A DNA stretch of 64,000 nucleotides from an uncultured Verrucomicrobia subdivision 3 bacterium (GCA_903878805.1 CAIRJF010000030.1:5873-69872), one strand, 5' to 3'. Counted from the first letter of the stretch, positions 1 to 64,000 are shown. The notes: a model not told the origin generated them from the sequence alone. A program made the numbers and translations.

Positions 1-499
1 GCCAGAGCGCTTCCAAAACTTCGTCGGGATTTTCCCATTGCTGCGTGAGCCGCGACATCTGGTTCAGCACCGCGCGGCGTTTGGCCTCGGTCGGATGCGC
101 GGTCAGCACCGGTTCGACTTCGAGTTCGTTCAAAACGGCCTGCAATTGTTTTTCCGAGACACCCGCCGACTTCAATTCGCGGAAGAGGTGCGTCAATGAC
201 ATTGGCGCAATTTTTTTGGAAGTAAGATTGCGTTCCCGTGCGCGTTCCTCGCAAAGGTTCACGAGCTGGAAAAACAAACTGAAAGCGTGCGCGAGCTGAT
301 ACGCTTCCTTGGTGTCGAGGCGGTCGAGGATGGATTGCCCAGTCTTGAGGCTAGTCTCGCTGCCGAAATGGCGCGCGCGCTTGGACAATTTGCGGACAGT
401 GTCCAGGTGGCTGAAAACTTTTTTACCCGCCTGTTCCAAAATGATTTTGTCCAGGCGGCCGACCAGTTGCTTGATTTCTCCTTTCAGAAATTTGCTCAT
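1..499 (-). CDS. ppc: phosphoenolpyruvate carboxylase, N-terminal part (gene continues beyond window start)
   Basis: Own translation of the minus strand; it is absent from the ORF track because it runs off the window. ATG at 499..497 gives MSKFLKGEIKQLVGRLDKIILEQAGKKVFSHLDTVRKLSKRARHFG...AHAFSLFFQLVNLCEERARE...VLTAHPTEAKRRAVLNQ. TAHPTE and FFQLVN..EE are PEPC signatures. An in-frame stop lies just upstream of the ATG (518-520). Confidence 0.85.
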   Translation of the reverse strand, partial: MSKFLKGEIKQLVGRLDKIILEQAGKKVFSHLDTVRKLSKRARHFGSETSLKTGQSILDRLDTKEAYQLAHAFSLFFQLVNLCEERARERNLTSKKIAPMSLTHLFRELKSAGVSEKQLQAVLNELEVEPVLTAHPTEAKRRAVLNQMSRLTQQWENPDEVLEALW

Positions 500-616
500 G
501 CGCGCGGATTGAATAATTCAAGAATGGAAATGGCGCAAGCCTCGACTTTCATACGGAAAATGCGCCGCCGCCAAATCCTGCTCGACGCCCCCGCCCTTCG
601 CGGCTAATTTGCCGCC

Positions 617-1852
617 ATGTCAAAAGATTCTCCGGTGCCGCAGAACAAAATCAACCTGCGGCGTCCCGACATCATGGAAGCCGTGCAGGCGCAGGTTTTG
701 TCGCATTACCGCAGCGAAATTGTCGAGAGCATCCGCGCCAACGGCGGCGTGCTTTCCGCCGACGGCCTGACGGTCAAGCTGGCCAAGGAGTTCGGCTTCT
801 GCTACGGCGTCGAGCGCGCGATTGATTTGGCTTACGCCGCCAAAAAATATTTTTCCGATGTGTCGCCACACACGCCGATTTATCTGCTTGGCGAAATTAT
901 TCATAATCCGGAAGTAAACGATCAGATCCGCAACATGGGCATCCAGATTATTTCGCCCAAGCCGACGGATGAAGAATTGGAAGGCTTGCAATCGGGCGAC
1001 GCCGTGATTATTCCCGCGTTCGGCACGGAAGTCAGCACGCGTAAAAAACTCGAAGCGAAAGGCTGCGCCCTCGTGGACACGACGTGCGGCGACGTGATGA
1101 GCGTCTGGAAACGCGTCCGTCAATATTCGAAGGAACACGTCACCAGCATCATTCACGGCAAGGCCAAGCACGAGGAAACCAAGGCGACGACATCGCAGGC
1201 GCGCGCGTATGGCAGCGGACATTATCTCGTCGTCTTCAACTTGGCGGAAACGGATTACGTCTGTAATTACATTCTGCACGGCGGCGACAAGGATGAGTTC
1301 CTGAAGAAATTTGATGGCGCGTATTCTGCCGGCTTCGATCCGGATTTACATTTGCAAGCCGTCGGCGTGGCGAATCAAACCACGATGTTGCGCGGTGAAA
1401 CGGAAGAAGTTCAGCGCCGTTTCAAGGCCGTCATGGAAAAAAAGCACGGTGCGGAAAAAGTCCCGCAACATTTCCGGTTCTTCGACACGATTTGCGGCGC
1501 GACGCAAGATCGTCAGGACGCGCTGGAAAAAATGCTTTTGACGCCGCCGAATCTGCTCATCGTCATCGGCGGCTATAATTCTTCCAACACGTCGCACCTC
1601 GCGGAAATGGGCGAAGCCAAATTGCCGACTTACTTCATCAAGAACGCCGCGAAGATGCAGTCGGACAAACTAATCGTGCATTACAATCAGCACAAAAAAG
1701 AAGAAGTCGAAACGCGCGACTGGTTGCCGGCCGGCAACATCACCGTCGGCATCACCGCCGGCGCGAGTTGCCCGAACAATTTAATCGAAGACACCATCCG
1801 CCGCCTGTTTGAACTGCGTGGCATTTCGGTTGCCGAGTTGTTGAAAAAATAA
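617..1852 (+). CDS. ispH: 4-hydroxy-3-methylbut-2-enyl diphosphate reductase (long form)
   Basis: 411-aa ORF with the three IspH/LytB cluster-Cys contexts (FGFCYGVERAI, VDTTCGDV, FDTICGATQDRQ) and SSNTSHL. The N-terminal extension YRSEIVESIRANGGVL...VKLAKEFGFC resembles the cyanobacterial/plant-type enzyme as I remember it. Confidence 0.9.
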   Translation: MSKDSPVPQNKINLRRPDIMEAVQAQVLSHYRSEIVESIRANGGVLSADGLTVKLAKEFGFCYGVERAIDLAYAAKKYFSDVSPHTPIYLLGEIIHNPEVNDQIRNMGIQIISPKPTDEELEGLQSGDAVIIPAFGTEVSTRKKLEAKGCALVDTTCGDVMSVWKRVRQYSKEHVTSIIHGKAKHEETKATTSQARAYGSGHYLVVFNLAETDYVCNYILHGGDKDEFLKKFDGAYSAGFDPDLHLQAVGVANQTTMLRGETEEVQRRFKAVMEKKHGAEKVPQHFRFFDTICGATQDRQDALEKMLLTPPNLLIVIGGYNSSNTSHLAEMGEAKLPTYFIKNAAKMQSDKLIVHYNQHKKEEVETRDWLPAGNITVGITAGASCPNNLIEDTIRRLFELRGISVAELLKK

Positions 1853-1863
1853 TTTTACCCGCC

Positions 1864-3021
1864 ATGCCACGCACGCGTCTAGAACTTGAAAATTTTGAAC
1901 GCCAGTTTCTCGCGCCTTACGCGCAGTTCAGCGGCGACACACGCGGGCGTAAATATAAAGAGTCTCCGCCCGTCTGGCGCACGCAATACCAGCGCGATCG
2001 TGATCGCGTCATCCATTCACGCGCCTTTCGCCGCCTCGAATACAAGACGCAAGTTTTCTTGAACGGCACGGGCGACCACCTACGCACGCGGCTGACGCAC
2101 ACGATGGAAGTTGCCGCAATTTCCCGTAACATTGCCAGCGCGCTGCGGCTGAACACCGATCTCGCGGAAACCATCGCGCTCGCGCACGACCTTGGCCATT
2201 CACCGTTCGGTCATAAAGGTGAAACTGTCCTCGCGCGTTTGATGAAGGGCAAAGGCGGCTTCGAACACAACCAACACAGCCTCCGCATCGTCGAGGAACT
2301 CGAACAAAAATATCCAAAATTTTCCGGCCTGAATCTCTCGTGGGAAGTTCGTGAAGGTCTGGCAAAACATCACACCGCCTACGACCATCCGAGCAAACGC
2401 AAGGGCTTTGACGCGAAAAACTCTTCACTGGAAGCACAGATTGCGAACCTTGCAGATGAAATTACTTACTACAGTCACGATCTCGACGATGGTTTGGATT
2501 CCGGCTTGTTGTCCGAAAAGGAATTGACCAAAAATGTCCGCGTCTGGGCGCACGCGGCAAAGCTCGTTAGAAAAGAATTCGGAAATCTGGCGGATGAATC
2601 GCGGCGCTACTTCACCATTCGCACCATTATCGATATGCAGATTCGTGATGTCGTGGAGACCAGCGAACAGCTCATTCAAAAAGCCTGCGTGAAATCCGCC
2701 GATGACGTGCGCTTGTGCGTCAAACCGCTGGTGCAGCACAGCGCGGGACGCGCCAAGCTGAATCTCGAACTGCGCCACTATCTCTACAAAAATCTTTATT
2801 ACAACCCCGTCGTGCATCAGCCCAATTTGCGCGCGGTTAAATTGCTCGGGCAACTTTTTAAATACTTTCTTGCCCAACCGAAAGAGATCGGCGAAAGCTC
2901 GCGCAAACGCATCAAAAAATTTGGCCTTCACCGCGCCGTGTGCGATTATATCGCCGGTATGACCGACCGTTATGTGATGCTGGAATGCGAACGGCTCTTC
3001 GGCAAAAGTTTTGAACTTTAA
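1864..3021 (+). CDS. dGTPase-family HD-domain deoxynucleoside triphosphate triphosphohydrolase
   Basis: 385-aa ORF with HSRAFRRLEYKTQVF, RLTHTMEV, HDLGHSPFGH and a C-terminal DYIAGMTDRY, all typical of the Dgt family. Confidence 0.85.
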   Translation: MPRTRLELENFERQFLAPYAQFSGDTRGRKYKESPPVWRTQYQRDRDRVIHSRAFRRLEYKTQVFLNGTGDHLRTRLTHTMEVAAISRNIASALRLNTDLAETIALAHDLGHSPFGHKGETVLARLMKGKGGFEHNQHSLRIVEELEQKYPKFSGLNLSWEVREGLAKHHTAYDHPSKRKGFDAKNSSLEAQIANLADEITYYSHDLDDGLDSGLLSEKELTKNVRVWAHAAKLVRKEFGNLADESRRYFTIRTIIDMQIRDVVETSEQLIQKACVKSADDVRLCVKPLVQHSAGRAKLNLELRHYLYKNLYYNPVVHQPNLRAVKLLGQLFKYFLAQPKEIGESSRKRIKKFGLHRAVCDYIAGMTDRYVMLECERLFGKSFEL

Positions 3022-3024
3022 TTT

Positions 3025-5142
3025 ATGCGTTGCCTACCGATCGGTCTTTGCCTAATGACGTCCATTATTTTTGCCGTCGCCGCCAACACAAAACCCACCG
3101 CGCTGGCAGATTTTCAGAAAGCCGCCGCCAAATTCAATTCCATCGTCACCATCCCAATCTTCGAAACCACAACGAACGAAGTTGCGGCGACGGTCGCTAA
3201 GACCATTGCCGACGGCAATGCCGCTTTGGATAACATCGGCAAACTTACCGCGGCACAAATCAATTTCACCAACACGTTCATCGCTCTGGATGATGTGAAT
3301 TTTCTTATCGGTCGCACCGCTGACCGGCTTTCGCTCATCGAGCAAACCAGCACGAACGCCGATGTGCGGGACGCCGCCACCGACGCCATCAAAAAGATTT
3401 CAGAGTGGTCCGTTGGCCTTGATTATCGCGAAGACGTCTATCGCGCGCTAAAAACTTTTGCGGAAACAAAACCCAGTCTTGCCGGCGAAGACAAAAAACT
3501 TTTGGACGACACGTTGCGGGATTATCGCCGTGCCGGATTGGATTTGCCAAAGGATCAGCGCGACACGGTGGAAAAATTGCGCAAGGAACTCACCGCGTTG
3601 GAAACAGATTTTGAAAATAATGTCACGAAGGCGCACGCGGAATTAAATTTTTCCAAAGCCGAACTTGCTGGCGTGCCGGAAGAATTTTTATCGCAGCAAG
3701 GCATCAAGACCGGCGCGGACGAATACACCCTCAAGCCCAACATCACGTTTCATTACATCATGGTCGAGGACAACGCGAAGCTTGAAGCGACGCGTCGCCG
3801 CATGATGACGGCGCAGTGCAATCTCGCGCGTGGAGCGAACATTCCCCTGCTCCAAAAAATTCTCGTTTTGCGCGACACGATTGCGACCAAACTCGGCTAC
3901 GCGAGCTACGCCGACTACGCCACGGAAACGCGCATGGTTAAAAATGCAGCCACGGCAATTTCCTTTCTGCAAAATCTCAAAACCGGTTTGCAGCCAAAAT
4001 ACGATGCCGAGCTGAAAGAGTTTCGCGATTTGAAAATCGCCGAGACGGGCGACACGAATACCATCGTCAACGCGTGGGATTGGCGCTATTACGCGAACCA
4101 GCTCAAGAAAACGAAATACAACGTGGATGCCGAACAATTGCGCGTTTATTTCCCATATCAAAATGTGCTGAACGGAATGTTCGCGATTTATCAGCGCATC
4201 TTTGGTTTGAAATTTGAGCGCGTCGAAGCGCCTTACAAGTGGATTGGCGACTTGCAACTTTACACCGTGTCCGACGCAAAAACGGGCGAGCCGATGGGCT
4301 TGTTCTATCTCGACATGTTTCCGCGCGACGGCAAATACAATCACTTCGCGCAGTTCGGCATCATCGAAGGAAAACTTCTGCCGGATGGAAAATATCAGCG
4401 GCCAGTTTGCTGCCTCGTCTGCAACTTTCCACCGCCGCAACCGGACAAGCCATCGTTGCTTTCGCATGATGAAGTGGAAACCATTTTCCATGAATTCGGT
4501 CACGCGATGCACACGATTCTGACGCGCGCCAAATACTCGCGCTTCTCCGGCACCAGCGTCCCGCAGGATTTTGTCGAAGCGCCGTCCCAGATGCTGGAAA
4601 ACTGGCCATGGGACAAAAAAGTTCTGGATAGTTTCGCTGCCGATTACCGCGACCCAAAGAAAAAAATTCCGGCCGAGGTGCTCGCGCAATTGAAAACTGC
4701 TCGGTTCGCGACTGAAGCCACGCGCTATCGCCGGCAACTTTCATTCGGCCTGATGGATTTGACATTACACACGCAAATCCATGCGACAAATGCGGACGAT
4801 GTAGTTCCGCTCTCCAACAAAATTTTGAGCGACGTCTCGTTTCCGGTGGTGCCGGACACGGCATTTGTCGCGTATTTCGGCCACATCATCGGCTACGGCG
4901 CGGGCTATTACGGCTACGCGTGGGCGGATGCGATTGCGGCGGACATGGCGACGAGCTTCGAAAATTCGCCCGACGGATTTTTTGACAAGGTCACCGGCAT
5001 GCGGATGCGGAATGAGATTTACGCCGTCGGCGATTCGCGCGACATCAACATCTCCATCGAAAGATTCCTTGGCCGCCCACGTTCGCTCGAACCGTTCCTC
5101 AAACGCATCGGCGTGAAGACAGCGAACGCGCCTTCAAGGTAA
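3025..5142 (+). CDS. secreted M3-family zinc metallopeptidase (oligopeptidase A / Dcp-like)
   Basis: 705-aa ORF with a hydrophobic N-terminal signal (MRCLPIGLCLMTSIIFAVAA), the HEFGHAMH zinc motif and downstream ..EAPSQMLENW.. typical of M3 peptidases. Confidence 0.85.
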   Translation: MRCLPIGLCLMTSIIFAVAANTKPTALADFQKAAAKFNSIVTIPIFETTTNEVAATVAKTIADGNAALDNIGKLTAAQINFTNTFIALDDVNFLIGRTADRLSLIEQTSTNADVRDAATDAIKKISEWSVGLDYREDVYRALKTFAETKPSLAGEDKKLLDDTLRDYRRAGLDLPKDQRDTVEKLRKELTALETDFENNVTKAHAELNFSKAELAGVPEEFLSQQGIKTGADEYTLKPNITFHYIMVEDNAKLEATRRRMMTAQCNLARGANIPLLQKILVLRDTIATKLGYASYADYATETRMVKNAATAISFLQNLKTGLQPKYDAELKEFRDLKIAETGDTNTIVNAWDWRYYANQLKKTKYNVDAEQLRVYFPYQNVLNGMFAIYQRIFGLKFERVEAPYKWIGDLQLYTVSDAKTGEPMGLFYLDMFPRDGKYNHFAQFGIIEGKLLPDGKYQRPVCCLVCNFPPPQPDKPSLLSHDEVETIFHEFGHAMHTILTRAKYSRFSGTSVPQDFVEAPSQMLENWPWDKKVLDSFAADYRDPKKKIPAEVLAQLKTARFATEATRYRRQLSFGLMDLTLHTQIHATNADDVVPLSNKILSDVSFPVVPDTAFVAYFGHIIGYGAGYYGYAWADAIAADMATSFENSPDGFFDKVTGMRMRNEIYAVGDSRDINISIERFLGRPRSLEPFLKRIGVKTANAPSR

Positions 5143-5239
5143 TTTGGCGCGTAAAATCAAATGCCACCGTGTTTTCCGGGGCGGTTCATTTTGATTTCTA
5201 AATTTGAAACCGCGTTCGGCTTCCGGTAAAATCTCTGCG

Positions 5240-5854
5240 ATGAAAAGCAAACTGCTGCTCGCCGTGATTTTCGGGACGACGTTCGCGTTGTCGCGCATTC
5301 CCGGTTTGCTGCCGCCCAATTTCAGCGTGGCGTATGCGTTTGCTTTTTGCGCGGGCGTTTATTTTTCCGGCGCGCTGGCGTGGATTTTGCCGCTCGGTGT
5401 GATGCTCGTGACGGATGTGTCGCTCAATTTGTTTTACTACCACGAGCCGCCATTCGCGACTTATCTGCTACTGAATTATGCGATTTATGCGCTGTTGATC
5501 GGCCTCGGAAAATTATTCGGGCGCAAAGCCTCGCTGTTCAAATTGGTTTTGGGCGGACTGACCGGCGCCGTTATTTTTTACATCGTGACGAACACGTTGT
5601 CGTGGTTGCAGGACGCCGCCTACACCAAAACCTTTGCTGGCTGGATTCAGGCGCTGACACTTGGCCGGCCGGACTGGCATCCGACGACTTGGGAAATGTT
5701 CCGCAACACGCTTTTGAGCGGCGGCTTGTTCACCGCGCTTTTTGCCGCCGCGGAAAAACTCACCGCCGAATCGCCCGCCGAAAAAACTGCGGGCGCGCGC
5801 GAACCGGCAGCGGAAGGTAAAACTGAAGCTGAACCGGAGGAAGCCAAGGCTTGA
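5240..5854 (+). CDS. polytopic membrane protein of unknown function with acidic/Ala-rich C-terminal tail
   Basis: The ORF track frame is 5204..5854. The likely start is MKSKLLLAVIFG at 5240. It has about 5 hydrophobic segments and the tail AESPAEKTAGAREPAAEGKTEAEPEEAKA. No family recognised with confidence. Confidence 0.6.
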   Translation: MKSKLLLAVIFGTTFALSRIPGLLPPNFSVAYAFAFCAGVYFSGALAWILPLGVMLVTDVSLNLFYYHEPPFATYLLLNYAIYALLIGLGKLFGRKASLFKLVLGGLTGAVIFYIVTNTLSWLQDAAYTKTFAGWIQALTLGRPDWHPTTWEMFRNTLLSGGLFTALFAAAEKLTAESPAEKTAGAREPAAEGKTEAEPEEAKA

Positions 5855-6312
5855 AAATAGGCGTCATTTCCGACACGCACGGCTGGCTCGACCCGCGCGT
5901 GGAAAAAATCTTTGCCGGCGTGGAGCACATTTTACACGCGGGCGACATCGGCAATCCGGTGATCGAACTGGAGTTGAAATTCATCGCGCCCGTCACCGTC
6001 GTGCAAGGCAATGTGGATGTCGGCCTGCCGTTCAAGCTCACGGAAATCGTGACGCTCGCGGAGAAAAAATTTCTCGTGCATCACATCACGAATCCGTGGG
6101 CGTTGTCGGAAACCCTCGAACAACAGATTCGCCAGCAAAAGCCGGACGCCGTGATTTTTGGCCACACGCACAAGCCGTTTGCGCAGATGGTGGACGGCAT
6201 TTTTTATTTCAATCCCGGTTACGCGGGCAAGCCCAAGTTCGGCGCGGAACGCAGCCTGGCGATTTTGCATCTGGACAGAAAAGAAATCCGGCATGAGTTT
6301 ATCCCGCTTTAA
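5851..6312 (+). CDS. YfcE/MJ0936-type metallophosphoesterase
   Basis: 153 aa with MKIGVISDTHG, HAGD, GNVD, ..GHTH.. metallophosphoesterase motifs. The TTG start overlaps the upstream stop (TTGA). Confidence 0.8.
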   Translation: MKIGVISDTHGWLDPRVEKIFAGVEHILHAGDIGNPVIELELKFIAPVTVVQGNVDVGLPFKLTEIVTLAEKKFLVHHITNPWALSETLEQQIRQQKPDAVIFGHTHKPFAQMVDGIFYFNPGYAGKPKFGAERSLAILHLDRKEIRHEFIPL

Positions 6313-6316
6313 TTGA

Positions 6317-6420
6317 GCCACAGATTTACACAGATGAAACACAGATAAAATCCTGTGCTCATAGGCGCGAACTGTGAAAAGTCTCTTCCCATCTGTGTTT
6401 CATCTGTGTCCATCTGTGGC
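6317..6420. repeat. imperfect palindromic element (two 30-nt inverted arms, ~44-nt spacer) between convergent genes
   Basis: The left arm is gccacagatttacacagatgaaacacagat (6317-6346). The reverse complement of the right arm (6391-6420) is gccacagatggacacagatgaaacacagat, so 28 of 30 positions pair. The right arm supplies the last codons (..ATDGHR*) of the 6400..9849 gene. Confidence 0.65.
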
Positions 6421-9400
6421 TGAAAACTTTTGAGCAAGTTCTTTCACGCCGCGCAAATCAAGTTTGCCCGTGCCGCGCATCGGAAAATTTTCCACGCGGT
6501 AAAACGCATCCGCTTTCGGCTTCCACAAATTCGGCAGATCGCTGGCGGCAAATTTTTCCAGCACCACGGCAAGTTCCGCGTCCGGCAGCTTGTGCAGCAC
6601 GACGAGCCGTTCGCCCTTTTTTTCATCCGGCACGCCGATGACGACGAAAGTTTGCTCCGCCACGCCCGCGAGTTCTTGTAATTTTTCCTCAATCTTCAAC
6701 TGCGGAACCATCTCGCCGCCGATTTTACTGAAGCGGTTCAGTCGTCCGGTGATTTGCAAAAAACCGTCGTCGTCGAGCATCGCCACGTCGCCGGTGCAAT
6801 ACCAGCCGTCGCGCAATACTTCCGCCGTTTTTTCCGGCTGATTGAGGTAGCCGAGCATGAGGTTGGGCCCGCGCACGAGCAGCATTCCCGCCTCGCCGGG
6901 CGGCAGGATTTTTCCGCCCCACGGATTTTCCGCGTCGGTGATGCGCACGCACATTCCGGGCACGGGCTGGCCGATTTTTCCGTGCTTGCCGCCGACCTGA
7001 TAAAATCCGGTGGCGCGATAATCCCAAGTGTTCACGGCCACGGCGGGCGAACATTCCGTGCAGCCGTAACCTTCAAACGGGCGGATGCCAAAGCGCGCCT
7101 CGAACGCGGCGGCGAGCGGTTCGGGCAATTTTTCCGCGCCGGTGACGACGAGTTTAAGTCCGCCAAAATCTTCCGGCGCGACGCCGCGCAGATAGATTTG
7201 CAGAAAGGTCGCGGTGGCGAGCAGCACGGTGACTTTGTTTTCGCGCACCATCGCGCCCACGCCTTTCGCGTCGAGTGGATTCGGATAAAACGCGACGCCG
7301 GTGCCGAGCACAATCGGCAGGCACAGCGTGACCGTAAAACCAAACGAATGAAAAAACGGCAGGATGCCGAGCAACCGCTGGTTTTCGTCGAGCGCGATGA
7401 CTTCGCCGCACTGCTGGATGTTCGCGAGCAAATTGAATTGCGAAAGCATGACGCCCTTCGGTTCGCCGGTGCTACCGCTGGAAAAAATAATCGTGGCAAG
7501 ATCGTCCATGCCGGTGCGCGCGGAGCCAAAAATCTTTTCCAACAAAATGGCGGGCGCAAATTTAGCGAGAAGAAACGCGGCAATCTTTTCCGACAACGAC
7601 GGTTTCGCGGCTAGATCTTCGAGGAAAATGATTTCGCCGGGCGGCGTCAGTTTGATTTTCTCCAGAAATTTTCGCGAACTGATGATGGTCTTGATTTCGC
7701 ATTGTTTTACGCAGTCGGCGAGCGTGGTTTCAGAGAGGGTGTAATTCAGATTCACCGGCACTTTGCCGCAGAAAAACGCGGCGTAATTCACGAGCGCACC
7801 GGGCACGCTTGGCGGTAGATAAATTCCAACCATGCGCTGGCCGTGCCAAGTTTTTTTCAGGCGACGAGCAAGAAAAATAGTTTTCGCCAACGCGCTGCCA
7901 AAATTTATTTTACTGCTAACCGTATCGGCAAAAGCGAAGCGAAACGGATGTTGCCGCGCCATGGAAATCAAGTTGCGATGAAGCGGTTGCATTTGCTCGC
8001 GACGCAATGACCACGCGGCGACTTGCAATTCCTGCACGGCTTCGCGCACGGCGAACGGCGTGGTGGTGGGCGGCAGCGGCGCACCGAAACTTACGGTGAC
8101 CGGATGCGGCAGGCGCGAGGTGATGAGATGAATGAATTTTCCACGACGGTAACTCATCGGCCCACCGAGCACGCCGTCGAGCGCAACGGGAATGATGGGT
8201 GCGTCCACGTTTTTCATGATGTGCTCGATGCCGCGACGGAACGGCAGGAGCTGGCCGATACGCGTGATTTGTCCCTCGGCAAAAATACAGACGACTTCGC
8301 CGTTGCGAATCGCATCGGTCGCCGTCTTCAAGGCGGTTAGCAACTCGCGCGGACGTTGTTCGGATGAAACCGGAATGGTGTTCCAAATTTTCGCGAACGG
8401 TTTTATCCACGGTTTTTCATAGATGTCTTTGAACATCAAAAAGCGGATGGGCCGATCAGTTGAGGCGATGAGCAGCAGCGCGTCAGCAAAGGAAACGTGG
8501 TTGCAGACGAAGAGCGCGCCGCCTTTTTCAGGAATGTAGTCGCGACCAACGATGCGCGAGCGATAGATGGAATGCGTGATGCACCACAAAACGAGCCGCA
8601 GCAGAGCATCCGGCATTAGCGCAAGCAGATAAATCGCGGCGGCCAGCGACAGGCCGGCGATAACCAGAAAAATTTGCGGCGGCGACAATTTTAGAACCGT
8701 TGTAAGCAGACCAAAAACGACGGAGGCAAGCGCGATGCCGATGAATGAAATCAAATTGGCCGCCGCGAGGACGCCGCCCTTTTGCTCGCGCGCCGGACGG
8801 TATTGCAGCAACGCGGAAATCGGCACGATGTAAAAGCCGCCAAAAAAACCGAGCGTGGAAAGATTGAGCGCGACACCAGCAAAGGAAATTCCGGTGCGCC
8901 CGAGCAGTGCGGCGCTAATGGTCAGGCCGATGGCGCCGAATGGAATCAATCCGGTTTCGATTTTTCCGGCGGAGGCGAAGCCTGCCAGCAGACAGCCCGA
9001 ACCGATGCCGATGGCCGTGGCTGCCTGCAGATAACTGGTCTGCGCGGGATCATTGATGTTCATCACGTCCTTGGCGTAAATGACGATGACGAACTGAATC
9101 AACGCAGCGATAAAGAAAAAGTAAGTATTGCCGATGAGCGCGAGCCAAAGCGGACGATCGCGGCGGATGATTTTGATTTGTGTCCACAAGTCAGCCACAA
9201 AATTGGCGCGGAATTTTTTCTGCGGATCAGGAGCGGGAACCTTGGTGATTTGCTGGCCGGTCACGAGGCCGACCAGCGCCAGCGCGATGAGGATGACGCC
9301 CGACCACGCGGGCTGGGCTGAAAAGATTTTGCATCCGATGCCGCCCGCGACCGTGCCGCCGATGATGGCGACGAAGGTGGTGAATTCCAAAATGCCGTTG

Positions 9401-9849
9401 CCCCACGAAAGTTTTTTCTCCGGCAGCAATTCCGGCAAGAGGCCGTATTTTGACGGGCCAAAGATCGCACTGTGGACGCCCATCAGAAACACGCAGAAAA
9501 TAGTCAGGTAAAGCCGGTGGCCACCAAGACTGACGAGGGCGAGAAGCATCACGAAGATTTCAAAAGTTTTCACGCCAAGGATGACGCGGCGTTTGCTGAA
9601 GCGGTCGGCAAGAAAACCGCCGGCCATGGAAAATAAAATGAACGGCACGGCGAATAGTGAACCGACGACCGTGACGAGCGAGTCGCGTTCAGTAGCCGAG
9701 GAAATCGTTTGGGTGATGAGAAAAATGGCGAGCCACTTGAGCGCGTTGTCGCTGAACGCGCCCTGAAACTGCGTTATGATGAGCGCCCAGAAACCGCGCT
9801 GGCTGGCTGGCGGATGACTGGCGGCGGATGATGGATTTGGCTTAATCAC
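6400..9849 (-). CDS. aas: triple fusion: LplT-like MFS lysophospholipid transporter + PlsC-type acyltransferase + acyl-ACP synthetase (Aas-like)
   Basis: 1149-aa ORF with a GTG start. The N-terminal ~420 aa form about 12 TM segments (MFS). The middle carries CNHVSFADALLL (the HX4D acyltransferase motif) and FAEGQITR. The C-terminal half carries AMP-binding motifs IIFSSGSTGEPKGV, GYGCTE, TGD and GGEMV. Confidence 0.85.
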   Translation of the reverse strand: MIKPNPSSAASHPPASQRGFWALIITQFQGAFSDNALKWLAIFLITQTISSATERDSLVTVVGSLFAVPFILFSMAGGFLADRFSKRRVILGVKTFEIFVMLLALVSLGGHRLYLTIFCVFLMGVHSAIFGPSKYGLLPELLPEKKLSWGNGILEFTTFVAIIGGTVAGGIGCKIFSAQPAWSGVILIALALVGLVTGQQITKVPAPDPQKKFRANFVADLWTQIKIIRRDRPLWLALIGNTYFFFIAALIQFVIVIYAKDVMNINDPAQTSYLQAATAIGIGSGCLLAGFASAGKIETGLIPFGAIGLTISAALLGRTGISFAGVALNLSTLGFFGGFYIVPISALLQYRPAREQKGGVLAAANLISFIGIALASVVFGLLTTVLKLSPPQIFLVIAGLSLAAAIYLLALMPDALLRLVLWCITHSIYRSRIVGRDYIPEKGGALFVCNHVSFADALLLIASTDRPIRFLMFKDIYEKPWIKPFAKIWNTIPVSSEQRPRELLTALKTATDAIRNGEVVCIFAEGQITRIGQLLPFRRGIEHIMKNVDAPIIPVALDGVLGGPMSYRRGKFIHLITSRLPHPVTVSFGAPLPPTTTPFAVREAVQELQVAAWSLRREQMQPLHRNLISMARQHPFRFAFADTVSSKINFGSALAKTIFLARRLKKTWHGQRMVGIYLPPSVPGALVNYAAFFCGKVPVNLNYTLSETTLADCVKQCEIKTIISSRKFLEKIKLTPPGEIIFLEDLAAKPSLSEKIAAFLLAKFAPAILLEKIFGSARTGMDDLATIIFSSGSTGEPKGVMLSQFNLLANIQQCGEVIALDENQRLLGILPFFHSFGFTVTLCLPIVLGTGVAFYPNPLDAKGVGAMVRENKVTVLLATATFLQIYLRGVAPEDFGGLKLVVTGAEKLPEPLAAAFEARFGIRPFEGYGCTECSPAVAVNTWDYRATGFYQVGGKHGKIGQPVPGMCVRITDAENPWGGKILPPGEAGMLLVRGPNLMLGYLNQPEKTAEVLRDGWYCTGDVAMLDDDGFLQITGRLNRFSKIGGEMVPQLKIEEKLQELAGVAEQTFVVIGVPDEKKGERLVVLHKLPDAELAVVLEKFAASDLPNLWKPKADAFYRVENFPMRGTGKLDLRGVKELAQKFSATDGHR

Positions 9850-9992
9850 GTGCCCAGCCTAATCAATTGCCGAGAAAAGTGTGAATTGAAAAACTTTTGC
9901 AGACATTGTTACAACCGATGTCCGCCGAGGTCTGAAAAATCGCTGCCAAAACTGTTGCCTGACCGCAGAGGTTCGAGTATATGTAGCGCCTC

Positions 9993-10601
9993 ATGATTGA
10001 AATCCCGATGTTTTATAGCTGGATGGTGATTGGATTCATTTGCGCCATTGTTTATTGCTCGTTTTTTGAATGGACGTTGCATCGCTTTGTGATGCACCGG
10101 CCGCTGGGCAATTTTCGGTATCCGTATGAAGCCCATGCGCTGATTCATCATCGCGTTTTCCGCGCGGACGAAACGTATCACTTGATTGACCAGAAAGACG
10201 CGCAGACCATTCCGATGGCGTGGTGGAACGGCCCGGTGCTGGTGCTGTTGGGCACAATTCCTTTTCTCGCGGTCGCGTGGTTGGTCGGGCAATGGGGCTT
10301 GGTGGCGGGTGCGGGTTTGGCCGCCGCCGGTTATTATGCGACCTACGAATACATCCACTGGTGCATGCACCTGCCGAAAAAGCGCACGGTGGAACGCTCG
10401 GGATTTTTCTTCCGGCTCAACGGCCACCATCTTTTACATCACCGTTACATGAGCAAAAATTTCAACGTGGTGCTGCCGCTCGCCGATATGATTCTCGGCA
10501 CGTTGCTGGTGCGTTCGCCCATCCATTTCAAACAGCCGCGCGGCCCGGCGGTTCCGGATGTTCAACCGCGCGGGACAAAACCGCAGGCGGTCGAGGCTTG
10601 A
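9993..10601 (+). CDS. fatty acid hydroxylase / sterol desaturase-superfamily membrane protein
   Basis: 202 aa with hydrophobic segments and histidine boxes (HRFVMH, HALIHHRVF, HWCMH, HHLLHH). Confidence 0.7.
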   Translation: MIEIPMFYSWMVIGFICAIVYCSFFEWTLHRFVMHRPLGNFRYPYEAHALIHHRVFRADETYHLIDQKDAQTIPMAWWNGPVLVLLGTIPFLAVAWLVGQWGLVAGAGLAAAGYYATYEYIHWCMHLPKKRTVERSGFFFRLNGHHLLHHRYMSKNFNVVLPLADMILGTLLVRSPIHFKQPRGPAVPDVQPRGTKPQAVEA

Positions 10602-10654
10602 GCGGAGGATAATTTCCATTGTCAGTCCCAGCGCGCTGGCAGTAGCTTGTGCGC

Positions 10655-11755
10655 ATGAACGCCCCGCCCTTTTCCCGCCGCGATTTTCTCAAAACGGCGA
10701 TGCTAGCCACAGCGGGTTTGCCATTTGCCGCCAAAAATAGTTTCGCCGCTGAACCGGAACGGAAAATCGGTTTTGCGCTGTGCGGTCTCGGTGGGTTGAG
10801 CACCGGCCAAATCGCACCGGCGTTGCAGCAGACAAAATTTTGCAAACTCACAGGCATCATCACCGGCTCACCCGAAAAGGCCAAGCGCTGGCAGGCGCGA
10901 TACAATTTGCCCGACCGCAGCGTTTATAATTACGAAACGATGTCGCGGCTGGCGGACAATCCGGACATTGACGTCGTCTATGTCGTCACGCCCAACGGAC
11001 TGCACGCGGATCACACCATCGCGGCGGCCAAGGCGGGCAAACACGTCCTCTGCGAAAAACCGATGGAAGTTTCCACCACGAAATGTCAGCAGATGATTGA
11101 TGCGTGCAAGGCGGCAGGCAAACAACTCGCCATCGGCTACCGGCTGCATTTCGAGCCAAACAATCTGGAGTGCGTCCGGCTCGCGCGCGAAAAAGTTTTT
11201 GGAAATTTAAAATCCATCGAGGCAGCGTTCGGTTTCCACATCGGCGACCCGAAGCAATGGCGTTTGAATCGCGCACTATCTGGCGGCGGACCGATGATGG
11301 ATGTGGGCATTTACGCGTTGCAGGCGACGCGCTATCTTTCCGGCGAGGAACCGGCGTCCGTCACGGCCAAGGCGACGACAACCGACAAGGAAAAGTTTCG
11401 CGGCATCGAGGAATCGCTGACTTGGCAGATGAAGTTTCCCAGCGGCGTCACCGGCAGCGGGATGACCACGTATGCGTTCAGCGGTATGGACCGTTTCAAC
11501 GTGACTGCCGAGCGCGGCTCTTTCGGCCTCGACCCGGCCTACGGTTATCACGGCTTGCGCGGCACGCGCAGCGACGGGCAGATTATTAAAATGCCGGACA
11601 TAGACCAGTTTGCCGCCGAGATGGATGATTTCGCGCAATGTATTTTGGCGAATCGTCCGATCCGCGTGCCGGGCGAGGAAGGTTTGCGCGATCTGAAAAT
11701 CATCACCGCCATCTACGAAGCCGCGCGCACAGGAAAACCGGTGGAGCTTGCTTAA
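10655..11755 (+). CDS. Tat-exported Gfo/Idh/MocA-family oxidoreductase
   Basis: Twin-arginine signal SRRDFLKTAMLATAGLPFAA, a Rossmann GFALCGLGGLS segment, and EKP in VLCEKPM, typical of the glucose-fructose oxidoreductase family. The ATG at 10655 is preferred over the GTG at 10649. Confidence 0.85.
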   Translation: MNAPPFSRRDFLKTAMLATAGLPFAAKNSFAAEPERKIGFALCGLGGLSTGQIAPALQQTKFCKLTGIITGSPEKAKRWQARYNLPDRSVYNYETMSRLADNPDIDVVYVVTPNGLHADHTIAAAKAGKHVLCEKPMEVSTTKCQQMIDACKAAGKQLAIGYRLHFEPNNLECVRLAREKVFGNLKSIEAAFGFHIGDPKQWRLNRALSGGGPMMDVGIYALQATRYLSGEEPASVTAKATTTDKEKFRGIEESLTWQMKFPSGVTGSGMTTYAFSGMDRFNVTAERGSFGLDPAYGYHGLRGTRSDGQIIKMPDIDQFAAEMDDFAQCILANRPIRVPGEEGLRDLKIITAIYEAARTGKPVELA

Positions 11756-11758
11756 TTT

Positions 11759-11989
11759 ATGACCACACCCGCCGCTCATCCGCGCGATCCGCTGCACGGT
11801 ATCACGCTGGAAAAAATCCTCAACGACCTCGTGCAGCGGCACGGCTGGATGGAGATGTCGCGACGGATTCCAATTCGTTGTTTTCAATTCAACCCCTCGG
11901 TAAAATCCAGCCTCACTTTCCTGCGCAAAACCCCGTGGGCGCGCAAAAAAGTGGAAGACTGGTTCATCGGCGAGCTGGCGCAAAAATGA
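11759..11989 (+). CDS. small VF530/DUF2132-like putative DNA-binding protein
   Basis: 76 aa: [61 protein letters not shown] matches my memory of the DUF2132 family. It starts 3 nt after the preceding stop. Confidence 0.65.
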
Positions 11990-12026
11990 CGTGCGCAAAA
12001 ATTATTGAACGCATATTGTCGGCGCG

Positions 12027-12899
12027 ATGAACGTCCACCACCTAGAACTTTTTTACTACGTCGCCAAGCACGGCGGCATCATGCCGGCGGTGCGGAACAT
12101 CCCGTATGGCATCCAGCAGCCGGCGGTGAGCGCGCAGGTGGCGCAGCTCGAAGAATTTCTCGGCACAACTTTGTTTCAGCGGCGGCCGTTCGCGCTGACG
12201 CCGGCGGGTGAAAAACTTTTTGAATTCTGCGCGCCGTTTTTTTCCAACTTAAATAAGCTGACCGAGGAACTTCAGGGTGGGCAGACGCGGCATTTTCGGA
12301 TCGGCGCGTCCACCATCGTGCTGCGCGATCACCTGCCGAAATTATTGCAGGGCGTGCACCGGAAATTTCCCGGACTGAAAGTTTCGCTGCGCGAAGGTTT
12401 TCCCGCACAACTGGAGGAGCTGCTGGCGAAGGATGAAATTGATCTGGTCATCACGCTCATCGAACGCAAACCGGCAGCAGGATTTCATTCGCAGTTGCTG
12501 ATGGAACTGCCGCTGGTATTGCTGGTCGAAAAAAATTGCGGCCTCAAATCGGCGGAGGAATTGTGGCGGCGCGACAAGATTTCCGAATCGCTCATCTGCC
12601 TGCCCGCGACGGAGGTGGTGACGCGGAATTTTCAAGCGCGACTGGCGGCGTTGGGCGTGGACTGGTTTCCGAGCGTGGAGGCCAGCTCGATGGATTTGAT
12701 CGAGACGTATGTGGCCAACGGCCTTGGCATCGGGTTGGGTGTGGCGATTCCCAAACGCACTTTACCGGCCAGCGTGCGAGGACTGCCGTTGAGGGATTTT
12801 TCGCCGGCGGCAATCGGCGCTTTGTGGCGCGGTAAAACCACGCCGCTGCTGACCGCATTTTTGGAAATGGCGCGGCAACGGGCCAAAGAATTGAAGTAA
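12027..12899 (+). CDS. LysR-family transcriptional regulator
   Basis: 290 aa with an N-terminal wHTH (MNVHHLELFYYVAKHGGIMPAVRNIPYGIQQPAVSAQVAQLEEFLGTTLFQR) followed by a periplasmic-binding-like effector domain. Confidence 0.85.
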   Translation: MNVHHLELFYYVAKHGGIMPAVRNIPYGIQQPAVSAQVAQLEEFLGTTLFQRRPFALTPAGEKLFEFCAPFFSNLNKLTEELQGGQTRHFRIGASTIVLRDHLPKLLQGVHRKFPGLKVSLREGFPAQLEELLAKDEIDLVITLIERKPAAGFHSQLLMELPLVLLVEKNCGLKSAEELWRRDKISESLICLPATEVVTRNFQARLAALGVDWFPSVEASSMDLIETYVANGLGIGLGVAIPKRTLPASVRGLPLRDFSPAAIGALWRGKTTPLLTAFLEMARQRAKELK

Positions 12900-13057
12900 G
12901 CCAGGCATCCGCCAACGCGCAAATGGGTTCATTTAATTGGACACGGCTGCATGAAATTTCCCGGTCAATGCTGCCGGCGACCCGAAAAACCCGACACTCT
13001 GGCGGCGAAAAAGGTTGGTGAAGCTTGAGTTTTTGGCTTTTGCCGGGACTTGGCACA

Positions 13058-13073
13058 TGGCACATTGTCTGCT
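13058..13073 (+). promoter_or_regulatory. sigma-54-like -24/-12 element (TGGCAC-N5-CTGCT)
   Basis: TGGCACATTGTCTGCT compared with the consensus TGGCACG-N4-TTGCW. It is preceded by a second TGGCAC at 13051 and followed by the strong SD AAGGAGG at 13079-13085. No enhancer-binding protein gene is nearby, and the predicted TSS would fall within the SD. Confidence 0.3.
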
Positions 13074-13243
13074 AGTTTAAGGAGGGATAAGGTTGGCGAT
13101 TCAAGCCATGCACACTCAATTACCCTACTAAAACCCAGATTGTCATCGGCGCATACTCGTTTGGCATACCGACCAATGCGGCGGCGGGTGATATTTACCA
13201 GATTCAAATTGGACGTCCCTCGGCAACTGCTTATCCCAGCGGT

Positions 13244-14536
13244 TTGATCGGAACTGAATACGGAGTGCCTGTGCCGCTTTTCGCTCCGGCTGACACTAAT
13301 GCAAGCGCTGTCGGTGCGGGAACTATCAACGCCTTAAAAAACGTCACCATCGGCCAGCTAAAATATCTGGTTGGCAGCGTCTATCCGGCAAACTGGTATA
13401 ATGCCGGTGATTTCGGCGGCACCAACATATTGAACACGGATGTCAGCCGGGTGTTTGATTTTGCCGCATATCCCGTTGCCGCTCCTCCGGCCAATTCCGA
13501 CCTGTATGACACGATGGATTCCTGCGGCAACTTTGGTGTATGGGATTCGTCCAACAACTATTTTACCAATGCCTCAGTGTATCCGTTGACCACCAATCTG
13601 GCGAATGCAGTGACCAAATATATCGTCGTAACTGACACCAATGGTGTTTCCACCACAACCGTTGGTTCAATAACTGATTATTCAACGGTGGTTTATATAA
13701 CCTCTTATCAGGCAATTGTGCCTTATTCAGTGACCAACATTCAGCTGGCTACTCCGCCAGCTTCGCCCACGACGAACATATCGCAGGCAAGCTATGCTTA
13801 TCCTATAACGCCGCCTTTGAACGCCTTGTTTGATGGCAACGATACCAACATCAATCAAGTCGCGTTTGGCGACGGCATTTTGGATGTGTGCGACGTCTAT
13901 GTCACCTTCCGCCGTTCCTTGGATCCGACCTTGATTTGGTATGAGCGTTTTTGGACCAATGGTATGCGGGCCGCCGATACCAACATCGTCAATAATTTCC
14001 CCAGCAGCCCTTCTGGGCATATCGCGGCTAAAGCCGTTGCCGCCAATACTGTTCAACCTAAACTATACAGTTCGGTTCCGCCCTTTGTCACCTTTGCCGC
14101 CGGCAATGTTCAAGTCTCGGCGGGCCGGACGGTGCAGGTTCCCATCACAGCGACCATTCAAGGTGGTTATCCGGTTCGCCTGCTGATGCTCAATCTTACA
14201 GTCGCGCCGGTAACCAATGCTCCGGAACTGACCAGTCTGGTTCAATTCACCCAGAGTCAGAGCGTCAAGGCACTTGGTCATCCTAATGCCAACACCATTG
14301 ATTCCGACGGCAATGGCAACTATGCCGCAGCCTGGCTCAACCAACCCACTGACGGAGCGACGGGAAGCGGCATCAGTGGAACCAATGTGCTGATTGGCAA
14401 TTTATCCGTGACGATTCCATCCAATGCGCCCCATGGCGGGGTTTATGGCCTGTTTTTTGACCACGCTTCCGCTTCACCGAATGGTCTGGCTTCTTTCCCG
14501 AATCAGACGGTGGCAGGCAGAATCACAGTGAAGTAA
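13244..14536 (+). CDS. repeat protein with dockerin-like Ca-loop segments and a cohesin-like beta-sandwich; probably a 5'-truncated or frameshifted gene (frame open from 13091)
   Basis: 430-aa ORF from a TTG start. Dockerin-like segments are NAGDFGGTNILNTDVSRVFDF and FGDGILDVCDVYVTFRRSLDP. The C-terminal domain is FAAGNVQVSAGRTVQVPITATIQGGYPVRLLMLNLTVAP...LIGNLSVTIPSNAPHGGVYGLFFDHASASPNG. The same frame upstream of the TTG encodes QIVIGAYSFGIPTNAAAGDIYQIQIGRPSATAYPSG, a copy of the end of that domain, with no in-frame start and no signal peptide. Confidence 0.55.
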   Translation: MIGTEYGVPVPLFAPADTNASAVGAGTINALKNVTIGQLKYLVGSVYPANWYNAGDFGGTNILNTDVSRVFDFAAYPVAAPPANSDLYDTMDSCGNFGVWDSSNNYFTNASVYPLTTNLANAVTKYIVVTDTNGVSTTTVGSITDYSTVVYITSYQAIVPYSVTNIQLATPPASPTTNISQASYAYPITPPLNALFDGNDTNINQVAFGDGILDVCDVYVTFRRSLDPTLIWYERFWTNGMRAADTNIVNNFPSSPSGHIAAKAVAANTVQPKLYSSVPPFVTFAAGNVQVSAGRTVQVPITATIQGGYPVRLLMLNLTVAPVTNAPELTSLVQFTQSQSVKALGHPNANTIDSDGNGNYAAAWLNQPTDGATGSGISGTNVLIGNLSVTIPSNAPHGGVYGLFFDHASASPNGLASFPNQTVAGRITVK

Positions 14537-14553
14537 TAAATTAATAAAGAATA

Positions 14554-14585
14554 AAAACGGCGCGTCCTTCGGGGCGCGCCGTTTT
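14554..14585. terminator. bidirectional Rho-independent terminator
   Basis: aaaacggcgcgtcc-ttcg-gggcgcgccgtttt forms a 14-bp stem with one G-T pair. It is flanked by an A-run and a T-run and lies between the convergent genes 13244..14536(+) and 14584..14886(-). Confidence 0.8.
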
Positions 14586-14886
14586 ACTTTGCCGACGCCA
14601 TGCGGCGCAGATACTCGAAGGAATACAGTCCCGTGTTATGTCCGTCCGCCCACAAGGGCTGAATGGCGTAACCGCCCACGCTCATGAATTTTACCAGTTC
14701 AAACGCTTTCACAGTCAACGGCAGTGCCGGGTTTTTGTATAAGTTGCCAAGAATATCCACCTCACCCTTGCAGCCCGCGCACGGACACGCGTGGCGTAAT
14801 TTCTCCAACGCTATAAAATCCTCCGTGCCGTCGTCCCATTTCACGGCCAGTTCGTTCCCGATCAGTTGCATGTCCAGCGGTCGCAT
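14584..14886 (-). CDS. DUF971 (gamma-butyrobetaine hydroxylase N-terminal-like) protein
   Basis: 100 aa: ...LAVKWDDGTEDFIALEKLRHACPCAGCKGE...GGYAIQPLWADGHNTGLYSFEYLR is typical of DUF971. Confidence 0.8.
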   Translation of the reverse strand: MRPLDMQLIGNELAVKWDDGTEDFIALEKLRHACPCAGCKGEVDILGNLYKNPALPLTVKAFELVKFMSVGGYAIQPLWADGHNTGLYSFEYLRRMASAK

Positions 14887-15480
14887 GACGACAGGTTATT
14901 TTGCCGCAGCACACGCGTCCATACTTTACGGCGTTGACCGGAAATCGCACCGGAGAAAATCAATCTCGCTTCCACCCGGCGGACGAGATCATTTTGCGCC
15001 GCAGCCATGGGTAGGGACGACAATGCATTCCCATCGGACGCGATGATATTCCCTCGCCACGATGTCCCACAATTATCCCGCAGCGTCGAATCGCCTGCCG
15101 CCGTCGTCGCGTGACTACGCGACGAACTCCGATTGCTTGCCGATGAAATGTTTATGGAATTATTTTGTATTTATTGCCATTCGGACGAACTTTTGTGGCG
15201 ATTGGACGTCGCCGGCAGACTTCAAGGCGCCGTCCGATTGCTGCAAAACGTCGAATTATTGCATCAACACAACGCCAAGAAGCCTTAAACCGCCGTTCTC
15301 AAGCCATACTCCAACGCCGTGAGGCAATAAAACTTCATCCGCAGGCAACAAAACGTCGTGCGCAAGCCATGAAACTTTAAGCAAATGGCATTATTTTTTG
15401 ATTATGACCATTTCTATGTTAGGTTCATTGAAGATTTTCCTGATTCATCGCATGACTTTGACGGGGAGCAACGCTGTTTT

Positions 15481-16104
15481 ATGAACCGGCACAAACTAAA
15501 CTTCGGCAACCGCACCGTCACCGAGCAGCTCGCCATCTGCCGCCGCGTGGCCGACGGTGTCGCCAACGTGGCGAAGGAACATCGTCGGCATTTCACGGCG
15601 GCGAACCTCGCGGGCAAGCTGGCGGACGCCACCGCCGCCCATCAGGAAGTCGAGCGCTTGAAAGTCGCTCTCAAGTCTGCGCTCTCTCACCGCAATGAAA
15701 CGCTGCGGCTTGCGCGGAACAGTGCCAGCGCCTGCGCGAGCGGGCTGGCCGCCGTCACGAAGGGCGAACGCGCCGCGATGTTGGCGGCTGGCCTCGACGT
15801 GGTGCGCGCCAAACAGCCCGTGGGTTTGCCGTCCGCCCCGCAGCAATTGCGTGCCCTGCCCACAGACTTCGAAGGCCGCGTGCCGTTGCGGTGGCAACGC
15901 TCCGTGCGCCGGTGTGTTTTCCAAGTGGAAACGACTACCGATGCCGCCGCGCGCACCGGCTGGAAACGGGTATTGTCATCCACCCGGCAAAGTGGCGAAG
16001 TGAGCGGACTGGTCAGCGGCAAGAAACATTGGTTCCGCGTGTGCGCCGTGAACGCGCACGGCACCGGCCCATGGAGCCAGCCCGTCAGCGCGTGGGTGAA
16101 GTGA
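15481..16104 (+). CDS. hypothetical protein: helical N-terminal half plus C-terminal fibronectin type III domain; no signal peptide
   Basis: The ORF track frame is 15385..16104. The AT-rich first 32 codons look non-coding, so the start is placed at MNRHKLNFGN (15481). The fn3-like C-terminus is PSAPQQLRALPTDFEGRVPLRWQRSVRRCVFQVETTTD...GLVSGKKHWFRVCAVNAHGTGPWSQPVSAWV. Confidence 0.6.
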   Translation: MNRHKLNFGNRTVTEQLAICRRVADGVANVAKEHRRHFTAANLAGKLADATAAHQEVERLKVALKSALSHRNETLRLARNSASACASGLAAVTKGERAAMLAAGLDVVRAKQPVGLPSAPQQLRALPTDFEGRVPLRWQRSVRRCVFQVETTTDAAARTGWKRVLSSTRQSGEVSGLVSGKKHWFRVCAVNAHGTGPWSQPVSAWVK

Positions 16105-16179
16105 AAATTAAAGGATGGGCAGAGGCGACAACGCAGTCATCTAAAACGATTCACGAGCCTCTGCGCTTCAGCGTTGCTT

Positions 16180-16809
16180 CTAACCTGAACTACTGGCACG
16201 GACGGCCAAGCGAGCGCGGGTCATCCGTTCGCGGAGTCCGCCTTGTTTGAGAAAATCCTGTTCGAGCTGCTTGAGTTGCTGGTCGAGCAGATAATTGGCT
16301 TGGTAAATCAGGCAGATGAGGATGTTCGCCACCGTTTCGGCGGGACGGGTTTCAATGAAAGCCCGATAGGATTCGTAGGTTTCTTCGTTGCGAGCGCCGA
16401 GCTTGCGGACGAACAAAGCTTCGCGGCTGTTTTTGTCCCATTGGCTGAAGCCGCGTTGCCGCAGGTAATCGCGGTAATCGCCGAGCAGTTCTTCCAGACT
16501 GGCGCGGGCGACGTTGGTGAGTTTCAACTCGCCTTCCTTGGACGTGCCGGAAACCTGACTACCTTCGGCAATGTTTTTGTTACCGCTGCGAGCGGCCTGC
16601 ACCATCTGGTCGTGCGTGCGGGAGCGCTTCTCTATAAAACGGTCACAAAAACGGACAGTGGCGTCATAGATGATTTCGGACTTTTTATAGGCGAGCAGGT
16701 TTTGATAACCGCCATGTGGCGGGATGAAACCGGGATAGAACTTAGAAGACAAAGGCGACGAATTATTGGTCGGCGTCCTTTTGGTCTGCTTGGTCTTATC
16801 GTCCGACAT
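16180..16809 (-). CDS. four-helix-bundle protein (23S rRNA intervening-sequence protein family) with C-terminal suffix domain
   Basis: 209 aa: YQNLLAYKKSEIIYDATVRFCDRF...QMVQAARSGNKNIAEGSQ...ARASLEELLGDYRDYL matches the four-helix-bundle family. It starts 3 nt after the purB stop. Confidence 0.8.
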   Translation of the reverse strand: MSDDKTKQTKRTPTNNSSPLSSKFYPGFIPPHGGYQNLLAYKKSEIIYDATVRFCDRFIEKRSRTHDQMVQAARSGNKNIAEGSQVSGTSKEGELKLTNVARASLEELLGDYRDYLRQRGFSQWDKNSREALFVRKLGARNEETYESYRAFIETRPAETVANILICLIYQANYLLDQQLKQLEQDFLKQGGLRERMTRARLAVRASSSG

Positions 16810-16812
16810 ATC

Positions 16813-18147
16813 TCACAATCCCAATTTCTTGAATCGGTTGTTCACTTCCTTGAAATGGAAATCCAGCGAGCACAGTTTCTCCAGTTCGCCAGCCTTGAAC
16901 AGTTTCGCCACTTGCGGATCCAGCTTGAGCTGTTCCACAAAGTCCGCATCGTCGCGGCCCGCGTGTTTCACTTCCCACGTCTTCATCGCGGCATCCTGAC
17001 AAATCTTGTAGGCGGCTTCGCGCGTCAGTCCTTTTTTGATGAGCGCGAGCAGGATGGTTTGGGAATTCCACATGCCCAGACTCAAACCGAGATTCTTCTT
17101 CATGTTCGCCGGATAAACGACGATGCCATCCATCAACCGCGTGAGCAGCCCGAACATGTAATCGAGCAACGTGCAGGAATCGGGAAAAATAATCCGTTCG
17201 ACGCTGGAATGGGAAATGTCGCGTTCATGCCACAGCGCCACGTTTTCCAGCGACGCCATCGCGTTGCCGCGCAACACGCGCGCGAGACCGGTGAGACGTT
17301 CCCAGGTGATGGGATTACGTTTGTGCGGCATGGCGCTGGAACCTTTCTGGCCTTTGGTAAACGGTTCTTCGGCTTCCAATACTTCCGTGCGTTGCAGATG
17401 ACGGAACTCCACCGCCCAGCGTTCAATGCTCGCGCCGACAAGCGCCATGGCCAATTGAAATTCAGCGTGGATGTCGCGCTGCACCACTTGCGTGGCGATG
17501 GGCGCGGGCTGCACGCCGAGTTTCTTACAGACGTAAGCTTCGACGCGCGGCGAGAGATGCGCGCTCGTGCCGACCGCGCCGGAAATTTTACCGACGGACA
17601 CGACTTCGCGCACGGATTCCAAACGGCGGAGTGCGCGGGTGAATTCATCGTGCATCAGCGCCATCTTCAAACCGAATGTCGTCGGCTCGCCGTGAATGCC
17701 GTGACTGCGTCCCATGCACGGCGTGAACTTGTGCTCCTTCGCCCGGCGCGCGATGACGGGCAACAGTTTCTTTACGTCAGCGATTAAAATGTCCGCCGAT
17801 TGCTGCATTTGCACCGCGTAACAAGTATCGCCCACATCGCTGCTCGTGAGCCCGAAATGAAACCAGCGGCTGGCGTTGTCGTTGATGGCTTCGGCAACGG
17901 CGGTAGTGAAGCCGATGACGTCGTGATTGAGAACTTTTTCGAGTTCCTTCTGCCGCGCGACGAGGCCGGGCAGATCGGCGAACCATTTATCGCAGCCGGC
18001 TTTGATCTTCGCGAAATCTTTGGCGGGAACAATCTTTTCTTTTACCAGCGCTTCGCTGGCGAGCAGTTCGATTTGCAGCCAGATTTTTAATTTGTTTTCG
18101 TCCGTCCAAATCGCCCGCATGTCGGGGCGCGAATAACGCGTAATCAT
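16813..18147 (-). CDS. purB: adenylosuccinate lyase
   Basis: 444 aa: MITRYSRPDMRAIWTDENKLKIWLQIELLA..., the fumarate-lyase signature GSSAMPHKRNP and HERDISHSS. Confidence 0.92.
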   Translation of the reverse strand: MITRYSRPDMRAIWTDENKLKIWLQIELLASEALVKEKIVPAKDFAKIKAGCDKWFADLPGLVARQKELEKVLNHDVIGFTTAVAEAINDNASRWFHFGLTSSDVGDTCYAVQMQQSADILIADVKKLLPVIARRAKEHKFTPCMGRSHGIHGEPTTFGLKMALMHDEFTRALRRLESVREVVSVGKISGAVGTSAHLSPRVEAYVCKKLGVQPAPIATQVVQRDIHAEFQLAMALVGASIERWAVEFRHLQRTEVLEAEEPFTKGQKGSSAMPHKRNPITWERLTGLARVLRGNAMASLENVALWHERDISHSSVERIIFPDSCTLLDYMFGLLTRLMDGIVVYPANMKKNLGLSLGMWNSQTILLALIKKGLTREAAYKICQDAAMKTWEVKHAGRDDADFVEQLKLDPQVAKLFKAGELEKLCSLDFHFKEVNNRFKKLGL

Positions 18148-18198
18148 AGTTTAAGAATAAGCCAACCGTTGAATTGTTGAAATGCAAAACCGTTCGAC

Positions 18199-19080
18199 TT
18201 AACGCTTCCCTATTTTTTGACGCGCGGTTTCGAGGATTTCACGCTCGCGCGGCGTGAGGCTCTGAATGCCGTGCGCGGAAATCTTGTCGAGGATGGGATC
18301 TACTTCGCTCTCCACAAAACCAGCGGCGGGTGTTGTTTCCAGCGGTTCCAAGGCCGGACGCCGCGAAATGAATTTTTCTGCCGGACGCAACGCGCCTTCC
18401 AAGCGCGACCAGTCGCCCTGCAAAATTTTCCGCACGAAAAACCAGCCCATCACCATGCCGCCGAGATGCGCGGCGTTCGCCACATTGTCCATCGGGAACG
18501 CAATTCCGGCCACCGCCAGCACCGCCGAGCCGATGAGCAGTGTTTTCGCCCGCATCTGAATCGGGATGACAAACAGAATCAACATCGTGAGTTCGCGCTC
18601 GGGGAAAATCAGCGCGAACGCCGCGACTAATCCGAACGCACACGCGGATGCGCCGACCACCGGGCCGCCGAAGTATTGCGGCCAGACCATTGCCACCAGC
18701 ACCTGAAACACACCGCCGACGATGCCGCTGGAAAACATCAGCGCGAGAAATTTTCTGCCGCCGATGACGGCCTCCACTTCCCGTCCGAACATATAGATTG
18801 CCCAACTGTTCATCAGGATGTGAAACCAGCCCGCGTGCATGAACTGATACGTCACCAATTGCCAGACGTAGCCGTGCGCCAAACCTTCCCGGCTCAAGGC
18901 GAAATAATCAAAGACAACACTCTGTTTGGGAAAAAATCTGCCAATGAAAAGCTCGGCTAAAAAAACCACGAAATACGCCGCCAAAAGCGCCGCCGTCCAT
19001 GACCATTGAAAACGAAAGCGCGGACGCCAGCGCGGTTCGGGATATTCCGGCTGCCTCATGTAGTCGCGATCTTCGAGCAT
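18199..19080 (-). CDS. rhomboid-family intramembrane serine protease
   Basis: 293 aa with 6 TM segments, WQLVTYQFMHAGWFHILMN, the catalytic-Ser context GASACAFG and the His context AHLGGMVMG. Confidence 0.8.
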   Translation of the reverse strand: MLEDRDYMRQPEYPEPRWRPRFRFQWSWTAALLAAYFVVFLAELFIGRFFPKQSVVFDYFALSREGLAHGYVWQLVTYQFMHAGWFHILMNSWAIYMFGREVEAVIGGRKFLALMFSSGIVGGVFQVLVAMVWPQYFGGPVVGASACAFGLVAAFALIFPERELTMLILFVIPIQMRAKTLLIGSAVLAVAGIAFPMDNVANAAHLGGMVMGWFFVRKILQGDWSRLEGALRPAEKFISRRPALEPLETTPAAGFVESEVDPILDKISAHGIQSLTPREREILETARQKIGKR

Positions 19081-19110
19081 GCCAAAACTTTAACTGGTTA
19101 TTTTCAATTA

Positions 19111-19695
19111 TCAAACGGCTTTACGGCGCCAATGAAACATTCGTTCCAAGCCCGTGCGATTCGGATACGAGCGCGGTGTCCAGTCGGATAACAATTCAAA
19201 GTGCGGCGAAAACCGTTCCACCTGCTCGGCGCGCGTGGTGGGAAACGGCGGACCGTCGGGGTCAGTCAGAAAATAATTAACCGCGAGATACTGTCCGCCC
19301 GGCTTGAGCCAGCGTAAAACGGCGCGGACATATTCATCGCGTTCTGACGGTTGGATGGCACAGAACAAAGTGTGTTCAAACAACCAGTCATATTTTTTTG
19401 GTGGCTCGTCGCGCAGAAAATCCGTGAGCGCGAAGGTGGCGGTGAGTCCGACAGCCTTCGTCTTGGCCTCGGCGGAAGTAATCGCGCTGGGCGCGACGTC
19501 AAAACCAAAAGCGTCAAAGCCCGCTTGCGCAAACGCGCGCACGTCATGGCCGCTGCCGCAGCCGGGAACGCAAACCGTTCCGCGTTTTAACTTGGGATTG
19601 GCCGCGAGAAAATCCACGAGGCCGGGCGAGGGCGCACCTTTTTCCCACGGCATATCGGCGGCTTGATAACGGGCTTCCCAATAATCGCGACTCAT
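19111..19695 (-). CDS. SAM-dependent methyltransferase (thiopurine S-methyltransferase-like)
   Basis: YWEARYQAADMPWEKG...VCVPGCGSGHDVRAFAQAGFDAFGFDVAP. The start at MSRDYW (19695) avoids a 23-nt overlap with lolD. Confidence 0.75.
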   Translation of the reverse strand: MSRDYWEARYQAADMPWEKGAPSPGLVDFLAANPKLKRGTVCVPGCGSGHDVRAFAQAGFDAFGFDVAPSAITSAEAKTKAVGLTATFALTDFLRDEPPKKYDWLFEHTLFCAIQPSERDEYVRAVLRWLKPGGQYLAVNYFLTDPDGPPFPTTRAEQVERFSPHFELLSDWTPRSYPNRTGLERMFHWRRKAV

Positions 19696-19699
19696 GAGC

Positions 19700-20380
19700 T
19701 TAAGCCGCCGCGACGAGGCCATCCACGAGTTCGATCACGCGCGGCGCGAGCGCGGCAACCCGCGCGTCGTGCGTGGCAATGATGAGGGTGGTTTGTTTTT
19801 CCGTCCGCAGCGACTGGAGCAGTTCCATGATTTCACTGCCGGTGCGCGAATCAAGATTGCCGGTCGGTTCATCGGCGAGCAGCAACACCGGCTCGTTGAT
19901 GAGGGCGCGGGCGATGGCGACGCGCTGCTGTTCGCCGCCGGAAAGCTCGGAGGGCTTGTGATCGAAACGGTCTTGCAAGCCGACGCGCGCAAGCAATTCC
20001 GTCGCGCGTTTTTTTGCAACCTCGGTCGGAATACGCGCGATGCGCGCGGTCAGGCAGACATTTTCCAGCGCGGTCAATTCCGGCAGGAGATGATACGACT
20101 GGAAAACAAAGCCAACACTGCGGTTGCGGAAATTCGTCAGCTTGCTTTCGGAAAAGTCGGCAAAACTTTGGCCGTTAAAAATAATTTCGCCCGCGTTCGG
20201 CGTGTCGAGGCCACCGATGAGATGGAGCAACGTGCTTTTGCCCGCGCCCGACGCGCCGCGCAACGCGAGGAAATCGCCGCGCGTGATGTCCACATCCACG
20301 CCGCGCAAAACTTCCAACGTGCGTTTGCCCATGACGTAAGTTTTGGTGAGTCCGCGCGCGGACAGGAGCAGTTCATTCAT
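19700..20380 (-). CDS. lolD: lipoprotein-releasing ABC transporter ATP-binding protein
   Basis: 226 aa with Walker A GASGAGKST, signature LSGGEQQRVAIARAL and Walker B LLLADEPTGNLD. It lies directly downstream of the LolC/E-like permease. Confidence 0.85.
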   Translation of the reverse strand: MNELLLSARGLTKTYVMGKRTLEVLRGVDVDITRGDFLALRGASGAGKSTLLHLIGGLDTPNAGEIIFNGQSFADFSESKLTNFRNRSVGFVFQSYHLLPELTALENVCLTARIARIPTEVAKKRATELLARVGLQDRFDHKPSELSGGEQQRVAIARALINEPVLLLADEPTGNLDSRTGSEIMELLQSLRTEKQTTLIIATHDARVAALAPRVIELVDGLVAAA

Positions 20381-21647
20381 AACGCAACGCTTCCACAGGT
20401 TTCAACCGCCCTGCCCTGATGGCCGGCAACACGCCGCCGAGAATGCAGATGATAAACGAACTGATGCAAATAATCGCCAAGTCGCGCGGCGCGATGACGG
20501 CGGGCAGTTCGCCAAAGCCATAGACGGACGCGGGGAAAAGTTCAAAGCCGGTCAGCCGGTTCATGAAATGCAAAAACTCGTTGCGATACGCGAGCGCCAA
20601 CATTCCCAGGCCGAAGCCGGACGCCACGCCGATGATGCCGATGACGGCGCTCTGGGCGAGAAAGATGCCAGAGATTTGCAGCTTCGTCGCGCCCAGCGCC
20701 TTGAGCATACCGATCTCGCGCGTCTTCTGGATGACAAAAGTTATTTGCGCGCTCAAGATGCACAGCGCAGCCACGAGCACGATGAAAAATAATAAATAAA
20801 ACATCACGTTCTTCTCCACGATTAGCGCGTTGAGAATGCCTGAGTTTTGTTCCATCCACGTCGAGACGTAAAAGTTTCCATCAAGCGCGTTCATGAGTTG
20901 ACCCTTCACCGCGCCGGCCTGATACGGATCATTGAGCATCACGAAAAGGCCGTGCACCGAGTCGTCGAGGTCATACAAATCCTGCGCGTTGTCGAGCGAG
21001 GTGACGACCACGCGGGCGTTGTATTCATAGTAGCCGGCATCAAAAATTCCACGCACTTCGTAATCGTCCGGCAGAATCGCCTCGTCCTGTTTTTTGTCGT
21101 GCGCGGCCTTCATCTTCTTGATTTCGCGCGCGGAATAAATTGAGAGATGGTCGCCGACGGCCAGCCGCAGGTTGTTCGCGAAATCCACGCCCACAATCAG
21201 TCCGCGCCCGCTCAAATCAAATTTCCCTTCGACCAAGTCTTTCGGCAGATTGCTGATTTTGCCTTCCGTTTCCGGGTCAATGCCACGCAACATCGGCGCG
21301 TCTTGCAACGAAGTGTGGTTGGTATCGCCCTGCGTTTCGACCAGCACCGGACCAAAGACGAAGGGCGAAACGCCGCGCACATTTTTGTTCTGCAAAATGA
21401 TTTTCTCCACCGCCGCGTAATTTTTCATCGTTGTGCCGGATTGCGAGACGGTGAGGTGCGCATTGAAACCGAGAATCTTGTCGCGCAAATCGTGGTCGAA
21501 CCCGCTCATGACGCTGATGACAATAATGAGCACCGCCACGCCGAGCGCGACGCCAAGAATAGAAATGAGCGTGATGACGGAGACGAAAGTCCGTTTGGGC
21601 CGCAGATAACGCAGCGCCAGGAACAGTTCAAACGGCAATCGAGACAT
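20373..21647 (-). CDS. LolC/LolE-family (FtsX-like) lipoprotein-release permease
   Basis: 424 aa: MSRLPFELFLALRYLRPKRTFVSVITLISILGVALGVAVLIIVISVMSGF..., a large periplasmic loop and a C-terminal FtsX-type 3-TM bundle. Confidence 0.85.
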   Translation of the reverse strand: MSRLPFELFLALRYLRPKRTFVSVITLISILGVALGVAVLIIVISVMSGFDHDLRDKILGFNAHLTVSQSGTTMKNYAAVEKIILQNKNVRGVSPFVFGPVLVETQGDTNHTSLQDAPMLRGIDPETEGKISNLPKDLVEGKFDLSGRGLIVGVDFANNLRLAVGDHLSIYSAREIKKMKAAHDKKQDEAILPDDYEVRGIFDAGYYEYNARVVVTSLDNAQDLYDLDDSVHGLFVMLNDPYQAGAVKGQLMNALDGNFYVSTWMEQNSGILNALIVEKNVMFYLLFFIVLVAALCILSAQITFVIQKTREIGMLKALGATKLQISGIFLAQSAVIGIIGVASGFGLGMLALAYRNEFLHFMNRLTGFELFPASVYGFGELPAVIAPRDLAIICISSFIICILGGVLPAIRAGRLKPVEALRYE

Positions 21648-21701
21648 CGGTGAAGGCTAAAGAGGCGCGGCGACGGTGTCAATTTCTGGCGTCCAAGAAA
21701 T

Positions 21702-22508
21702 TTATTTTGACGGGACGAACGGATTTTTTTTCTCCGTCGCCAACGCGCGGTTGAGGAACAGTGGGCTGACGAAAAGATAAATCCAACCAATAACGAGGTG
21801 CATCCCGAAGGCGAAGCAGAGTTGCACTAGGTCGAAGCCGCCGCATTCGTAAAGCACCAGCGCGAGCGAGATCACCAACGCGCCGGGCATGAGCGCGGCG
21901 GCGGCCAGCCGCCAACTGGCGAGGAGGTTCAAGTCGCGATTCGCAAAAAAACAGAGCAGCCAGACCAGCGGCGCATAAATCGTCGCCAGCGTCGCCCACG
22001 TCAGCAGCAGGCCGAAGAATGTGCCAATGGCCGCGAGGCCGAGCAGGTTCGGCGCCCACGCGCCCCACGCCGGTCGCGCGTCGCCCCGGTTGGCAGCAAT
22101 GATGTAACCGGCGGGATAATCCACATACGCCTCGCCGAAGAGCGAATAGATGCGGATGTCGTCGCGACCGAACTCAAATTGAAAATCTGCCGGGGAATGC
22201 AGCGCGCCGCCGTGTTCCACATCCACGCTGAGCGCGAGAATTTTTCCTTCCGCGAGCATGACGGGCGAATCTTCGCGCCAGTCGAGCTTGCCGCCGTGGA
22301 TGCTGCCCATGTCGGGCAACTGCTCGATGGCGCCGCCGATTATGGGAAAAATTCCGTCGGACAAACACCACACGACCGCCGCCGCCGCCAGCAGCGCAAA
22401 GATGGATTGAACGATGAAGAGCCGCTCGAACGAGGCGCGCGCAAAGGCCGCCACGCCGCGCGGCGTCAGCGGTTCCCAAGCAAAGGACGGTTCGCGAAAC
22501 GCGTTCAC
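21702..22508 (-). CDS. hypothetical polytopic membrane protein
   Basis: 268-aa ORF with several long hydrophobic segments. No family recognised. Confidence 0.55.
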   Translation of the reverse strand: MNAFREPSFAWEPLTPRGVAAFARASFERLFIVQSIFALLAAAAVVWCLSDGIFPIIGGAIEQLPDMGSIHGGKLDWREDSPVMLAEGKILALSVDVEHGGALHSPADFQFEFGRDDIRIYSLFGEAYVDYPAGYIIAANRGDARPAWGAWAPNLLGLAAIGTFFGLLLTWATLATIYAPLVWLLCFFANRDLNLLASWRLAAAALMPGALVISLALVLYECGGFDLVQLCFAFGMHLVIGWIYLFVSPLFLNRALATEKKNPFVPSK

Positions 22509-22541
22509 GCCGCGAAAGGTAGCACAAACCGGCGGATTAAA

Positions 22542-22973
22542 TCAGCCCTGTTTTTCCGGCAGCGGTGGCTGGCCCGGCATCGGCGCGTGGATGACCGGCA
22601 CGGGATAACGCAGTTTCATCACGTCGTCCACGAGCACCTCGATGTAGTAAGTGCCGGCGGAGTCAAATTTGACCTGCCCGAAAAAAGTCACGTTCGTCGC
22701 GCTCAAGGCCGGGTCGCGCAGCTCGAACTTCAGTTCGTTCTTGGCCACGACCGTGGTCTGGTCGGGCGCGATCAGGCGGACGGTTTCGTTGAACGCACCG
22801 ATGCCCGCCGCCCAGCGGTTGAAGATGCAAATGCGACCAGCGACAACGGGCAGTTGCGGCACGCGGACGACTTGGACGACGCCGATGAGAAAGAGGTTGC
22901 CGTTCACTTCCTGACGGACTTCCTCGCACAGGAGCGAACATTGCAGGTCGGGCAGAATTCGGGTGGCTTGCAT
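22542..22973 (-). CDS. hypothetical soluble protein
   Basis: 143-aa ORF with coding-like composition. No motif recognised with confidence. Confidence 0.5.
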   Translation of the reverse strand: MQATRILPDLQCSLLCEEVRQEVNGNLFLIGVVQVVRVPQLPVVAGRICIFNRWAAGIGAFNETVRLIAPDQTTVVAKNELKFELRDPALSATNVTFFGQVKFDSAGTYYIEVLVDDVMKLRYPVPVIHAPMPGQPPLPEKQG

Positions 22974-23025
22974 AAATAATTGAACTTACATTTTGACGGA
23001 GAAACGCCGGATGTCAGGGAAAAAA

Positions 23026-23382
23026 TCACTTCTGTTCGCGCCCTTCGTCTTCCAGATGAAATTTGTGCAACGCACGATGGACAACCGGCGCGAAAATAAT
23101 TCCCAAAATGGCGATCAACGTAAGACCGCTGAACAACGCATAGCAACCAGCGAAAATCTTCCCGCCATTTGTTTGCAACGTCGCCACCGGTCCCATTCCG
23201 GAAAGAATCATCGCGGCGTTCACAAACGCGTCCACCCACGACAAGTTTTCAAAAAAATGATAGCCCGCCATGCCGATGCCCAGCGAAACAACAATCACCG
23301 CAACGCCTAGCGCGGCGTGACGCACGATGCGCCGGTAATAAATTTTGCGGGGCAACAGCGGCTTGGTGTGATGCTCATACAT
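23026..23382 (-). CDS. hypothetical small membrane protein (3 TM)
   Basis: 118 aa with three hydrophobic helices. No selectivity-filter or other motif recognised. Confidence 0.5.
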   Translation of the reverse strand: MYEHHTKPLLPRKIYYRRIVRHAALGVAVIVVSLGIGMAGYHFFENLSWVDAFVNAAMILSGMGPVATLQTNGGKIFAGCYALFSGLTLIAILGIIFAPVVHRALHKFHLEDEGREQK

Positions 23383-23385
23383 AAA

Positions 23386-24477
23386 TCAATGGCGCAACCC
23401 GACGGCTTGTGACAAGTGTTTCATGCCGGCGATTTCCAGCCGCACTTGCAAACCGGCCACAATTTTTTTGGCAACGCCCGGCCCTTCGTAAACCATGCCA
23501 GTGTAAACTTGCACAAGCGACGCACCGGCGGTGATCTTTTCCCACGCATCATCCGCATCAAAGATGCCGCCGACACCGATGATGGGCAGCTTGCCCTGCG
23601 TCTGCTGGTAAAGATGATGGACAACTTCCGTACTGCGCGCCCGCAACGGACGTCCGCTCAAGCCGCCGGTTTCGTCGTAAATTTTTTGGAGCTTCGCGTC
23701 ACTCGTTTGCGGACGGGCAATCGTCGTATTCGTCGCCACAATGCCCGCGATGTTGCGCGGCGCGACGAGTTCGAGAATTTCGTCCAACGCTTCAAACGTC
23801 AAGTCCGGCGCAACTTTTACGAGAATCGGTTTGCGCGTAGGATTAAGCGATTGCAGCGCGGCAAAGATTTCGTCCAACGCCGCTTTATCCTGCAACTGCC
23901 GCAAGTTCGGCGTGTTCGGCGAACTGACATTGACCACAAAAAAATCCGCAAGGTCGCGCAGCGCGCGAAAAGAATTCGCATAATCCTCGGCGGCTTTTTC
24001 AAGCGGCGTAATTTTGGATTTGCCGAGGTTGATGCCGACGGGATGTGCCGGCCAGCGCCCGGAATTTTTCCACGCGGCCAGTTTTTGCGCCATGGCTTCC
24101 GCGCCTGAATTATTGAAACCCATGCGGTTGATCACGCCTTCATCAGCGATGGCGCGGAACATGCGCGGCTTGGGATTGCCGGGCTGCGCGTGCCAAGTCA
24201 CGCCGCCAAGTTCGGTGAAACCGAAACCGAGGGCGGCCCAACCCGGAACCGCCGAGGCGTGCTTGTCCATGCCCGCCGCGAGGCCAACGGGATTGGGAAA
24301 TTTTAAACCAAAAACTTCCGTCGGCAGTTCTGGCGATCCAAAAATGGATTTTACCGCGCCCAGCGCGAACGAACTACGGCTCACGCGGGCGAGCGCATTC
24401 ACCGCTTTATTGTGCGCCACTTCCGAGTCCTGTCGGAACAACTGCGGACGGATGATTGTTTTATGCAGCCAGCCCAT
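23386..24477 (-). CDS. pyrD: dihydroorotate dehydrogenase (quinone), class 2
   Basis: 363 aa with NPVGLAAGMDK, GFTELGGVT, NVSSPNTPNLR and GGLSGRPL motifs. Confidence 0.9.
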   Translation of the reverse strand: MGWLHKTIIRPQLFRQDSEVAHNKAVNALARVSRSSFALGAVKSIFGSPELPTEVFGLKFPNPVGLAAGMDKHASAVPGWAALGFGFTELGGVTWHAQPGNPKPRMFRAIADEGVINRMGFNNSGAEAMAQKLAAWKNSGRWPAHPVGINLGKSKITPLEKAAEDYANSFRALRDLADFFVVNVSSPNTPNLRQLQDKAALDEIFAALQSLNPTRKPILVKVAPDLTFEALDEILELVAPRNIAGIVATNTTIARPQTSDAKLQKIYDETGGLSGRPLRARSTEVVHHLYQQTQGKLPIIGVGGIFDADDAWEKITAGASLVQVYTGMVYEGPGVAKKIVAGLQVRLEIAGMKHLSQAVGLRH

Positions 24478-24557
24478 GATTGAAATGATGAAGGCGGAAT
24501 GATGAATTATGAAGCGGTTTCTGTCATCAGACAGCGATGAAAATCGAAAGGCTCATT

Positions 24558-26552
24558 TCACTGAACGTTTTTCTTCGCCGTCGCGCGCTCGCGGATTTGT
24601 TTGTAAGTCGCCAGTGCCAGCAGCGGCCACGCGTTGCGATACATGTCGTATTTCAAATAGAACACCTTCGGAAATCCCGTGCCGGTGGTTTCATTTTCCG
24701 TCCACGAGCCGTCGGCGTTTTGCATGCGGCAAAGATACTCGATGCCACGTTTGAGCGCGGGATTTTCCGGATCGTCAAAAGCACACAAACCCATGACGGC
24801 CCAAGCAGTTTGCGACGCGGTGCTTGGCCCCTGCCCTTTGAAAACCGGGTCGTCGTAGGTGTTGCAACGCTCGCCCCAGCCGCCGTCGTCGTGCTGGACG
24901 CTTTCGAGCCAGGCCTTGCCGCGCTGGAGCCAGTCTTCATTCATGTTCAGGCTCATCGCGCGCATCCCGCGCAACACCTGCCAGGTTCCGTAAATGTAGT
25001 TCACGCCCCAGCGGCCATACCACGAGCCGTCCACTTCCTGCTGCGCCTTGACGTAGTCGAGCGCGTCGCGCACCTGATGATGGCCGCCGCTCCAACCCTC
25101 GTAGCCGAGCAGTTCCAAAATACGCGCGGTGATGTCGGCGCATTCGGGATCAAGCATCGCGTTGTGGTCGGCGAACGGAACTTTTTCCAAAATATTTTTG
25201 GTGCAATCCTTGTCGAACGCCGCCCAGCCGCCGTCTTTGCACTGAAAGGTCATCATCCATTTCAAGCCGCGCTTGAAGCATTCGTCGCGCTTCGCCGGAT
25301 TGTCCGTGGGAATCAAACGCAACGCGAGTAACACCATCGCCGTGTCATCCACGTCGGGATTCCACTTGTTGTTGTATTCAAAAACCCAACCGCTCGGTTC
25401 GACCTTGGCCGGATTTTTATGAATCCAATCGCCGGCAAAGCGAATTTCCTTTTCCATCAACCACTCGGCGCATTGCTTCATTTTCGGATGTTCGGCAGGA
25501 ACACCGGATTCGCGCAGACAAATCGCAACGATGGCCGTGTCCCACACCGGCGAAAAACACGGCTCGATGCGCACGGAATCTTTTTCCTCGTGCTCAAGTT
25601 TCTTCAACTCGTGTGCGGCGCGGACGACTTGCGGATGGTCGTCGGGATAACCGAGCGCCTTGAGCGCGATAAGCGAATTGAGCATCGCCGGAAAAATCGC
25701 GGCCAGACCATCGCTGCCCTCGAAGCGTTCGAGCATCCAGTTTTCGCATTTTTTCAGCGCCGTTTTGCGAAACGGATGGATGCTGTGTTCCGCAAACCAT
25801 TCCGCCAGCTTGTGCAGCCGGTCAAGCCACAGGAAAAAATTGCGCAGCGAAATCTTTTCCGGGTCAGGCGCGAGCGCGAGGTCGCGTTCATGGATGCCGT
25901 CGGGATACAGTTCGTCCAGCGTCACGTTCACCGGGCGCGTGGGCTTGAAATGGTTGATGATGGCCAGCGGCACAATCATTCCGCGCGACCAGTTGCTCAT
26001 GTCCCAGAAATTCACATGGAACCATTTGCCGATGAGCAGCACCTCGCACGGAATCGTCGGCACATATTCCCACGGAAATAAACCGATGAGCGCGAGATAC
26101 AATTTTGAAAACGTGTTCATGCGCGGCACGCCGCCGAAATGCAACGCCACCTCGCGCGCCTTCAACATCCGTGGATCTTTCACTGGCACGCCGGCAAGTT
26201 TCAGCGCGAGATACGCCTTGATGGTGGCATTCACCTCGGACGGGCCGTTGAGATAGATATTCCAGCCGCCGTCCGGCAACTGCATCGAGAAAATGTGGTT
26301 GACCGCCTTCCGTTGCCATTCCTTGTCCGCGCTCCCGTTCCAGTGGTGATACGCGACCATGTCGGAAACGAGCGTGGAATCCACCATGAGTTCGCCGACC
26401 CAGAAGCCTTCGGGTCTTTGCTCGGACAAAAGAAAATCCTGCGACCGTTTTATCGCGGCCTGCAACTCGAAAAAGAATTCGTCGGGCTTCGGGCTGGCCG
26501 GCGCACTGGCGACCGGTTTGAGCCGGGAATCACTATCAATCAACACGCGCAT
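24558..26552 (-). CDS. shc: squalene-hopene cyclase
   Basis: The catalytic DVDDTA motif (NPDVDDTAMVLLAL) and multiple QW repeats (DGGW / DGSW). The ATG at 26552 (MRVLIDSDS...) is chosen because the 88-codon upstream extension in the ORF track looks non-coding. Confidence 0.9.
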   Translation of the reverse strand: MRVLIDSDSRLKPVASAPASPKPDEFFFELQAAIKRSQDFLLSEQRPEGFWVGELMVDSTLVSDMVAYHHWNGSADKEWQRKAVNHIFSMQLPDGGWNIYLNGPSEVNATIKAYLALKLAGVPVKDPRMLKAREVALHFGGVPRMNTFSKLYLALIGLFPWEYVPTIPCEVLLIGKWFHVNFWDMSNWSRGMIVPLAIINHFKPTRPVNVTLDELYPDGIHERDLALAPDPEKISLRNFFLWLDRLHKLAEWFAEHSIHPFRKTALKKCENWMLERFEGSDGLAAIFPAMLNSLIALKALGYPDDHPQVVRAAHELKKLEHEEKDSVRIEPCFSPVWDTAIVAICLRESGVPAEHPKMKQCAEWLMEKEIRFAGDWIHKNPAKVEPSGWVFEYNNKWNPDVDDTAMVLLALRLIPTDNPAKRDECFKRGLKWMMTFQCKDGGWAAFDKDCTKNILEKVPFADHNAMLDPECADITARILELLGYEGWSGGHHQVRDALDYVKAQQEVDGSWYGRWGVNYIYGTWQVLRGMRAMSLNMNEDWLQRGKAWLESVQHDDGGWGERCNTYDDPVFKGQGPSTASQTAWAVMGLCAFDDPENPALKRGIEYLCRMQNADGSWTENETTGTGFPKVFYLKYDMYRNAWPLLALATYKQIRERATAKKNVQ

Positions 26553-26623
26553 ACTTTGCGGATTTGGAAAATGAGAGTAAAGAATTTCCTGCGCGCGGCG
26601 GCGCGCAAAATAAATTTTTTCAT

Positions 26624-27649
26624 TTACGCCAGCGCCCAACCCGGCTTGATTTCCTCGTCGAGCAGCGGCAACGGCGTTTGTGCCAGCAATTTCCTTTCCG
26701 CCAGAATGCCGATCATCGCCGCGTTGTCCGTGCAAAGCGATTTTTCCGCCAGCCGCAACGTCAGGCCGTTTTTCTGGCAGGCGCTTTCCAGTTCGCGCCG
26801 CAAGGCGCGGTTGCACGTCACGCCACCGGAGGCCGTCACGCAGCGGACACGTTCACGCTTCGCTGCGCGAATGGTCTTTTTCACCAGAACTTCGATGATC
26901 GCCGCCTGCACGCTGGCGCAGAGGTCGCAAACTTTCTGCCGGTCGTCGAGCAGCGCCGGATGGTCGCGGACAAAATAACGCACGGAAGTTTTCAAGCCGC
27001 TGAAACTAAAATCGTCATTCGCGTCGTGCAGCAGCGGACGCGGAAAAGCAAACGCGCTCGGATTCCCCTGCTCCGCCAGCCGGTCAATCACCGGGCCGGC
27101 GGGATACGGCAGCCCCATGAGCTTGCCGGTCTTGTCGAAACATTCGCCCGCCGCATCGTCAATCGTCCCGCCCAGCACGCGATGGTTCAATTCCGATTTC
27201 ACCAGCACCAGCAGCGTGTGTCCGCCGCTGACAATCAGCGAGACGTTTGGCTGAAACTTGGAAAAATCTGCCGTCAAAGTTTCGCCGGAAATCCACGGCG
27301 AATACAAATGCGCCTCGTGATGGTTGATGCCGATGAACGGCTTGCCCAACGCAAACGCCGCCGCCTGCGCCGCTTTGAGACCAACGAGTAAGGCGTTGGG
27401 CAAACCCGGCCCTTGCGTCGCGGCCACGGCGTCGAGCTGCGCCATGGAAATTCCCGCTTCACGCAATGCTGATTGTGCGACCGGCAAAAAATTTTTCAAA
27501 TGCTCGCGCGCCGCGAGTTCGGGCACGACGCCGCCGTATTCCGCATGCAGTTGAATCTGCGAAGTGACGATGTTAGAAAGAATTTTCCCATCGCGCACGA
27601 CCGCAGCGCTGGTTTCGTCGCAGGAAGTTTCGAGCGCGAGCAAAGTCAT
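26624..27649 (-). CDS. tsaD: tRNA N6-adenosine threonylcarbamoyltransferase
   Basis: MTLLALETSCDETSAAV..., INHHEAHL and GGVTCN motifs of Kae1/TsaD. Confidence 0.9.
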   Translation of the reverse strand: MTLLALETSCDETSAAVVRDGKILSNIVTSQIQLHAEYGGVVPELAAREHLKNFLPVAQSALREAGISMAQLDAVAATQGPGLPNALLVGLKAAQAAAFALGKPFIGINHHEAHLYSPWISGETLTADFSKFQPNVSLIVSGGHTLLVLVKSELNHRVLGGTIDDAAGECFDKTGKLMGLPYPAGPVIDRLAEQGNPSAFAFPRPLLHDANDDFSFSGLKTSVRYFVRDHPALLDDRQKVCDLCASVQAAIIEVLVKKTIRAAKRERVRCVTASGGVTCNRALRRELESACQKNGLTLRLAEKSLCTDNAAMIGILAERKLLAQTPLPLLDEEIKPGWALA

Positions 27650-27653
27650 GGCA

Positions 27654-28967
27654 TCACTTCGCCGCAATTTTTTTGGCCGTCTTCTCGCCAGCCAGGGTGT
27701 TGTAAAGAATCAGACTCTTGAGCAAATCATTGGCGCGTTCCAATTGCTCATCGTGAACCACGCCTACGCTGGCGCGCATTGCCGGGGCGATGCCGTCAAG
27801 TCCTTCCGGCGCGCGCTGGAGCAGAACTGCCGCCTCCTCCGCGTCGCTCACCGGCACGAGGATGTCCGGCGTGATACCATGCTGATGAATCACCTTGTGG
27901 CTCGGCGTGTAATACTTCGCCACCGTCAGCTTCAGTGCCGAGCCGTCGTCGAGCGGAAAAATCGTCTGCACGGAACCTTTGCCAAAAGTTTTTTCGCCCA
28001 GGATCACGGCGCGATGCAAATCTTGCAGGCAGCCGGTGACAATTTCCGCCGCGCTCGCACTGCCAAGATTCACGATGACGACGATGGGAATATTTTTCAA
28101 TTCGTCACCGTTGCCCTGCGCAAAATACTTGTCTACGACGCGCCGCCCCTCGGTGGAAACCACCAACTGGCCGCGCGGCAGAAATTTTTGACAGACGGCC
28201 ACGGCTTGTTCGAGCAGCCCGCCCGGATTCCACCGCAAATCCAGAACCAACCCTTTCATGCCCTGCTGTTTCAGTTTGCCGAGCGCGGCTTCAAGATCAT
28301 CCGCCGTGTTGTCGCCGAACTGCGTCAGGCGCACATAGCCGATGCCGGTTTCGCTGAGCGGAAATTGCTGCCGGCCATTGATGTCCTTGACCATCTGCAT
28401 CTGGATGACGGCACGCTGCAAAGTGTAATTTTTTTTCTCGCCGCTGGCCGGTCGCACCACCGTGAGCATGACGGACGAACCCGGATCGCCGCGCAACCGC
28501 TTGACGACATCCGCCAGCGGCTGCCCCTCCACGCTCTGACCCTCGACCTGAGTGATGTAATCGCCGCTCAAAATTCCCGCGCGTGAACCCGGCGTGTCCT
28601 CAATCGGCGCGATGACGGTAATGTGGCCGTCGCGCAGCGCCACGACCAGACCGAGACCGCCAAACTGGCCTTCCGTATCGTCCTGTAATTGCTGGAAAGA
28701 ATCCGCATCAAGAAATTCGCTATGCGGATCGAGCTGGCCGACCGCGCCCTTGAGCGCGGAATAAACAATCTGCTGATACGTCAGGTTCGTGCCGTCCACA
28801 TATTCGCTGCGGATTTTTTGGACGGCGTCGTTGAAGATCTGGAAATTCGCCTGCGCATTGTCGCCATCCGTCGCGGCCTGCGCCGCCGAAAGATAAATCC
28901 TCGCGCCCAACGCGAGGTTAAGCAGCAGCGCCACGACCACCAACCCAAAAATAAAACGGCGTTTCAT
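27654..28967 (-). CDS. carboxy-terminal processing protease (S41 family, PDZ-containing)
   Basis: Start at MKRRFIFGLVVVALLLNLALG (signal anchor). It has a PDZ segment (GAGILSGDYITQVEG), LVLDLRWNPGG and the catalytic context GSASAAEI. Confidence 0.88.
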   Translation of the reverse strand: MKRRFIFGLVVVALLLNLALGARIYLSAAQAATDGDNAQANFQIFNDAVQKIRSEYVDGTNLTYQQIVYSALKGAVGQLDPHSEFLDADSFQQLQDDTEGQFGGLGLVVALRDGHITVIAPIEDTPGSRAGILSGDYITQVEGQSVEGQPLADVVKRLRGDPGSSVMLTVVRPASGEKKNYTLQRAVIQMQMVKDINGRQQFPLSETGIGYVRLTQFGDNTADDLEAALGKLKQQGMKGLVLDLRWNPGGLLEQAVAVCQKFLPRGQLVVSTEGRRVVDKYFAQGNGDELKNIPIVVIVNLGSASAAEIVTGCLQDLHRAVILGEKTFGKGSVQTIFPLDDGSALKLTVAKYYTPSHKVIHQHGITPDILVPVSDAEEAAVLLQRAPEGLDGIAPAMRASVGVVHDEQLERANDLLKSLILYNTLAGEKTAKKIAAK

Positions 28968-29097
28968 CCCGAAAAATTTACCACGAAGCCGCCCCGACAC
29001 AAAGATTTTGAATTTGCTGAATTGGCGGTCAAGCGTCCTCGCGAGCCGCAGGCAAAAGCCAGCCCCGGCTCGCTGGCAGTCTCGCCCCACCTGAAAA

Positions 29098-29772
29098 TCA
29101 ACGCAACAGCGATTCGATGAATGGCAAGTCTGCCGGCACGGTCACCTTTGGGTTCGGCGCACCGGCTTTCACCAACTGCACCGGCTGCCCGATGAGTTCG
29201 CATGCCGCCGTGTCATCGGTGAGAATGAGTTTTTGTTCACGCGCCGAGGAGATGGCGCGGCGAATCACTTCCAAGCGAAACGTTTGCGGCGTCTGCACCG
29301 ACCAAAGTTTTGAGCGGTCAATGGTGCGCGAAATAATTTTGCCGTCGGCGGTTTCCTTGATGGTGTCCGTCACCGGCTGCGCCGCAACCGCCGCGCCGGT
29401 TTCGCGAGCGGCGGCTATTGTAGCGGCAATCAAATCCGCACTTGTGCAAGGTCGCGCGGCATCTTGAATGGCGACGATTTCCGTTTTAGCTGAAACAGCG
29501 GCCAGCCCGTTCCAAACGGAGTCCTGCCGCTCCACACCGCCAGCGACGAGGCGGAACGGTTTTTGAAAATGAAATTTCTCCGCGAGTTCGGTGAAGTGCG
29601 GCTGCATTACGTCGCGCACGACCAAAATGATTTCGTCCACGCAAGCCGCATCGTTGAATTGTTTCCAAGTGTGCGCGACGACCGGCCGACCAGCGACTTC
29701 GAGCCAAAGTTTATCAACATTCGTGCCCATGCGCGTGCCCTTGCCAGCGGCGACGATGATTGCGGAAGTCAT
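29098..29772 (-). CDS. ispD: 2-C-methyl-D-erythritol 4-phosphate cytidylyltransferase
   Basis: 224 aa: IIVAAGKGTRMG...DKLWLEVAGRPV..., typical of IspD. Confidence 0.9.
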   Translation of the reverse strand: MTSAIIVAAGKGTRMGTNVDKLWLEVAGRPVVAHTWKQFNDAACVDEIILVVRDVMQPHFTELAEKFHFQKPFRLVAGGVERQDSVWNGLAAVSAKTEIVAIQDAARPCTSADLIAATIAAARETGAAVAAQPVTDTIKETADGKIISRTIDRSKLWSVQTPQTFRLEVIRRAISSAREQKLILTDDTAACELIGQPVQLVKAGAPNPKVTVPADLPFIESLLR

Positions 29773-29862
29773 GTTGAAATTTAAAAGTTGCAGGTTGAAA
29801 GTTGTTCAGACAATCGCATTGCGAAACCTTCAACTTTCAAACTGGAACCTTCAACTAAAAAA

Positions 29863-30075
29863 TCAACCAATACGCCAAACGATACGAGCCTTGTTGAGAT
29901 CGTAAGGCGACATTTCCATCTTCACGCGGTCGCCGGAAGTGAGGCGCACAAAACGTTTCCGCATCTTGCCGGAGATGGTCGCCAGCACCTGATGCTTGTT
30001 GTCGAGTTCAACGCGGAACATCGTGCCTGCGAGAACCGTCAGGATTTTTCCTTCAACTTCAATGTGCTCTTCCAT
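29863..30075 (-). CDS. infA: translation initiation factor IF-1
   Basis: 70 aa: [64 protein letters not shown] (S1-like OB fold). Confidence 0.92.
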
Positions 30076-30090
30076 TGAAACCTTTTCAGC

Positions 30091-30129
30091 AAAAAAGCTT
30101 GGGCAACATTTTTATGATGCTGCCCAAGC
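30091..30129 (-). terminator. Rho-independent terminator of the RRM-protein gene
   Basis: On the minus strand: GCTTGGGCAGCAT-cataaaa-ATGTTGCCCAAGC followed by TTTTTT, 18 nt after the stop codon. Confidence 0.8.
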
Positions 30130-30147
30130 CAGTGATTATCTCAAAAG

Positions 30148-30531
30148 TTAATAACGGTCACGACCACCGCCACCACCGCCACGGCTGCCGCCACCACCGT
30201 ATCCACCGCCGCCATAACCGCCACCACCGCCGCCTTCGCGACGCGGACCGCGATCACGACCGCCGCCGCCGGGAGGACGTTCTTCTTTCGGGCGCGCGAT
30301 GTTGACTGTCAAAGCGCGACCATCGAGTTGCGCGCCGTGCAAGGCCTCAATCGCCTTCTGGGCTTCTTCAGGTGTGGAGTAGGTGACAAACGCAAACCCA
30401 CGTGAACGGCCGGTCATCCGGTCCATCATGAGGGTTGCTTCGACGACTTGACCGTGGGCGGCAAAAGCGTCCTGCAGGTCATTTTCCGTGGTGTTGAAGG
30501 AAAGATTTCCCACAAACAATTTCGTGCTCAT
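30148..30531 (-). CDS. RRM-domain RNA-binding protein with Gly/Arg/Tyr-rich tail
   Basis: RNP2 KLFVGNLSF and RNP1 RGFAFVTY. The C-terminal tail is PPGGGGRDRGPRREGGGGGGYGGGGYGGGGSRGGGGGGRDRY. Confidence 0.9.
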   Translation of the reverse strand: MSTKLFVGNLSFNTTENDLQDAFAAHGQVVEATLMMDRMTGRSRGFAFVTYSTPEEAQKAIEALHGAQLDGRALTVNIARPKEERPPGGGGRDRGPRREGGGGGGYGGGGYGGGGSRGGGGGGRDRY

Positions 30532-30662
30532 TTAATGATTTGTTGCTCGATACTAACCGTTTTCGTCTGTTCCCGACTACCGGGTTTCAAATCATCACTG
30601 AACCAAGTTCACTTGAAGATTCACCATGCTCGAAAGGTCAATTTATCTTACAGACGAAGCCG

Positions 30663-30690
30663 ATTCTAGCCAGAAACCCGTTTCTGGCAA
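30663..30690 (-). promoter_or_regulatory. sigma-70-type promoter for the RRM-protein gene (about 125-nt 5'UTR)
   Basis: On the minus strand: TTGCCA, a 16-nt spacer (which itself forms the hairpin GCCAGAAAC/GTTTCTGGC), then TAGAAT. Confidence 0.4.
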
Positions 30691-30773
30691 GCCCTTTTCA
30701 AATCGCCACCCGTCACGCCGCCAAGATTTTGAACACGCGGGGAATTTGAAGGCTTTGCAAAGCACCGAAATTT

Positions 30774-31445
30774 TTATTTTGGAAGATTCCTGAATTTTAC
30801 TATTCCCTCGACAACATTCGTTTTAAATTTTGGGTTTGATTTCAAAAACCATTCTTTGTCATCATCAAATTCATTCGCTACGTCGGTTTTCATTGCGACT
30901 TCATAAAAGAGGAGATTGTCATGTAGGACATTAAATTTGTTTCGCAGTGTCCCAATATAAACAGCCTGATTGGCCGGAGCATCAAAGGTCATCAAAACGG
31001 GTTGCTTGCCTGAATATGTTCTCATCTCGATGACAGGGTTGTCGGCAAAAAAATTATAATAACCAAGGTCAACAAAATAATATTCCCCCGGTGGAACTAC
31101 GAATGAAAAATAGCCATCCTTGATGCCGTTCTTAAAGACCGGAACCGTGAAGGAATATTCCCCAGACCTCCATAAATTAGTGTCGATCGACGTATCCGAA
31201 ACATACCGGCTAATTTGAAACATCATGGTGGGATCAGAATATTTCTGGGCCGGTTTAACCATCAACTTGTCATTTTTCCAACATTCAATTTTTCCGAAAA
31301 TAATTGAATTGGTTGCGTCCAGTTTGGAAAGGTTGCTCACGGGTTGCAGATGTGGAGTGGCACACGACAACGGCAACAGGGCGACAATCAGGACAATAAA
31401 TCCAAAACCTTGAAACATTCTGGTCATATCACGCCTTAAATTCAC
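30774..31445 (-). CDS. hypothetical lipoprotein encoded in an AT-rich patch
   Basis: 223-aa ORF. The lipobox-like signal is FIVLIVALLPLSC. The mature part is rich in Y/F/N/K and looks beta-rich. The start could instead be one of the internal Met codons (31427 or 31418). Confidence 0.6.
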   Translation of the reverse strand: MNLRRDMTRMFQGFGFIVLIVALLPLSCATPHLQPVSNLSKLDATNSIIFGKIECWKNDKLMVKPAQKYSDPTMMFQISRYVSDTSIDTNLWRSGEYSFTVPVFKNGIKDGYFSFVVPPGEYYFVDLGYYNFFADNPVIEMRTYSGKQPVLMTFDAPANQAVYIGTLRNKFNVLHDNLLFYEVAMKTDVANEFDDDKEWFLKSNPKFKTNVVEGIVKFRNLPK

Positions 31446-31836
31446 AAATTAAAATGGCTTCAAAAGCACATATTAATCCAGAACTTTTTAAATAAAAATG
31501 CGCCAAAAAACTCTAGCACGTTCTCGTTTTAAGCTTTTGCGCCTCTAAACTATAAGCTGAACACCATTCCACTTTTTTATCCGTGGCTTCGTGAATTGGC
31601 ACCGCCCATTTTATCGCTCCGTTCGCTTGGCAAGGATGCTGGGGGGCGCCGCGTCGAAGGTGGATTTCGTATGAGAATGTGAACTTGTTCGTGTTCGGAA
31701 TGGGGATTCAAGTCCTCGCAGCGCGAGACTCTACACCAAGGAAAATCTCAGCTATACAAAAAAACTGTCTGAAGATTTAGGCGGTTTGCCAAAAAAACAG
31801 GCTTTTCAACCTCGGCTTGATTTATAAAAACAAGAA

Positions 31837-33555
31837 TCAAGCCGCGCGCCAGTCCAAAACTTTCAACTGCACCGTCGTCCGGCCATTGAACTCGTTCACG
31901 CTCGGCGCAAAGGCCAGATCAAATTTCCCGTCCGGCAACGCGCCCGCGTTCCACCAGACTGCCTCGTGCGTCACTACGCCGTCCGTCACCCACAGCTTAA
32001 CGTGCTGCTTCGTCGCGCCCATGCGCAGCGCCGGTTTCTTTTGCATGAGATTCCGTGCGCAAAATTGCAGCGCCGGATTCCCCTGCCCCATCGGCTTCAA
32101 CTGTTCCAGTTCCAACAATGAATCCAAACTGATTTCCTTTAACTCAACCTCTGCGTCCATGCGCAAGGGCGGTTGCAAATCTTCCGGCTTCAAAGTGCGC
32201 CGAGCAATTTCATTCAAGCGCGCACGGAACAAATCTACCTTGTCCGGCGCAATGGTAAGCCCCGCCGCCATCGCGTGACCGCCATGTTTGATGAGCAAAT
32301 CGTCACACTCGCGCAACGCAGCGGCTAAATCAAAACCAACGATACTGCGACCTGAGCCGCGCCAAACTTCGGCATCGCCGCCAAGGACAATTGTCGGACG
32401 ATAAAATTCCTGCAACACACGCGACGCGACAATGCCCACCACGCCGATGTGCCAGAGCAATTCGCCCTCGACGATGACAAAATCTTTTTCTGCATCGAAC
32501 TTCGAACGCACTTTGCCACTGGCCGCCTCGCTGATGCCGCGCTCAATTTTCTGGCGCTCGCGATTCCGTGCATCGAGATTTTGCGCGAGCGGCAGAGCCT
32601 CATCCACATTTTCCGCAAGCATCAACCGCAATGATTCTTCCGCCGTTTCCAATCGCCCCGAAGCATTCAGTCGCGGCGCGAGTTGGAAGCCGACATCGTG
32701 CGTGCCGAGTTTTTCCGGCGACTGTGCCACTTCTTTTAAAGCGACAATCCCGGCGCGCTGCGTCGTGTTCAACCTTTCTAATCCGGCAGTGACGAGAATC
32801 CGATTTTCGCCAATTAGCGGAACCAAATCTGCAATCGTGCCCAGCGCGACCAAATCCAAAAGCGATTTCAAATCAAACTCCGCCGCGCCGGGCAAACCTG
32901 TTTCACGTCCACGTTTTAAAATGGCGTGCGCCAGTTTGAACGCCAGTCCGACGGAACATAGTTCGGTAAAAGGAGATGGAAGATTGGAGTTAGAAGTTGG
33001 GAGTTGTGGATTTACAAGCGCCACGGCGGCGGGCGCGGGATTGGAAACCTGATGATGATCCAAAACGATGACATCCACATTTTTCTCGCGCAGCCATGAA
33101 ATTGTTTCCACGGCGGTTGAACCACAATCCACGGCGAGCAATAATTTTAAGGGAGATTTCTTGAGACAATTTTCCACGCCGTCGCGACTCAAGCCATAAC
33201 CTTCGTCCATGCGATGCGGCAGATATGCGTCCACGCGCCAGCCGAGTTTTCGCAAAAATTCCAGCAACAGTGTCGTCGAAGTCACGCCGTCCACGTCATA
33301 ATCGCCAAAGATGACGAGCGGTTCGTCGCGTTCGTGCGCCAGCAGCAATCGCTCCACGGCCACATTCATATTCGGGAGCAGAAACGGATCAGAAAGATTT
33401 TTCAGACGCGGTGCGAGAAATCTTTCAATTACGTCCGGCTCGCTCAAACCGCGATTGAGCAAACATTGTGCAAGCAGCGGGGAAATTTTTAACTGTGTGG
33501 CGAGCAGTTCCGCGAGAAGCGGTTGCGGTGTTGCCAGCGTCCAGCGAAATTTCAT
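31837..33555 (-). CDS. recJ: single-stranded-DNA-specific exonuclease
   Basis: 572 aa with DHH motifs (FGDYDVDGVTS, DHH in VLDHHQ) and DHHA1 GGHAMAAG. Confidence 0.9.
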   Translation of the reverse strand: MKFRWTLATPQPLLAELLATQLKISPLLAQCLLNRGLSEPDVIERFLAPRLKNLSDPFLLPNMNVAVERLLLAHERDEPLVIFGDYDVDGVTSTTLLLEFLRKLGWRVDAYLPHRMDEGYGLSRDGVENCLKKSPLKLLLAVDCGSTAVETISWLREKNVDVIVLDHHQVSNPAPAAVALVNPQLPTSNSNLPSPFTELCSVGLAFKLAHAILKRGRETGLPGAAEFDLKSLLDLVALGTIADLVPLIGENRILVTAGLERLNTTQRAGIVALKEVAQSPEKLGTHDVGFQLAPRLNASGRLETAEESLRLMLAENVDEALPLAQNLDARNRERQKIERGISEAASGKVRSKFDAEKDFVIVEGELLWHIGVVGIVASRVLQEFYRPTIVLGGDAEVWRGSGRSIVGFDLAAALRECDDLLIKHGGHAMAAGLTIAPDKVDLFRARLNEIARRTLKPEDLQPPLRMDAEVELKEISLDSLLELEQLKPMGQGNPALQFCARNLMQKKPALRMGATKQHVKLWVTDGVVTHEAVWWNAGALPDGKFDLAFAPSVNEFNGRTTVQLKVLDWRAA

Positions 33556-34517
33556 TTAGCAGCGAGTTTTTCGCGCCGTGCGGCCGTGATGGACAAAGCG
33601 ATAGCGATAGCCAAAATCGCCGCGACGACGAGCAACGAAGTGACAGTCGGAATCTTAATCTGAAACCATTGCGGCGCGTGGTCGTGCGGATCGAGCAACA
33701 TTTTCGCACCGATGAAAACCAGCACGAGCGACAGGCCGGCGGTGAGGTAGCGGAACAAGCCGATCGCGCCGGCGAGCAGGAAATACAACGAACGCAGGCC
33801 GAGGATGGCAAAGACGTTTGAGGTAAAAACGATGAAGGCTTTTTGTGTGACGGCGAATACGGCGGGCACGGAATCCACGGCAAAAATCAAATCAGTCGTC
33901 TCGACCAATATCAATACGAGCGCGAGCGGCGTGAGTGCAAAACGGCCATTCCAACGAGTGGTAAATTTCTGACCCTCCATCGTTGGCGAAACCGGGAAAA
34001 ATTTTCGCGCGAAACGGATGACGGGATTGTTCTCCGGTTCGATGGCTTCTTTTTTCGCGAACAACATTTTGACGCCGGTCATGACCAGGAAAACGCCAAA
34101 GATATAAAGCACCCAGCTAAAATTCTGAATGAGCACCGCGCCGACGCCGATCATCGCGCCGCGCATGACGAGCGCGCCGAGAATGCCCCACACAAGCACG
34201 CGCTTCTGAAATTCCGGCGGGACTTTGAACGCGGTAAAAATCAGCGCGATGACGAGGATGTTATCGAGCGACAGTGATAGTTCGATGAGATAGCCGGTGA
34301 CAAATTCAGTCGCTTCTTCGTGTCCGCGCAGCGGCACGAGCAGCGCGGCAAACAGCATCGCGAGCGTGAACCAAACCGCGCTCCACACGAGTGCTTCGCG
34401 AAAACTGACAGCGCGGGCACGTTTGCTGAACGCGCCCATGTCCACGGCGATGCAGACAAAGACGAACAGGATGAAGCCCGCCCAATGCCATGGCGTGATT
34501 TGAATCAACGCAAGCAT
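33552..34517 (-). CDS. TerC-family integral membrane protein
   Basis: 321 aa: YLIELSLSLDNILVIALIF and LILVETTDLIFAVDSVPAVFAVT are the duplicated TerC motifs. Its stop overlaps the recJ start (ATGA). Confidence 0.85.
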   Translation of the reverse strand: MLALIQITPWHWAGFILFVFVCIAVDMGAFSKRARAVSFREALVWSAVWFTLAMLFAALLVPLRGHEEATEFVTGYLIELSLSLDNILVIALIFTAFKVPPEFQKRVLVWGILGALVMRGAMIGVGAVLIQNFSWVLYIFGVFLVMTGVKMLFAKKEAIEPENNPVIRFARKFFPVSPTMEGQKFTTRWNGRFALTPLALVLILVETTDLIFAVDSVPAVFAVTQKAFIVFTSNVFAILGLRSLYFLLAGAIGLFRYLTAGLSLVLVFIGAKMLLDPHDHAPQWFQIKIPTVTSLLVVAAILAIAIALSITAARREKLAAK

Positions 34518-34626
34518 ATCGTGTCTGCGGTTTTTATTTTTATCTTTTTCGCCATCGTAATCTTGATCCGTTTGTTTACTAAAACGGAATGAAGATTACG
34601 AATAGGATTGCGATTAAGAAATAAAA

Positions 34627-37140
34627 TTAGGCTTTTGCCGCGGGGACATTTGCATTCTGCACGCTTACCTGCGAACCACCACCGAGGTCGGGACGTTCGC
34701 CTTTGTGCCACCACAACACGATGACGCTCGCGATGTAGATGGACGAGTAAGTGCCGACGATGATGCCGACGAGGAACGTGAACGCGAAGTCGTTGATGAC
34801 GCCGCCGCCGAAGATGAACAGCGAGAGCGTTGCCAAGAATACTGTGCCGCTGGTGATGATTGTGCGGCTCAAAGTCTGGTTGAGCGACATGTTGATGATG
34901 TCCTTGAACGAGCCGCGCACGCCGAGCTTCAGCTGTTCGCGGATACGGTCGAAGATAACAATCTTGTCGTTGATGGAGAAACCGATGATGGTCAGAATCG
35001 CCGCGACGACGGTGGCGTTGAACTGGCGACCGGACACGGCGTTGGCGATACAATACGCGCCAATCGCAAACAGCACGTCGTGCAGCACGGCGGCGACGGC
35101 GGCGACGGCGAAGGAAAATTCGTAGCGGAACGCGACATAAACGAGAATGCCGAACAGCGAGAGCAGCGAGGCGACGATTGCCGATTGCTGAATTTCTTTG
35201 CCGAGCGTCGCGCCGACTTGCTGGCTGCCAAGCAACTTGAATTGCGCCGACGGCAGGTTTTCGAGCGCAGCCTTGACGTTGTCCACCGAGCCGCTGGAGG
35301 TCGTGAGGCGCAGCGTTTCGGTGCCGGCACCGACATCTTTTTGATATTGGATTTGCGCGTCTTTTTCGCCGACGGCGGTCAGCGCGTTGCGAATCTGCTG
35401 TTCGTCAATTTTCTGCACAAAGCTGTAAGTCGTGCTGTCGCCGCCGAGGAAATCCACGCCGAAAAGTTTTTCGCCGCGCGAAATGCCGAAGCCCAATGAC
35501 GCCGCGACAAATACCGTGGTAGCGAGCGCGAGCGGCTTGCCGACTTTCATGAAGTCCACTTTGGAGCTTTTGATAATGTGCATCATCCAGAGCGACTGGA
35601 TCATGTTCCGGTCAATCATGAAGTTGAAGATCAACCGCGTCACGACGAGCGCGGTAAACAAGCTCGCGGCCACGCCGATGGTCAGTGTGACACCAAAGCC
35701 TTTGATTTCGCCCGTGCCCATGAAAATCAAAATGATGGACGAAATGAGCGTGGTGACGTGCGAATCAAAAATTGTTCCGAAGGCGCGGGCGTAACCGGCG
35801 TCAATCGCGCCACGCAGGGATTTGCCCTTCGCGAGTTCTTCCCGGATGCGTTCGTAAATCAGCACGTTCGCGTCCACCGCCATACCGACGGTCAACACCG
35901 CGCCAGCAATACCCGGCAAGGTGAAGGTTGTGCCGATGGAACACATCACGCCCAGCAGGATGATAATATTCGTGCAAAGCGCGACATTGGCCGCGATACC
36001 CGCAATCCAATAATAACAAAGCATGAACACGGAGACGAACAACACGCCCGCGATGGACGCCTTGATACCGCTGCGGATGGAATCCTTACCAAGCGTCGGG
36101 TCAACGTCGCTGGCATAAACAATTTTCAACGGCGCTTTCAACGGGTTCTGCAACACATTCGCCAGTTCGAGCGCCTGTTGAATCGTGTAGCTGCCGGTGA
36201 TCTGGCCATTGCCGGTTTCAATCGGGCTTTGGATGTTCGGCGCAGAATACAGTTCGCCGTCCAGCACGATGGCGAGACGGTGGCCGACGTTGTCACGCGT
36301 GGTGTCGCCAAATTTTTTCGCGCCGTCATCGGAGAGCGTAAAGTCAATCTGCGGTTCGCCCAAATTGCCGCGCACGACCATCGCGCTCTTGATGATGTCG
36401 CCGAACAGCCCGTTCTCCGGTTTCTTTTTGACGATGAACTGCTCCAGCCGCGTCGTGCCGTCGGCCTGCTGGTCAACGTGCTTGAGCAATTCGTAACCAT
36501 ACGGAATCGGCTCGCCGTTCTTGATGATTTCGTCACTGTCATCCTTCACCATGCGGAATTCGAGGAACGCCGTCTTCTGAATCTGCGACTTGGCGCTGTC
36601 CTTGTCCGCCTGCGAGAGGCCGGGCAACTGGATGAGAATGCGGTTGCCACCCGCCGACTGGATGACCGGCTCCGCCACACCGAAACGGTCAATGCGTTTG
36701 CGCAACACTTCAATGGCCTGCGACAGCGCGCTGCTCGTCTCGTTCGTGTTCGCCAGTTTGGTCGTGTCCATTTCGACGAGAAACGATGTGCCGCCCTGCA
36801 AATCCAGACCCAATTTGATTTTGCCCGCCGCGTCGCGCTGGAGACGATTCAAAATGAACAGATTCGGGTGAACCTGATTCTGCGCGCCGATGAAGGGAAA
36901 GTATTTCTGCAAATCGTTCGTGCCGGTCGCGAGCGAGAGCGCGGCGAAATCATTCGTGCCAGCCTTTTGCAGCACGGACGTCTGCGCGAGAATCGCCTTG
37001 AACGTGTCGTCTTGGTTCTGCGCGCGACTGGAAAATTGCTGCACCAAGTTGCGAGAGGCCGGCGGATAAATCTCAAACAGCGACCAGAGGATGATGGCGA
37101 TGACCAACAGGAAACGCCCGAAGTTGTTGTTCTTGTTCAT
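34627..37140 (-). CDS. secDF: protein translocase subunit SecDF (fused)
   Basis: 837 aa with a SecD periplasmic domain and a 6-TM bundle (LGLDLQGG, AGIAGAVLTVGMAVDANVLIYERIREE), followed by SecF (INDKIVIFDRIRE). Confidence 0.92.
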   Translation of the reverse strand: MNKNNNFGRFLLVIAIILWSLFEIYPPASRNLVQQFSSRAQNQDDTFKAILAQTSVLQKAGTNDFAALSLATGTNDLQKYFPFIGAQNQVHPNLFILNRLQRDAAGKIKLGLDLQGGTSFLVEMDTTKLANTNETSSALSQAIEVLRKRIDRFGVAEPVIQSAGGNRILIQLPGLSQADKDSAKSQIQKTAFLEFRMVKDDSDEIIKNGEPIPYGYELLKHVDQQADGTTRLEQFIVKKKPENGLFGDIIKSAMVVRGNLGEPQIDFTLSDDGAKKFGDTTRDNVGHRLAIVLDGELYSAPNIQSPIETGNGQITGSYTIQQALELANVLQNPLKAPLKIVYASDVDPTLGKDSIRSGIKASIAGVLFVSVFMLCYYWIAGIAANVALCTNIIILLGVMCSIGTTFTLPGIAGAVLTVGMAVDANVLIYERIREELAKGKSLRGAIDAGYARAFGTIFDSHVTTLISSIILIFMGTGEIKGFGVTLTIGVAASLFTALVVTRLIFNFMIDRNMIQSLWMMHIIKSSKVDFMKVGKPLALATTVFVAASLGFGISRGEKLFGVDFLGGDSTTYSFVQKIDEQQIRNALTAVGEKDAQIQYQKDVGAGTETLRLTTSSGSVDNVKAALENLPSAQFKLLGSQQVGATLGKEIQQSAIVASLLSLFGILVYVAFRYEFSFAVAAVAAVLHDVLFAIGAYCIANAVSGRQFNATVVAAILTIIGFSINDKIVIFDRIREQLKLGVRGSFKDIINMSLNQTLSRTIITSGTVFLATLSLFIFGGGVINDFAFTFLVGIIVGTYSSIYIASVIVLWWHKGERPDLGGGSQVSVQNANVPAAKA

Positions 37141-37146
37141 GACAAT

Positions 37147-37488
37147 TTACGCTTTGACCACGGTGGCGTTGGGATCGGCCACGATTTCCGCGACGGAAGC
37201 CTTGGTGATTTCAAATTTCGCATCGCCGGAGCGCAGCGTCACCGTCTTGTCCTTCACGGTGACGACCGTGCCGACAATACCGGCGCTAGTGACCACCTCG
37301 TCGCCGGACTTGAGTGACTCAATCAGCTTGCGCAATTCCTTCGCGCGCTTCTGCTGCGGGCGGATTAGGATGAAATAGAAAACCACCACCAGCAAAATCA
37401 TCGGCAGGAACGCCATGACGGGGTTTTGCGGCTGGCCGGCGGGCGGAGCCGCCTGCGCCAAAAGGGACGGAAACGAGTTGATTTGCAT
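37147..37488 (-). CDS. yajC: preprotein translocase subunit YajC
   Basis: Start at MQINSF... (37488). It has one TM segment and the FYFILIRPQQKRAKE motif. Confidence 0.85.
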   Translation of the reverse strand: MQINSFPSLLAQAAPPAGQPQNPVMAFLPMILLVVVFYFILIRPQQKRAKELRKLIESLKSGDEVVTSAGIVGTVVTVKDKTVTLRSGDAKFEITKASVAEIVADPNATVVKA

Positions 37489-37594
37489 AAATTGAAAAAC
37501 GGTCGGACAATTTAAGGAATCAGCGGCCAATGGCAAGATTTATCACCACCCAATCCAACTGGTCAACCGGCAAACGCTAACGCGAACGAAGGCT

Positions 37595-39985
37595 TCAATG
37601 CGTCAGCGTCAGGCTGTTGGTCGTGGAGAATTTGCCGCCGGCGTTTTGGGCGTAGGTTTTTACGGTATTAGTGCCGGAGTTGAGCGTGACGGTGTTCGTC
37701 CAGTTCACGAAGTTGTTAACCGTGCTGGCAAGATGCGGCAGCCCGCCGTTCAACTGGCTCCACACGCCGATAACCTTCCAGTTGTCCTTGGTGGTTCCGA
37801 TGATCTTGACAGTGGCGTCGGTCTCTTTCGCTCCGGTCTTGGGCGAGGTCACGGTCAACGTCGGCTTGGTTGTCTCGGTGAGATTGGCCTGCAGCCACAA
37901 ATTAGATTGCATGACGAAAGTCAGCTTCGTCTTATTGGTTAACACGGTTGATGGGAAATTGATTCCACCCGTCCAATTGGAGAAGACAAAACCCGTTTTG
38001 GCTGTGGCCGTGAGGCTGTAGATTTTTCCAACGGTCAGTGCCACTCCGTTGTCGTTCGGCGTGATCGAGCCGACGCCGTTGGTGCGGACGGTCAGCGGCG
38101 TGTTCAGCACGCAGACAAAACTCACGGTGTTGGTGGTGGAAACATTTCCAGCCGCGTCGACGGTATAGGCTTTGACCGTGTTGGTTCCGGGCATCAAGGA
38201 AACGACCGCCGTCCAGTTCGTCCACTGGTTCGTGGTAGTGGCGGGATTCCAGCCAGCGCTGTTCAGTTGGTAGCGGACGCCGACGACATAGACGTTGTCC
38301 GCCGCCTTGCCGGTCACGGTGAAGCTGGCGTTGCTGACGGACTGATTGGCAGTCGGCGAAATAATCTGATTGGTCGGCCGCACGCTGTCATTGATCAAAA
38401 CATAAGTCGCATTCGTCACGGTCGGCTGATCAGCGAGAATGGAAACCGTCTGGCTGGCGGGGTTGGTCCAGCCGCCCAGCGGAATATATGTCACTGTATG
38501 ACTGCCAACGGTCAGGCCGGGAACCGAGGCGCCACTGCCCAGCCACGTGCCGCCATCCACGCGCCACGCCGCGCCCTGACTGACGGCGGGAGCGGGGGCG
38601 ATGTTCACTTGGAGCGAACCGGGCTGCTGAACGTAAATTCCATTCGTGACGGTCAAGGCATTGCTGCCAATCAACACTGAAAAGCTGGCGGGCGAATTCC
38701 ATCCGCTGACGGCGCTGAACGCGACCGCATGATTGCCAACCGCCAAGCCGGAAACAATCGCGCCATTCGTTTGCCACGCGCCACCATCCACCTGCCACGA
38801 CGCCCCGCCGCTGACGACGCTGTCCGGCGAGAGACCAACTTGCAGCGAACCGGTCGCCTGCACAATGCTGGCCAGACGGTAAAAACACGTTCCAGAAATC
38901 TGACCGATGACGGTGTTGAGAAAATTTGCGACGACCGGCGCAGTGTTCACCGTCGTCCATTCGACCGGCGGGGTAAGATTAGTGACCGACTGCAAAACAT
39001 AACCGGCTGCCGACACCGGCCAGGTTAGCAGCATATTCGTCCCGGACAATTGGATTTGAAGGACGATGTTCGTCACGGGCACGGCGTTGGGCGTGGGGAA
39101 AATTTGTTCGGGCAGATTGACGGCCGAGTTGGTCATGCCGTCGCCTAATTGTCCATTACCATTATATCCCATGCCCCACAAACTGCCATCGCCCTTGATG
39201 AACAAACTATACTGAAACACGGCGGCGATGGCTGTTACGTTGCTGGCAACAATCTGTTCGGGCTGGTTGGTTCCGAAAATCGAGTCAGTTGCAAAAGTGC
39301 CGTCACCCAACTGACCGTAGACATTTCCACCCATCGCCCACAAGCTGCCGTCCGCCTTGATGAAAAGACTCTGATCCCAGCCGGCGGCAATGGCTGTGAC
39401 ATTGCTGGCGACAATCAGCTCGGGCACGTTGACGTTCAGGTTGGTCGTGCCGTCGCCCAACTGGCCGTTGCCATTTCCACCCGTGGCCCACAGGCTGCCA
39501 TCCGCCTCGAGAATGAGGCTGTGCGCATAACCGGCGGCCACCGCCACCACATTGCTGGCGAGAATTTGTTCGGGCAAGTTGATGGTGTTGGTGTAAGTGC
39601 CATCGCCCAGCTCGCCGTCACCGTTGTAGCCCATGCCCCACAAACTGCCGTCGCTTTTGATAAACAAACTATCAGTGTTGCCAGCCGACACCTTGACAAC
39701 ATTTGCAGGCACAATTTGTTGCGGCGAGTTGGTGCTAAAGTAGCTGCCAATGCCCAGTTCGCCGTCACCATTGTAGCCCATGCCCCACAGGCTCCCGTCA
39801 TTTTTGAGAAACAAAGTATGGTCGGCACCCGCAACTACCGCCGTAACGTTGCTGGCGACAATCTGCTCCGGCACACTGATGCTATTGGTGGTGCCGTCGC
39901 CCAACTGGCCGTAGGCATTGTCACCCATCACCCACAAGCTGCCATTCGTCCCGATAAAAGCCGTGTGTCGGTCGCCTGCGGTCAC
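37595..39985 (-). CDS. large exoprotein: RCC1-type beta-propeller blades followed by Ig-like / InlB-B-repeat-like domains (main reading frame)
   Basis: 796-aa ORF from GTG 39985. It has six tandem ~50-aa blades (NVTA(V/I)AAG..HSLF(I/L)K.DGSLWGMGYNG.GQLGDG) and two ~80-aa repeats (GSLQV...W(Q/R)VDGG.W...). A GFVFSNWTGG segment and two Ig-like repeats follow. The frame stays open and repeat-like upstream of the GTG (..ITAVTAGDRH..). Confidence 0.8.
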   Translation of the reverse strand: MTAGDRHTAFIGTNGSLWVMGDNAYGQLGDGTTNSISVPEQIVASNVTAVVAGADHTLFLKNDGSLWGMGYNGDGELGIGSYFSTNSPQQIVPANVVKVSAGNTDSLFIKSDGSLWGMGYNGDGELGDGTYTNTINLPEQILASNVVAVAAGYAHSLILEADGSLWATGGNGNGQLGDGTTNLNVNVPELIVASNVTAIAAGWDQSLFIKADGSLWAMGGNVYGQLGDGTFATDSIFGTNQPEQIVASNVTAIAAVFQYSLFIKGDGSLWGMGYNGNGQLGDGMTNSAVNLPEQIFPTPNAVPVTNIVLQIQLSGTNMLLTWPVSAAGYVLQSVTNLTPPVEWTTVNTAPVVANFLNTVIGQISGTCFYRLASIVQATGSLQVGLSPDSVVSGGASWQVDGGAWQTNGAIVSGLAVGNHAVAFSAVSGWNSPASFSVLIGSNALTVTNGIYVQQPGSLQVNIAPAPAVSQGAAWRVDGGTWLGSGASVPGLTVGSHTVTYIPLGGWTNPASQTVSILADQPTVTNATYVLINDSVRPTNQIISPTANQSVSNASFTVTGKAADNVYVVGVRYQLNSAGWNPATTTNQWTNWTAVVSLMPGTNTVKAYTVDAAGNVSTTNTVSFVCVLNTPLTVRTNGVGSITPNDNGVALTVGKIYSLTATAKTGFVFSNWTGGINFPSTVLTNKTKLTFVMQSNLWLQANLTETTKPTLTVTSPKTGAKETDATVKIIGTTKDNWKVIGVWSQLNGGLPHLASTVNNFVNWTNTVTLNSGTNTVKTYAQNAGGKFSTTNSLTLTH

Positions 39986-40244
39986 TGCCGTAATCGGGCC
40001 GGTTGGCCACCAGCAGCGGCACGTTGGTGTAATTGGTCAACGCAACTGCGTTGCCCAGCTCACCGGATGTATTAAACCCCATGCCCCACAAGCTGCCATC
40101 GCCTTTAATAAACAGGCTGTGGCTGCCGCCACCGGCCACGCCGGTAACGGTTTGCGCACCCCCCTTGAAAATCAAAGCCATCGCGAAGGCGGCTGCAATT
40201 AATTTTGAAAATCTCACAATCTGTCGGCAATCGTCGTTACCCAT
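39986..40244 (-). pseudogene. 5' fragment of the RCC1-repeat gene (signal peptide + first blade), out of frame with the main ORF
   Basis: The ORF 39921..40244 encodes (M/V)RFSKLIAAAFAMALIFKGGAQTVTGVAGGGSHSLFIKGDGSLWGMGFNTSGELGN...VPLLVAN. The blade then continues in the frame of 37595..39985 (PITAVTAGDRHTAFIGTNGSLW). A 1-nt indel around aaccggccc (39996-40004) separates the two frames. Confidence 0.7.
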
Positions 40245-40400
40245 CTGCCTTCGCTCACACGGAAAGCAACTTGATTAAACCACAAACCGGCAAACCGAAG
40301 CAAGCCGGGGCGTTTAACCAAAATAACAAAATAATTTCCGCACAATCTCGCACGGATTAGCCCACCGTCAATGGCTTCGGGTTCTGCACGCGTTTTGAAA

Positions 40401-40455
40401 AAGATGCAAATCCGCATCTTGAAAACAAAAAAAGCCGCCCGGATTTCCGGGCGGC
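40401..40455 (-). terminator. tandem Rho-independent terminators downstream of rplI
   Basis: On the minus strand: GCCGCCCGG-aaat-CCGGGCGGC followed by TTTTTTT, then AAGATGC-ggattt-GCATCTT followed by TTTC. Confidence 0.8.
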
Positions 40456-40469
40456 TTTTGGCAAAAAAT

Positions 40470-41078
40470 TTATTCCGTCTTCGCCTTCTTTTCAACCTTG
40501 GGTTTTTTCTCGGCCTTCGCCTTGAGCTCGGCTTCTGTCGGAGCGATGATGTCCCCGCGATGACCGCGTTTCTCGGTGCGCGGCTTTTCTTCGACCGCTG
40601 CCGCGACGGGCGCGACAACGGGCGTGGTGCTTTCGACGCGCACTTTCAACGTGCCTTTGACTTCCGCGTGCAAAGCGAGTTCCACTTCAAATTCGCCAAT
40701 CGCACGGATGGCATGTTCGAGCTTGATTTTCTTCTTGTCGAGCGCGATGTCGAACTGGTGCTTGAGTTCGTCAGCGATTGTGCCGCTGGTGACTGAGCCG
40801 AACAGCTTGCCGTCTTCGCCGGTCTTGACCTTGACAACGCACACCAATTTCTGGAGCGCCTTGGCGAGGTCGGTCATGTGGTTGAATTCATGCGCTTCGC
40901 GTTCGGCGCGCTTCTGCTTGAGCGCTTCGAGCTGGCGCTTGTTCGCCGACGTGACCGGCACGGCGAGGCGCTGCGGGAAAAGATAATTGCGCGCGTAACC
41001 AGCGGCGACGCGGACGTTGTCAGATTCACCACCGAGACCGATGATGTGTTGCGTGAGGATAACTTCAGTTTTTGCCAT
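40470..41078 (-). CDS. rplI: 50S ribosomal protein L9 with K/A/E-rich C-terminal extension
   Basis: MAKTEVILTQHIIGLGGESDNVRVAAGYARNYLFPQRLAV... . The extra tail is ...AELKAKAEKKPKVEKKAKTE. Confidence 0.9.
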   Translation of the reverse strand: MAKTEVILTQHIIGLGGESDNVRVAAGYARNYLFPQRLAVPVTSANKRQLEALKQKRAEREAHEFNHMTDLAKALQKLVCVVKVKTGEDGKLFGSVTSGTIADELKHQFDIALDKKKIKLEHAIRAIGEFEVELALHAEVKGTLKVRVESTTPVVAPVAAAVEEKPRTEKRGHRGDIIAPTEAELKAKAEKKPKVEKKAKTE

Positions 41079-41110
41079 ACAAAAAATATTTTAGTTGCGG
41101 AGTTAAAAAA

Positions 41111-41569
41111 TCAGAACGGAACGTCGTCGCTTTCGGGCGGACCATCGCCTTCGACGGGATCGGCGGCTGGTGCAGCGGCAGCCGGACGAGCGGCACGCGG
41201 AGCGGAAGCCGCAGGTGCGCCACCTTCACTGCCGGGAGCGCTACCGAGAAATTGAACGGTTTCGGCAATCACGCCGAGTTTGCTGCGCTTTGCACCGGTG
41301 GCTTTGTCATCCCACTGATCGAGCTTAAGTCGGCCTTCGATCATAATCGGACGGCCTTTGCGCATGTATTGACCGACGTTTTCCGCCGTGCGGCCAAAAA
41401 CATCCACGTCAACGAAAGTCACTTCTTCCTTTTTTTCACCCGCTTCATTCGTCCAGACGCGGTTGACCGCGAGGCCGATCTTGGCGATGGCCGTGCCTTT
41501 GGGCGTGTAGCGCAATTCGGGATCGCGCGTCAAGTTGCCCATCAGGATGACTTTGTTGAAGCTGGCCAT
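41111..41569 (-). CDS. ssb: single-stranded DNA-binding protein
   Basis: MASFNKVILMGNLTRDPELRYTPKGTAIAKIGLAVNR..., a Pro/Ala/Gly-rich linker and the acidic tip DDVPF. Confidence 0.92.
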   Translation of the reverse strand: MASFNKVILMGNLTRDPELRYTPKGTAIAKIGLAVNRVWTNEAGEKKEEVTFVDVDVFGRTAENVGQYMRKGRPIMIEGRLKLDQWDDKATGAKRSKLGVIAETVQFLGSAPGSEGGAPAASAPRAARPAAAAPAADPVEGDGPPESDDVPF

Positions 41570-41584
41570 AAAACTTGCGGCGAA

Positions 41585-41890
41585 TTATTTTGCAGCTTTC
41601 GGGGCTGGCGCAATCGTGAAGAGCACGCGGAACACGTCTTCGTTCAGCGTGAATTTCTTCTGCAACTGCGCGATGGCGGCGGGCGTCGCATCAAAAATGA
41701 CGTTCGCGTAAAAACCGGCGCTGTGGCGCTTGTCGGCGATGCGGGAAAACGCTTTCTTTTCCATTTTCTGCACCGTTTCAATCTTGCCGCCCACGGCGGT
41801 GATGTCGGTGGAAATTTTGTCGAGGGCGTCTTTGACGCCGTCTTCTTTGCCGTTCAAGTTCAGGATGAACAGACCTTCGTATTTTTTCAT
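41585..41890 (-). CDS. rpsF: 30S ribosomal protein S6
   Basis: 101 aa: MKKYEGLFILN...KMEKKAFSRIADKRHSAGFYANVIFDA... Confidence 0.88.
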   Translation of the reverse strand: MKKYEGLFILNLNGKEDGVKDALDKISTDITAVGGKIETVQKMEKKAFSRIADKRHSAGFYANVIFDATPAAIAQLQKKFTLNEDVFRVLFTIAPAPKAAK

Positions 41891-42486
41891 TTTTCTTCGT
41901 TTGTGGAGTCCACGACTCCGTTAAATTGGCTCATCGCCTTTTCGATTCCAGACGTCAGCCAGGTTTCAACCTGATTCGCCGCCCGTTCCAAAACTTTTTT
42001 TAGCAACTCGTTTTCGGACGAATCAAATTTTCCGAGAACATAATTGGCAATCTGACGCGAACTATCTTTGCGACCGATGCCAATCCGCAATCGCGCAAAC
42101 TCGCGTGACGCTAGATGTTGCTCGATGGACTCCAAACCGTGATGTCCACCGCTGCTGCCGCTCTTACGCAACCGGATTTCGCCAAACGGCAAATCCGCAT
42201 CGTCTACGGCCACTAAAAATTTTCCCAACGGCAACCGGTAATAATTTACCAACGCTCCGACCGATTCGCCGCTCAAATTCATGAACGTCTGCGGCTCGCA
42301 CAGCAAAACTTTCTTGCCGTTGCGTTCGGACTTCGCCACGCGGGCAACAAACTTGCGTTCGTTTGCCCAACCCGACTGCCACTGTTCCGCCAATTGTTCG
42401 ACCAGCAAAAAACCGGCATTGTGGCGCGTCTTCATGTATTCCGCGCCGGGATTGCCCAAACCCACGATGAGAAAAATATTTTCCAT
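41887..42486 (-). CDS. pth: peptidyl-tRNA hydrolase
   Basis: LIVGLGNPGAEYMKTRHNAGF..., GGHHGLESI. Confidence 0.9.
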   Translation of the reverse strand: MENIFLIVGLGNPGAEYMKTRHNAGFLLVEQLAEQWQSGWANERKFVARVAKSERNGKKVLLCEPQTFMNLSGESVGALVNYYRLPLGKFLVAVDDADLPFGEIRLRKSGSSGGHHGLESIEQHLASREFARLRIGIGRKDSSRQIANYVLGKFDSSENELLKKVLERAANQVETWLTSGIEKAMSQFNGVVDSTNEEK

Positions 42487-42516
42487 TCGCAGGCGCAGCG
42501 GCTTGCGCCGCTTAAA

Positions 42517-43257
42517 TTATTTCTTCTTGGCTTCGGCCTTCGCTTCGGGCTTGGCTTCGGCTTTTTTGTCGCCAGCTTTCGCATCGGCCTTGGCAGGAGC
42601 AGCACCTTCGGCGCCTTCTTCTTTCTTCTCCTTCGTCATTTCGACGTCGCCAGCAGCCTTCGTCGCATCGGCGGCTACGACTTCTTCTTCGGCGCGCGGC
42701 GCGGCCACGGCCACGACGGTGCGGGATTTTTCACCAACAATTTCCACGCCCGCCGGCGGAACGATTTCGCCGAGGTGGATGGACTTGCCGATTTCCAGCG
42801 CACTCACGTCGAGCGTGATTTGTTCCGGCAAATCTTTCGGCAAGCAACGCACTTTCAACTTGTGCAAAATGTGTTCCAGCGTGCCGCCGCCGTTTTTAAC
42901 GCCAGCCGGTTCGCCGACGGTTTCAACGGGAACAAAGATAGTGACTTTTTCCGTCTCGGCCACTTCGTGAAAATCAACGTGCACCACCTTACCGCTCAAC
43001 GGATGGTGTTGAACTTCCTGCACGAGCGCGAGGCGCTTGGAACGCGCGTCTTTTTCGACGGTCAAATCCACGAGCAGATTTTCTGAAACCGAGTGGTTCA
43101 ACAAATCGGCAATCTCCTTCGAAACAACTTCGAGGTTTTGCGGCGCGGCCTGGCGACCATAAATGGTGGCGGGCACGCGACCGGCGCGACGGAGTTTGGT
43201 GACTTCGGCGCGTTGCACTTGGGAACGCGGATAGGCTTTTAAGGCGACTGATTTCAT
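42517..43257 (-). CDS. rplY: 50S ribosomal protein L25 / Ctc-type with K/A/E-rich tail
   Basis: KLRRAGRVPATIYG..., two-domain Ctc length, and the tail ...KKEEGAEGAAPAKADAKAGDKKAEAKPEAKAEAKKK. Confidence 0.88.
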   Translation of the reverse strand: MKSVALKAYPRSQVQRAEVTKLRRAGRVPATIYGRQAAPQNLEVVSKEIADLLNHSVSENLLVDLTVEKDARSKRLALVQEVQHHPLSGKVVHVDFHEVAETEKVTIFVPVETVGEPAGVKNGGGTLEHILHKLKVRCLPKDLPEQITLDVSALEIGKSIHLGEIVPPAGVEIVGEKSRTVVAVAAPRAEEEVVAADATKAAGDVEMTKEKKEEGAEGAAPAKADAKAGDKKAEAKPEAKAEAKKK

Positions 43258-43290
43258 TTTATAAATTGTAAAATTGTTTCTTGGCGACGC

Positions 43291-44235
43291 TTAACTGGTG
43301 CGTCCGCCCTTAAATTCAAAGAGCGAGTTCACCGACGAATTTGTATGAATCCGTTTGATGGCTTCGCCCAAAAGCCCCGCAACCGATAGCGTAGTTATCT
43401 TTACGCCGTCAATCGCAGGGCGTTGGACTGTATCAGTTGTTATCAATTCGTCAATGGCAGAATTGCGTAATCTTTGGATGCCTGTGTCGTTCAAAAGCGC
43501 GTGGGAAACGCAGGCCATGATGTTTTTTGCGCCTTTCGTCTTCAACACCGCCGCCGCCGAGGTCAGTGTGCCCGCCGTCTCGGTCAAATCGTCCACGAGC
43601 AAAACATTTTTGCCCTCGATTTCGCCGATGACCGCCATGCTCTCAACTTCCGTTGCGCTCTTGCGGCGCTTGGCGACGATCGCGAGTTCCGATTCCAACG
43701 TCTGCGAATACGCGTGCGCCATTTTGATACCGCCGGCATCGGGACTCACCACGACCAGATTGCTCAAATTTTTCTTCTTCAGATAATCATACATCACCGG
43801 CGCGGCATAAAGATGATCCACCGGAATATCAAAAAATCCTTGAATCTGTTGCGCATGCAAATCCATCGTCAACACGCGATTCGCACCGGCAGCGACGAGC
43901 AGATTCGCCACGAGCTTCGCGGTGATTGGAACGCGCGGCTGGTCTTTGCGATCCTGTCGCGCGTAGCCGTAAAATGGCATTACGGCGGTAATCCGCTTTG
44001 CACTCGCGCGACGCAACGCGTCCATCATGATGAACATTTCCATCAGATTATGATTTGTCGGCGGCGAGGTGGGCTGGATGATAAAAATATCTTCGCCGCG
44101 CACATTCTCTTCAATTTTCACAAACGTCTCACCATCAGGAAACGGCGAAATGGTGCAATTACCGAGTGGCACACCGATGGATTTACAGATGGCGTTGGCG
44201 AGAGGTTGATTGGCAGTGCCGCTGAAAATTTTCAC
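43291..44235 (-). CDS. prs: ribose-phosphate pyrophosphokinase
   Basis: MKIFSGTANQPLA..., YGYARQDRK, DLHAQQIQGFF and VLLVDDLTETAGT. Confidence 0.92.
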   Translation of the reverse strand: MKIFSGTANQPLANAICKSIGVPLGNCTISPFPDGETFVKIEENVRGEDIFIIQPTSPPTNHNLMEMFIMMDALRRASAKRITAVMPFYGYARQDRKDQPRVPITAKLVANLLVAAGANRVLTMDLHAQQIQGFFDIPVDHLYAAPVMYDYLKKKNLSNLVVVSPDAGGIKMAHAYSQTLESELAIVAKRRKSATEVESMAVIGEIEGKNVLLVDDLTETAGTLTSAAAVLKTKGAKNIMACVSHALLNDTGIQRLRNSAIDELITTDTVQRPAIDGVKITTLSVAGLLGEAIKRIHTNSSVNSLFEFKGGRTS

Positions 44236-44261
44236 AGGTAAAAAAATAAATTGCCGCCGGT

Positions 44262-44291
44262 TAAAAAAAGAAAACCCGCCGGACTGGCGGA
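44262..44291 (-). terminator. probable Rho-independent terminator downstream of mnmA
   Basis: On the minus strand: CCGCC-agtcc-GGCGG followed by GTTTTCTTTTTTT. The stem is short. Confidence 0.5.
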
Positions 44292-44366
44292 TGAACGTGT
44301 CAAAATCGTAACAACCACCGTGCCCCGTGCAAGCCGAATCTATTCACCGCCATCGTTGCAACAAAA

Positions 44367-45452
44367 TCACCGCATAATCCAGCCGCCGCCCACTACCAAA
44401 TCGTCCTGGTAAAAAACTGCCGCCTGGCCGGGCGTGATGGCACGCGCGGGCGAATGCAATTTTACTTTTACTTTTCCATTTTCAAAAGGCGTCACCGTTG
44501 CCGCCGCGCCGGGATGGTTGTAGCGAATCTTCGCCGTCACTTCGATTGGCTCGGTCAGCTTTTCAAACGGATGCCAGTTACAGCGGTCGGCGATAAATTC
44601 ATCGCGGTCGAGCGCGGCTTCATCACCCACCATCACGCGATTATTTTCCGCATCCAACTCGACGACGTAAACTGGCTTGGCCGTCGTGATGCCGAGACCT
44701 TTGCGTTGACCGATGGTGTAAAATTCAATGCCGTCGTGTTGGCCAAGCACATGGCCGTGAACATCCACAATGTCGCCGCGATGTTTTTGCACGAGGTTCG
44801 CGGATTGAAGAAAGCCGCCGTAATTGTTGTCCGGCACGAAACAGATTTCCATGCTCTCTTCCTTGTCGGCCGTCTTGAGATTGCAATGCCGCGCCACATC
44901 ACGCGTGTCGCTTTTAGTTTTTTTGCCCAACGGAAATATAATACGCGCCAACTGATCTTGTCGCAGTGAGAACAGGAAATAACTTTGATCCTTGCGCGCA
45001 TCTTTGCCGCGCTTGAGCAAGTATCGCGAACCGTCGACATTCTTTTCCACGCGCGCAAAATGTCCCGTCGCGATGAAATCCGCGCCGAGTTGATCCGCGC
45101 GGTCAATCAATCTTCCGAACTTCAAATTCTGATTGCACATCACGCACGGATTCGGCGTGCGGCCGGCCTTGTATTCATCGGCGAAGTATTGGATGACGTG
45201 CTTCTGGAATTCCGCCGCCTCGTCAATGAGGTAATACGGGATGTCGAGCTTGTCGCAGACCGAGCGCGCGTCGGTGACGGCCTGCGGGCCGCAGCATTTG
45301 TCCTCCGCGCGGTTCACACAATCCTGCGGCCAGAGCTTGAGCGTGATGCCGATAACATCGTAACCCTGCTCGATCAAAAGCGCCGCCGTCGCCGAGGAAT
45401 CAACTCCTCCGCTCATGCCGCAGACGACGCGCTGACGCTTTTGCGAATTCAC
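44367..45452 (-). CDS. mnmA: tRNA 2-thiouridine(34) synthase
   Basis: PP-loop VVCGMSGGVDSS, ...NPCVMCN..., ATGHFAR. Confidence 0.92.
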   Translation of the reverse strand: MNSQKRQRVVCGMSGGVDSSATAALLIEQGYDVIGITLKLWPQDCVNRAEDKCCGPQAVTDARSVCDKLDIPYYLIDEAAEFQKHVIQYFADEYKAGRTPNPCVMCNQNLKFGRLIDRADQLGADFIATGHFARVEKNVDGSRYLLKRGKDARKDQSYFLFSLRQDQLARIIFPLGKKTKSDTRDVARHCNLKTADKEESMEICFVPDNNYGGFLQSANLVQKHRGDIVDVHGHVLGQHDGIEFYTIGQRKGLGITTAKPVYVVELDAENNRVMVGDEAALDRDEFIADRCNWHPFEKLTEPIEVTAKIRYNHPGAAATVTPFENGKVKVKLHSPARAITPGQAAVFYQDDLVVGGGWIMR

Positions 45453-45548
45453 AGACGGACATTATACAACTCGCGGGCGGCGTGTAAAATGGTTTGCGCG
45501 AATGGCGAAAGGAATTAACCGTGAACTATGAAACAAATCGCGAATCGT

Positions 45549-47177
45549 TCAAGGCTCAACCCCAGCTATATTTGTTCCATTGCGAGGCCAAATAAGACTG
45601 CCAAATTTGGAATCCCATATTTTTGATAGCGCCTTCCATTGCGGACTATTCGTCGCAAACCAACCTTTACTCGTGTTGACATAAAATGCTGATCTGCCAC
45701 CCAAAAAACGCTCGTCCTCGGTGTAAGTGCGCTCGGACAACATTGGTCTGAACTCTTGATTGTCTTGCAATTTTGAAACCTTAATCAAAAGGCCATGAAC
45801 AAAATAATTTGGAGGATTGGTAGCATCAGCGCCGCGCGGAAACGATTCGAGTGCGAATTCACGTGGGAGAAGCAAGCCGTCGAAGTTCGTGAACTGTATC
45901 ACCCGATAGCGGCGGTTCATTTCCTGACAATAAATGTAAGTGGGAACAAAAGGCTGCCGGTCGGAACGTCTTAGATCTACAACCATAAGTTTTTTAAGTT
46001 CTGAAGCAATTGGTTCTGCCCAGTCAAAAAATGGTTTGGCTGCATTTCCTTTCAGTGAGTCAAAATAGCCGGCCGAACCAAAAGCCAGCCAAGTAGGAAC
46101 AACATAATCGGCTCGATTATTAGGAATATCATTTTCCTCGACAACACCACTTGCAGTAATCGGTCCGCCATTATCTGGTTGGTCGCCGATCTTTTGGTAG
46201 TGATAAATATATTCCCCATCGTAGGAATCCTCATAATAACCCACAGGAGAATTTTGTGGTGTGGTTCGGATTAACCATTTGTCTCCGCTGACAAATACTT
46301 TGAATTGATTTGTCTGTTTCCAATTGCCGCTTCCAAATTCTAAAACGCCTTCAGCCTCAAAAGCATTTGTTCGAGCTGTCATTTTCTTGGCTATAAGAAT
46401 GCCGCCACTTCCAGCAAGCAAGACTCCCAAGCCGATGGCAATTGCCGTTTTTGCTTTCGTCCACGCCATAATTTTTAATGCTCCTTTTGTGAAGGTTAAG
46501 GTTGAACCGCTGGCCGCCGCGCCTTTGGCAATCGCCACGGCGGTCACAGATTTTGCCAGCACCACGGGCGCGGCCTGAACGGAGTTGGCGGAAATCGCCC
46601 CGGCAATGATGGCCGTGGTCGAACTCACGCCGCGTTTGGTGAAAAACTTCCGTAACTTTTCCAGCGCGCGGCTCACGCGCATTTTCGCCGCGTCCTCGCT
46701 CGCGCCCAAAGTTGCGCCGACTTCCGCAAACGTTTTGTTCTCAAAAAATCGCAGCACGAGCGCGTCGTGATCTTTCTGGCCGAGCTGTTCCATCGCACCG
46801 TCTAGCAGCGGCGCAATTTGATTCCAATTTTCGTCGGGCGTGGGTTCATTCGCGGCTTCGTCTAAAGTGGATTGCATATATGCCTCCTGTTCGCGTTGCC
46901 GGCGCCGCCGTTGAATGGTTAGCGCATTGGCACTTGCATAGCGCGCCGTGCGGCAGAGCCAGCCGGGCGAAATCGTTTTGTCGCCGAGCGAATCCGCCTT
47001 GCGCGCGAGAATGATGAAAACCGCCTGCGTGATTTCCCCGGCCAGATGCGCGTCGCGCACCGAGCGCAGCGCCACGGAATAGACGAGATTGACATGACGC
47101 GCGACGAGCGTGGCGAACGCAGCCTCGGAATGGTTCCGGGCGTAATCGCGTAGCAAGGCGCGGTCGTCATTCATCAT
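45549..47177 (-). CDS. ECF-type sigma-70 factor fused to transmembrane segment(s) and a ~290-aa extracytoplasmic domain
   Basis: Start at MMNDDRAL (47177). Region 2 is [38 protein letters not shown]. Region 4 is ...[41 protein letters not shown]. Hydrophobic stretches follow ([14 protein letters not shown]..., [19 protein letters not shown]), then an AT-rich 3' half encoding an unrecognised domain. Confidence 0.8.
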
Positions 47178-47382
47178 TTCACAGGTATATTTACGCCGTT
47201 GCGGAAAGGTAACAGCTTTTTTCACGCGCAATGTTTTCTATGGCTAATGCAAAGGCCAAGAAAAAATTAAATTCTAATGCGCGAAATCCCATTTATTTTG
47301 AAAACATTTATTGCGTCGCAGATTATTTTAAGTAAAAAATAAAGGAACGCGGACTTATCCATTCCGCGTTCACCTGAATAAA

Positions 47383-50300
47383 ATGCCGAAAGCTAATGAG
47401 ACTGGTGACGTGCGCTTGGGCGCACCACCGAAACAAGGACTCTACGACCCGCAGTTCGAGCACGATGCGTGCGGACTCGGCTTCGTTGTCAACATGAAGG
47501 GCAAGAAGTCGCACCAAATGGTCAGCGACGCCCTGCAAATTCTCGTCAACCTCGATCATCGCGGCGCGGTCGGCTGCGAGGCGAATACCGGCGACGGCGC
47601 GGGCATTCTCATTCAAGTCCCGCACGATTTTTTTGTGACGGAAGCGGCGCGCCTCGGTTTCAAACTTCCGGCAGTCGGCGAATACGGCGTCGGACAAATG
47701 TTTTTGCCGCCGAATCCCGGCGAACGTGAAGCGATTAAAAACGAATTCTCCAAAATCATTTCCGCCGAAGGTCAGACGCTGCTCGGCTGGCGCGATGTGC
47801 CGTTGAATAATTCTTCGCTCGGCAAAACAGCGGTGTCCGCCGAGCCGTTCATGGAACAGGTTTTTGTCGGACGCGGCGCGGCTATCAAAGACGAAGCGGC
47901 GTTTGAAAGAAAACTTTATGTCATCCGCAAAGTCGCGGAACAGACGATTCGTTACGGCAATAAATTTGCCGGTGGCAAATGGTTTTACGTTTCCAGTTTG
48001 TCGGCGCGCACGTTGACCTACAAAGGCATGTTGATGTCCGAGCAGGTGGAAAAGTATTACGACGATCTGCGGAATCCCGCCGTGACCACGGCCATCGCGC
48101 TCGTGCATTCGCGTTTTTCCACGAACACGTTCCCGAGCTGGGATCGCGCGCATCCGAATCGCTGCATCGCGCACAACGGCGAAATCAACACGCTGCGCGG
48201 TAACGTGAACTGGATGAAGGCTCGGCAGGCGCTGTTCACCAGCAAAATTTTCGGCGACGACCTGAAAAAAATTCTGCCCGTCATCAACACGGACGGCAGC
48301 GACTCGGCGCAGTTTGACAATTGCGTGGAGCTGCTCACGCTCGCGGGCCGCGAACTGCCGCACGCGATGATGATGATGATTCCCGAGCCGTGGGAAAATC
48401 ACGAGAGCATGGACGCGGAACGCAAAGCGTTCTACGAATTCCATTCCTGCTTGATGGAACCGTGGGATGGCCCGGCTTCCATGGCGTTCACGGACGGAAA
48501 ATTTATCGGCGCGTGCCTCGACCGTAACGGTCTGCGCCCGTCACGTTATTACGTCACTAAAGACGACGTAGTTATTATGGCGTCGGAAGCGGGCGTGCTG
48601 CCGGTCGCGCCGGAACGCATCGCGGTCAAAGGCCGTTTGCAGCCGGGCAAAATGTTTTTGGTGAGCCTCGAAGAAGGCCGCATCATCGCGGACGAAGAAC
48701 TGAAGAAAAAATATTCTTCCGCGCAGCCGTATGGCAAATGGCTGGAAGAAAATCACGTCCTGCTGAAAAATTTGCCGGAGCCGCCGCATTTGCATGAGGA
48801 CGATCACACGTCCATTTTGCAACGGCAGCAGGCGTTTGGTTACACGTTCGAGGATTTGCGTTTCATCGTCGGCCCGATGGCGCGCGACGGAATGCAGCCG
48901 CTCGGCTCGATGGGCACGGACACGCCGCTCGCGGTTTTGTCCGAGAAGCCGCAGTTGCTTTACAATTATTTCAAGCAACTTTTCGCGCAGGTCACGAACC
49001 CGCCGATTGATCCCATCCGCGAAGAAATTATTACTTCGACGGAAATCATGGTCGGCGGCGAAGGCAATCTTTTGGAACCAACGCCGGAAAGCGCGCGGCT
49101 CGTGAAAATGCACTATCCGATTCTCACGAACGAGGAATTGGAAAAGTTACGCCACATCAACCGCCCCGGTTTCAAATCCGTCACGCTGCCGATTTTGTTC
49201 AAAGTTGCGGACGGCGCGAATGGTCTGGCCGCCGCGCTGGAAAAAGTTTTCCACGCCGCTGACAAAGCCATTGTTGACGGCGCAAACATCGTTGTGCTGT
49301 CCGACCGTGGCGTCAGCGCCTCGCTCGCGCCGATTCCCGCGCTGCTAGCCGTTTCCGGTTTACATCATCATCTCATCCGCAGCGGCACTCGCACGAAAAT
49401 TGGTTTGATTCTCGAATCCGGCGAACCGCGCGAGGTGCATCATTTCTCCGTGCTCATCGGTTACGGCTGCACGGCCATCAATCCGTATCTCGCTTACGAG
49501 ACGATTGCGGATTTGATGCGCGAAAAACTTTTGGCGGAAACCGACCATAAAGTTGCCGTCAAAAAATTCATCAAGGCAGCTGTCAAAGGTGTCGTCAAAA
49601 CGATGGCCAAGATGGGTATCTCGACGATTCAAAGTTATCACGGCGCGCAGATTTTTGAAGCCATTGGCATCAACAGCGAAGTCGTGGAAAAATATTTCAC
49701 CTGGACGCCATCGCGCATTCAAGGCATCGGCTTGGAAGTCATCGGCGAAGAAGCGCTCGCGCGCCATGCGCGCGCGTTCCCGCGCGAATCGGTCAACACG
49801 GAACTCGACGCGGGCGGCCAATACCAATGGCGCGATGGCGGCGAACAGCATTTGTTCAATCCGCAGACGATTCACAAATTGCAGACCGCGTGCCGGCTCG
49901 GCAGCGAAAAAATTTATCGCGAATACGCGGACATTATTAATGACCGCGCGAAAACGCTTTGCACCTTGCGCGGGCTTTTAGATTTCAAATTTGCGGAAAC
50001 GGCGATTCCAATTGAAGAAGTTGAATCCGTGGAAAATATTGTCAAACGTTTCAAAACCGGCGCGATGAGTTACGGGTCAATCAGCAAAGAAGCGCACGAA
50101 ACACTCGCCATCGCGATGAACCGTCTCGGCGGAAAATCCAACACCGGCGAAGGTGGCGAAGATCCGGCGCGTTATACTTTGGAGACAAATGGCGACTCGA
50201 AAAATTCTGCCATCAAGCAAGTTGCGAGCGGACGTTTCGGCGTAACGAGCAACTATCTCGTTCACGCAAACGAGCTGCAAATCAAGTTGTCGCAGGGCGC

Positions 50301-51990
50301 GAAGCCCGGTGAAGGTGGCGAGTTGCCCGGCAAAAAAGTTTATCCGCCTATCGCCAAAACGCGCGGCACGACGGCCGGCGTCGGTTTGATTTCGCCGCCG
50401 CCGCATCATGATATTTACTCCATCGAAGATTTGGCGGAGTTGATTCACGATTTGAAAAATTCAAATCGCGACGCGCGCATCAGCGTGAAACTCGTCGCCG
50501 AAGTCGGCGTTGGCACGGTCGCAGCGGGCGTCGCGAAAGCGCACGCGGATGTCGTTTTGATTTCCGGCCACGACGGCGGCACGGGCGCGTCGCCGTTGTC
50601 TTCCATCAAACACGCGGGCGGTCCGTGGGAACTTGGCCTCGCGGAAACGCATCAGACGCTCGTGCTAAACAATCTTCGCAGCCGCATTTATGTCGAAGCG
50701 GACGGCCAATTGAAAACCGGCCGTGACGTGGCGATTGCCGCATTGCTCGGCGCGGAAGAATTTGGTTTTGCCACCGCGCCGCTCGTCGTGATGGGTTGCA
50801 TAATGATGCGCGTTTGTCATCTGAACACCTGCCCCGTCGGCGTCGCAACGCAAGACCCGCGCTTGCGCAAACGCTTCACCGGCGAGCCGGAACACGTCGT
50901 CAATTTCATGCGCTTCATCGCGCTGGAACTGCGCGAGATCATGGCGAAACTTGGTTTCCGCAAACTAGAAGACATGGTTGGCCGCACGGATAAATTGATT
51001 CCGTGGAAGGCGATTGAACATTGGAAAGCCAGCGGCATTGACATCTCGCCGATTTTGCATCGTCCCGACATAGGCGCTGACGTCGGCCGTTTCCGTTCGC
51101 AAGATCAGGATCACGGTCTGGAAAAATCTTTGGACGTGACGAAGTTGCTTGCCATCTGCAAACCGGCGATTGAACGCGGCGAAAAAGTTCGCGCCGAACT
51201 GCCGATCATCAACGTGAACCGCGTCGTCGGCACGATTGTCGGCAGCGAAATCACTAAGCAGCATGGGCCGAACGGCTTGCCGGAAGACACGGTGCTTCTG
51301 AAATTCAACGGCAGCGCTGGTCAAAGCTTCGGCGCGTTCATGCCGAAAGGAATGACGCACGAACTCGAAGGCGATGCGAATGATTATTTCGGCAAAGGCC
51401 TGAGCGGCGGCAAATTGATTGTGTATCCGCCGAAAGGTTCAACCTTTGCTGCGGAAGAAAATATAATCATCGGCAACGTGGCGCTTTACGGTGCGACGGC
51501 TGGCGAAATTTTTGTGCGTGGCGTGGCGGGCGAACGCTTCGGCGTCCGCAACTCCGGCGTGAACGCAGTCGTCGAAGGCGTGGGCGACCACGGCTGCGAA
51601 TACATGACTGGTGGCCGCGTGGTGATTCTCGGCAAGACCGGACGCAACTTCGCCGCGGGCATGAGCGGCGGCGTGGCTTACGTGCTGGATGAAGCCGGCG
51701 ATTTTGCAACGCGCTGCAACATGGAATTGGTCGGCCTCGAAAAATTGGAAGACGTGGACGAAATCGGGGAAGTCTGGAAATTAATCCAGCGCCACAAGAC
51801 GCTCACCCACAGCGAACGCGCTGTAAAAATTCTAGGCGACTGGAAAAATTTCATTCCGAAATTTGTCAAAGTCATGCCGCAGGATTACAAGCGCGTTTTG
51901 ATCTCGCTCAAAAAAGTGCAGTCGCAAGGCTTGAGCGGTGACGACGCCATTATGGCAGCTTTTGAGGAAAATGTTAAGGGCGGTCACTAA
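47383..51990 (+). CDS. gltB: glutamate synthase large subunit
   Basis: 1535 aa with the N-terminal Ntn amidotransferase Cys (HDACGLGFV), an FMN/3Fe-4S central domain ([13 protein letters not shown]) and a C-terminal GXGXG domain. Confidence 0.95.
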
Positions 51991-52028
51991 ACTCACATAA
52001 ATAATTTAGAATTAAAACCTAAAATAAG

Positions 52029-53513
52029 ATGGGAAAACCTACTGGATTTTTAGAGTTCCAACGCGAGTTGCCGAAGGATCGTTTGCCGCTCGAACGTGTG
52101 CTGGACTGGAAGGAAATTCACCTACACCAATCCGAAGCCGACCTGAAGAAACAAGGCGCGCGCTGCATGGATTGCGGCATTCCATTCTGCCACACCGGCC
52201 AGCTCGTCAGCGGCATGGCCAGCGGCTGCCCGATTCACAACTTGATTCCTGAATGGAATGATTTGGTTTATCGCGGGCTCTGGCGCGAAGCACTCGACCG
52301 CCTGCACAAGACGAATAATTTTCCCGAGTTCACCGGCCGCGTGTGTCCGGCTCCATGCGAAGGTTCGTGTGTGCTCGGCATCAACAATCCGCCGGTCACA
52401 ATCAAGAACATCGAGGTCAGCATCATTGACCACGGCTGGGAAAACGGCTGGGTCGTCGCGGAAGCGCCGAAGAAACGCACGGGCAAAAAAGTCGCCGTCA
52501 TCGGCTCTGGTCCCGCTGGACTTTCGGCAGCCGCACAGTTGAACAAAGCCGGCCACGAAGTCACCGTGTTTGAACGTGCGGACCGTCCCGGCGGTTTGCT
52601 CATGTATGGCATTCCGAATATGAAACTCGACAAAAACGAAGTCGTGCTGCGCCGCTTGAAAATTCTCCAAGCCGAAGGGATCAAATTTGTCTGCAACACG
52701 GAAGTCGGAAAAAATCTGCCGGCGGAAAAATTGTTGAAAGAATTTGACGCCGTGATTCTCGCGACCGGCGCAACCAAGCCGCGTGATTTACCAATTGAAG
52801 GCCGCCAACTCAAAGGAATTCATTTCGCGATGGATTTTTTAACAGCGAACACGAAAAGCATTTTGGATTCGCACAAGAACGGAAATTTTATTGATGCCAC
52901 AGGCAAAGACGTCGTGGTCATAGGCGGCGGCGACACGGGCACGGATTGCGTTGGCACTTCGATTCGGCATGACTGCAAGTCGCTCGTGCAGGTGGAAATT
53001 TTGCCAAAGCCGCCGCTGGAACGCGCCAAGGATAATCCTTGGCCCGAATGGCCGAAGACTTACAAGCTTGATTACGGACAGGAAGAAGCCGCCGCGAAAT
53101 TCGGCGCGGATCCGCGCGTCTATTTGACCACCGCAACCAAATTTGAAGGTGATGCCAGCGGTCATGTAAAAGCTGTTCACACGGTGCAAGTCGAATGGAC
53201 AAAAAATGACAAAGACCAGTTCGTTCCAAAAAATGTTCCCGGCACGGAAAAAGTTTTGCCCGCGCAACTCGTCCTGCTCGCGATGGGTTTTCTCGGACCG
53301 GAACAGCCGCTGCTCGACTCGCTCGGCATCGAACGCGACGCGCGCAGCAATGCGAAGGCGGAGTTCGAAAAATACACTACGAACATCCCGAAAGTTTTTG
53401 CCGCCGGCGACTGTCGTCGCGGCCAAAGCCTCGTCGTGTGGGCTTTCAACGAAGGCCGCGGCGCGGCGCGCGAGTGCGACCGTTTTCTGATGGGCGCGAC
53501 GGATTTGCCCTGA
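52029..53513 (+). CDS. gltD: glutamate synthase small subunit (NAD(P)H-dependent)
   Basis: 494 aa with Fe-S Cys clusters ([18 protein letters not shown]) and dinucleotide folds [14 protein letters not shown] and [13 protein letters not shown]. Confidence 0.93.
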
Positions 53514-53527
53514 ACACCGGGCAATTT

Positions 53528-53899
53528 ATGTCACAGCCGCTCGCGATTTTTTTCTACGAACGTCTCATGCCCGGTAGCCAGTTGGTAAACCGGCTGCAGG
53601 ATTTAAATTATCGCGTTCTCGCACTTGATAATGCCGCGCGGCTCGCTGCCACGGTTCAGCGAGAAAAGCCGCTTTTGGTTTTCGCCGATCTGGATGCCAA
53701 GGGCGATGTCACTGCGGCTATAAAAAAGATTAAAGCCGATGAAGCAACCAGCCATGTGCCCATCGTTGGATTTGCGCCGGATAATGCTCCCGACTTACTA
53801 ACTGCCGGACAGGAATCTGGTGCCAATCTGGCCGTGACTGAAAGTGCGCTCACCGGTCACCTGTCGCAAATTTTGGAGCAGGCGCTCCATGTGGACTAG
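53528..53899 (+). CDS. stand-alone receiver-like (possibly pseudo-receiver) domain protein
   Basis: Start at MSQPLAIFFYE (53528), 14 nt after the gltD stop. The fold pattern is CheY-like (..LLVFADLDAKGD.., ..VPIVGFAP..), but the N-terminal acidic pair is not evident. Confidence 0.55.
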   Translation: MSQPLAIFFYERLMPGSQLVNRLQDLNYRVLALDNAARLAATVQREKPLLVFADLDAKGDVTAAIKKIKADEATSHVPIVGFAPDNAPDLLTAGQESGANLAVTESALTGHLSQILEQALHVD

Positions 53900-53912
53900 G
53901 CATAACTTTCCC

Positions 53913-53941
53913 TTGACGGAAGCATGGATTAATTTCATAGT
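53913..53941 (+). promoter_or_regulatory. sigma-70-type promoter of the cold-shock protein gene (about 105-nt 5'UTR)
   Basis: TTGACG, a 17-nt spacer, then CATAGT. The downstream leader contains the hairpin ACGGACG...CGTCCGT. Confidence 0.4.
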
Positions 53942-54052
53942 CGCGGCACAACACCGAGGCATGATTATTTGGGAAAAGTGATGTTTCACGGACGCGGCTG
54001 AACCAGCTACGTCCGTTTCATTTTTCTACGGCCTCGCAAATCAGGAGTAGTT

Positions 54053-54262
54053 ATGGCCAGTGGCAAAGTAAAATGGTTCGACAACAAAAAGGGGTTTGGC
54101 TTCATCGCCGATGATGCGGGACAAGACGTGTTCGTGCATCACACCTCCATCATCGGTTCCGGATATAAAACATTGAACGAAGGCGAAACAGTCACCTTTG
54201 AGATTCTGCCGGGTGAAAAAGGGCTCAAAGCCGGGAACGTCCAGCGCGACAACCCGACCTGA
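54053..54262 (+). CDS. CspA-family cold-shock protein
   Basis: 69 aa: GKVKWFDNKKGFGFI (RNP1) and DVFVHHTSI (RNP2). The SD AGGAG lies upstream. Confidence 0.93.
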   Translation: MASGKVKWFDNKKGFGFIADDAGQDVFVHHTSIIGSGYKTLNEGETVTFEILPGEKGLKAGNVQRDNPT

Positions 54263-54313
54263 TCGCCGGCGAATTTCATTCACGTCCGCCAATGGCTTCG
54301 CTAACCTGAAGCC

Positions 54314-55477
54314 ATGTTGGAATTGTCGCCCGCTCCCGTCACTAGCCTCTACGTTCATGTCCCGTTCTGCGCGCAGAAATGCGAATACTGCGCGTTCTAT
54401 TCCGAAGCTTCTTCCGGCGAACTCATCAACCGCTACGTCAACGCGCTCGTCCGCGAACTGGAAATCGTCGCGGCCGATTTGAAACCGAAAACCATTTTTT
54501 TTGGCGGCGGCACTCCATCGCTTTTAAATTTGCGCCAGTGGGAAACCATTTTGCGCGCCATGGAAAAATTTAATCTCCTCGGCGCGGAAGAGTTTACCAT
54601 CGAGAGCAATCCCGCCACCGTCTCGGCAGATAAATCCAAATTGCTCCGCGATTTCGGCGTGAACCGCATCTCGATGGGCGTGCAATCGCTTGATGAAAAA
54701 TTGCTCGACCGACTCGGCCGCATTCATTCGCGCGAGCAGGTTTTTAAATCCTTCGACACTCTGCGCGCCGCCGGCTTTGAAAATATTAATCTCGATTTGA
54801 TGTTCGCCATTCCCACGCAGACGATGGAAATCTGGCGCGCGACTTTGAACGAGACGATGGCGATGCAAAGCGAACATCTTTCCAGCTACGAAGTGATTTA
54901 CGAAGACGACACGCCGCTCTACGAACAGCTCAAAGCCGGCGAATTTTCCGTCGACGAAGAACTCGGCTGCGCGATGTATGAAGAACTGATTTCAGCTGCA
55001 ACCAACGGTGGTTTTCACCAATACGAAATCGCCAACTTTGCGCGCGGCGAATTAAACAGAGAAAAAATTCCTGCGCGTGTCTGCCAACACAACGTCAATT
55101 ACTGGCGCGGTGGAAATTTCTATGGACTCGGTCCCAGCGCAACCGGCTATGTGCGCGGTGTGCGGACAAAAAATTGGTCGAACACGCCGTTGTATTGCGA
55201 CCAGTTGGAAAAAGGCAAACGCGCCATCGAATCTAGCGAGGAACTGCCGCCCCTGCGCCGCGCCGGCGAAATCGCTGCGTTCGGTTTACGCATGAACGCC
55301 GGCTGGCCGTTTGCCGATTTCAAAAGCACTACAGACTTCGATTTGCGAAACGAATGGGATTGCGAAATGAACCAATTGGCCGAACGCGGTTGGGCCATGC
55401 GGGATGCTGAAAAATTCCATCTCACGCATCAGGGATTACGTTTCGCTGATGCAGCGGCGGAAATGTTTCTGCGGTGA
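54314..55477 (+). CDS. hemW: radical SAM heme chaperone HemW (HemN-like, oxygen-independent coproporphyrinogen oxidase family)
   Basis: 387 aa with LYVHVPFCAQKCEYCAFY (CX3CX2C) and FFGGGTPS. Confidence 0.88.
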   Translation: MLELSPAPVTSLYVHVPFCAQKCEYCAFYSEASSGELINRYVNALVRELEIVAADLKPKTIFFGGGTPSLLNLRQWETILRAMEKFNLLGAEEFTIESNPATVSADKSKLLRDFGVNRISMGVQSLDEKLLDRLGRIHSREQVFKSFDTLRAAGFENINLDLMFAIPTQTMEIWRATLNETMAMQSEHLSSYEVIYEDDTPLYEQLKAGEFSVDEELGCAMYEELISAATNGGFHQYEIANFARGELNREKIPARVCQHNVNYWRGGNFYGLGPSATGYVRGVRTKNWSNTPLYCDQLEKGKRAIESSEELPPLRRAGEIAAFGLRMNAGWPFADFKSTTDFDLRNEWDCEMNQLAERGWAMRDAEKFHLTHQGLRFADAAAEMFLR

Positions 55478-55479
55478 AA

Positions 55480-57015
55480 TCAGCCTAGCGGCAGCCGAAC
55501 GGTAAAAGTTGTTCCCGCATGTTCTTCACTCGCCACTTCAATCGTGCCGCCGTGCGCCTCGACAATGGCTTTTGTGATAGCGAGGCCAAGCCCGGAATTT
55601 CCTGCACCCGTGCGCGACGAATCGGCGCGGAAAAATCTGCCAAAAACTTGCGGCAGATTTTCGGCAGCAATCCCCTGCCCCGTGTCCGCCACGGTTAAAA
55701 CGGCCAATCCATTTTGCGATTCCAGCGTCACGCGCACTTTGCCGTCTGGATTGTTATATTGAATTGCGTTGGTCAGTAGATTCGTGACGACTTGCGCGAG
55801 CCTCTCGGAATCGCCAATGATTTCAATGGGTTCAGCTTCAACCGAAATCTTCACGCCGCGATCGTCCGCGAGCGGCAGGACGAGTTCGGCGCAATCGGAA
55901 ATGGTTTTTGAAAAATCAAATTGCTGGTGTTTTAAAATTTCTTGGCCGGCGTCGAAGCGCGCGAGCGCGAGCAGCGACTCGATCAATTTCCGCATCCGCT
56001 GCGCCGCGCGCTGGCAGGCTTCGACAGTTTGTTTGTAACTGACAGCATCGCGCTCACGGTTCAGCGCGGTTTGCGTTTGCGTGAGGATGACTGAAACGGG
56101 CGTGCGCAGTTCGTGCGCGGCATCGGACGCAAATTGTTTCTGCTGCGTGAATGCCGTTTCCAACCGTGCGAAGGTGGAATTTAAAACCGCTGCGAGCTGG
56201 CCGAGTTCGCTTTCAGTTTCCGCCGTGTTGATGCGCTGCGACAAATCGCCAGCGGAAATTTTCACTGCTGTCGCGCTGATTTCCGAGACCGGACTGAGAG
56301 CGCGCCCAACGAACCACCAACCGCCCGCAAGTCCGACAATCAGCACCGTGCCACCGACCAGCAGCAGGCTCAAGGCCGTTCGCCGCAGGTCTTTCAGCTC
56401 CGGCGCAACGGAGCAACCGACAGTGACAATCTCCTCGGAGGGCAACTGGCTGGCAGCTTCGCGATACGTGTCGAAGCTAACCAGTTTCACGGGCAGTCCG
56501 CTCTTGCCAACTGTGTCGGCGACTTGATTAACCGGTTGAAAATAGTTGTCGGAATTATGCAGACGATTATCCGGCTGGTTCGTGGTGGCGGCGATTTGGT
56601 CGCCGTCGCGATTCACGATGCGATAATAGTAATGGTGCGGATCGCCGGCCTCGAAGAAATGTATATCCTGCGCGGGCAAACTGAATTCAGGAAAGCGCCG
56701 GCCGTTGCGATCAGGAAAATTCTCGCCGGGAAAATTTTGCTCCGGCGGCAGGCCGTCCGGCGGCGGACCGTCAAAATTTTGTCCGCGCTGAAACTGGCTT
56801 GGTGGCGGACGGTTGCCATTCAACCCGCGCGGCGGCGGACGATGCAGGGCGTTCGCAAGCACGCCAATGCGACGGTGCAATTCCTGATCCACCTGCCGAA
56901 ATTGGCGGTTGCGATCCAGTTGATACGCGGTGATGCCGAAGCCCGCGAGCACGACGACAAGAATCAAACCATACCAGATTTGCAGCCGCCATTTGATGGA
57001 TTTGAAAATTTTCAT
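55480..57015 (-). CDS. sensor histidine kinase (2 TM, Pro/Gly-rich periplasmic domain, HAMP, HisKA, HATPase)
   Basis: The start ATG at 57015 overlaps the RR stop (ATGA). It has the H-box FASDAAHELRTPVS, the N-box LLTNAIQYN, G1 DTGQGI and G2 GNSGLGLA. The periplasmic segment is rich in PPP/GNRPPP/DGPPPDG. Confidence 0.88.
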   Translation of the reverse strand: MKIFKSIKWRLQIWYGLILVVVLAGFGITAYQLDRNRQFRQVDQELHRRIGVLANALHRPPPRGLNGNRPPPSQFQRGQNFDGPPPDGLPPEQNFPGENFPDRNGRRFPEFSLPAQDIHFFEAGDPHHYYYRIVNRDGDQIAATTNQPDNRLHNSDNYFQPVNQVADTVGKSGLPVKLVSFDTYREAASQLPSEEIVTVGCSVAPELKDLRRTALSLLLVGGTVLIVGLAGGWWFVGRALSPVSEISATAVKISAGDLSQRINTAETESELGQLAAVLNSTFARLETAFTQQKQFASDAAHELRTPVSVILTQTQTALNRERDAVSYKQTVEACQRAAQRMRKLIESLLALARFDAGQEILKHQQFDFSKTISDCAELVLPLADDRGVKISVEAEPIEIIGDSERLAQVVTNLLTNAIQYNNPDGKVRVTLESQNGLAVLTVADTGQGIAAENLPQVFGRFFRADSSRTGAGNSGLGLAITKAIVEAHGGTIEVASEEHAGTTFTVRLPLG

Positions 57016-57662
57016 TCGATGCAATAGCCGTGACCGCGCCGGGTGGCGATGAATTCCGCACCGAGTTTTTTGCGCACGTTGGAAACGTGAACGTCCAAAA
57101 GATTTGAAAGAGAACTTTCGTTCTCGTCAAAAAGGTGTTCGTAAAGTTGTGTGCGCGTGACGACTTCGCCGCGGTGCAGCGCGAGAAATTCCACGAGCGC
57201 GTATTCGCGTGCGGTGATTTCCACTGCTTTATCTTTGAAGAAAACATTACGCGCGGCGGTGTCAATTTTCACGTCGCCTATTTCAATGACATTCGTGGTC
57301 TTGTTCGCGCTGCGGCGGATGACGGCGCGGAGACGCGCAAAAACTTCTTCGAGGTCGAACGGCTTGACGACGTAATCATCTGCGCCGTTGTCGAGGCCTT
57401 TCACGCGGTCGCGCGTCTGGTCACGCGCGGTAAGCATGAGCACGGGCGTTTTTTTAGTTTTGCGTAGGCGTTTTAAAATTTCCCATCCGTCAATTCCGGG
57501 CAACATCACGTCTAAAATTATTGCGTCGTAGTCCGTGCCTTCGGCGTTGAATAGGCCGTCGTCGCCGTTGTCGGCGGTGTCCACGGCATAGCCTTCCTCG
57601 CGCAACGCCTGCGCGAGACTCGCGAGCAAATCGGGTTCGTCTTCAACGATGAGAATTCTCAT
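57012..57662 (-). CDS. OmpR/PhoB-family response regulator
   Basis: MRILIVEDEPDL..., DAIILDVMLPGIDG, LMLTARD, a winged-helix C-terminus (LTAREYALVEFLALHRGEVVTR) and ..RRGHGYCI. Confidence 0.9.
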   Translation of the reverse strand: MRILIVEDEPDLLASLAQALREEGYAVDTADNGDDGLFNAEGTDYDAIILDVMLPGIDGWEILKRLRKTKKTPVLMLTARDQTRDRVKGLDNGADDYVVKPFDLEEVFARLRAVIRRSANKTTNVIEIGDVKIDTAARNVFFKDKAVEITAREYALVEFLALHRGEVVTRTQLYEHLFDENESSLSNLLDVHVSNVRKKLGAEFIATRRGHGYCIE

Positions 57663-57774
57663 GTGCGTGTGCGCGGCCATTCATAACATGACCGCGCAAG
57701 GTCGTCACGTTCGCAAAATCAACCTTAAGGCCAGATGAAGAAAATAATTGCACAGCGCTGCGCAAAAAATTGCT

Positions 57775-57811
57775 TGGCTTCATTCTGGCTTAAGGTTCAT
57801 TCGCGTAAAGT
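57775..57811 (+). promoter_or_regulatory. candidate response-regulator box + -10 element immediately upstream of the YHYH operon start codon
   Basis: tGGCTTcattctGGCTTAAGGTTcattcgcgTAAAGTcgcgacATG. The GGCTT direct repeat has 11-bp periodicity. The element is identical in sequence and spacing to the one at 62647-62683. The -10-like hexamer lies 6 nt before the ATG, implying a leaderless transcript. Confidence 0.5.
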
Positions 57812-57817
57812 CGCGAC

Positions 57818-59593
57818 ATGAAAACTCAAATTCACACCCAACGGAAATTGATCTTCACTGGCGCAATGATCGGACTTTTTTCTATGGTCGCTTTAATCGC
57901 AAAAGCCGATCCGCAGATCACTTCATGGCTCACAACTTACGCGGGACAATACGCGCGGATTTACACGAACGACGTTTCGCGCACGAACGGCTTTTCGCAG
58001 ACGACTTGGACAAACGGCACGACCATCCAGACCTTACCGACGTATTGCGGTGTGCAGGAAATTTATTCGTCTAGCAACTGGGTTTATATCCGCAGCACCG
58101 GTCTAGGCAGTTTTGTGATGGGGCCGTGGTATTTGAACACGAATCACACGCTGGCATTTCCAAACTGGCCGGTGAATCAAAAAACTTTGTATCGCATTCC
58201 ACGCAGCCCGACCGTGCCAACAACAAAAACAGCTAATGGCGGTGGGCCGATTGGGTATTTTGTGGATGGCGCGGCGATGTTCAATAGTTGGGACGCCTAC
58301 ACTTACAGCACGGTTTCCAACACCGACGCGCAAAATATAACCGGCTATTGGAATCGCGATGCGTATGTGAATGAAGGCGCGAGCTTCGATCCTAACAACG
58401 CGCATCAGGCCGGCGGCCAATATCATTATCACGCCAATCCACCCGCGTTGCGCTACCAACTCGGCGACCACGTGGATTTCAATACGCTCACAAAAATCTA
58501 CGCCGAAGACACAAACACGCCGACGAAGCACTCGCCAATTCTCGCGTGGACCGCGGATGGTTTTCCGGTTTATGGACCTTACGGTTACAGCATTTCCAAC
58601 AACGCCAGCAGCGGCATCCGCCGGATGATTTCCGGCTACGTTCTGCGCAACGGCCAATACGGCACGAGCAATCTCACGGCAAACGGACGCACGACCATTC
58701 CGCAATGGGCCGTGCGACTGTTCAATGTCAGCTCAAACCAGACTGGGCCGAACGTCAGCACGAGCTATCCGCTCGGACGCTATATGGAAGACAATGATTT
58801 TCTGGGCGACCACGGCTACGCGTCCGGGACCAACACTTACGACTTGGACGAATACAACGGCCGCTGGTGCGTCACGCCGGAATATCCTAGCGGCACTTAC
58901 GCCTACTTCGTCAGCATCAGCAGCAATGGCACGCCAACGTTTCCCTACAACATTGGACGCGGCTATTACGGCAGTCCAACGGGTGGCACGGTGAGCGCAA
59001 TTTCAGTTACGGAAAACGCCGTAACCAATTTTCTCGGCAACACCAATCTGACTTCGATCATAAATTCCCCAACTGTGAAAAACGGAACCGTCACGCTCAC
59101 CTGGAGTGCGCTTGAAGGCGGCAGTTATGAGGTGGACGCGACCACAAATCTGGGAAGTTCGTCCGCATGGACCACGCTCGGCACCGGCGTTTTACCGAAC
59201 CAAATTGTCGGCGGCTACACCAATGTCACTTCGCTCAGCCAGCGTTTTTATCGTGTCGGACGTGACTCCGTGGCGACGTTTGACAGCCCCGGCACGACAC
59301 TTTTCGCGACCAATTCCGTCGCCCCCGGCGGGTCGGCGTATCGCGGCCAGACCGTGTTGCTGACCATCACGCTGCCGAGCACGCCGCCGAACCCGCCGGC
59401 AGGCGCGCCCATCACGAGTGTGACCATCGGCAGCATCACGGCCTTGAGCGCGACCTGCACGGCATCGGGCACGGTATCGGCACTGTTCACGATTCCGTCA
59501 AGTTATACGCCGACCGGTTCACAAACTGTAACGGTGACTTTCCAAAGTCCGGCACCGACTTTCACGCTTTCGAGTTATTTCACCATCAACTAA
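57818..59593 (+). CDS. secreted YHYH-motif protein with C-terminal beta-sandwich extension
   Basis: 591 aa. The signal peptide ends ..LIAKADPQ. The motif is AHQAGGQYHYHANPPALRYQLGDH. Conserved segments are HSPILAWTADGFPVYGPYGYS and LDEYNGRWCVTPEYPSGTYAYF. The C-terminal ~190 aa are fn3/Ig-like (GTVTLTWSALEGGSYEVDATTNLGSSSAWTTL...RFYRV). Confidence 0.8.
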   Translation: MKTQIHTQRKLIFTGAMIGLFSMVALIAKADPQITSWLTTYAGQYARIYTNDVSRTNGFSQTTWTNGTTIQTLPTYCGVQEIYSSSNWVYIRSTGLGSFVMGPWYLNTNHTLAFPNWPVNQKTLYRIPRSPTVPTTKTANGGGPIGYFVDGAAMFNSWDAYTYSTVSNTDAQNITGYWNRDAYVNEGASFDPNNAHQAGGQYHYHANPPALRYQLGDHVDFNTLTKIYAEDTNTPTKHSPILAWTADGFPVYGPYGYSISNNASSGIRRMISGYVLRNGQYGTSNLTANGRTTIPQWAVRLFNVSSNQTGPNVSTSYPLGRYMEDNDFLGDHGYASGTNTYDLDEYNGRWCVTPEYPSGTYAYFVSISSNGTPTFPYNIGRGYYGSPTGGTVSAISVTENAVTNFLGNTNLTSIINSPTVKNGTVTLTWSALEGGSYEVDATTNLGSSSAWTTLGTGVLPNQIVGGYTNVTSLSQRFYRVGRDSVATFDSPGTTLFATNSVAPGGSAYRGQTVLLTITLPSTPPNPPAGAPITSVTIGSITALSATCTASGTVSALFTIPSSYTPTGSQTVTVTFQSPAPTFTLSSYFTIN

Positions 59594-59606
59594 ATTTAAA
59601 GTCCGC

Positions 59607-60878
59607 ATGAAAACGATTTTATCCGCTGCCATTTTCTTAGTGCTGACCGCACCGGTTTTTGCCGACCCGCAAATCACGTCGTGGTTCACGCTCGATTCCG
59701 GTAAGTTCGCGCAAATCTACCGCACAGTCGCCGAGAAAAATTCCGGCCAGACCGAAACGACTTGGAGTAACGGACGCAACGTGCAATTGCAACCGGCCTA
59801 TTGCGGCGTGCAGCAAATTTTGTCGTCATCCAACTGGGTTTATGTCCGCAGCACCGGTCTAGGCAGCCAGATCATGGGGCCGTGGCAAAACGGCTGGTTT
59901 CCCAATCTGCCGACCGACCAGCATTTTATTTTTGCCATTCCGCGTCATCCAAAAGTTCAGACCGGAAATAATTTTAATCGCCTCGGCGAAATCGGAATGT
60001 TCGTGGACGGTGTGCGAATGTTTGATGCTAGCGATGCGTGGTCTTACTCCAGCGCGGCCGGCCGCGATTTCGGTCCCGGTGGCGGCGGTGGCAACGGCGA
60101 CCGCATCTGGAACCGCGACGCGTTTCCAAATGAGAGCCGGACTTTCGACGCGTCTTACGCGCACCAACAAAATCGCGGCACTTATCATTATCATGTCGAA
60201 CCCATCGCGCTGCGCTACGAACTCGGCGACCACGTTGATTTTGATTCCACGACAAAAACTTACCACGAGAGCAGCAACGCGCCGCAAAAACACTCGCCTA
60301 TTCTCGGCTGGATGCAGGATGGCTATCCGCTTTACGGGCCTTACGGTTATTCCAATCCGACCAATCCAGCGAGCGGGCTGCGCCGGATGGTTTCCGGTTT
60401 CGCTTTGCGCAACGGCGAAAACGGCACAGACAATCTCGCGCAAAACGGTCGCGCCACCCTGCCCGCCTGGGCAATCCGCGAACAACCTTTCAACGCCACG
60501 CAAACCGGCCCGGCGGTGAATCAAAAACGTCCGTTGGGATATTACATCGAGGACTACGCCTATCTCGGTGACTGTGGAAAAACTTTAGGCAAAGATTTTG
60601 ACCTCGACGAACTGAATGGCCGCTGGTGCGTCACGCCGGAATTTCCGCAAGGAACTTATGCCTATTTCACCACGATTGATGCAAGCGGTCTGCCGGTCTA
60701 TCCTTACAATATGGGCCGCCGCTACCATGGTTATCCGATTGGCCGCCTCGTCATGGGCGTTCACGAGCCGGTGACGACAAACTTTAGCACGCATCCGGTT
60801 CCAATCCCAAAAATGGCCACTGCCAATACCAAGACTCTGACGTGGAATACCGGCAACGGCGGTTACGATTCAAAATGA
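59607..60878 (+). CDS. secreted YHYH-motif protein (shorter paralogue)
   Basis: 423 aa. The signal peptide ends ..APVFADPQ. The motif is AHQQNRGTYHYHVEPIALRYELGDH. It shares HSPILGWMQDGYPLYGPYGYS and LDELNGRWCVTPEFPQGTYAYF, and is collinear with the 57818..59593 product. Confidence 0.8.
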   Translation: MKTILSAAIFLVLTAPVFADPQITSWFTLDSGKFAQIYRTVAEKNSGQTETTWSNGRNVQLQPAYCGVQQILSSSNWVYVRSTGLGSQIMGPWQNGWFPNLPTDQHFIFAIPRHPKVQTGNNFNRLGEIGMFVDGVRMFDASDAWSYSSAAGRDFGPGGGGGNGDRIWNRDAFPNESRTFDASYAHQQNRGTYHYHVEPIALRYELGDHVDFDSTTKTYHESSNAPQKHSPILGWMQDGYPLYGPYGYSNPTNPASGLRRMVSGFALRNGENGTDNLAQNGRATLPAWAIREQPFNATQTGPAVNQKRPLGYYIEDYAYLGDCGKTLGKDFDLDELNGRWCVTPEFPQGTYAYFTTIDASGLPVYPYNMGRRYHGYPIGRLVMGVHEPVTTNFSTHPVPIPKMATANTKTLTWNTGNGGYDSK

Positions 60879-62632
60879 AACTGGCGCGAAATATTATTTT
60901 TTGCCTGACAATTTATTACGGATTTAATTTGGCCGACGCTGCGACGCTGCAAATTCAAATCACGTCAAAAGTTTCCGGCGAAAATTTGCAACCCGCGTCG
61001 TTTCGCTACCAAACTTCAGCGGGCGAAACATTTTCCATTACCCGCGTCAGTTATCTTGTCAGCGATTTTGCACTGCAACGCAACGACGGCTCGTGGCTGG
61101 AATTCTCCAATTCCGTCGCGTGGCTGGACTTTGACGCCAACCGTAATTCCATCTGGCTCGAAAAAATTCCGGCGGGCGAATTTTGTTCCGTGCGCTTTCT
61201 CGTCGGCTTGAACACAAATCTAAATCACGCGGACATTTCACAATTTCCCGCCGGTCATCCGCTCAATCCAAACTTGAACGGACTGCACTGGAGTTGGCAG
61301 GGCGGATTTGTTTTTCTCGCGTTGGAAGGGTTGTGGCGCAACGCGAACGGCGAAATGGACGGCTGGGCGTATCATCTCGCGCGCGATACGAACGCCACGC
61401 GCATCACGCTCGCTGCGCCGCTGCAAATCACCAATGAAACCAAGGTGGAAATGGATTTTGATTTGGCGACTTTGCTGAACGCGCCGCGTCCGCTTTCGTT
61501 TGGCAAAGACGGTCCCTCCACGCACTCGTGCGATGGCGATCCAATTTCTGCCGCGCTCGTCGTGAATCTTGTGGGTGCGTTTCGAATCCACAAAATCACG
61601 GCGCTCACCGACGCCGAAATAGCCGTGGCACATCCAAAGCCGCTTTATTTGCCGGAAAAATTTACACCGTATCAATTCCAGATGAGCGCGACGTTTCCGA
61701 TTCCCGACTTGCCGCGCGATAATCCGCTCACAGTCGAACGCGTCGCGCTGGGCAAAACTTTGTTTTTCGACAAACAACTTTCGGTCAACAGCGCGCAGTC
61801 TTGCGCGGACTGCCATGTGCCGGAAAAGGCGTTTACGGACGGACGCCGCACAGCGCGCGGCGCAGAAGGCGAATTTGGAACGCGCAACGCCATGCCGCTG
61901 TTCAACCTCGCGTGGAAAAAAGAATTTTTTTGGGATGGCCGTGCGAAAAGTTTGCGGGAACAAGTTTTGCAGCCGATTCAAAACCCGATTGAGATGCACG
62001 AAACACTGACGAATATTTGCGCCAAACTGCGCGCGACGGACAAAATTGATTACGCAAATTTGTTTACCGCCGCGTTTGGTTCGCCGGAAATTACGGCGGA
62101 AAAGATTTCGCTCGCGCTGGAGAATTATCTGCTCACGCTGACATCTTTCAACGCGAAGTTCGACCGTGTTTTGCGCGGCGAAGAAAAATTTACAGCGGAA
62201 GAACAGCGCGGGTTTGAATTATTTTCCACGGAATACGATCCGCGGCGCGGGCAGTTTGGCGCGGACTGTTTCCACTGCCATGGCGGGCCGCTTTTTCAGA
62301 GCCAGAGTTTTGCAAACAACGGTTCGGACGGTGCGTTCACGGATATTGGCCGCGAGAAAATTACGGGCAAGGCGAGCGACCGTGGAAAATTTTCCGTGCC
62401 GTCGTTGCGCAATGTAGAACTGACCGCGCCGTATATGCACGACGGTCGTTTTCGCACGCTGGAAGATGTGATCCGCCATTATTCCACGGGCATTCCGCGC
62501 AGTGCGACGCTGGATCCGAATCTTGCCAAACATCCTGACGGCGGCGTGCCGCTCAGCGATACGGATAAGCGCGCGCTGATGGCTTTTCTGAAAACTTTGA
62601 CGGACGCGCAATTTGCTTTGACAGAAAAATAA
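60875..62632 (+). CDS. fusion of an MbnP-like domain and an MbnH/MauG-like diheme cytochrome c peroxidase
   Basis: The start MKLARNIIF (60875) overlaps the upstream stop (ATGA). The N-terminal ~270 aa resemble MbnP (ATLQIQITSKVSGENL...FSITRVSYLVSDFALQRNDGSW...GLHWSWQGGFVFLALEG). The C-terminal half is CCP/MauG-like with two heme motifs, CADCH (61802-61816) and CFHCH (62267-62281), plus PYMHDG. Confidence 0.8.
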   Translation: MKLARNIIFCLTIYYGFNLADAATLQIQITSKVSGENLQPASFRYQTSAGETFSITRVSYLVSDFALQRNDGSWLEFSNSVAWLDFDANRNSIWLEKIPAGEFCSVRFLVGLNTNLNHADISQFPAGHPLNPNLNGLHWSWQGGFVFLALEGLWRNANGEMDGWAYHLARDTNATRITLAAPLQITNETKVEMDFDLATLLNAPRPLSFGKDGPSTHSCDGDPISAALVVNLVGAFRIHKITALTDAEIAVAHPKPLYLPEKFTPYQFQMSATFPIPDLPRDNPLTVERVALGKTLFFDKQLSVNSAQSCADCHVPEKAFTDGRRTARGAEGEFGTRNAMPLFNLAWKKEFFWDGRAKSLREQVLQPIQNPIEMHETLTNICAKLRATDKIDYANLFTAAFGSPEITAEKISLALENYLLTLTSFNAKFDRVLRGEEKFTAEEQRGFELFSTEYDPRRGQFGADCFHCHGGPLFQSQSFANNGSDGAFTDIGREKITGKASDRGKFSVPSLRNVELTAPYMHDGRFRTLEDVIRHYSTGIPRSATLDPNLAKHPDGGVPLSDTDKRALMAFLKTLTDAQFALTEK

Positions 62633-62646
62633 TTTCAAAATCTTTT

Positions 62647-62683
62647 GGGCTTAACGCGGGCTTAAGGTTGTTTCAGGTAGATT
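62647..62683 (+). promoter_or_regulatory. second copy of the candidate response-regulator box + -10 element
   Basis: gGGCTTaacgcgGGCTTAAGGTTgtttcaggTAGATTggtcacATG, with the same architecture and spacing as 57775-57820. Confidence 0.5.
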
Positions 62684-62689
62684 GGTCAC

Positions 62690-62782
62690 ATGAAAAGTGA
62701 AGCCGGACGCACCACCAAACGAATCAATATCACCAGCGAGGAACTGGTGACGTTCGCGGTGCGGGTGGTCTTCAAAAAATAA
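62690..62782 (+). CDS. possible leaderless 30-codon mini-ORF (MKSEAGRTTKRINITSEELVTFAVRVVFKK)
   Basis: Its ATG sits in exactly the position that the YHYH start codon occupies relative to the repeated box/-10 element. Its stop is 10 nt before the receiver gene ATG, with GGAGG in between. No homology recognised. Confidence 0.25.
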   Translation: MKSEAGRTTKRINITSEELVTFAVRVVFKK

Positions 62783-62792
62783 CGGAGGAACT

Positions 62793-63206
62793 ATGAAACA
62801 CCTCTTGGCTACAACCGAAACCAAACATTGGATGCTGGTGGACGATAACGCCAGCGTTCTGGAACTGGTCTCCGCGCTGGTGGAAAATTTGACGGACGCG
62901 CCCATTGAACGGTTTAATTCGTCGCAAGCGGCGCTCGCCGCATTTGCAGCGGCACCGGAGAAATACGAAGTCGTCATCACGGATTTTGAGATGCCCGGAA
63001 TGGACGGCGTGGAACTTTGCCGCCGGATGTTGGCGCTTGCTCCAAAGCAAAAAATTATTTTGGCGACGGGCAGCGAATTCTTCACGAAGGCGGCGGCGCA
63101 GCACGCGGGTTTCAGCGGGTTGCTGAACAAGCCGTTTCCGATTGAGGCGCTGAGCACGACGCTGTCGGAAGCGGGAGTCGAAATGGGATTGTTGACGCAC
63201 GCTTAA
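62793..63206 (+). CDS. stand-alone CheY-like receiver domain protein
   Basis: 137 aa: WMLVDDNASVLELV.., VVITDFEMPGMDGVELCRRM, IILATG and LLNKPF (the D, D, T, K set is present). The SD GGAGG lies upstream. Confidence 0.85.
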   Translation: MKHLLATTETKHWMLVDDNASVLELVSALVENLTDAPIERFNSSQAALAAFAAAPEKYEVVITDFEMPGMDGVELCRRMLALAPKQKIILATGSEFFTKAAAQHAGFSGLLNKPFPIEALSTTLSEAGVEMGLLTHA

Positions 63207-63246
63207 AAATTTGCACCTGAACAAAAAAAACAAAATAAAACTAACT

Positions 63247-63693
63247 ATGAAAACAAAAATGACAATGGCAATGGTGGCCGCCATCGGCGCTTTGGCGCTG
63301 GCGGTCAACGCACAGGACAACAATCAATCGCCGGGCGGGCCGCCGCCATCTGATTCGCAATCGGCCACGCAGCACGCTGGCCCTCGCGGTGGTCGCGGCG
63401 GTTTCCATCTGTTGCCGCCGCCGCTGGTGCAACAGCTCAAGCTCACGGACGATCAGAAAACGCAGATCGCCGCGCTCGAAGCGGACACGAAGGCCAAGCT
63501 GGAAAAAATTCTGACGGCGGATCAACTGGCGCAGTTGAAAAACTTCCGTCCGCCGATGCGCCAAGGCGGTCAGGGTGGTCAAGGACAGGGACGTGGTCCT
63601 GGCGGTGATGAAAACGGCATGCCGCCCGGCCCGCCGCCCGGTGAAGATGGCGGCAACACGCCTCCGTCCGGTCCGCCTCTGGGTGGCAACTGA
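63247..63693 (+). CDS. secreted CpxP/Spy-like (LTxxQ-type) periplasmic protein with Pro/Gly-rich flanks
   Basis: Signal peptide MKTKMTMAMVAAIGALALAVNAQ. The central helix pair is LKLTDDQKTQIAALEADTKAKLEKILTADQLAQLKNF. The flanks are GGPPPSD... and ...GQGGQGQGRGPGGDENGMPPGPPPGEDGGNTPPSGPPLGGN. Confidence 0.65.
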   Translation: MKTKMTMAMVAAIGALALAVNAQDNNQSPGGPPPSDSQSATQHAGPRGGRGGFHLLPPPLVQQLKLTDDQKTQIAALEADTKAKLEKILTADQLAQLKNFRPPMRQGGQGGQGQGRGPGGDENGMPPGPPPGEDGGNTPPSGPPLGGN

Positions 63694-63720
63694 AGAACTT
63701 CCGTTCGTGTGAACGGCAAG

Positions 63721-63765
63721 GCGGCGGGCTGACGAAAACTCCGGGTGTGAACGTCAGTCCGCCGC
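63721..63765. terminator. strong hairpin between convergent genes (possible bidirectional terminator)
   Basis: gcggcgggctgacg-N17-cgtcagtccgccgc forms a 14-bp stem with one G-T pair. There is no clean U-tract on either side. Confidence 0.45.
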
Positions 63766-63814
63766 TCCTTTGTTGAAAACGATTTGGCGGTGAAAGAAAT
63801 TTCGCCGCTGATTT

Positions 63815-64000
63815 TTATTTTGCCAGCAAGCGACGAACAGACAGCAATCCCGCAAGAATCGCGATGCCGCCGCAGATTAAATACGGCAGCGCGCGGGTGG
63901 AATCGTTCAGGCCGTAAAGGGTCGCGGCAAAAATCGGGCCGACGATGCGCGCGAGTGCGCCTGCGCTTTGGGCAACGCCGATGGTTGCGCCTTGCTCGGT
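63815..64000 (-). CDS. C-terminal end of an MFS-type transporter (gene continues beyond window end)
   Basis: Own translation of the minus strand gives TEQGATIGVAQSAGALARIVGPIFAATLYGLNDSTRALPYLICGGIAILAGLLSVRRLLAK*. The G..QS.G.LARI.GP motif is the MFS loop motif between TM helices 8 and 9. Confidence 0.6.
   Translation of the reverse strand, partial: TEQGATIGVAQSAGALARIVGPIFAATLYGLNDSTRALPYLICGGIAILAGLLSVRRLLAK

Follow-up and report, generated by a model that had tools for sequence, protein, structure and literature searches.

A conserved verrucomicrobial gene cluster pairing YHYH proteins with an MbnP-MbnH fusion

A gene cluster from an uncultured Verrucomicrobia subdivision 3 bacterium of soil or freshwater encodes what we regard as a real, conserved and uncharacterised variant of the MbnPH system, in which the YHYH family is a new partner. 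The cluster spans positions 55480-63693 of the window, the whole 64,000-nucleotide stretch of DNA that was analysed, and its features are collected in Table 1. In the preferred reading, to which we assign a probability of about 45%, the regulon consists of YHYH metalloprotein(s) and a self-contained MbnP-MbnH fusion, controlled by a two-component system and forming a periplasmic metal site.

Table 1. Features of the cluster, in window coordinates
Feature	Position	Strand	Details
Sensor histidine kinase, 511 aa	55480..57015	-	Pfam HAMP, HisKA, HATPase_c
OmpR/PhoB-family response regulator	57012..57680	-	Pfam Response_reg and Trans_reg_C
Box facing the regulator gene, CTTCATCTGGCCTTAAGGTT	57721..57740	-	inverted repeat; position and orientation kept in orthologous loci
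YHYH operon promoter	57778..57820	+	box CTTCATTCTGGCTTAAGGTT 57778-57797; -10-like TAAAGT 57806-57811; ATG 57818
YHYH1, exported, 591 aa	57818..59593	+	Pfam YHYH 131.5 bits; signal peptide predicted from sequence
YHYH2, exported paralogue, 423 aa	59607..60878	+	Pfam YHYH 145.7 bits
MbnP-MbnH fusion, exported, 585 aa	60875..62632	+	Pfam and NCBIfam matches
MbnP-like domain of the fusion	~60944-61483	+	WSW at 61289-61297
Diheme domain of the fusion	~61670-62632	+	CADCH 61802-61816; CFHCH 62267-62281; Tyr536 at 62480
Second promoter	62650..62692	+	box CTTAACGCGGGCTTAAGGTT 62650-62669; -10-like TAGATT 62678-62683; ATG 62690
Mini-ORF, 30 aa, MKSEAGRTTKRINITSEELVTFAVRVVFKK	62690..62782	+	at putative leaderless ATG
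CheY-like single-domain receiver, 137 aa	62793..63206	+	Pfam Response_reg 63.3 bits
Small exported Gly/Pro-rich protein ("Spy-like" gene), 148 aa	63247..63693	+	two LTxxQ motifs
Intrinsic-terminator-like hairpin	63784..63811	+	12 pairs and T-run; cluster end

Gene order and conservation

Every ORF of the original prediction was recovered, together with its spacing, overlaps and domain calls: the kinase and regulator genes overlap by ATGA, YHYH1 and YHYH2 are separated by 13 nt, and YHYH2 overlaps the fusion gene, also by ATGA. The response regulator probably begins at ATG 57662, since MRILIVEDE is where the alignment with its orthologues begins; for the last gene, in an ORF that is open from TTG 63211, ATG 63247 is the most likely start. 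The proposed neighbourhood of YHYH, MbnP-MbnH and two-component genes is conserved across Verrucomicrobiota. A long-type YHYH gene is directly followed by MbnP and MbnH in 50 of 68 informative species-level loci, with the two domains fused in 49 of these 50, and neighbourhood look-ups seeded with the fusion returned the same gene order. An unbiased clustering of neighbours gave only three recurrent kinds of gene: YHYH in 65 loci, the fusion in 49 and two-component or CheY genes in 40. The YHYH-fusion pair occurs in several different genomic contexts, and about one-quarter of long-type YHYH genes have no adjacent fusion. The regulon is conserved in Verrucomicrobiota and has so far been seen only there. 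The view of the cluster as a self-contained group of exported proteins under signal control is supported. Neither of the two computational outcomes that the original prediction named as refuting it, lack of a significant MbnP match in the fusion and lack of a conserved neighbourhood, was observed.

Regulation and the second unit

The upstream motif predicted to be common to both output units is indeed a box, CTT[CA]Ay-N5-CTTAAGG, which is conserved across species and precedes the YHYH operon, the second unit and also the regulator's own gene. Exact copies of the element GGCTTAAGGTT are found at 57787 and 62659, both 31 nt upstream of an ATG, and an inverted copy with one mismatch at 57721; with up to one mismatch allowed, there are four matches in 64 kb against 0.56 expected. 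The box facing the regulator gene points to autoregulation. The distances from box to -10-like element and to ATG are fixed and conserved across species, and the geometry of the YHYH promoter, with the ATG 43 nt from the start of the scanned segment, is repeated at ~50 sites across species. Because this spacing is fixed and the ATG lies only 6-7 nt past the -10-like element in the two output promoters, both mRNAs are probably leaderless.

In the second unit, a ..FAVR(V/I/L).. motif of the mini-ORF is kept, through synonymous changes, in related loci and on metagenome contigs, and a CheY-like gene follows it in every case; in other species the mini-ORF is absent and the CheY-like gene begins at the position of its ATG. 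The receiver possesses all the expected residues, namely the DD of the acidic pocket, the Asp that accepts the phosphoryl group, and the conserved Thr and Lys. The mini-ORF and receiver were called correctly, whereas the CpxP/Spy-like assignment of the last protein is weak and falls below every model threshold: 14.9 bits (E 0.045) with Pfam LTXXQ (PF07813; cut-off 24.3) and 26.5 bits with NCBIfam Spy (cut-off 174). Like the LTXXQ proteins CpxP, Spy and ZraP, it is small, exported and helical, has two LTxxQ motifs, recognised by eye, and is under common two-component control, an arrangement that could allow feedback on the kinase. It differs from them in these scores, in its Gly/Pro-rich termini and in its positional orthologues in other species, which are EF-hand proteins within the same layout.

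The response regulator reached 227.6 bits against the heavy-metal regulator model TIGR01387 (cut-off 279.2), 214 bits against PmrA and 174 bits against the CusR-type model, and among characterised relatives with solved structures its best matches are DrrD and BasR/PmrA. The PmrA box is YTTAAK-N5-YTTAAK. The BqsR box is TTAAG-N6-TTAAG, overlapping the -35 position (PMC4358008), and the box described here is likewise a direct repeat over the -35, with the exact TTAAG-N6-TTAAG form in loci L044 and L057. Regulator and box, judged by sequence, resemble PmrA/BasR/BqsR and not the copper regulators CopR/CusR. The kinase contains two transmembrane segments and a periplasmic domain that carries a Pro/Gly-rich insert, followed by HAMP, HisKA and HATPase_c. 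With its best NCBIfam model, the heavy-metal sensor subfamily TIGR01386 (CusRS, CopRS), it scores 285.6 bits (cut-off 292.55), the match being limited to the transmitter part (residue 194 onward). Among 22 orthologues, no His, Cys, Met or ExxE is conserved in the periplasmic part, i.e. it has no conserved metal-ligand motif, and the ExxE/RExxE iron-binding motif of PmrB/BqsS type is absent at this locus and not conserved in the same 22.

A metagenome scan with the box retrieved YHYH, CheY, small EF-hand proteins, Lcl_C proteins and diheme peroxidases as targets; further members of the regulon are PQQ-type beta-propellers, which recur, and a type II secretion secretin. No transporter, known copper protein or copper chaperone is recurrent in the neighbourhood of the cluster or among the box targets. 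Given the PmrA/BqsR-like regulator and box and this transporter-free regulon, the putative copper link rests only on homology to MbnP/MbnH, that is, on the invariant WxW and the MauG-type Tyr heme ligand. The original suggestion of metal, possibly copper, acquisition or detoxification keeps that homology in its favour, but the regulator is not Cop/Cus-like, the kinase carries no metal-ligand motif and no transporter accompanies it.

BqsRS/CarRS of Pseudomonas aeruginosa and PmrAB/BasRS of enterobacteria, which are autoregulated and responsive to periplasmic cations (PMC4358008, PMC13522522), share with the cluster an OmpR-family regulator, the direct repeat over the -35 and, presumably, autoregulation. 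The cluster might accordingly be a cation or envelope-stress regulon of their type, in which the kinase senses Fe2+, Ca2+ or general cationic stress and not copper, the EF-hand proteins, beta-propellers, YHYH and the fusion, as its outputs, buffer or exploit the cation, and the MbnP-like site may bind another metal. We consider this rather unlikely, although it agrees with the box and the BasR/PmrA resemblance, with the sensing of Fe2+ and Ca2+ by BqsRS/CarRS, which controls CarO and CarP (PMC13522522), with the calcium-type EF-hand proteins (the second most frequent box target, at 26 of 122 sites plus most CheY-led units), with the recurrent beta-propellers and with a DxDExNG loop conserved in YHYH. 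Against it, the kinase sensor has no ExxE or RExxE, the likeness of the box reflects the DNA-binding lineage of the regulator and not its signal, and MbnP, the one relative of the core protein that has been characterised by experiment, binds Cu(I). The cluster also differs from the BqsRS and PmrAB systems in the Pro/Gly-rich insert of its kinase sensor and in an entirely different regulon content.

The YHYH proteins and the fusion

The two YHYH proteins, as predicted, are paralogues (50% identity), and both exceed the cut-off of 25 bits of Pfam YHYH (PF14240). The eponymous motif begins at residue 202 of YHYH1 (58421-58432) and residue 193 of YHYH2 (60183-60194). Each protein carries an insert of ~60 residues relative to the Pfam model, and YHYH1 ends in an Ig-like extension of ~200 residues with a weak Big_3_5 match. 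A search of the PDB with an AlphaFold2 model of YHYH2 (pLDDT 83.3, pTM 0.85) found no structural match, and the only structural matches to YHYH are phage and giant-virus YHYH proteins. H186, H194, H196, D181 and D238 are invariant family-wide, in agreement with the three-His-plus-Asp metal site of the metal-dependent hydrolase predicted for YHYH (PMC7824862). Canonical short YHYH genes elsewhere were not found beside MbnPH, so an association with MbnH is not a general property of the family; no publication connecting YHYH with MbnP was found in the literature searched.

These features could also describe a secreted enzyme system unrelated to metal homeostasis, with YHYH as a Zn-dependent hydrolase and the MauG-like fusion either maturing it oxidatively or acting together with it on a substrate outside the cell, for example a polymer or the cell wall. 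Such a hydrolase is predicted for the phage-tail YHYH domains (PMC7824862) and the structural matches are viral; the regulon holds the secretin and other secreted proteins, some YHYH genes adjoin M11-type peptidases with PKD domains, and modification of a partner protein is typical of MauG-type enzymes. However, a substrate is already present in cis, the WxW of the MbnP-like domain, and most YHYH genes in other lineages lack a MauG-like neighbour, which makes this reading improbable.

The metal site of the preferred reading would lie in the fusion, which was expected to join an MbnP domain to a diheme MauG/MbnH-like peroxidase and does so: the N-terminal half matches Pfam MbnP (PF20243) with 114.5 bits over residues 24-203 (cut-off 27), and Pfam CCP_MauG (PF03150) is matched with 186.2 bits, with two CxxCH heme motifs, CADCH at residue 310 and CFHCH at residue 465. 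Scores stayed below the NCBIfam cut-offs for TIGR04052 (MbnP family copper-binding protein, MbnP_like_WxW; 38.5 bits vs 140), TIGR04039 (MbnH family di-heme enzyme; 234.8 vs 362.85, though still the best-scoring model) and MauG (186.6 vs 443.85). Across the MbnP-like domains of 13 homologues (30-74% identity), WxW (W139-S-W141), H167, H217-S218 and D222 are invariant, and a PDB search with the profile of this domain returned 7L6G (MbnP) as its only match, aligned at the WxW motif (WNW in 7L6G). The four-Cys motif and His/Met copper ligands of MbnP were not recognised, no Cys or Met being conserved across the 13 homologues; H167 and H217 are invariant instead.

The best solved relative of the diheme half is the 6E1C chain (4e-47), which we take to be MbnH of Methylosinus trichosporium OB3b. 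Tyr536 (VIRHY) aligns with Tyr294 of MauG and with VIDIY of 6E1C. In canonical peroxidases, 1IQC among them, this axial-ligand position is occupied by Met, and the predicted Tyr at the second heme is of MauG/MbnH type rather than canonical. An ordinary cytochrome c peroxidase serving periplasmic peroxide defence, with the rest of the cluster accessory, is quite doubtful. It has in its favour that the box targets of some contigs include a CCP_MauG protein standing alone, with no MbnP, and the 7e-40 match of the diheme domain to the Nitrosomonas diheme peroxidase 1IQC, an alignment that as printed ends two residues before the axial-ligand position; the Tyr, the better match to 6E1C and the retention of the WxW-domain fusion in 49 of 50 loci oppose it. 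Finally, many loci share a gltBD / cold-shock / HemW flank, but adjacency by inherited synteny without functional coupling is very improbable, given that the YHYH-fusion pair is kept where this flank is missing and where the MbnP domains are only 30-40% identical, that stop and start codons overlap or nearly overlap, and that one and the same box lies ahead of all units, also of YHYH genes elsewhere in the genome.

Proposed mechanism and related systems

In the preferred reading, a two-component-controlled periplasmic metal site, the membrane kinase would sense a periplasmic cue, most likely a metal cation, and phosphorylate the PmrA/BqsR-type regulator. A dimer of the regulator would bind the direct repeat overlapping the -35 of three promoters, namely its own, that of the YHYH operon and that of the mini-ORF, CheY and small-protein unit. 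The core output would be the operon with one or two YHYH proteins and the fusion. In the periplasm, the diheme MauG-type half, using H2O2, would convert W139, the first Trp of WxW in its own MbnP-like half, to kynurenine, generating a high-affinity metal site, for Cu(I) by analogy with MbnP. The co-translated YHYH, through its family-invariant His3/Asp cluster, may be the metal-binding partner of the fusion, capturing the ion or passing it on. The CheY-like receiver might act as a phosphate sink, and the small Gly/Pro-rich protein as a periplasmic accessory or buffer with feedback on the kinase.

The closest known system is the MbnP/MbnH "metallo-mystery pair" of M. trichosporium OB3b (7L6G, 6E1C), which is likewise encoded together and exported and consists of a WxW domain of the MbnP family and a MauG-like diheme enzyme whose axial ligand is Tyr. 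In the original study, the kynurenine reportedly arises from the first Trp of the WxW motif. It is made by MbnH in MbnP and is needed for Cu(I) binding (PMC11951088). The cluster differs from the OB3b pair in its single polypeptide, in the position of both halves below the equivalog cut-offs and in the lack of the four-Cys motif and conserved Met; methanobactin genes, a TonB-dependent transporter and copper chaperones are not found near it, and the constant partner is YHYH. MauG, which acts with pre-methylamine dehydrogenase, resembles the diheme half in its His-Tyr heme ligation, with Tyr294 as the counterpart of Tyr536. MauG oxidises Trp residues of its partner protein over a distance; tryptophan tryptophylquinone (TTQ) is not the product expected here, and no mau genes lie at the cluster. 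MopE/MCA2590 and CorA/CorB of gammaproteobacterial methanotrophs, whose genes are copper-regulated (PMC3621798, PMC11951088), also combine a secreted or surface copper protein bearing a kynurenine site with a diheme peroxidase. The likeness is one of arrangement, the kynurenine of the fusion being proposed; the protein folds differ, and copper regulation is a feature of MopE/CorA. The pairing with MbnP-MbnH provides the first functional lead for the uncharacterised YHYH family.

A conserved regulon whose core is the pairing of YHYH proteins with a fused MbnP-MbnH protein, seen so far only in Verrucomicrobiota, is firmly supported, as is its control by a two-component system of the PmrA/BqsR type acting through a defined DNA box.

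Gene layout and conservation of the YHYH / MbnP-MbnH order

The ORF list and the start-site contexts bore out all genes and spacings that the original prediction had assigned to the window (see table). Both YHYH1 and YHYH2, which share 50% identity, scored far over the Pfam threshold, and Pfam recognised two parts in the third operon product, MbnP at 114.5 bits and CCP_MauG at 186 bits; Sec-type signal peptides were read on all three. The nearest relatives, like an identical contig, belong to uncultured Verrucomicrobia subdivision 3 (Limisphaerales/Pedosphaerales). An Rfam search of 55000-64000 returned no RNA family. Between gltD and the cold-shock gene lies a small conserved ORF of 123 aa with receiver-like sequence, part of a conserved gltBD / cold-shock / HemW flank; its orthologue in the related locus L048 matches Response_reg weakly (20.9 bits).

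Features of the window and of related loci (L-numbers are handles for related loci and metagenome stretches compared with the window)
Feature	Location	Coordinates	Strand	Remark
Receiver-like gene	Window	53527-53899		123 aa
Histidine kinase	Window	55480-57015	-	overlaps regulator gene by ATGA
Low-complexity insert of kinase	Window	56560-56830		residues about 60-150
OmpR-type regulator	Window	57012-57680	-	
Inverted box	Window	57721-57740	-	faces regulator gene
Box, -10-like hexamer and ATG	Window	57778-57820	+	before YHYH1; hexamer to ATG 57806-57820
YHYH1	Window	57818-59593	+	opposite strand to kinase and regulator
YHYH2	Window	59607-60878	+	13-nt gap after YHYH1
MbnP-MbnH fusion	Window	60875-62632	+	585 aa; ATGA overlap with YHYH2
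Box, -10-like hexamer and ATG	Window	62650-62692	+	before mini-ORF; hexamer to ATG 62678-62692
Mini-ORF	Window	62690-62782	+	30 codons
CheY-like receiver	Window	62793-63206	+	
Small exported protein	Window	63211-63693	+	probable start 63247
Strong terminator-like hairpin	Window	63784-63811		downstream of small exported protein
PQQ/BamB-type beta-propeller gene	L021	9225-10349		immediately after fusion
Tandem array of 10-bp unit	L025	about 9833-9890	-	upstream of stand-alone YHYH gene
Third, short YHYH	L028	13840-14913		after fusion
Third, short YHYH	L029	about 14785-15492		after fusion
Third, short YHYH	L045	12614-13627		after fusion
EF-hand protein	L045	14101-14550		
YHYH-immunoglobulin protein	L077	1624-6477		1617 aa
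Stand-alone CCP_MauG	L094	866-2158		430 aa

Relatives encoded in 315 stretches came to light when an alignment of long-type YHYH proteins was run against a single genome for each GTDB species; the best 80 stretches were retained for locus comparison, and all but a few of these 80 bear Verrucomicrobiota record titles. MbnP and then MbnH follow the YHYH gene directly in 50 of the 68 loci among these best 80 that have enough downstream DNA, and the fusion is the rule, since the two domains occupy a single stop-free reading frame in 49 of the 50. In 28 of 64 loci, an OmpR-type regulator is encoded divergently within 1.2 kb. Fusion homologues used as seeds in two look-ups recovered the same gene order, and conservation of the neighbourhood of YHYH, MbnP-MbnH and two-component genes, which the original prediction had put up for testing, is seen in YHYH-seeded and fusion-seeded searches alike. 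Clustering of all neighbouring ORFs left only three recurrent families, YHYH (65 loci), the fusion (49) and two-component/CheY proteins (40), followed by families present in at most eight loci each (flanking housekeeping genes, MFS transporter, EF-hand, M11-type peptidase and PQQ-type beta-propeller); no copper chaperone, TonB-dependent receptor, P-type ATPase or efflux pump recurred in this clustering. Clustered at 90%, the fusion family comprises thousands of members and, at 50%, has roughly 30-40 full-length representatives among the top matches.

Most species have a single YHYH1-type gene, and the YHYH2 type is a duplication inside the window's subclade. Some loci carry a third, canonical short YHYH downstream of the fusion (337-357 aa, Pfam 229-246 bits, no insert), which in L045 is served by a separate copy of the regulator box. 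None of the inspected contexts of canonical short YHYH relatives elsewhere adjoins MbnPH, the inspected loci without the fusion have unrelated neighbours, and no fusion to YHYH was seen among long multidomain peroxidase relatives. In five species (L021 and four other loci), a PQQ/BamB-type beta-propeller gene stands immediately after the fusion.

The fused MbnP-MbnH protein and its YHYH partner

The diheme half of the fusion has its best solved relative in chain 6E1C (4e-47), which we take to be MbnH of Methylosinus trichosporium OB3b. It contains two CxxCH motifs, and its Tyr536 falls opposite MauG Tyr294 and the corresponding Tyr of 6E1C in alignments, a position occupied by Met in canonical peroxidases; the alignment of the Nitrosomonas peroxidase ends just before it. 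The relation to 6E1C, the two heme motifs and Tyr536 together point to MauG-type chemistry over plain peroxide reduction. In the MbnP-like half, a WxW motif (W139, W141), H167, H217-S218 and D222 are invariant, and HPLNP is nearly so. Queried against the PDB as a single sequence, this half gave no match, and the profile of the domain gave a sole match, MbnP itself (7L6G), centred on WxW and so marginal (E 0.82) that the copper ligands cannot be mapped from it. Both halves score under the NCBIfam equivalog cut-offs, and the homologue alignment of the MbnP-like half lacks the four-Cys motif and a conserved Met; on these sequence grounds, we file the fusion as a divergent subfamily and not as an orthologue of MbnP/MbnH. 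To our knowledge, the MbnP/MbnH pair, though widespread, has been characterised in one organism only.

YHYH proteins occur in bacteria, algae (diatoms), phage tails (cyanophage baseplates) and giant viruses, and we know of no solved structure or tested function for the family. AlphaFold2 yielded a confident model of YHYH2 (pLDDT 83.3, pTM 0.85) from a 148-sequence alignment that included about 100 canonical YHYH sequences; with 10 close homologues only, the pLDDT was 31. By sequence, YHYH2 has no match in the PDB, and Foldseek found no relative of the model among 350,542 PDB chains (best E 0.87, TM-scores ≤0.10 on the model); against a viral model library, it returned only YHYH proteins, from cyanophages and giant viruses. 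The residues invariant across the family (W168, D181, H186, Y193-H194-Y195-H196, W235, D238, D316, D334 and N337) agree with a published prediction of a metal site made of three His and one Asp (PMC7824862).

The regulator box and its targets

The motif that had been noticed upstream of both units proved to be part of a longer element conserved across species, with three copies in the window: the box CTT[CA]A[CT]-N5-CTTAAGG(T/G), 8 nt, a -10-like TA(A/G)A(G/T)T, 6 nt and ATGAAA. Its half-sites are 11 bp apart and overlap the -35 position, as in the class of sites used by OmpR/PhoB-family activators, and the PmrA/BasR box is similar too. The BqsR box of Pseudomonas aeruginosa, TTAAG(N)6TTAAG, shares this architecture, including the overlap with -35 (PMC4358008, PMC13522522), and the exact BqsR consensus is present in loci L044 and L057. 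At about 50 sites in loci L002-L080, as at two in the window, the ATG begins 6-7 nt past the -10-like TAnAnT hexamer. Because this fixed distance leaves no room for a ribosome-binding site, the mRNAs of the YHYH operon and of the mini-ORF/CheY unit are probably leaderless; the mRNA of the regulator itself would begin with a short leader. Most genes of the window have weak Shine-Dalgarno sequences. In L025, a tandem array of a 10-bp unit resembling the box half-site, GATTCAAGGT, directly adjoins the upstream side of a YHYH gene that stands alone and has a normal box as well.

The best characterised solved relatives of the regulator are BasR/PmrA (172 bits), and among NCBIfam models PmrA (214 bits) outscores the CusR type (174 bits). 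Generic heavy-metal subfamily models give the top NCBIfam scores for the regulator-kinase pair, yet under their cut-offs. A CopR/CusR assignment was rejected, the box and the nearest regulators being PmrA/BqsR-like. The periplasmic domain of the kinase holds a Pro/Gly/Asn-rich low-complexity insert, present in 22 of 22 orthologues, although its sequence is not itself conserved; in composition it is similar to the Gly/Pro-rich tails found on the small regulated periplasmic proteins. Alignment of this domain from the 22 orthologues revealed no conserved His, Cys, Met or ExxE ligand motif, so that the signal cannot be read from the sequence.

A pattern combining box, -10-like element and ATG matched at least 120 stretches in a scan of a metagenome collection. 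The first gene at the 122 sites among the matches listed is YHYH, often then the fusion (38), a small exported EF-hand protein (26), a CheY-like receiver, in most cases ahead of an EF-hand or LTxxQ protein (20), a Lcl_C/DUF1566 secreted protein (7), a diheme peroxidase (6), an LTxxQ / Gly-Pro-rich protein (5), a beta-propeller fragment (4), a GspD secretin (2), a LuxR-type regulator (2), one unassigned family (1) or other or unknown (4); at 7, the contig is too short to identify it. By the identities of these first genes, the regulon is a set of exported proteins; no transporter occurs among the box targets in the matches listed. At least one of the six peroxidases stands alone without an MbnP domain: some metagenome contigs have the L094 CCP_MauG as a direct target of the box, and the first roughly 120 residues of this protein have no Pfam match. 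The box is also kept before YHYH genes without an adjacent fusion or regulator (e.g. L011, L012, L020-L026), which places these stand-alone genes in the same regulon. Among the metagenome targets are short ORFs resembling N- and C-terminal fragments of PQQ/BamB-type propellers, and a box precedes the L077 protein, which joins two YHYH domains to several immunoglobulin-type domains.

The last gene of the window's cluster had been called Spy/CpxP-like, a weak assignment: its product has two LTxxQ motifs but scores below the Pfam and NCBIfam thresholds, and a firm assignment was rejected. EF-hand proteins occupy its position in other species and share its layout of signal peptide, AQDNN, Gly/Pro-rich stretch, helical core and Gly/Pro-rich tail; the LTxxQ motifs may be what is left of the exit helices of EF-hands (KLTQDEL). 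Its pairwise similarity to EF-hand proteins of L045 and one further locus is not significant alone (E 0.056). The mini-ORF belongs to a family of probably leaderless mini-ORFs of 30-40 codons with a basic N-terminus and the motif ..RI..(L/V)...(V/T)(A/T)FAVR(V/I/L).., found also in L003, L004, L006 and L007 and in metagenome stretches L131, L136, L156, L157, L161, L168 and L190. Variation at third codon positions points to translation. Where present, the mini-ORF always precedes the CheY-like gene, which starts at that same ATG in species without it.

A proposed mechanism and its rivals

We infer all functional steps of the mechanism that, taken as a whole, is the most likely reading (probability about 0.45). 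Signal-dependent activation at three promoters would be followed by export of the products; the MauG-type half would then oxidise W139 to kynurenine in cis, generating a metal site, for Cu(I) by analogy; YHYH would serve as a metal-binding partner; and the CheY-like receiver and the small protein would tune signalling. From the metal-handling system originally proposed, the conserved, regulated MbnP-MbnH/YHYH set stands, whereas copper is not established and derives from analogy; the copper label may be wrong.

The strongest rival, less likely than this mechanism, is a BqsRS/CarRS-like regulon that would answer to a cation or to envelope stress; it is favoured by the box architecture, by the regulators nearest to that of the window and by the many EF-hand box targets. 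Among the smaller rivals, one sees a system of secreted hydrolases in which YHYH would be a Zn enzyme, and another sees simple peroxide defence, from which the MauG-like features of the diheme half point away. Inherited synteny without function is very unlikely: the YHYH-fusion pair is kept in loci that lack the gltBD / cold-shock / HemW flank and in loci whose MbnP-like domain shares only 30-40% identity with that of the window.

Beyond the five-step mechanism, a bolder and distinctly improbable reading makes YHYH a structurally new class of extracytoplasmic metalloprotein whose function, in Verrucomicrobia, would require an enzyme of the MauG type. The fused MbnP-MbnH might load YHYH with metal captured at the kynurenine site, or might equip the invariant W/Y-H-Y-H cluster with a cofactor derived from Trp or Tyr. 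If true, this would reveal a new metal-trafficking or redox-enzyme system and a function for the YHYH family.

Current annotation already names the components ("MbnP family protein", "YHYH protein"). The literature searched contains no paper linking YHYH with MbnP, and it describes neither the fusion nor the constant pairing of the fusion with YHYH nor the box and its regulon. What is new relative to the known MbnPH "metallo-mystery pair" is a partner family with a fold that has no solved relative. The fixed geometry of box, -10 and ATG offers a compact model for two-component regulation and probable leaderless translation, of value in Verrucomicrobiota, where little is known of either. The natural fusion would be a convenient single-chain MbnPH in which to study the Trp-to-kynurenine reaction and the metal site, and the conserved operon partner and the defined box provide a testable lead for the YHYH family, whose function they make directly accessible to experiment.
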